This document shows positions 1 through 33,864 of a stretch of 33,864 bases of DNA, piece after piece. Origin of the DNA: Guillardia theta CCMP2712. Taxonomy: Eukaryota; Protista; Cryptophyta. A program made the position numbers and the translations under genes. The notes under the pieces are model-generated. The model searched no databases and was not told the origin of the DNA. It was given only the letters and a program-made list of their open reading frames with translations. The stretch covers positions 1 through 33,864 of the forward strand of contig NW_005434394.1 of assembly GCF_000315625.1 (NCBI RefSeq), in the 5' to 3' direction. The first letter of the stretch is position 1. Every line of letters begins with the position of its first letter.

Positions 1-246
1 TCCTCCCTTCCTCCCTCCCTCGCCTCCCTCCCTCGCCTCCCTCCCTCCCTCCCTCCGTCCCTCGCCTCCCTCCCCCTCTTCCGCTCTTTGTTCCATCCTT
101 ATTGGTCTTCTCCTTTTCCATCCTCCGACCTACCTGCCTTGCTGTTCGCACCCTCACTGTTTTTCATTTCCTTGTCACTCTCGTCCTGTCCTGCTGCTTT
201 GTGTTGATGTCTGCACCTGCTCTCTTCCTGGTAACTTTACCGCCAG

Positions 247-1208
247 GTAGTGGAGAACTGGACTTCGAAGAGTTCTGTCAGCTTATCGGACCGCAGGTGT
301 GTTCGCTTATTACGAACACAAACTGAGATGATGGAGATGATGGAGATGATGGAGATGATGATGATGATGATGATGATGATGTAATATATGGAAGATATGG
401 AGAGATGATGGAGAATCGGAGGACAAAGAAGGAGAGGATTATTCTGATCCTGATGTTGATTTGCCCTCAGCTCAACGAGAAGGAGCGACCAGACGAGGTA
501 GACCGAGGATACGAGTAAGTCAAGAGTACACAACATGCTTGTTACCTTCACTTCCTTCTGCTCCTCTTCCTAGATTGGATTCTTCCCTGGCTCCCTCCTT
601 TCTTCTCCCTGCTTTGCTTCTGTTTGTATCTGATGAGCTGCAAGTTTGCTCGCGGGTCGAGCCGCCCGGGCAGGCGTGAAAGGGGCAGTGAACACAGGAC
701 AGATTTCCTTTGAGGACCTGAAGCAGGTAAGGGGAGGAGGAAGGAGGGGGAGGAAGAGGGAGAGAGGGAGGAAGAGGAAGAGAGGGAGGAAGAGGAAGAG
801 GAAGAGTGAGTGAGTGAGTGAGTGAGTGAGTGAGTGAGTAAGAGACAGAGGAGCTGACGTGTACGGCAGATCGCCAAGGAGTTTCATGAGTTCACGGGTG
901 AAGAGATAAAGGAGGCTGATCTCAGGGAGATGATCAAGGAAGCTGACCAGGTTCCCTTTCCCTCCCCTACTCTCCTCTCCCACTCCTCCTCCCCTCCTGC
1001 TCTGCTCCCCTCCTCCCTCCTCGTTCGAACGTCTGGTTCCATGGCATGACAGCAGTACGGTGGCAGGGGGACGGGGAAACCGAGGAGGATGGCTCGGGAG
1101 ACGGGGAGGTGTCCTTGGAGGTAGAGCATGCGTTTGTTGGAGCAGAGGGAGCTGATGTGAGCTTGCTAGGAGTTCAGGATCATCTTCCGCAAGGCAGGGT
1201 TGTTATGA
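247..1208 (+). CDS. Centrin/caltractin-like EF-hand calcium-binding protein, 3' exons (5' part lies upstream of the window)
   Basis: Exons read GSGELDFEEFCQLIGPQ (247-296), LNEKERPDE (from 471), NTGQISFEDLKQ (~690-726), IAKEFHEFTGEEIKEADLREMIKEADQ (870-950), DGSGDGEVSLE (~1088-1120) and EFRIIFRKAGLL* (1170-1208). They are mostly bounded by GT..AG and match centrin EF-hands 2-4 (TGKISF..LK..AKE.GE...EL.EMI.EAD.DGDGEV..EEF). Some internal junctions are uncertain. Confidence 0.8.
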
Positions 1209-1720
1209 GTCAGAGAGAGAGAGAGAGAGGGAGGGAGGGAGGGAGGGAGGGAGGGAGGGAGGGAGGGAGGGAGGGAGAGAGAGAGAGAGAGAGGAAAGAA
1301 GAGGGAGAGGAAGCATGCATGAGTTCGTTATCTTGCGAGCTATCTGTACATGAATAGAGAAACAACAATCAACTTCAACCTTCCTAGTACGCGGGCGTAG
1401 AAATATCAAGATCTACCATCACATGTCATCAACTGATTCAGAGACGACGTTGCATGATGAGATGATCATGTTGTTTTCATTTAGTTTATCCACATGCAAT
1501 AAAGGTAACCCTGATAGTTAGAATCGGAAAAGATTTGAAAAGTAAGAAGACAAAAAGTTTTGAAGAGATATCACAGAAGTTTGGCTATGAAAGACAGGCA
1601 CACTCCAACCATTGAAACAAGTTCTCCATCCACCCAGGTTCCATTCATGGTTCAGTCGTCCTAAGTGACGTCAAACGGAGGAGCATACAGCCTTTCGAAG
1701 AAGGACTAGAGTGCAGAAGC

Positions 1721-2059
1721 TCACCCTGTGGAACTTTGCTTCTTCTTTGTCAGGCTGACGCTCTCCCTCTTGAGAACGTGGAGGAGCGTCTGAGAGCTCT
1801 CAAGAATCTTCATGTACGCAGCCTCTGTCTCCATGATAGTCTTGTCGTACTCATTGCGAGAAGCCACCTTCCTTGCCAGCGAGTCGTTGATACGTGAAAG
1901 TCGCTCAGTGAGGATGCGGAGATCGTTTTGGATCTTCTGCTTCTCCTCCTCGTCCTTCAGGATCTGCCTGTTCACTTCCTCTCTCTTCTCCTTGAGATCT
2001 TCGATGCATTTCACCAGCTCATTGTTGTAGTTCTGCAAGGACGCGCCCTGGCTCGCCAT
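1721..2059 (-). CDS. SSNA1: SSNA1/NA14/DIP13 family coiled-coil microtubule/basal-body protein, 112 aa, intronless
   Basis: [28 protein letters not shown]...[30 protein letters not shown] is the highly conserved SSNA1/DIP13 sequence. The true ATG is at 2059; the ORF-track extension to 2218 is upstream non-coding sequence. Confidence 0.95.
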
Positions 2060-2420
2060 CGCGCCGCTGTTAGATGGGGACCCTCCAAGGTCCAGTGGCA
2101 ATATCTGGGGTGCGTTTGCAACTTTAGGGGTGGTATAGAGACTAAGTCTCAAGTACCCGGTACTTTTACTGTAATATTTTGGATACAGACCGGGTTGGAA
2201 TAGAACATTCGGGTCCAAACAAAATGGGGTGGGGTACCAAGCTCTTGCACAAGAAGGTACGGAGCCTGGAGGGTCTGAGGATCACCCCACCATATTATGT
2301 CACCCCGTCAAATGGACAATGTACCCTAGTATTATAGTCAAAATATTTCTATAAAGTATGGGTAGGGTAGAGAAAAAGTCGTCCAGGGTCACTACCCCTA
2401 CCACCTACATGATGTGGGCG
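2060..2420. promoter_or_regulatory. GGGGT/ACCCC-rich tract upstream of SSNA1 (putative promoter)
   Basis: Repeated ggggtgg, ggggtacc, accccacc, gggtagggtag and tacccctacc directly 5' of the ATG. Same composition recurs 5' of other genes. Confidence 0.45.
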
Positions 2421-3067
2421 CGGCGGTTAGAATCGACTAAAACTATTCTAAACTAAGTTACTGTTCCAAACTAAGACTACTTTTAGTAGATATATATAAG
2501 TATTATTCATACATAAATATTTTTACTAGTAGCGATAACAAAATCTTTATTTAAAATATTATTACAATTTTTCTCAAAATATTTATATATTGTACCATAT
2601 ATCACTCATTCAGCCCACAGCTACTTATTCATTGTAACTTCAATAGACGACCATTCTAAAATAACATTTTAGTTTGATTTAATAATCAAAAAGTGTGGGG
2701 CAACCGAACGAAAATATAACGGGCGAATCAGTTTGAATCACAAACTGACGCGGCCCGGCGGCCCGGCGGCCGGGCCCGTTGTCTCAGATCGGACTCCGAC
2801 GGTCCGATCGCCCGGCGGCCCGGCCGTGACACCCGGGCCTCTACGAATCACAATCAAGTTCTCTCGGCCAGCAGTGCAGCTAGTAAGTCACGACCACAGT
2901 GTGATGCGGTCACCGACCGACCACTTCAGCCTATGGTCTCGCTGAGGCCCAGAGGAGGCCACACAGGCTAGTAGGGAGTCCCGCAGGCAGGTTACTGAGT
3001 ATCAGATCAACAAGAGCGTGTGCGTCTAAACTTTACTTGAGAGTTGTGACAGTGAGATCAGACGTCC

Positions 3068-4361
3068 TTATATCCTAGAGGGGTAGAGCATGACGCGAAC
3101 GCTTCCGCCAAGAGCCTTGGGCGGCAAGTTTCGCTGGAATTTCGCGCGGACGGTTCCGCTACAAGGGATCGAGTCAGAGAGAGAGGAGGCACAAGAAGCA
3201 GGATGAAAGATGGAGAAGCAGGAATAGCGTAGAAGGAAGGGGATGCTAGGAGCCTCACTTGCTGCCATGTGCACGGGTAATTCTTCCCCAGATAGTGCGG
3301 AACTTGGTTCCCCTGATCTCCTTCTGGCCCCTGGAACAACAGTCACGAAACAGTCACGAAACCCTAAGAGAAGCAAGAGCGGGAGCGGGAGAAGGGCAGG
3401 GAGAGGAAGCGGGAGAGTCAGAGGGAGGAAGAGAGAGGGAGATCAAGCCGTGTCTCACTTGTAGATGTAGACGACGCGCTTGCCAAGGTAAAACTCAGTT
3501 GCGTCCTTATCCCTGACTCCCTCGATCTTGATGAGCGAGGTGTGCTCGTACTGGTTGCGGAGCCCCCTGCGGTATCCCAGGACAGCGCCCTTGACGTACA
3601 GCCTGCAGGAGGAGACGGTCAACAATGCACATTCTATCAAGATCTTGAACAATACAAAAAACAATGATACGGTGGAGCTCATGGCCCGAGAATAACACTA
3701 CGCTTGTTCGACTCTATCTCGAGAGCACGTGGCACTCAAGACAGAAACACGCACTCGACAATGATGCACATCGGAGACATCAATCAAAATCAACCACATT
3801 GAGCACTGCTATCAACATACAACTCTAAAATGTGCAAATGCAACAAACTGGGGGCAACACAAAATGAGATTCTGGAATTCGCAATCATCATGCCATTCAT
3901 GAGCGCGTACGCCAAACTACACGTGATCATATGGAAAACGAGATGAACCATCAAGTTTCCGCCTGCTTTCGTTCTCCTTTCATGTCTAATGCATTCGGAA
4001 AAAATCCATTCACGTGACGGTTCAAGTCAACTCTTTCACTCTCAGCATCGTAAGGTTAGAAATGATTCTGCGTTTCTCTCCATTGAAACTCAGAACAGAA
4101 AGAATTCGAGGACGAAACCAACCAAGATAAGGAATTTCTCATCCCACATAGTCAGGGATCACGATTCACACCGCACTCGTCAACACGAACACTGCGCCAC
4201 ACCCATTCTCATACTCTCTGACATGATGAACTGCACATTCACCAACACCGGACTCTCTCCTACGGATGATGTTGATATCAGCATGTTCTGTCTTACCTCA
4301 CAGGCTGCGTCTTGAACGTCTTCACCGTCTTATCCTTCACCTGCTTCACCTGAACTCCCAT
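3068..4361 (-). CDS. RPL35A: 60S ribosomal protein L35a (eL33), four exons: 4361-4297, 3602-3459, 3330-3259, 3158-3068
   Basis: The spliced product is [123 protein letters not shown]. All three introns are GT-AG with compatible phases. Confidence 0.96.
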
Positions 4362-4364
4362 GGC

Positions 4365-4719
4365 GCCGATGCCTCACGAGCGATTCCCAAAAAAAAAATA
4401 CACAACCCCCCTCACCTCCTGCCACCCACCCCACTAAAATTTTACCACCCACCTTTCAGAGAAATTTAGTACCCACCCAATGTTCCATCTTCAGGTGATA
4501 GGAGAGGTCAGTTAGGTCATTATCTCATAATACCCGGTTATAAAGAGCAATATTTACCTATAAAGTACCGGTATATCATTATCATCACCCCTTACTTTGA
4601 GGTACTTGTTTGAACTACCCACCACATCATATAACCCTACCCATCTCGAAATATACTACTCACCCTCCACCCGTCCCTTCGAAGAACTTCCCTCATCCCC
4701 CTCGTGCCCCATGTGCTGA
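4365..4719. promoter_or_regulatory. Putative bidirectional promoter between RPL35A and the kinesin gene
   Basis: ~350 bp between divergent starts, dense in ACCC/CACCC/TACCC words. Confidence 0.5.
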
Positions 4720-5908
4720 ATGAATAGGCCCTCATCCCCCACTGCGGCCCTCATACAGTCCGCTTCTCAGTGCCAGGACTACCCGGCATCGGGAAGTCGG
4801 GCCCGGGGCGGCCCGGTGGCAGTTCTGGAAACAGTGAGGCGGGTTCTCTATTTGTTATTGAGTAAAAGTCAAATTCGGAGGGAACGAGTGAGGAGGGAGG
4901 GAGAGGGGAGAGGGGAGAGGGGAGAGGGAGAGGGAGAGGGAGAGGGAGAGGGAGAGGGAGAGGGAGAGGGAGAGGGAGAGGGAGAGGGAGAGGAAACGAT
5001 TGACATCGACGATCTGATCATCACAATGATTGCAGTAGCAGCCGCGGGGAAGCAACCATGACGGAAGTTTTTGCACGTTTGTTGATCTGCTGAATCAACA
5101 CGATGTAGCGGTCCGCATCTTTGCTTGTTGCCCAGAGGACTGTCGACTGCGGTGATCTGAGACCTGAGAGGATGTGAATGTGTTTGACGAGATACTGCAG
5201 GCTCATGCTGCTCAATCAAGTCACCCTAGCGAACTTCTACATGAATGATAGCTTCTGGGAGAGCATGTGCGATATGATCGCTCGGGAAAACTTGCTGTAC
5301 TGCCCGAGGGCCCCGCAGAGTCGCACATGGAAGGAGACGTATGGTTACCTGTCCTCCATCAAGTCGACGTTCAGAGCCGAGCCATCGCGATGCGAAACGA
5401 CATGCAAGGAGGGGTGTGATGGGGGGGTGGTGGTACGGCCCAAGACAAGGTCCTGTTTCAACATCAAGGTCTTCACACGCGTCCGACCAGCTCCCAACAA
5501 GCCATGTGAAGAGACTCCTGAGCTGCATGCTGTCACGAACAACATGGCAAGACGCTCCCTGCCTCGTGTCGGAGGAGTCCAGTGACGCAGCTGCAGGTGC
5601 TCCCCCTCCACCAGCGGCTGAAGCTGCTTGCCTCGCAGCACAAGTGCTCTCGAGCAGAGGCTCGGAGGCTCCTGTGGCATGTGAGTTGGAGAGGACGTGC
5701 GGGGAGGATGGGGAGGGTGATAGATTTGTAGCGAGCGGGGGAGACGTTCGATCCTTGGGAGCATGCGTTCATCAAGGAGAACACGCAGAGGAGTTGCGAT
5801 TGTGGAGTTGAGAACAAGATCTCCGAGAAAGTTCACGATGAGATTGAGGTGGGAGAAAATGATGATGGTGATGGTGATGGTGATGATGATGATGACGACG
5901 ACGACGAC

Positions 5909-5939
<31 letters not shown>

Positions 5940-5986
5940 ATGATGATGATGATGATGATGGAGATGATGATGATGGAGATGATGGA

Positions 5987-6024
<38 letters not shown>

Positions 6025-7049
6025 CGTTCTTGACAATGAAGGTAGAGATAGAGATGTATCGTCCCCTGATTTGTTTCCGCAGGCTTGTCTGGTGTCTGTC
6101 GGAGCAGGAAGGGGAGGAAACATACTGATGTGCTGCCCGGGGACGGGGTTGAGAGATTTCCAGTTCGACGAAGTCTTCGATGAGACGAGTCAGCAGGTAG
6201 GAGTATTGACGTTGTCACAACAATCAGGAATAGTTGAAGTGCTGATCTTGGTTGCAGAGTCAGGTGTACTCGTCCTGCGCTAGCGATCTCGTCTCGGATT
6301 TCATCAACGGGAGGAACGCTTGCATCTTTGCGTACGGCCAGACGGGGTCGGGCAAGACGCACACGGTAACGTTGGTGGAGATGTAGAGGGTTGAGGGATG
6401 TTGTGATCAAGATGTGAATGTGGGAGGAGAGAGGTTGGTTGTAGAATGAGAGGCATGTACATGGTTGCAGGAGCAGAGGAGTTGAAACTTTCCCTGCTGA
6501 TCCCTCCCGTAGATCTTCGGACCGGACTTGCACTCGGTGACGAACGTGCGGAGCATCGAGGAGGAGAACTCAGGGCTGGTACCGAGAGTGAGCAAGGAGA
6601 TTCTATCAGCCGCTGCCATGGTTGAGAGTTCCTGGCGTCTTGTTGGGTGCGTGAGCGTCATGGCAGAGGAACAGCGGGGAGATGAGATGCGAGTTGTTCT
6701 TGTCCTACGTGGAGGTGTTTGGCGATCAGGTGAAGACATGTTGTTTGATGTCCGTACATCCTCCCCTTCCCTCGACCGTCTGACATGTCACCCCATCTCC
6801 TCCTCGTCTCCTCCCTGTCCTCCTCCCCCATCTCGTTCACCACCACCACCACCACCTCCTCCTCCTCCTCTTCCTCCTCCTCCTCTGTCTGCATCAACTC
6901 CTGCTCTGTCCTCCTCTAACTTCCTCACCTCAGGTCTCCAACTTGCTCAAAGACAACAAGCCGGTTGGGATGTGGCATGGGGTTGCGCACAAAGCAATCT
7001 TTATGGAGGATTGCTCAGTGAAGGAAAGCTCCTCGTCCTCGTCCTCGAT

Positions 7050-7094
<45 letters not shown>

Positions 7095-7810
7095 CTCCTT
7101 CCAGTCCTCCACCTCCTCCTTGACTTGCGAGCAGATTGAGAGCGAAGAGCAGCTGAGTAGACTCCTTCGGGCTGGAGACGAGGTGATAGACAGGAGGAGG
7201 AGGAGGAATAGGAATAGGAATAGGAGGAGGAGGAGGAGGAGGAGGAGGAGGAGAAGGAGGAGGAGGAGGAGGAGGAGGAGGAGGAGGAGGGTAATTTTGG
7301 CTGGGCAGGCGAAACGACGCGCAGCCACTGCCATGAACGAGAGGTCGACGAGGGCTCATAACCTTATCTTCTTCCTGTGCAAACAGGTCAGAAGCTCGCT
7401 CGCTCCCCTCCCCTCCCCTCCCTTCCCTTCCCTTCCCTTCCCTTCCCTTCCCTTCCCTTCCCTTCCCTTCCCTTCCCTCCCCTCCCTCCCTCGCTCCCTC
7501 CCTTGCCTGCCTGCTTGCCTTCCTTCACTCGTTTAGACTCCTTTCAGGTTGTGAAGCAGACCGATCTAGAGATCTCCAGTCATCTTTGCATTGCTGACCT
7601 CGGCGGATCCGAACAAGTCTTCAAGTCTCAGGTCCTCCTCGTCCTCGTCCTCCTCGTCATCCCCCTCCTCGTCCTCATCCTCGTCCTTGTCCTTGTCCTT
7701 CTTCTCCTCTTTCTTCCCCATCCTCTACTCCTTTCTCCTCAACCTCCTCGGCACTTTCCCTCCTCTCACCCTCCTTCCTTGCCTCTCGCTGCCTCCCTCC
7801 TCCTCCCCGT

Positions 7811-7880
<70 letters not shown>

Positions 7881-7881
7881 A

Positions 7882-7924
<43 letters not shown>

Positions 7925-7925
7925 A

Positions 7926-7961
<36 letters not shown>

Positions 7962-8725
7962 CCTGCCTCCCTGCCTCCCTGCCTGCCTGCCTCTTCTCTC
8001 GCTTCTTGGGTCTCATCCTCGCCTCTAGGTCGCTTCTCTCTCCAAGGCTCGTGGCGGGTAGATCTCCTCCGCTCTCTCTCCTCCGCTCCCGCGCGCGGCT
8101 GACGTGACGAGCAGCTACGTCGTCAAGGACGAGCGATTCCAAGAAGCATGCAACATCAACCTCGGCCTGCTCGCGCTCAAGACGTGAGGGAGAGGGAGAG
8201 GAGGGAAGGGGGAGGGGGAAGGAGAGGAGGAGACGGGGAGGTGGAAAGGGAGAGGAAGGAAGGGAATGGTTGAAGGACTTGGAAGGGAGAAGATGCAGGT
8301 AGCGGGGACAGTGGAAGGGGAGACGGAAGGATGTGGATTGGTGGTTGATGAGGAGAGGAGAATGCAGGATGGCAAAGATGATTATGGCAAGGAGGAAATN
8401 NNNNNNNNNNNNNNNNNNNNNNNNNNNNNNNNNNNNNNNNNNNNNNNNNNNNNNNNNNNNNNNNNNNNNNNNNNNNNNNNNNNNNNNNNNNNNNNNNNNG
8501 AGGAGGAGGAATAAGAAGAAGAAGAAGATGATGATGAGAGATGATGATGATGATGGAGATGATGATGATGGAGATGATGATGATGATGGAGATGATGATG
8601 ATGGAGATGATGATGATGATGGAGATGATGGAGATGATGATGGAGATGATGATGATGGAGATGATGGAGATGATGATGGAGATGATGATGATGATGATTG
8701 AGATGATGATGATGATGATGATGGA

Positions 8726-8768
<43 letters not shown>

Positions 8769-9877
8769 ATGATGGAGATGATGATGATGATGATGATGAT
8801 GATACTGATGATGTTGCAAGAGATGAGAATCGAGACGATGATGATAAACTCGTTCTTTGGGGTTCACCAGTCTCATCGTCTATACTTTTTCAGGTGTATC
8901 AGAAGTCTCATTCAGAACTCGGACGAGCAATCGACAGATTCGAGCTACGTTCCTTTCCAGGACTCCCGTCTCACCATGTTGCTGTCATCAGGTGGGGCGA
9001 CCTTGATAGGTTTCGTGTCTTTCAGCTGTTGAGATGTACAAGTTGAAATCTAGACGACGTGTAAGATGTAGACGACGTGATGAAGAAATGTAGCGTACAA
9101 GATATCATGTCAAAGATATCAATGACAATTTGTACATGATATCATGTCAAAGATATCACGTGAAACGTGTCATGGGTGTGATTTCTTCCTTGTGCAGCTC
9201 TAGGAGGAAATTGCAGGACAGCGGTGGTCGTTACTGTCAGCCCGGAGAGAAGAAATGCCGTCGAGACTCTTGTGATCCTGCTGCTGCTGCTGCTGATATT
9301 CCTCCTCCTCCCCCTCCTCCTCCTCCTCGTTCTTCTCCTCTTCCTCTTCCCTTCCTTGACGTTGATGACCAGCATTCACTTCGCTTTGGAGAAGAATGCT
9401 CTCAAGTAGTCCTGCGCTCTCTTGACAGGTACAGCACCTCCACCACCTCCTCCCCCCTCCTCCCTCCTCCTCTCTCCTCTGCCCTCCTCTCTTCTTTCTC
9501 CTCCTCTCGCATCCTCTCGCCTTTTCTCGTTTCTTTCCTCTTCCCCCTCCCTCCCTCCCTCCCTCCCTCCCTCCCCTGCTCCCTGCCATGACTCTGCTCC
9601 TTGTCCTCCATGACTGGCTACAGTGTGGCGGCAGCTACCCAGGCGCTCAAGGCGCTCGACGAGAGGATCCGAGAGGTAGCAACGCTGCGTCCTCTCTCAG
9701 CGTCGGCGCTGACGAGGATGGAGGTGGAGGAGGAGATCAGGAGGAAGGAGAAGTGGGAGACCGTCCGTACTGTCCGTAAGGATGCTCTTCACCAGAAGGA
9801 CGAGGCTACTCAGGAGGTGGAAGTTGTAACGACGAGCAGGTGCGAGGCTGATTGTTCCCATCATGCTCCTACAGCGA

Positions 9878-9967
<90 letters not shown>

Positions 9968-10190
9968 TCCTCCTCCTCCTCCTCCTCCATCTCTTCCCTT
10001 CTCGGCCCTCCTTCTCCCATCTCGTCCTCGATCTCCATCTGATCTTTCCACACCTGTTGCTTCGCTTTCCTCACCCTTGCTAGTGTACGGTAACTCTGGC
10101 TTGGGCAGACTGGTGGGGGCTGAGAGCGAGCGGAGGGAGCTTGAAGGGCTTCTGGCTCGGAGGAAGGCGATCACGGGGGAGGGAATGTGA
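4720..10190 (+). CDS. Divergent kinesin motor protein with N-terminal F-box-like region and short C-terminal coiled coil; ~20 exons, start exon tentative
   Basis: Exon translations in order: [41 protein letters not shown] (P-loop 6336-6359), [28 protein letters not shown] (switch I 7336-7359), IADLGGSE (switch II 7596-7613), [50 protein letters not shown], then a helical tail ending [10 protein letters not shown] at 10190. Confidence 0.88.
5858..6023. repeat. (GAT)n/(GATGGA) intronic microsatellite (similar at 327-381 and 8527-8812)
   Basis: Directly visible trinucleotide array. Confidence 0.95.
7405..7990. repeat. Intronic simple repeats (CCTTC)n and (CTGC)n flanking a kinesin exon
   Basis: (CCTTC)n at ~7405-7480 and (CTGC)n at ~7811-7990. 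Also (GCTT)n at ~9879-9936, (GAGGGA)n at ~4900-4992, (TGAG)n at ~805-839 and (CCTGCT)n at ~29337-29408. Confidence 0.95.
8400..8499. other. Assembly gap (100 N)
   Basis: Run of N. Confidence 1.
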
Positions 10191-10316
10191 TGCTGATGGG
10201 GCGTAGCGGATAACAGTGAAGGCGCAGAAGGGAGGGGAGGGAGGAGAGGAGCGGAGCGGAGCGGAGAGGAGAGGGGAGGAGAGGAGAGGAGAGGAGCGGC
10301 CTGTATCTTGAACATG

Positions 10317-10678
10317 TCACACTAGGCCGGAAGGAGGAGGATGAGGAATGTAAACCTAAACCCAAGCCCAGTCCCGGTACGCCGGCACCCGGCTGAGCTC
10401 AGACTGAAGTTCAGCTTCAGTTTCGCTCCACTCACCTTGACATGGTCGGCTGATGCTGCAGACCCTGACACCCTCCCCTGTGATAGCCGTCCTGCCAGCC
10501 CGAACTTCTTCAACAGCCCTTCTCTCTCCCTCTTCTCAACCTCTAACTCTCCGCTCCCACGACGAAGTCTGATCCAAGATAAAGGAGGAGCAAGGCGAGA
10601 ACCAGCTGGGGAAAGAACAGAGGGATGTCGAGAAGGGCATGCGAGCAGCAGCAGTTCCTCCTCTTCCACTTCTGACAT
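10317..10678 (-). CDS. Possible small two-exon hypothetical gene convergent with the kinesin
   Basis: MSEVEEEELLLLACPSRH...EKREREGLLKKFGLAG...ADHVK followed by a strong AAG|GTGAGT donor (~10435) and a TTTAG acceptor leading to VYIPHPPPSGLV*. No family recognised. Confidence 0.3.
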
Positions 10679-10869
10679 CGAGCGCAAGGAAGAATGATGA
10701 TGATGATGGGAAAGGGATAGGAGCACGGCAATGAGTTGACATCAATACTACAGCCGCATGATCTCCATTGATCGTGTCTTTTATTCATACATCTTGCACA
10801 TACCTCCTATCTCTACATCCTTTGTACACCCTCTCTACATCCCGCCTCCCTCCGAGTCCCTCCCCCTCT

Positions 10870-11100
10870 TCACAGCCGCATCGCCTCCCCCGTCGCCCCG
10901 TACACCACCGGCCGCTCTGCTCGCTCCAGAAGCTCGATGCAGTGCCTCAGCGCCGCAAGCTGCCGCTCCCTCGACGGCCCGCTCCTCCAGTCCCTCGCCC
11001 CCTCCTCGCCGCTCCTCCTCTTGGCTGACACAGGCGACGAGGGTCTCAGCACCTCGGCGAGCTCGAGGTCGGAGTCGGAGTCGGAGCCGTCGGAGCTGGA
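10870..11100 (-). CDS. Orphan ~106-aa multicopy gene, copy A (5' end lost in assembly gap)
   Basis: Reads ...SSSDGSDSDSDLELAEVLRPSSPVSAKRRSGEEGARDWRSGPSRERQLAALRHCIELLERAERPVVYGATGEAMRL*. Nearly identical to copy E, including the 3' flank with AATAAA. Confidence 0.65.
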   Translation of the reverse strand, partial: SSSDGSDSDSDLELAEVLRPSSPVSAKRRSGEEGARDWRSGPSRERQLAALRHCIELLERAERPVVYGATGEAMRL

Positions 11101-11740
11101 NNNNNNNNNNNNNNNNNNNNNNNNNNNNNNNNNNNNNNNNNNNNNNNNNNNNNNNNNNNNNNNNNNNNNNNNNNNNNNNNNNNNNNNNNNNNNNNNNNNN
11201 NNNNNNNNNNNNNNNNNNNNNNNNNNNNNNNNNNNNNNNNNNNNNNNNNNNNNNNNNNNNNNNNNNNNNNNNNNNNNNNNNNNNNNNNNNNNNNNNNNNN
11301 NNNNNNNNNNNNNNNNNNNNNNNNNNNNNNNNNNNNNNNNNNNNNNNNNNNNNNNNNNNNNNNNNNNNNNNNNNNNNNNNNNNNNNNNNNNNNNNNNNNN
11401 NNNNNNNNNNNNNNNNNNNNNNNNNNNNNNNNNNNNNNNNNNNNNNNNNNNNNNNNNNNNNNNNNNNNNNNNNNNNNNNNNNNNNNNNNNNNNNNNNNNN
11501 NNNNNNNNNNNNNNNNNNNNNNNNNNNNNNNNNNNNNNNNNNNNNNNNNNNNNNNNNNNNNNNNNNNNNNNNNNNNNNNNNNNNNNNNNNNNNNNNNNNN
11601 NNNNNNNNNNNNNNNNNNNNNNNNNNNNNNNNNNNNNNNNNNNNNNNNNNNNNNNNNNNNNNNNNNNNNNNNNNNNNNNNNNNNNNNNNNNNNNNNNNNN
11701 NNNNNNNNNNNNNNNNNNNNNNNNNNNNNNNNNNNNNNNN
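11101..11740. other. Assembly gap (640 N) between paralog copies A and F
   Basis: Run of N. Confidence 1.
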
Positions 11741-12020
11741 GTCCTACGACGTCCGTCCGGCCGTCCTCACCGCCCCCACCCCCCTCCCCCCCCTACCCCC
11801 CCCCCTGAATCCTCGCCTCTCCGGGCCGGGCCCGGCTCCTCCCATCCGGGCCCGGGGGCCCGTGGTATACGGTAGTACCGGCGGCGACGGTCGGACGGGC
11901 CCGGGAGGCCCGGCGATTCGGCTGTGAAGATGAGGGGGAGAGGCTTGCAGGGAGGCGGGCCGCTGTAGAGGTGTATGGAGAGCATGCAGTGCGGCTTCTG
12001 TTTTGCTGTCAACTCATTAC
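11741..12020 (+). pseudogene. Decayed sixth copy (F) of the orphan gene with internal deletion and GC-rich micro-insertions
   Basis: Retains colinear blocks cctctccg..ctcctcccatcc, ccgtggtatacgg, ggcgacgg, gggagg, cgattcggctgtgaaga, gagaggcttg.agggaggcggg, atggagagc and gtcaactcatt that match the CDS and 3' flank of the intact copies. Translates to PVVYG...AIRL*. Confidence 0.75.
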
Positions 12021-12391
12021 TAAGCCTTACACAGTCAGCTCATCATCGTCCTCCTACTCCTCATCCTCTTTCTTGTTCTTCTGCTTCCTCCAGTGTATAT
12101 TCAGCGGAGTCAGCTCATGCTGCTGCTTTCCCTCCCCATTCAACTTGCTTGAATCGATCTCCTCATTGATAGGAGGGGTGGGGGTACTGACTGCCGGACT
12201 TCTAACCTGAGGGGTGGACTATCAAATGTATCATCCAGGGGGTAGGGGTACCTACTTACAGGGTGGAGGGTCAGGAGTTTTTGACAGTCAGGTTCGGTAC
12301 TCCAAGGAGTTCCTCCCCAAGTTTACTACACAAGACTTTCCCTACATCACCCGCAGCAGACCTGACCCCACAGCACCCACGTCAGTCCGAC

Positions 12392-12712
12392 ATGCTCATG
12401 CTACAGCCTTCCTTCGATCTCCTCTCCCTCTTCCCCCTCTCCTCCCCCCTCTCCGCCTCCTCCCATCCCCTCCTCGACGACTCCAGCTCTGACGGCTCCG
12501 ACTCCGACTCCGACTCCGACCTCGCCGAGGTGCTGAGACCCTCGTCGCCTGTGTCAGCCAAGAGGATGAGCAGCGAGGAGGGGGCGAGGGACAGGAGGAG
12601 CGGGCCGTCGAGGGAGCGGCAGCTTGCGGCGCTGAGGCACTGCATCGAGCTTCTGGAGCGAGCAGAGCGGCCGGTGGTGTACGGGGCGACGGGGGAGGCG
12701 ATGCGGCTGTGA
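12392..12712 (+). CDS. Orphan 106-aa multicopy gene, copy B
   Basis: MLMLQPSFDLLSLFPLSSP...LAALRHCIELLERAERPVVYGATGEAMRL*. Same start, length and stop as the other copies; AATAAA at ~12796. Confidence 0.7.
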   Translation: MLMLQPSFDLLSLFPLSSPLSASSHPLLDDSSSDGSDSDSDSDLAEVLRPSSPVSAKRMSSEEGARDRRSGPSRERQLAALRHCIELLERAERPVVYGATGEAMRL

Positions 12713-13239
12713 AGAGGAGGAGAGGGTTGGAGGGAGGCGAGATGTAGAGAGGGTGTACAGAGGATGTAGATATAGAGCCACGAGCAAGATGTATGAATAA
12801 AAGACACGATCAATGGAGAGCGTGCGGCTGCTGTATTGTTGTCGACTCGCTGCTGCTACGGCCCTATTTGCCATCCCTACCATGACCTCCTGCAGATCTT
12901 TGGGTTCCCACTTCCGGCCGCGGCGCTCCTCCCCTGTGTTCATGTACGTCCGACTGACCTACACTCTAGCATGTGTAGACTTGAGCAGAGAGTGAGCGGA
13001 GGGTTCTGGAAGGGCTTCTGGTTCCGGGTATGGCGGCAATCGCAGGAAGGAACTTGAAGGGGTGTTGTTCGGATGAAAGGAGAAAGTGATGTTGCACCCG
13101 CGTGCAGTTGCAGCAGCAACCGAGAGCCTCCGACGGTGGTCGCAACTGATGACGTCGGAGACTCGCCAGTGGCACGAAGATCAACTTCGGCTCGAGGGAT
13201 CTAGAGTAGACTCGGTAGGACGCCGGTCGCCGATCAGCG

Positions 13240-13670
13240 AGCATCATTGATCGGGCCTACTGACACCGCCGGTCGCGGATTCGTCAGATCTGACCGTGTG
13301 AGTCACCGTGGCCTGCCGCGGCCGGGCCCGGCCGGGCCGGGCGCCGGCGCGGCCCGGCGGCCGGCGGGGGCCGGCCGCGGCCGCCGGGCCCGGCACTGAG
13401 GGCCTGAGCCCGGAGCCGCTGGCCAGTGGGCCGCCCGACGGCGACCGCGGCCGCAGTGACGCGGCGGCCCGGTCCGACTCCGCCGGGGAGTCGGGAGTCA
13501 CGGGCCTGGCCCAATTTCAAGTTTTCAAGTCGGACGGTCGGGCTGCCGAACCGTTGAACGGCCCTCAGCCTGACTCAGATCGGACCGGTGTGACTCACTG
13601 TCACAAGTCCCGGCCCGGAACTTGCCAAGCTCAACTTGACGGTTGGGAACTGAATCACCGGTGACCGGGC
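13240..13670. other. CCGG/GGCC-palindrome-rich GC island (others at ~2745-2840, ~23220-23400, ~25500-26050)
   Basis: Dense ccgggcccgg, ggccgcggcc, cagtgac/gtcac, gagtc and aagtt/aactt words. No coherent coding frame. Confidence 0.7.
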
Positions 13671-14075
13671 AGTCAAGACTTTGACTGCCTCATAATAGGA
13701 CATTTGGAAGTTCAACTTCCCTAGCCGTGTAGTAAGAAGTCAATGTACGGGTAGTAAAGCATAGGGTAGTAGCGGGGAGGAGGGCAAGAAGCGGATCTGA
13801 AATCTTAACTATAACGGGTGACTCAGTGAGGCGATTTTGGTTCCCTTGGATTATCCTAGAAGGGTGGGGGTACTAACTTGGGGTGCCAAACAGGGAGGGG
13901 TGATAGGCAAGAGTGTATCATCCATGGGGGTAGGGGTACCAACACAGTACGGTGTAGGGTGGAGGATGTAGGGACTGCTAGGAGTTAAACCCCCCAGCAC
14001 GTTTCACGCCTGAAGCCCCCGCCCTCTCCCTACATCACCCGCAGCAGACCTGACCCCACAGCACCCTCGTCGCAC

Positions 14076-14396
14076 ATGCTCATGCTGCAGCCTTCCTTCG
14101 ATCTCCTCTCCCTCTCCCCCCTCTCCTCCCCCCTCTCCGCCTCCTCCCATCCCCTCCTCGACGACTCCAGCTCCGACGGCTCCGACTCCGACTCCGACCT
14201 CGAGCTCGCCGAGGTGCTGAGACCCTCGTCGCCTGTGTCAGCCAAGAGGATGAGCAGCGAGGAGGGGGCGAGGGACAGGAGGAGCGGGCCGTCGAGGGAG
14301 CGGCAGCTTGCGGCGCTGAGGCACTGCATCGAGCTTCTGGAGCGAGCAGAGCGGCCGGTGGTGTACGGGGCGACGGGGGAGGCGATACGGCTGTGA
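14076..14396 (+). CDS. Orphan 106-aa multicopy gene, copy C
   Basis: MLMLQPSFDLLSLSPLSSPLSASSHPLLDDSSSDGSDSDSDLELAEVLRPSS...GEAIRL*, intact 321-nt ORF. Confidence 0.7.
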   Translation: MLMLQPSFDLLSLSPLSSPLSASSHPLLDDSSSDGSDSDSDLELAEVLRPSSPVSAKRMSSEEGARDRRSGPSRERQLAALRHCIELLERAERPVVYGATGEAIRL

Positions 14397-14849
14397 AGAG
14401 GAGGAGAGGCTTGGAGGGAGGCGGGATGTAGAGAGGGTGTACAGAGGATGTAGAGATAGGAGGTAAGAATGTGGAGGAGGCATACGATTAAAAGACAGTG
14501 TGAACTCAAAGTGAATACTTGCTGCCGCATCCGATTAATAGTAGGGGATTGCAAGAAGTCGGACTGCCAGTGATTGAGCGTCTCGGGTTCACACATAATG
14601 TTTTATCTTTGCTAGTTGAGCTTGTCGTTGAGAGGCTGGGATCCTACTTCTGTTTGGCACGACATACCCGATTACCAGCCGGATTTATCCCCTTGCCATC
14701 GGCTCGGCTTCTGAATGAACCGGCACGTAGATTAGACTCTTTCTATGAATCATGCCAATCAATGGAGCTCTTTTCAACATACGGTGGCGGCTGCTTCCTG
14801 GATCGAGCTTGCTGAACACAGCCTGTCGAGTCAAACTCACGACCATGAA

Positions 14850-15309
14850 TGATGTTGTACCCATGACATCGTTGCACTTGTAACGATGCGACAGCATCAT
14901 GCCGAAATAGCAAAAACTATAAGGGCAATATGAAGTTTTATGTGGAATACCTCAGGTACCGTGTCGGGTACATTTTGGTACTTCATCAGGCAAATACCGA
15001 CTGTCATGTGTACCATGCCCAACGTGGCAGGGCGCATCTTGTACGGTGGACCTGGCGGCTAGTCGTAAACTCAGTACATACGACAGGTAGAGTACTATGA
15101 GGATGAGACTTGACCGTACCATAGCAAGATCATTTACGACACTATTTAAGCTCAGAGAGGAGCGGACACCTTCGCTGCTCGTTTCCTCGCCACTCTTACA
15201 CATCAGTCCCTCATACGTTATCTTGCTCTGCTGATACATAAACAAATCTAGCTTCATTCTTCATTCTCCCAAGCACACCTTGCTACGTTGTGGAACAAGT
15301 CTCACATCA
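14850..15309 (+). repeat. 5' LTR
   Basis: Direct repeat of 22446-22905, with a single mismatch found by eye (G14890 vs A22486). TATA-like TATTTAA at 15143-15149. Confidence 0.97.
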
Positions 15310-15324
15310 GGTTAGAGCCTCGCG
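15310..15324 (+). promoter_or_regulatory. Primer-binding site, internal (half) initiator-tRNA-Met type
   Basis: GGTTAGAGCCTCGCG immediately after the LTR resembles the GGTTATG(A/G)GCCC PBS of Ty5/copia/Osser (anticodon-arm priming) but is one base shorter. Confidence 0.6.
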
Positions 15325-15331
15325 TTGAAGA

Positions 15332-16417
15332 ATGACGACAGCTTACCAACTAAACTGGCCTCCATCAAATGGCAACTCGATCCTTACAAGAGTTACACCA
15401 GAGAATGCAAGAACTGCCGCTCCAGCAATCGAAGAATTTATTCAAAGAGAGCTAAGCGGGAGATTCTTTGCATATCTCAACTCAGAAGGGAAAGAAGAGA
15501 AAATGCAAGCTTTCTTCGAGCACAACATTCCAATCTCAGAAGGATTATCAGTTGCAGAAAAAGAAGCCATTATCGTCAAGCGGAGAGAATTCGTGCAAAT
15601 AGCAGACCAAGCACTCATTCAAATTCTGTTTGCAATCTACGAAAATTGCAGCAGCAGAAAGAAAACCATAACGCGATATATGAAAGAGCAGCACAGCGAT
15701 TCCAACGCAGGGAAGTTTCACTTCGCCGCGATACGAGCGTGGAATGAATTTAAACAATTGGACCAACCGACTGAGTTGTCAAGCACGAAACAAACAACTC
15801 AAAGCTTGAAAGAACTCAACCAAGCACTAAAGTATGGAGGAGACTATACTACTTACGTCACCGATATTATTCGGATTCTTGAGAGATTCATGGAAAAAGG
15901 ACAGGACTGTGAACTCATCTTAGCCACTACCTGGGACCAGATCCAACAGGAATTGAAAAGTATCGATCGACACGGAGAACAAGGACAAATCGCAAAATGG
16001 ATTACCAACCAAATCCAACGAGCGTCAACCGAACCAACGTTCTACTACAACGAGAAACCCACCATTGAAAGCCTTCAACGATTTCACGAAGAACTCCTTC
16101 ATTTCACCAAACAAGGATCTACGAAAGACGGTAACGCAGTCCCAATCGTGCGCACTACCTACAGCCACCCTGGCTTCCCAAACAAACGGAAGGCGCCACA
16201 AGACGTAGATGGCACAAACCACAAGAAGAACAAGGTTTACCATACTACGGATCAAGGCGGTACCCAAGGGCAAGAATGTGCGATTTGCATTGAGTGCAAT
16301 TACCCCGCAAAGATCTACAAGAGTCACGGTACATCACAGCACGACAAGACTAAGATCGGCAAGAAATGGAAAAGAATTACCGGAGACCCAGTCAACGGAT
16401 TCCAGACTAAAGCCTGA
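15332..16417 (+). CDS. gag: Copia Gag (361 aa to the first in-frame TGA)
   Basis: First ORF after the PBS, helical and basic C-terminally, with a Cys/His cluster CAICIEC-x9-H-x4-H (16277-16342). The frame continues open past the TGA into pol. Confidence 0.8.
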   Translation: MTTAYQLNWPPSNGNSILTRVTPENARTAAPAIEEFIQRELSGRFFAYLNSEGKEEKMQAFFEHNIPISEGLSVAEKEAIIVKRREFVQIADQALIQILFAIYENCSSRKKTITRYMKEQHSDSNAGKFHFAAIRAWNEFKQLDQPTELSSTKQTTQSLKELNQALKYGGDYTTYVTDIIRILERFMEKGQDCELILATTWDQIQQELKSIDRHGEQGQIAKWITNQIQRASTEPTFYYNEKPTIESLQRFHEELLHFTKQGSTKDGNAVPIVRTTYSHPGFPNKRKAPQDVDGTNHKKNKVYHTTDQGGTQGQECAICIECNYPAKIYKSHGTSQHDKTKIGKKWKRITGDPVNGFQTKA

Positions 16418-18502
16418 AAAAAAAGAGAACAGCAAGCTACTCGAGCAGCCGCACAGCAAGTTGGGAACCAACTGCCGAACAAGGGCTCCGCGTACAACAA
16501 GCCCAAGTTTCAGGGGAAACCCAACGCAAAAAACTTTCGTCAGAAAAACCCCAACTGTTCCAATGAGAACAGCGGGAACTACCCAAAGTCAAAGTTCAAA
16601 AAGAACATGACGACTACGGGAGGCAATGATTTCATTGTGAATCTTGCTGAAGCGTTACAGCAGGTCGCAAAACGCGGCCATCATCTCGCTGAATCTAACG
16701 ATTACAGCACAGATGAGAAAAATGAAGAAGAACAAATTTCGGAAGGCGATGAAGAGGCTCCAACGCCTCCAAGACGCCTGAAAGAAACTGTCCGCAAGGC
16801 TGCCGCAAAAGGCAACAACGCTGCATCTTCATTCACTCAGGGTGCTAAAAACAACAGACATAAGAATAAATCTGAAAAAGATTACTCGAAATGTCTCGCT
16901 GCCCCACAACTACACAAGCGCAAAGAGATACCTTTTCAAACAGAGCAATTGGATGCGACTCTGTTTTCGAAAGTATCCACTCCATGGTTCCTAAAAGACA
17001 TGTTCGAGGTACCTAGACTCCTCATTAGGAATCTGGACCGACATAAAGTCTTCATGACCTGTAGATCAACACAGAACAAGCATTCGATGTTCGCTATCGT
17101 TGACTCAGGAGCCACCATCAGCGTCCTCTGCGACGCTAAGTGGATCCGAAAAAGATTTGCATACGAGAGCGAAATCACCGGAGTCGGTGGCCAGAAAGTC
17201 AACACATCCATGGGAGGCCTACTCGTAGGCAAGATGGAATCTGTCACCAACAAATCATATGCTTTCGCGACCCTTGCAACAATCATCCAAGACAAGAACG
17301 CTGCTGCAAATCTACTATCAATATGGAGAATTACGAACTCCAACAACACTGTTATTCATCATGGGAGCGTAACAAAAGGAACTCACGGTATCATCACTGC
17401 AAACAAGGATTTCATACCATTCTATTTTTGCCCTAAGACATATCTATGGTATGTCGAAATCAAACCGTCAGATGAACAAACTAATCGACTCTTCTCGTCA
17501 ACAAACTCAATACAATGGGACAAGAAATCCTTGCTACGAGAAATACAACAAGGAGAATTTCCTCTCAACTCTAAACCGCGATCAACAAACAAAAACACAG
17601 AAACTAAAACAGAACGCAAGTACCTACTACACCAAGGTATCGAACTTGAAAACTCTCGCAGATGGGGAGGGAACAAAGTGTACTACGAAGCTGCGAAAGC
17701 TTTCCAACCGACACCTATGAAATCCATACCCATAAGCATGCGGGACGTTCGTCAAGAATTAGAAGACATTACCTCGGAAGAATCTGTCGACAGCGAAACC
17801 GAAAGTGATCACTCCAGCTCAGAAGAAGAAAACCTTACTGAAGAGTCAAGGATAAGTGTAACACAAGATACTATCGACAAACAGACCAAGGACTACTTCA
17901 CAGATCCAAAATCGTTCGCAGATATTGATGACTTTACGAATACAACGATGGAAGAATTGGATGAAAATGACAAAGAATACGAGGAGCAACTAAAACACGA
18001 CAAGTCCGACCTCAAGGATATCTACCTCTATTCAACAGGAGAAAGAATACGAGGAACTAAAGCCTCAGCTATCCTCCTGAAATGGCATATCAAGACAAAT
18101 CATATCAACAAAAAATACCTATTCCAACTTGCCGACAGAATTGACGGGATGGAGGAACTGAGGAGACTCAGCAAAAAGACCCCACTACCAACTTGTCACA
18201 CTTGCCGCAGAGCAAAAAGCAAAGCGGCTGCATTACCGAAATTCAAAGAAAAGAGATCTGACAGCCGGTTCCATCGACTTCATGGAGATATGAGCACATA
18301 CCGACTAAGGTCCATCGAAGGAGCAAAATACCTGATGCTATGGAAAGACAGTTATAGCTCATTCAAAATGCCAGTCGGAATGTACAGCAAAAAAGGTTAC
18401 AGAAAATCTCTACGCCTAGTCACACGCAGATACAACAACGGGGTCTTCCCCAAAGTTGTACGCGTAGACAACGGCGGTGAGATGACGTCGAAAAATCTCT
18501 GA
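16418..18502 (+). CDS. pol: Copia Pol part 1: aspartic protease, acidic linker, integrase HHCC and first part of the catalytic core
   Basis: AIVDSGAT (D at 17102), KWHIKTNH...CHTCRRAK, RLHGD, LWKDSYS, VRVDNGGEM. Same frame as gag (16607-15332 is a multiple of 3, no stop in 16418-16606). Confidence 0.9.
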   Translation, partial: KKREQQATRAAAQQVGNQLPNKGSAYNKPKFQGKPNAKNFRQKNPNCSNENSGNYPKSKFKKNMTTTGGNDFIVNLAEALQQVAKRGHHLAESNDYSTDEKNEEEQISEGDEEAPTPPRRLKETVRKAAAKGNNAASSFTQGAKNNRHKNKSEKDYSKCLAAPQLHKRKEIPFQTEQLDATLFSKVSTPWFLKDMFEVPRLLIRNLDRHKVFMTCRSTQNKHSMFAIVDSGATISVLCDAKWIRKRFAYESEITGVGGQKVNTSMGGLLVGKMESVTNKSYAFATLATIIQDKNAAANLLSIWRITNSNNTVIHHGSVTKGTHGIITANKDFIPFYFCPKTYLWYVEIKPSDEQTNRLFSSTNSIQWDKKSLLREIQQGEFPLNSKPRSTNKNTETKTERKYLLHQGIELENSRRWGGNKVYYEAAKAFQPTPMKSIPISMRDVRQELEDITSEESVDSETESDHSSSEEENLTEESRISVTQDTIDKQTKDYFTDPKSFADIDDFTNTTMEELDENDKEYEEQLKHDKSDLKDIYLYSTGERIRGTKASAILLKWHIKTNHINKKYLFQLADRIDGMEELRRLSKKTPLPTCHTCRRAKSKAAALPKFKEKRSDSRFHRLHGDMSTYRLRSIEGAKYLMLWKDSYSSFKMPVGMYSKKGYRKSLRLVTRRYNNGVFPKVVRVDNGGEMTSKNL

Positions 18503-18504
18503 GA

Positions 18505-21468
18505 ATGTACGAAAAGAACAACATCTACCTGGAACGGGCTGCACCCTATGAGCACTGGCAGAATGGCAGAGCAGAATCTGGGATCTATTCATTAGACACC
18601 AGAACTCGACTCGCCATAATCCATTCCAATGTGCCGAAGAACCTGTGGCTCAACGCAATCTATTACAACGCTGAAATCGAAAATGCATTCTTACCTATGA
18701 GCAGAGGATCAGACATGAGCTGCTACGAAGCGTTCACAGGGAAAAGACCAAACGCGGAGAAATTTCACCCATTTGGATGCCTGTGCTATGTCCATGTGTT
18801 AAAAGACAGGAGATTAGCACAAGGAAGAGACAAAAAGCTAGGACCTACGGCAGAAGTCTGTGTATTCCTTGGATTCGCCCACCACCTAGGAATGAAAGGA
18901 TTCCTCGCAGCGTCTCTAAATGGCAAACAACTCTACGTCACAGAAAACAACATAAGCTTCAATGAAGAAGTGTTTCCTTATCGATTCTCACACCCTGAAG
19001 ATAAGACATGGAAAATACCATTCGGAGCTTGTAACGATTTCGGAGACGACAATGTCACCATACTCAATCGAGCAGGTGAACGGTTAACAGAGATGTCAGG
19101 ATCATCAGACTCAGAAGAAGAGATGATAGATAAGTCACATCACAGAAACCGACGTATGACAACAACTTACAAGAAATCACCGGCACCAACCTCCGATACG
19201 CTTCATCTTGAAGAAGACGATGACCTTCGACAGGACCCGAAAGTAATCGAGTTGGACACCTCGTTGGAGGTAGACAACCACTTGACAAGATCCTGCGAAC
19301 AAACATCAGTCGTCAGAGAAAGCGAAATAGAAGAAGAACCAGTCATCGATGAAGGATTATCATCCCTCAACAAAGAGCTGGCAAGCCTTCAAGTTGAGAC
19401 TCATAATAGCGGAGAAAAGGATTTCAGATGGGATTTAATCCCCGGAATACCTAAGAATCAACTACGGTCAGGGAAAATAGTCAACAAAGACACCGAACAA
19501 TCTGGTGACTCTGACAATGAATTACCTGGAGACCTAGAAGAATTCGCAACCTCCGACTATGTGAATAACATAGGCGTACCACACCAATTCCAGGCATCAT
19601 CGAAAATGCAATTCTGCGGTGTCATGGTCGATTGCTTCAACACGTCTAGACATACAACTGGGTGGTCACACGGACCAGCACAGAGAAATATCTACGACGA
19701 AAACCACTACAACCAAGAAATCGATACATTGATGTCATTCCTTCGAGAATGCAAGAAAGATGAGAAAAGAGAATACCGGATACAGCGGACACAGTTATTC
19801 TACACAGCCCTACTCACCGCAACGTCAGCCGTATCAACTGGAAAGGACGAACCTAGCATCAAGGAAGCCTTACATGCTACCAACCCAGAACGGAATCAAT
19901 GGATAGCAGCCATACAATCAGAGGCAAAATCATGGGAATCTTTGAAAGTTTTCGAACAAGTCGAAGAAATACCACAGGACAGAAAGAGCATTGGTTGCAG
20001 AATCATCTTAAAGCGAAAAAGGGGAGCGCAAGGAGAAATCCTCAAGTATAAAGCACGAGCCATTATCCAAGGATACAACGCAGTACAAGGCACCGATTAC
20101 CTGGACTCGTTCTCTGCCACAGCAAACCCCGTCACAATCAGACTTCTCTTGATTGTAGCTCGAGCAAAAGGATGGCGTATCCGCTGTCAAGATATACCTA
20201 CAGCATACCTCACAGCTTTCTTACCCACCGAAGTATACATCAGGACGCCGAAAGAATTCCAAGAGTTCTGCAACATCCATTCAAAATTCCTCAAGATACT
20301 CAAATCAGTATATGGTTTACCAAGCAGCGGGCGAAATTTCTGGAAGAAGCTATGTCAAGACCTTCGCGAATATGGCTTCACGCCATGTACAGCAGACGAT
20401 TGTCTCTTCTTGTATCGTGACAAACGAGGGGGAGAAATCATAGTCGCGCTGGTGGTCGATGACATAATTCAAGCAAGCAACGACGAAAATCTTTTCACAT
20501 CATTCGATGAATTCATGAACAACACAAAAAGATACAACACAACAACAGACAATGATCTGAGCTTCTATTTGGGAGTTGCCTACACCAAAGATTCAACCGA
20601 CAACCTTGTCAGCAATCAACAAGCTTACATCGAAAAGTGTTTGCACAGATTCAACCTAGATGGGATAGACCCAACAGGCAAAATCACAACCCCAATGGAC
20701 CCAAAGTTCACAATTGAACCAGAGGATATCGACGAACATGCACCTGAAGACCTTGTCAAGTTGTACAGAAGCCAAGTTGCTAGTTTGATCTACATCGCAG
20801 CATGGACACGACCCGAAATAAGCTACGCCGTATCACTGCTTTCCAGATACCTCACTTGTCCTACCAAGAAACTGTTAACGGCAGTACACAGAGTTTATGC
20901 TTACCTCAAAGGCACAAAAAACTTAGGGATCAGATATACTGATCAAGATAGCGCTGGACATGACAAGATGCACTTGATCGCCTATTGTGACAGTTCAGAC
21001 GCAGACTGCAAGATTACGAGCAGATCTACCGGCGGATATGTCATTTTCCTCAACGGAGTACCAGTATCATGGAAATCTGCAAGGCACAATATCGTTTCGT
21101 TATCCACCATGGAGAGCGAATACGTACAATGCACCTTGACAGCAATCGAGATTCTGTACTTACGTGAAACACTCGAATTCATGGGATACAAGCAGAAGAC
21201 AACCATATGCTATCAAGACAATGCTGCTTGCATCAAGTTGAGCGAGAATCCTGTGCACAAAAGTCGATCCAAACATATCAAACGACGCTGGCACTTTATC
21301 AGAGAATGCGTCGCAAGGAAAGAAATTACCTTGGAACCCATCAATACGAATGAACAGATAGCGGATATCTTCACGAAACCGTTACCTGTGGATCAATTCC
21401 TTTATTTAAGAGACCAACTCTTAAATATCCCTGAAAGCGAACGCTATCAGCGAAAGAACAAAAGATGA
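18505..21468 (+). CDS. pol: Copia Pol part 2: rest of integrase, reverse transcriptase, RNase H
   Basis: PYEHWQNGRAE, HPFGCLCYVH, CVFLGF...KGF, KYKARAIIQG, QDIPTAYL, KSVYGLPSSG, LVVDDI, YCDSSDA, SLSTMESEY, QDNAACI, KHIKRRWHFIRE, QIADIFTKPL. In the -1 frame relative to part 1. Confidence 0.95.
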   Translation: MYEKNNIYLERAAPYEHWQNGRAESGIYSLDTRTRLAIIHSNVPKNLWLNAIYYNAEIENAFLPMSRGSDMSCYEAFTGKRPNAEKFHPFGCLCYVHVLKDRRLAQGRDKKLGPTAEVCVFLGFAHHLGMKGFLAASLNGKQLYVTENNISFNEEVFPYRFSHPEDKTWKIPFGACNDFGDDNVTILNRAGERLTEMSGSSDSEEEMIDKSHHRNRRMTTTYKKSPAPTSDTLHLEEDDDLRQDPKVIELDTSLEVDNHLTRSCEQTSVVRESEIEEEPVIDEGLSSLNKELASLQVETHNSGEKDFRWDLIPGIPKNQLRSGKIVNKDTEQSGDSDNELPGDLEEFATSDYVNNIGVPHQFQASSKMQFCGVMVDCFNTSRHTTGWSHGPAQRNIYDENHYNQEIDTLMSFLRECKKDEKREYRIQRTQLFYTALLTATSAVSTGKDEPSIKEALHATNPERNQWIAAIQSEAKSWESLKVFEQVEEIPQDRKSIGCRIILKRKRGAQGEILKYKARAIIQGYNAVQGTDYLDSFSATANPVTIRLLLIVARAKGWRIRCQDIPTAYLTAFLPTEVYIRTPKEFQEFCNIHSKFLKILKSVYGLPSSGRNFWKKLCQDLREYGFTPCTADDCLFLYRDKRGGEIIVALVVDDIIQASNDENLFTSFDEFMNNTKRYNTTTDNDLSFYLGVAYTKDSTDNLVSNQQAYIEKCLHRFNLDGIDPTGKITTPMDPKFTIEPEDIDEHAPEDLVKLYRSQVASLIYIAAWTRPEISYAVSLLSRYLTCPTKKLLTAVHRVYAYLKGTKNLGIRYTDQDSAGHDKMHLIAYCDSSDADCKITSRSTGGYVIFLNGVPVSWKSARHNIVSLSTMESEYVQCTLTAIEILYLRETLEFMGYKQKTTICYQDNAACIKLSENPVHKSRSKHIKRRWHFIRECVARKEITLEPINTNEQIADIFTKPLPVDQFLYLRDQLLNIPESERYQRKNKR

Positions 21469-21703
21469 TATTCACAAAGAAACCTATCTCTCTTAGGTAA
21501 CTTTGATGAAAATAAATCACAATGAAAACACAAATTTACCTCGCTTTTGAGACCGATGTAACTATGCTTGGGGAACAAGCTACACTCTCAAATCAAAGCG
21601 GAATGACAGTGATAGTTTCTGAAACAACTGCACCACGAACACTGTTTGGCATTCCTGAAAGTTAACTTTCAGTGGATAGTTATACTTTGTTTGGAGGTAC
21701 AGG

Positions 21704-22278
21704 TCAGGACATCACACAATCATGGAGAATGGAGTAAGAGTTACATAGCACAGCTTCCTCACATTCGTGGGCTGATGCGATAACCTGACATACGTCATGA
21801 TTATCCATCAGGGCGATGGCGCGTAAATACATCCACCAGGGTGTATGAAACGTACTCTTACGGACAAACTTACCAAATCTATGATGGTATGTACGTACAC
21901 ACGACTCAGTTGTGTATGTGGCGCCATCTTACCTGGTAATAACAGTTTGCCGTCGGCCATGCTGATCTCTAGACACAGCAATGGTTGCTCTAAACTTCCA
22001 TTTGAAGCTAGTTGATATTGCAAAAGAGCAATATCAGGGTTATTTCTGCCTACCCACACAGTCAGCAGTGTGTTTAAAGATGCAGAACAACTTCTTATTA
22101 CCTCAAATATGTTTCACGCACTTCTTATCACACGTTCTGAAACGTGATGATGAGAAACGTTGAGACATGTGTGGAAACCTCGTGATCTGTTCACTTGGAG
22201 AGCTTTGAAGGCTGGTATGAGCAAAGATCTCGAACCTTCACAAGGGTACAACAAGGGGAACTCACCGTTCTCGACCAT
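21704..22278 (-). CDS. Putative spliced antisense gene inside the copia 3' region (tentative ~88-aa model)
   Basis: Minus-strand donors G|GTGAGT (22265), AG|GTTTCC (22178), AG|GTAATA (22101), AG|GTAAGA (21932) and TG|GTAAGT (21873); the first four pair with AG acceptors giving introns of ~54, 55, 56 and 54 nt. One joinable model is MVENAFKALQVNRSREVRETYLRNNPDIALLQYQLASNGSLEQPLLCLEISMADGKLLLPDLVIASAHECEEAVLCNSYSILHDCVMS*. Confidence 0.4.
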
Positions 22279-22436
22279 TGACGAAAAGTTGGTTCCGCCA
22301 TTTTCGCTCGATTGGTACCTTTTCGTGAAAGGTCACGTAGACCCTCATACCGACATTGGGACCTATGGGTTGGCCCGATGCTGTATGCTATCAAACAAAT
22401 GCTCTCATCTTCGGTGACGACACGCAAGTTTCGAGC

Positions 22437-22445
22437 AAGGGGGAG
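22437..22445 (+). promoter_or_regulatory. Polypurine tract
   Basis: AAGGGGGAG directly abuts the TG start of the 3' LTR. Confidence 0.85.
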
Positions 22446-22905
22446 TGATGTTGTACCCATGACATCGTTGCACTTGTAACGATGCAACAGCATCATGCCG
22501 AAATAGCAAAAACTATAAGGGCAATATGAAGTTTTATGTGGAATACCTCAGGTACCGTGTCGGGTACATTTTGGTACTTCATCAGGCAAATACCGACTGT
22601 CATGTGTACCATGCCCAACGTGGCAGGGCGCATCTTGTACGGTGGACCTGGCGGCTAGTCGTAAACTCAGTACATACGACAGGTAGAGTACTATGAGGAT
22701 GAGACTTGACCGTACCATAGCAAGATCATTTACGACACTATTTAAGCTCAGAGAGGAGCGGACACCTTCGCTGCTCGTTTCCTCGCCACTCTTACACATC
22801 AGTCCCTCATACGTTATCTTGCTCTGCTGATACATAAACAAATCTAGCTTCATTCTTCATTCTCCCAAGCACACCTTGCTACGTTGTGGAACAAGTCTCA
22901 CATCA
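22446..22905 (+). repeat. 3' LTR
   Basis: Direct repeat of 14850-15309, followed by the ATGAA TSD. Confidence 0.97.
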
Positions 22906-23905
22906 ATGAACGCCTTCAGATCCGACCGTCGTTGAACCGTCAGTGATACTAATGGCAGGAACTGCAAAGTTGCGTCCCGAGTCTGACGGTCAGTCGGGTA
23001 TCGCCGATCATGGGCCATCGCTTGCTGCTGGACAGCAGGCTGTGATCAACTTAGCTCGGCTGAGCTGCAACACTACTGATGATTTCCGAAGTCACAGTCA
23101 GGTACCACCGTGACGGTAAAACACACTGTGACAACTTGAATTCATTCATCGGCAACCCGAAGTTCAACGGTTGAGGCTTCAAGTCATCAGCCTTCCGAAG
23201 TTCCGAACAACCTGGCAACTTGGAGGGCCCGGCGCCTCGCCACCGGTGACTCGCCGGGACCGTGACGTCAGGCCAGTGTGCCGGGCCGTGCAGCCGCGTG
23301 ACTGCAGCCGCGGCCGGCGCTGTGACAGCCCGGAAACTTTGAACCGTGGCCCGGGGTGAGGGGACCGTCGGCCCTGTCCGACCGGCCGGGAAATCACCGT
23401 ACAGTAGTACTACAGGTGAAAAAATGCTTTATACTTTACTCAAAGTTAAGTGAAAACAACTAGGATACATGGACTGGGAAGCAGCATCCGAGCCGAAAGG
23501 TTACGGTTAGTCAGGTCAGTGACAGCTGTAGTCAAGAAGATAACGTGCTGTAGTAAAGTCCGGAAGTTGACGATGAAGAGGTCATATGGAGGCAGGTTCG
23601 GGTTCCAAAACTTGGATAGGTTGCAATTTGAAGCTTTAGCGAGAATTTTCAAATACTTTCCGATCTGTACAGGCAATTGCTGTGAGGGGTGGAAACAGAT
23701 ACTCCGCGGGGTAGGGGGTGGTGATTTCCGAGTGGAAATTTACGTGGAAGTCAGGTTTCGTACCAAGTCACGTTACCCCCAAAGAGTTCATCCCCAAGTT
23801 TACTACACAACAAGAAGTCGTTAACCGCTCCCTCGTGACCTCAAGTCCCCGCCCTCTCCCTACATCACCCGCAGCAGACCTGACCCCACAGCACCCTCGT
23901 CGCAC

Positions 23906-24226
23906 ATGCTCATGCTGCAGCCTTCCTTCGATCTCCTCTCCCTCTCCCCCCTCTCCTCCCCTCTCCCCGCCTCCTCCCATCCCCTCCTCGACGACTCCAG
24001 CTCCGACGGCTCCGACTCCGACTCCGACCTCCAGCTCGCCGAGGTACTGCGACCTTCGTCGCCTGTGTCAGCCAAGAGGATGAGCAGCGAGGAGGGGGCG
24101 AGGGACAGGAGGAGCGGGCCGTCGAGGGAGCGGCAGCTTGCGGCGCTGAGGCACTGCATCGAGCTTCTGGAGCGAGCAGAGCGGCCGGTGGTGTACGGGG
24201 CGACGGGGGAGGCGATACGGCTGTGA
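23906..24226 (+). CDS. Orphan 106-aa multicopy gene, copy D
   Basis: Intact ORF. Three clustered differences from copy C (GTG>GTA, AGA>CGA, CCC>CCT in VLRP) are all synonymous on this strand. AATAAA at ~24326. Confidence 0.72.
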   Translation: MLMLQPSFDLLSLSPLSSPLPASSHPLLDDSSSDGSDSDSDLQLAEVLRPSSPVSAKRMSSEEGARDRRSGPSRERQLAALRHCIELLERAERPVVYGATGEAIRL

Positions 24227-24874
24227 AGACGAGGGACGAAGATACGTGAACGCAACAAGCTGATCGATACTGTGTCATGAAGATGTACAGAGGATGTAGA
24301 TATAGAGCCACGAGCAAGATGTATGAATAAAAAATACCATGCCTGCAAAGATCCTGTTGTACTATTTGAGGTCCATTTTGGTTCGAGTTTGCCTTATCTA
24401 CTGCTAGATTAGCACATGCTATGATCGTGTACTTTTGATGTCTTCATGATATATTTGGAGTGAGTGCTGACATGTTTGGGAGAAACACGTATTGCATGAC
24501 AGTCGATGAACTGAAAACTACAGGCATCTTCGAGTGGTTGGGCAGAAGTGATGAATTTTTCCGGTGATGATGATTGTTGTTTCCATGAACAAGCCACAAA
24601 GCACCTTAGTCTAACGAGCAGACAACTGGTCTGACGATCCATGTCCTCACAAGAAAGGGCCTTGTTTGGTGGACTGCATTAGATTCAGAAGAAGAAAGAT
24701 ATCTATGTAATCATCGAAGCTGGAAGAACTCCTGATGAAGTTGACAACAATACTGCAGCCGCATGATCTCCATTGATCGTGTCTTTTATTCATACACCTT
24801 GCACATACCTCCTATCTCTACATCCTCTGTACACCCTCTCTACATCCCGCCTCCCTCCAACCCTCTCCTCCTCT

Positions 24875-25195
24875 TCACAGCCGCATCGCCTCCCCCGTCG
24901 CCCCGTACACCACCGGCCGCTCTGCTCGCTCCAGAAGCTCGATGCAGTGCCTCAGCGCCGCAAGCTGCCGCTCCCTCGACGGCCCGCTCCTCCAGTCCCT
25001 CGCCCCCTCCTCGCCGCTCCTCCTCTTGGCTGACACAGGCGACGAGGGTCTCAGCACCTCGGCGAGCTCGAGGTCGGAGTCGGAGTCGGAGCCGTCGGAG
25101 CTGGAGTCGTCGAGGAGGAGGTGGGAGGAGGCAGGGAGAGGGGAGGAGAGGGGGGAGAGGGAAAGGAGATCGAAGGAAGGCTGCAGCATGAGCAT
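24875..25195 (-). CDS. Orphan 106-aa multicopy gene, copy E (convergent with D)
   Basis: MLMLQPSFDLLSLSPLSSPLPASSHLLLDD...GEAMRL*, ATG at 25195. Shares an extended 3' flank with copy A. Confidence 0.7.
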   Translation of the reverse strand: MLMLQPSFDLLSLSPLSSPLPASSHLLLDDSSSDGSDSDSDLELAEVLRPSSPVSAKRRSGEEGARDWRSGPSRERQLAALRHCIELLERAERPVVYGATGEAMRL

Positions 25196-26268
25196 GTCGG
25201 ACTGTTGTGGGTGAGCGTGTGTGGTTTGGAAGGCGGTGGGGGAACCTGACACTTGAAGGGGGGGAGGCGACAGGCCTCTTTACCACACACCAACTCAGTC
25301 CGGCTTGTTACCACACTGTGACAGCCATCCGGTACAGAACGGAAATTCCGCCAGGTCTCAAGCTCTTTACCACACCTCTATAAATATTTTAGTCCAGCCC
25401 CCTCGTGACCTGGTCGGCGTTCCCTGAGCGGAACTCGTTGCGGAACTTCCCGAGGCCTCGGAACTCGGAACAATAATATAGCTACTGCCAGATATAGGCC
25501 ACTGTGACAGCCGCTGAGCCGCTCCGACGATCCGGTCGGATTATCGGATGGTCCGACTCTGGGGCCAGCGCCCCCGTACAGGGGCGGCGGGTCCAGGAGG
25601 GCCGCCGAGCCCCGGCGGTCAGATCATCATGGCACACCAGAACGGTACTGTCACAGTACTACTGTCGGACCCGGTGACCCGTGGGCGTCAACTTCTCAGT
25701 GACTCAAAATTGAGTTAAAGATCACCAGTCACCCGGTCACCGTCCTGGTCACGGTAACTCGTAAAGTTTTCAGCACTGATTTACTAAGTTCCGAAGTTCG
25801 GCATGATGATTTACCCGGGCCGCCCGCCCGGCCCGCGGCTGCCCGCCGCCGGGCCGGCCGACGGACGGCCGACCCTCTGGCCGCGGAGTCCCCGGGGCCC
25901 CCGGGAGCCTCGCCGGGTCCCGGAGTTGTCCGGAGTCCGGACAGGCTCCGGGAGTCCGATCCGATCGGCCGGGGGCCCGGTGGTACTCCGAGTCCGGACT
26001 CGGCCCGGGCCGGCGGCGCCGTCACTGAGACTGTCGGAGGCTCCAAGAGCTTCCCAGCCCGGATTTCTTCCTGGTGGGTCAGGGACCCCATCAACTCGAT
26101 CACCCCACCCCTAATTTCTCTTTTCATATCCACCCCTCCTAGAATTTACCTGATAAAAGGGGTAGTGGAATAGGATAACTGAGTACCCTACCCCAATAAA
26201 ATCTTCTCGTACCCCACCCCTTTGAGTTCGCAAAGTTGTTGAGGGAGACCAATAGAGGAACGCGATGG

Positions 26269-29200
26269 ATGTGCGAACTGGGAAGGGGGGAGGAGAGGAG
26301 GAGAGGAAGAGAGGCGGTAAGAGGAGAGCATGAGAGGCGACTAGAGTGACAGGGACAGGAGGAAGACTCATAGTCAGAGGCTAGAGAGAGAGAGAGCGAT
26401 GATGAAGAGCAGCAGCATCGAGATGGTAACCTTTGGAAAGGCCGTCGAAGTTGGAGCTGCAAGGAATGACGCGAACTAAGAGCTGATCCTCTTAGCGAGA
26501 TTGGACAACCATGAGCTGCTGTAGAGGAATAGGAATCCACTCGGGCAGCGACGATGATTATTCCATCTTGGAGGCATTGTGCCATTCCCTTGACTGCGAG
26601 ATGTACGGGGTGAAGGTATCCGAGCATGTGTCGCATTCAGATCGACATGAGAAGATGATGCTTCAGAGCATGATGCTCGACCATCTGTTCCTGCCAGCTC
26701 TCGTCAAGGTCTTGAGCTCGGAGGAGTCGGCAAGCATGCTGGACTGCATCGAGAAGGCAAAAGGGATGCAACGGAAAGACGCGAGCGCGATGAAGGAGTG
26801 GTCGAGGGAGATGAACCATTTCCAGATGTTCTGCTCGTACTGGAGGAAGGAGAACTTTCCTGAAGACCTCAGGAGGATGAATCAGTCCTTGGCAAGGTCC
26901 AAGAAGAAGCTCTACGACGTGACGACGAGCCTTGAAGGGGATGAGGATGCTCGTTGGTCATGGCGGAGTGTGACCGACGACGACAGGGTTCGTGTGGTCG
27001 ACGTGTCTCGGGAGGAGGAGGAAGGAGCTCCTGGCAAAGTGCCGCAGGATCCTGCAGCAGCTTCTGTTCAGATCATCCGCGTGAACGAAGGGCCGGAGCT
27101 CCACCATCGTACTGTTGGCATTCTGATCCTTTTGAAAGCACCAGGGGCCGTGGAGGCGTTTGACAGCCAGGTAGCAGCTCTGGAGAAGGAGAGAATCAGG
27201 CAGGAGGTGTCGAAGAGGCCCTGCAGGCTCGAGCTCTTGGGGAGTGGAGGGTGTAAAGGATACAGGTCAGCGATGGAGGTGAAGGAGGAGGAGTTGGAGG
27301 ACTTCAGCCTGGGCTCGTTCGAGCAGGCTGTGGTGAACGCGTTTCAGTCGAGCAGCTTCACTCACCCTCGACCTGTCAAGATCAAGCTGAAGGAGGTGAA
27401 TCTGATCGACGGAGGGGTGCGAGACTGTCCTCCCTACAGCAGAGAGGCAGGGAGCTTCTTCGGAGATGTCGTGCGCCGGTACAGGGAGCAGTCGGGTAGA
27501 GCGATAGAGCTAGAGACGTCAAGTCAGCTGGTGATGAAGTTCAGGATCGAAGCTGGGGCAGCGCATGCTCCATGGGACGATGGAGACGAAGAACTTCAGC
27601 GAGCTGTCTCCTCGGACGACGCCAGAATGGCTCAAGCAGCGCTGCGAGGGATGGGGAGGGTCTTCCCCGAGCAGCACGCGGTTGCCGTTAGGTTGCTCAA
27701 TCGGCTCAAGTTCGTCCTGGCAGAGCAGCAGGGGAGCCTGAAGGACTTCAGCAAGCTTGAATTTGCGATCCTCGTGCCCAACGTCTGGTCGCTGAGGCAG
27801 CAGACCATGTCGCAGATGCGAGCAGCTCTGTTCCCCGACGAACCCATGTCGTCCCAGCTCCGAAGGAGGGTGATTCCCCATCAGGACAGGGCGGTAGAGG
27901 AGCTGAGGGAGGCGATACGTAGGGGGCCCCCATCGACCCTCTTCGTCATCATCGCCGACCAGTCGCACTGGGGGCTGAACAAGGGGGGCCCTGTCGACAT
28001 GCTCGTCAACGACGAGCTGCTGCTGCGCCAGCGCAACTTCATCGTCCTCCTCGTCAGTGCTACCCCCTTCGCTAACCTGACCTGGCACAGCAGGATCCCC
28101 GAGCGGTACGTGAAGTTCGATGACGACGACCCTCTGCGGTCGATCGTCTCGGCCAGCAAGCTAAGTGACATGGGGAGGAAGAAGCGAGGAGGAGCGGGGG
28201 GGGAGGAACTCCACGTTGTGCGATGGAGGAGGAGGAGGCAGTCGGGTCGATGTGCTTTCTTTGGGCTGGAAGACTTTCTCAGGACGATGCCATCAGCCAT
28301 CCTCAAGGAGTGTATCCTGCCTGACGACGGTGAGAACTCGGAGAAGGAAGGAGGACTGCGGCGGCGGGATCAGCTGATACGGGGGGATCCGGAGCTTTCA
28401 AAGATCATGGAGCAGCACTGCAAGGGACGGGGGAAGAAGAAGGGGGAGGTGATCTTGAGGGAGCATGTCTGGCTTGCAGACGTCCTGCTGTCTTTGCTAT
28501 ACTTTCGCAAACTTCGGTGGGATGCAAAGGCCCAGGAGCTGCGGAGCCTCGAGCAAGCGTCTAAGTTTTTCCAGCTCGAGAAGCTGAGAGAGATGAAGCT
28601 GGAAAAGGAGTACAGGGACATGGCAGAGCGATGCTCGCTGGGGGTGATGAAGGCAGCAGAGGTCCTCCTGAACGAGATCAAGGCTGCGATATTGCGGCTC
28701 TCCACCTCCACCTCCTCCTCCTCCGCTCCCCCTCCTCTCTCTGCCGCCGCTCCTCTCGCCGACGCCTTCTTCGCTAAGTTGACCCACGAGGCTCGAGGAG
28801 GCGACGACCGGGTTGTGCATGCTGAGGAGAGCAGGTTCTTCCAGCTGAACGAGACCGACGCCATGGTCAAGGACCTCCTCCTCCACAACCGGCTGCCCAA
28901 CGGGCTCTGCGGACACATGAAAGTTGTCAGGCTTTTCAGCGTCGAGCAAGCGGACGAGATCGTCCGCGGCCTGAGGAAGAACCGAGACGAGCTGTTCGGC
29001 AAGAAGGCTCCTCCCTTTGCCGTCATCAGCAACCATGGCGGCTGCCCTCTCCTCGACGGCATCGAGCCGTACTTCCGCAAGCAGCCGATCGTGTACAACA
29101 GGGATCGGCCCCCTCGCTCTCTCAGCTCTCTGCTACGTGCGAGGGAGAGGGAGGAGGAGGCGAGGGGGGAGGAGGGGGGGGAGGGGGAGGGGATCCAGTG

Positions 29201-29354
29201 CAGGGACCTCGAGGGGCTACCAGGGATTCTGTTCCTGACGGAGAGGGGGAGGATGGGGGAGACTTTTCCTCACTCCTTTGACTGTCTTGACATGCGAGTG
29301 AGATGGTCGGAAGATACCACGTCTGTGATTCAGGTGCCTCCTGCTCCTCCTGCT

Positions 29355-29408
<54 letters not shown>

Positions 29409-30872
29409 CCGTCTTTCGTCCTTCGTCCCCTCCTCCCCTTTCCCCTCTGCCTCCTCCTGCGTGCCCACTGCGTCTTTTCTCTGAATTCTCACATCTCTCC
29501 TTGCTTCTCCAACCCTTGTAACATTCTCAAACCCTCCTCCATGAAACTCGTCTCCTCACTTCATCCTTGCAGGAGTTGGGGAGGCTGAGCAGGCATGCGG
29601 GCACGAGGGAAGCACTGCCGTTCAGCTCGGTAGACGATGCGATGGCGCTAGCGGATCAGCGGAAGTGGTTCGAGGAGGGGGGGAGGCCGATCGCTGTGTA
29701 CGCGAAGCAGGGGGAGGAGGTGATGGAGGTGGCGGAGGCAGGAGGAGGGAGGATGCGGCTGGTGGGGATGGCCTGGAGTCGGAGGAGCTGGACAAGGAGG
29801 AGCATGCTGAAGGTAGTCGGGTCGGGGAAGGTTTTGATGCTGAAAGACGAAGGGTCGAGTGAACTGTATGAGATGAAGGATGTCAGACTGGAAGGAGAGG
29901 AAGGAGGAGGAGGAGGAGGAGGAGGAGGAGGAGGAGGAGCGAGAGAGGATACGACGGACTTGGATCTGACTGGCTGCATGCTCATCCACTTCCCCAGCTG
30001 CAGTCGAGCTGGCAGCTCGAGCTTCAACTGGCGGGAGAGCAGATGCCTTGAGATCGTCGACCATGACCGCGTGTCCTCTTTGATCCGGGTCAGGAATCGC
30101 TCGAAGTCCACGGACCCCAGCAGGTTCGGAGCAGGAAGCTGTTACACGATCGTGCGGGATGCTGGAAGTCTAGAGTGGCTTACGAGCAGCAGCAACTGCC
30201 CGTACGGGGGAGAGCTCAGGGAGCTGGAGCACGCGCTGCCCTGTGCTCTTGTCAGCGAGCGGTTGTACGACGCGATCGGAGAAGCGGTGGAGGTGGCGGA
30301 GGTCAGCAGCCGGGAGGTGTGGAAGTGTATCAGGCTACAGTCGAGGCTCCACACGCACGTGAGGAGGAGGGAGAAGGGAAAGGACCTCAAGATCAACTAC
30401 GACGAAAACGAGCTCCATGACTACAGGATGAAGCACGTAGCCGTCTCCTCCTCCTCCTCCCCTCCTCCTCGCAGCTCGTCGGCACGGCTGCCATCGAGCA
30501 CTGCGACTGGTGTGAGGACCCTGACGAGAGGGGGAGGCACAGGCTACGCTTCCTCCTGCATGCCGAGTGTCAGGCCGGCAAGACAGGAGCGTACCTCTGT
30601 CTCCTCCACCTCCTCCGCCAGGAGATCAGCAGCAGCTCCTCGTCTGCCTTCGCCTGCCTGCCGCCACTTGGGAGCTGGCAGGAGATCGAGGACGAGCGGT
30701 GGCAGGAGAGGAGGGCATGGGAGTTGCCGTACTGGGAGGACCTGGCGAGGCAGCAAGTGGACGAGAGGGAGATGAAGGAAGGGAGATACTACAAGCTGAT
30801 CATCTTACAGAGGTTGAGGTTGCTGATCAAGTGCAGGATGGAGGAACGCTCTTCCTCCTCTCCCGCCTCTTG

Positions 30873-30913
<41 letters not shown>

Positions 30914-33864
30914 GGAAGCGGAGCTACGTAAGGAAGCTGCAGCAGGCTGCGACGGCTGACAACTTGGAGGGGGAGTGTGTACAAGGGGAAACCCTCCAGC
31001 AGCTCGACAGTTCGCTGCGAGGGTTGGCGGAATGCCCGATCAGAGTGGAGGAAATGGCAGGAGGAGTCATAATTAGGGTGTCCGACGCCGCGGGCCTGCG
31101 GAGGGTCCTGGAGTGGGACAACAGCAGCGGGTCCTCTCGAGCTGTCGCTGTACTGCTGAGCAGGGGGCTGAAGACTCGCTACGACGAGAAGCTGATAGAG
31201 GTGAGGGAGGACGGAAGTCTCTTCCTGCCTTGTCAGACGAAGCTGTGGGATGTTCATGGTATCACATGGAAGATCCATCCAGAGGAGGAGGAGGAGGAGG
31301 AGGAGGAGGGGGAGGAGAGGGCAGGTCGAGTTGCCAAGCATGAGTATGCCGGCCGCTGCTCGCGATCGCTCGACTCTTACCTCAAGGGGGCCAAGGTGAA
31401 ACTGCTGAGACTTGCAAACGTCATGCGACGATTCGATCTTCGGAAACTCTTCGGCCCCGACAGGCGCGACTGGCCGTCCATCTCCTTCCCGTTCTTGAAC
31501 GAGGAGACGACTGGTTACTTCAGGCTGGACTGGGAGGGGAAGGTGGCAGGGGCTGTGGAGCAGGAGGCGGAAGGATCGATCCGCCACTGGGTGTTCACCC
31601 CGTCCCACGGACGAGACTCTGAGAGTTCAAGGACGACGGGGCAGTTGGCCTATCTCGACAGGTCGCAGGCGTTCAAGGAAGGAGGGAGGAAGGTACCTGT
31701 GCGACAGGTACTGGTAGTGAGGCCGGACGAGGAGGAGGGAGGAGGAGAGTTCAGCGCATACCTCAACGACGTTGGCGGCGAGTTCATAGTGGTCTCGATG
31801 CCTCGGCGGATGACGTTGACCACGGACATGCGGAGCATCGGGTTCAGTGAGGAGCAGTTCTCAGCTCAGCTGGACAGGGCAGGAGGGCCGCTGGTGCTGA
31901 CGCCTGAGACGGGCGGGATGGGCTACACGAGGATGTTCATCCAGATCTTTGCGCACCTGCTGGGGCTAGAGAGGGTCTGGGTGCTCGACGATGACGTCAT
32001 CGACTGCTACGAAGAGGACCTGGACGCGACGTTCGCGTCTGCCCCCCCCAGGCGCCAGCCCCTCCTTCCCTGCTCGTTCGCCCGCATCATGCTCACTACA
32101 CAGCGAATGTTCGACGAGCGGAGCAGCAAGGCTCTCTATGACCCCAGCTGCAACCGACCTGCCTGCCCCTGGACCCGCTCGTTCTTCTCCTCATCCCTTG
32201 AGCTATCCGGCACGTCGGCAGACTGCCGAGCTGTGCGGGGGCTGAAGGCGAGAGAGGCTGCTCTAGATCCGCTGGAGGTTGACAGGACGGTGTCAAACGT
32301 CGAGGATTTTCGAGGGGACCTGGACGGATATGCAGTGATCGGGATCAGAGGAGATGCGGGGAGGAGGGAAGGGAAGGGAGCTTTCGGTATCAGCAGCGAC
32401 ATCTCCTCCTTCTACCTGCTCAACGTCCGGTCGACCGTCCTCAAGGGACTTCTGTTCCCACCCAAGAGGTTCGGGGAGGAGGGAGAGTTCTACCGTCTGT
32501 GCGAGGCGAGCGGGCTCGCTGTGCTCCAAGTCAACCGCTTCTTCTTCCACAAGGCAGAGCCGAGCCTCCTGGGCAGACTCCATGTGGAGCCCTGCTGGAC
32601 AGGAGGAGGGGAGAGGAGGGTCCGCGTGCTTATCAACGGGGTTCACGTGTACGACGTGGTCACGTCCCAGGACAAGTCCAGCTGCAGCGACGTCTGGCCC
32701 TGCCTGTTGGAGGAGAGCAGGAGGAGGAGGGAGGAGCGTCTGGTGCCGAGGGTGTCGTGCATGATAGAGGGGAGTGAGAGAAGGCTCCAGGTCGGAGAGG
32801 ACGAGGAGCTTGACGACAGCTGGGAGTTTGCTGGGAAGGTCTGCGATCAGTTTGACATCAGGGTGTTGCTACCGTTGAAGCCGGAGGTCAAAATCTCTCT
32901 TGACTCGCTCTCCGTCCATCGGGGCCGGCGAGCCGTCGGGCCTCGGAGAGCCAGTCGGTTCCTTGTGGACTGCGTTGACTACCTGCGAGCGGACGCAGTG
33001 CTCTTCTACCCGCCCCGCAACGAGACGGACGAGGAGGAGGAGGAGGAGAGGACCTTGTTCGAGGAGCCGGAGACGGGCTGGAAGGTGTTGGAGGGAGGAA
33101 CCTTGGACAGGGGAGGAGGAGGCACGTCGATTTGTATCTTGTGGGACTACTTCTCCGAGTGTTCAAGGAGGCTGTTTACAGCGCTAAGGAGACTGTCGGG
33201 GGAGGCAGGGGGAAACTTGTCCAGGGTTACCTTCCTCCTCCCAGCGGTGATGTACGCAAGGAACCAGCGCGCGATCGAGGATAAGATTCGTGTGTTGGTG
33301 GTGGGGGGGAAGAAGTTCAAAGTTGAGAGGAGATGGAGCAGCTGCCTGGAGCATGGCATGTTCGATGACATTGACAAGGAGGAGGACGAGGACGAGGACG
33401 AGGACGAGGAGGAGGACGAGGACGAGGACGAGGACGAGGAGGAGGGAGGGAGAGGCGCGAGGAGCGGGTATAGGAAGGGTCTCCCGAAACTGGAGAGAGT
33501 GTCCAAGTCTGTCCAGCAGGAGGAGGAGCAGTCTTTGATCGTGATCAGCTGTTCAACTGATAGCTCGGAGGGCTCGCATGACGTGAAGAGGGAGCAGGAG
33601 GGAAGGAGAGGGGAGAGGAGGGGAGAGGAGAGGAGGGGAAGGGAAGATGCGAGTAGGGAAGTTGAGAGCAGAGAGCAGGAGAGGAGGAGAAGGATAGAAG
33701 AAGAGGAAGCAAGGATGCAAGAAGATTCGGAGGAGGAGAGGAGAGGAGGAGAAGGGCGACTATCGTCAGCCAAGGTCAGCGTCTGCTCGACCCGTCATGC
33801 TTGTTCTGACATGTTGTCCAGGACATGGGGGAGGAGGAAACGTCGGATAAAGAAACTTCGACCA
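26269..33864 (+). CDS. GREB1-like protein: circularly permuted SF2 helicase/ATPase plus TAGT (JGT-like, GT-A fold) glycosyltransferase; runs off the window
   Basis: Main exons ~26533-29333, 29573-30436 and 30475-(33774 or window end). Helicase motifs: IIADQSHWG (II, 27957), VSATP (III, 28056), GRMGETFP (V, 29247), IQ|ELGRLSR (VI, rebuilt across intron 29334-29572), then RFLLHAECQAGKTGAYL (Walker A, ~30550-30597). TAGT motifs: WVFTPSHGR (31588), QVLVVRP, GGMGYTRMFI, VWVLDDDV (31987), FYLLNV...FGEEGEFYRLCEASGLAVLQVNRFFFHK (to 32553). The frame is open from 30475 to 33864. First exons are uncertain. Confidence 0.85.

Follow-up and report, generated by a model that had tools for sequence, protein, structure and literature searches.

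A transcribed GREB1-family gene of Guillardia theta pairing a permuted helicase module with a divergent TAGT-clade glycosyltransferase domain

GREB1 is best known as an oestrogen-induced gene with links to cancer. Human GREB1 (1,949 aa) and GREB1L consist of a circularly permuted SF2 helicase module (cpSF2) followed by a C-terminal TAGT-type GT-A glycosyltransferase domain, and the protein described here from the cryptophyte Guillardia theta CCMP2712 has the same architecture, with the Pfam family PF20692 (cpSF2-GREB1) common to all of them. There are, however, clear differences: Walker A is conserved in the algal copy, whereas descriptions of the human helicase call it catalytically inactive, and the algal protein carries a lineage-specific N-terminal region and tail, without a match to the N-terminal part of the animal type. 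Human GREB1 O-GlcNAcylates the protein ER-alpha, and it is the only member for which protein O-GlcNAc transferase activity is known (PMC7968844); ER-alpha itself does not exist in algae. Since GREB1-like proteins have been recorded from Cryptomonada, Haptophyta, Heterokonta and others (PMC7968844), the family is not new to cryptophytes, and its presence in this lineage is already known. What our analysis adds is a gene model and residue-level detail, not a new kind of system.

Two further groups of proteins invite comparison. The kinetoplastid base J glucosyltransferase JGT and the phage TAGT enzymes (PF20691) likewise adopt a GT-A fold and keep the pair of aspartates; unlike the protein considered here, they lack a fused cpSF2 module, and they work together with a TET/JBP hydroxylase. 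The TAGT clade includes DNA-base glycosyltransferases. Closer in architecture are homologues from other protists, among them GBG30820.1 of Hondaea fermentalgiana, whose TAGT domain matches a profile built from the cryptophyte domain at E 4e-57 and whose cpSF2 modules, like those of other protist homologues, carry the DECH and SAT motifs. GBG30820.1 differs in its size (4,793 aa), its two helicase modules and its stramenopile lineage.

The window analysed here is the entire contig (C280; 33,864 nt) from the 87.1-Mb, 669-contig assembly. Its + strand is open over three long stretches, each in a different frame (26496-29585, 29522-30772 and 30421-33864), the last of which is free of stops for 1,148 codons up to the contig end, where the remaining frames reach at most 164 codons; the preliminary description, made from the sequence alone, had likewise reported that the last ~1,100 codons lack a stop in the window. 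Because the PF20692 profile continues across all three stretches, with its positions 2-419, 415-658 and 660-706 falling in consecutive frames, they belong to one gene. The match scores 292.8 bits (E 8.8e-87) against a curated cut-off of 26.2 and was confirmed in a six-frame search of the genome. From the first in-frame ATG at 26511 to the contig end, a single + strand gene of at least 2,345 codons in at least four exons encodes, in order, the lineage-specific N-terminal region, the cpSF2 module, the TAGT-clade GT-A domain and a cryptophyte-biased tail (Table 1). The locus is thus a real, transcribed giant GREB1-family gene that combines a cpSF2 helicase with a TAGT-clade GT-A glycosyltransferase.

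Transcription is documented by three transcriptome-like contig runs (X1, X2 and X4) placed on 28000-33864. At the 5′ side, positions 1739-2873 of X1 record 1 (2,894 nt) match 28000-29134, and if this record is colinear further upstream, the transcript would start near 26262. Exon A encodes the N-terminal region of ~390 aa and the first half of the cpSF2 module up to the start of motif VI, which is interrupted by intron 1 (IQ/ELGRLSRH) and restored by splicing. This intron is removed in X1 record 2, which connects 29330 to 29570, and none of the three runs has any depth over 29372-29567. Exon B contains the middle part of cpSF2 with a poly-Gly insert, while exon C covers the end of cpSF2 (an HCDWC motif and Walker A), a linker, the TAGT domain, the tail and an acidic low-complexity stretch; X1 record 6 spans 31324-33364 without a break. 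A third intron, absent from the preliminary gene model, was recognized by a short skip shared by the three runs and has a CTGAC branch motif 13 nt from its acceptor, so that exon C terminates at 33774. The gene runs off the contig end, and a search of the assembly for an overlapping contig that would extend its 3′ end returned low-complexity matches only.

Table 1. Positions of the gene parts and motifs in the window
Feature	Position	Strand	Basis
Probable 5′ untranslated region	26262..26510	+	Inferred from X1 record 1
Exon A, 941 codons	26511..29333	+	ORF, translation; PF20692 profile 2-419, E 8.8e-87
Helicase motif II, D-Q-S-H (gac cag tcg cac)	27957..27968	+	Genomic DNA reading
Intron 1, 239 nt, GT..AG	29334..29572	+	Spliced in X1 record 2; zero depth in runs
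Exon B, 288 codons	29573..30436	+	PF20692 profile 415-658, E 5.6e-15; RNA contigs
Frame-change zone (+2), C/T-rich	30437..30474	+	Sequence reading; masked as repeat in RNA placement
Exon C, 1,100 codons	30475..33774	+	Open frame; PF20692 profile 660-706; X1 record 6
Walker A / motif I, AECQAGKTG	30562..30588	+	Translation; placed after motifs II-VI
TAGT-clade GT-A domain	31447..32613	+	AlphaFold2 fold, homologue profiles; conserved core ~31588-32553
Metal / nucleotide-sugar motif, D-D-D	31987..31995	+	Alignment of 30 sequences
G-E-E, family W-E-D	32473..32481	+	Alignment, deviation count
Tail, ~270 aa	32554..33369	+	HMM search among collected proteins; no known family
Intron 3, 47 nt, GT..AG	33775..33821	+	47-nt skip in X1, X2, X4
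Exon D start	33822..33864	+	X1 record 7 (742 nt) extends past window

In the spliced protein, the helicase motifs appear in the order II (DQSH, residue 483), III (SAT, 515), V (GRMGETF, 913), VI (QELGRLSRH, 942) and finally Walker A (1261), which is the circular permutation that the preliminary description had recognized. Likewise, the motifs listed there (AECQAGKTG, PSHGR, LVV, GMGYTR, WVLDDD and LLNV..NRF) were all found in our translation, and its assignment of a permuted SF2 module plus TAGT glycosyltransferase to the GREB1 architecture is borne out by a PF20692 score well above the cut-off, by a GT-A fold and by homologues that match PF20691. The Walker A sequence follows the pattern AECQ[IVA]GKTG retained by many family members. 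Motif II, on the other hand, reads DE[CSA]H in 37 of the 37 family representatives having it, and DQSH occurs in this copy only: the genomic DNA has CAG (Gln) at 27960-27962, the position of the Walker B glutamate, so this copy does not show the catalytic glutamate of the DExH signature of active SF2 helicases. In P-loop ATPases, a Glu-to-Gln exchange in Walker B permits the binding of ATP and blocks its hydrolysis. Deviations extend to the rest of the module, with 13 of 87 conserved cpSF2 columns altered here versus 1-4 of 84-85 in the paralogues. Residues 1-390 matched no Pfam family at E up to 10, the animal-type N-terminal Zn-binding region included, and that region probably marks the animal branch only. 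The N-terminal region is conserved among the paralogues, and a search with it among the collected proteins finds only a G. theta paralogue.

For the C-terminal domain, fold and profile comparisons give stronger evidence than the single sequence does. With one sequence as the query, PF20691 scores 18.4-21.3 bits, below the curated cut-off of 27.5, and the match is confined to profile positions 58-94 around the Asp motif; yet 30 of the 30 aligned homologues of the domain match PF20691, and a profile of the cryptophyte domain recovers 325 proteins at E <= 1e-3 among 1.84 billion representatives. The AlphaFold2 model of the domain (pLDDT 78.9, pTM 0.82) aligns by VIA-align to GnT-I with Z 13.5, and the best 50 chains are all GT-A enzymes or related nucleotidyltransferases. 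Among predicted structures in the ESM Atlas, the nearest cluster is a phage TAGT cluster (TM 0.50 / 0.58). Foldseek against the PDB gave weak matches (E 2e-3), all to GT-A enzymes; a profile search of PDB sequences gave no match, and a word-index protein search with the TAGT region found a Hanusia phi fragment only. The range proposed earlier for the glycosyltransferase (31580-32555) agrees with the conserved core given in Table 1.

At the level of single residues, the domain is a mixture of retention and change. All the family-invariant residues are present (G159, R162, Q166, W178, D181, D182, G299, S321, N326 and E344), with D181 and D182 invariant in 30 aligned sequences. The third residue of the metal motif is not: as the family consensus is DDN, the DDD of this copy (N183D) departs from it and is no mark of an intact motif. 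As evidence, the earlier argument from an intact DxD motif is therefore weak, given that other near-invariant residues are also altered. One of these is the aspartate of the W-E-D motif, replaced by Glu (D345E) at what is probably, by analogy, the xED catalytic-base motif of GT-A enzymes. In total, 12 of the 43 TAGT columns conserved in >=80% of sequences are altered here (28%), versus 1 of 42 and 6 of 44 in paralogues; the altered residues include N183D, R302G, T316S, S318D, Y320S, D345E, K361Q and H367F.

Six-frame profile searches of the G. theta genome identified exactly four cpSF2 loci, which are the same four loci that carry a TAGT domain. Two of them lie on contig C136, inverted relative to each other (GUITHDRAFT_146844 and GUITHDRAFT_146838), one on contig C229, and the fourth is the gene described here; the Guillardia theta CCMP2712 protein XP_005821911.1 (P0002) was assigned to C136. 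The three paralogues share with this copy the domain order, the tail and the position of intron 1, at which they carry an interruption in the same place, and are 45-47% identical to it over the compared region. They differ in their catalytic motifs, with DESH instead of DQSH and DDN instead of DDD, and in continuing in one frame where this copy changes frame for a second time. The two C136 paralogues additionally have an N-terminal caspase domain, which this copy lacks; no upstream caspase ORF is present in the window. In the phylogenetic tree, the G. theta TAGT domains form one clade with a support of 100/100, in which the terminal branch of this copy is the longest of the three included (0.80 versus 0.55 and 0.28), although the median for the family is higher (0.94). 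Among the four loci, this copy also scores lowest against the profiles. Judging by sequence comparison, this copy is the most divergent of the four GREB1-like loci of G. theta, in both catalytic domains.

The interpretation that we favour, with modest confidence in the whole, is that we are dealing with a fourth, most divergent and transcribed GREB1-like gene of G. theta, the product of which acts in the following way and more likely on a protein. The glycosyltransferase domain would bind a nucleotide sugar and a metal through the two invariant aspartates, here within DDD, and would then pass the sugar on to an acceptor hydroxyl. The example of human GREB1 would make a protein, or another acceptor that is not a base, more likely than an oxidised DNA base, the more so as no TET/JBP hydroxylase that would make hmU or hmC was detected in the genome. 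The helicase module, with its Walker A kept and a Gln in Walker B, would probably bind ATP and hydrolyse it poorly, and poor hydrolysis suggests a nucleotide-dependent clamp, a targeting device or a regulatory module rather than a motor. Since many conserved residues of the glycosyltransferase are altered, its specificity may have changed, or its activity may be reduced, in comparison with the three paralogues.

A challenge to this interpretation comes from the second frame change, at 30437-30474. The preliminary description had proposed two introns upstream of the glycosyltransferase; RNA confirmed the first (29334-29572, spliced and with zero depth) and gave no such confirmation for the second (30437-30474), because this zone was repeat-masked during RNA placement and the X1 and X2 contigs end there. 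The zone may represent a 38-nt (or 32-nt) GT..AG intron or, alternatively, an indel due to either an assembly error or a real frameshift. The 38-nt intron appears doubtful for three reasons. There is no adenosine between +4 and -3, and hence no branch-point A, in contrast to introns 1 and 3 with their CTCAC and CTGAC ~13 nt from the acceptor; frame B past 30436 goes on to read HVAV, where homologues have RHVAV, QHDAV or SYEAV; and contigs of two runs break here in the same way as at other low-complexity stretches of the gene that the RNA retains. A micro-intron explains the zone no better than a single-base error in the C/T run or a real frameshift would. An acceptor further downstream is contradicted by RNA coverage from 30477 onward, and a 62-nt intron (30437-30498) is ruled out by RNA contigs covering 30477-30498. 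A word-index protein search with exon B gave no match, and hence no transcript-derived protein across the zone, and exact-product look-ups with two guessed contig ORFs returned no record.

If the frameshift were real, the protein would end up without Walker A and the glycosyltransferase domain, and the locus could be a decaying or broken paralogue under relaxed constraint that produces no full-length enzyme. Several of the observations above are in line with such decay: the zone without a branch-point A and with the conserved HVAV continuing in frame B, the contigs of two runs breaking there as they do at retained low-complexity sequence, the exchange in motif II that is unique in the family, and the proportion of conserved TAGT columns altered. 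Nevertheless, downstream of the zone a frame of 1,100 codons stays open at ~61% G+C, where we estimate that a stop would arise by chance about every 33 codons, which argues that the gene is intact now or was so until very recently. Moreover, the family-invariant TAGT residues are retained, the gene is expressed with its other introns correctly spliced, its terminal branch is shorter than the family median, and the change of frame could equally stem from an assembly error of one base in the C/T run. We consider decay unlikely.

The preliminary description had gone further and presented the protein as a candidate for an undescribed DNA modification system acting on hmU or hmC. In such a system, the TAGT domain would attach sugar to these bases, in the manner of JGT and the phage TAGTs, while the helicase would move along the DNA or open it. 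The placement of the domain within the TAGT clade agrees with this idea, and so does the good conservation of Walker A and DE[CSA]H in protist members, in contrast to human GREB1, which would befit an active nucleic-acid enzyme and leaves some room for a role on nucleic acid; in the copy studied here, however, the Walker B Glu is replaced. The search for a TET/JBP gene suggested at the time, performed with Tet_JBP (PF12851) exon by exon in six frames of the 87-Mb assembly and without a positive control, gave a best E of 0.7 (14.7 bits), and none was detected; owing to this design, the absence is a moderate argument and falls short of proof. We found no literature linking Guillardia to hmU or base J, and the sole characterised GREB1, the human one, modifies a protein (PMC7968844). 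A DNA-modification role is thus unsupported and base glycosylation improbable, and a divergent GREB1-like enzyme that probably acts on a protein is the better account.

A bolder scenario unites this copy and the three paralogues in one system, with the DESH copies (two of them caspase-fused) as ATP-driven effectors and the DQSH copy as an ATP-locked sensor or regulator, together glycosylating nucleic acid or chromatin in defence or cell death. We regard it as a long shot, slightly less probable still than base glycosylation; if true, it would give the family a role unlike anything known for animal GREB1. That the locus comprises two separate adjoining genes, one for the helicase and one for the glycosyltransferase, is very improbable despite the two reading-frame changes between the parts, as PF20692 positions 660-706 share the 1,100-codon exon, Walker A included, with the TAGT domain, in each of the three paralogues a single frame holds both parts and is unbroken at the second position, and the depth of RNA contigs is even from the helicase through the glycosyltransferase part. 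Returning to a single divergent GREB1-like gene, its interest lies partly in the helicase: protist GREB1-like proteins keep motifs that the human protein has reportedly lost, and could reveal the original purpose of the helicase-glycosyltransferase pairing. G. theta is culturable and has four diverged copies, among which the natural Walker B Glu-to-Gln exchange would permit a comparison of hydrolysing and non-hydrolysing forms.

Finally, the tail that follows the glycosyltransferase domain has so far been found only in cryptophytes and a few relatives; it is common to the paralogues and the Hanusia protein P0013, with weak matches in two other proteins. The tail sequences from this copy, from two of the paralogues and from Hanusia P0013 have no Pfam match at E up to 10, and an ESM Atlas feature search of the tail gave no usable one. 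A RAMA domain is not supported for this copy, with no Pfam match at E up to 10 and unspecific fold matches (Z <=6.1). The AlphaFold2 model of the tail (pLDDT 67), with fold matches that are weak and unspecific (best Z 6.1), points to two parts, the first possibly beta-grasp-like and the second alpha/beta.

Apparent RNA depth within the GREB1-like gene, as obtained by mapping RNA-derived contigs onto the window, is hundreds of times that of the neighbouring bins at positions 30744-30939, in run X1 reaching 72,010 where those bins have about 100. This peak is an artefact rather than expression, because the segment contains a poly-Ser TCC repeat at which contigs of many other transcripts pile up. 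The transcript-derived Hanusia phi homologue in EukProt (P0001) carries ~65 residues (about 385-450) that are unmatched in any Guillardia copy, beginning after '...TTTLIQ', with the alignment picking up again beyond them. Since the position of this stretch corresponds to intron 1 of the Guillardia gene, it looks like an in-frame retained intron of the Hanusia transcript.

Elsewhere in the genome, the two caspase-fused GREB1-like genes lie about 30 kb apart on a single contig, and their near-identity and inverted arrangement point to a recent inverted duplication. Apart from the four GREB1-like loci, the TAGT-domain profile has one further match, the fifth, which is short and sits in an 80-aa open frame on another contig; it may represent a fragment or one exon belonging to a different gene.

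Features located in the window and in the G. theta assembly (G000)
Feature	Location	Strand	Basis
Caspase-fused GREB1-like gene, copy one	G000:C136, 14600-23900	+	
Caspase-fused GREB1-like gene, copy two	G000:C136, 52000-61300	-	
Short TAGT-domain profile match	G000:C12:610670-610873	+	E 1.4e-8, profile positions 39-114
Three successive long ORFs, A-rich stretch	window 15332-21468	+	

In the window itself, G+C drops sharply to 0.26 at 11001-12000, in a contig otherwise at 45-62%, and the ORF overlapping this segment (10758-11927) gave no match in a Pfam search. The A-rich stretch with three long ORFs is, given the RVT_2 reverse transcriptase and retroviral SH3-like domains that a domain search identified in the third (18505-21468), a Ty1/copia-type retrotransposon, lying ~5 kb upstream of the GREB1-like gene.
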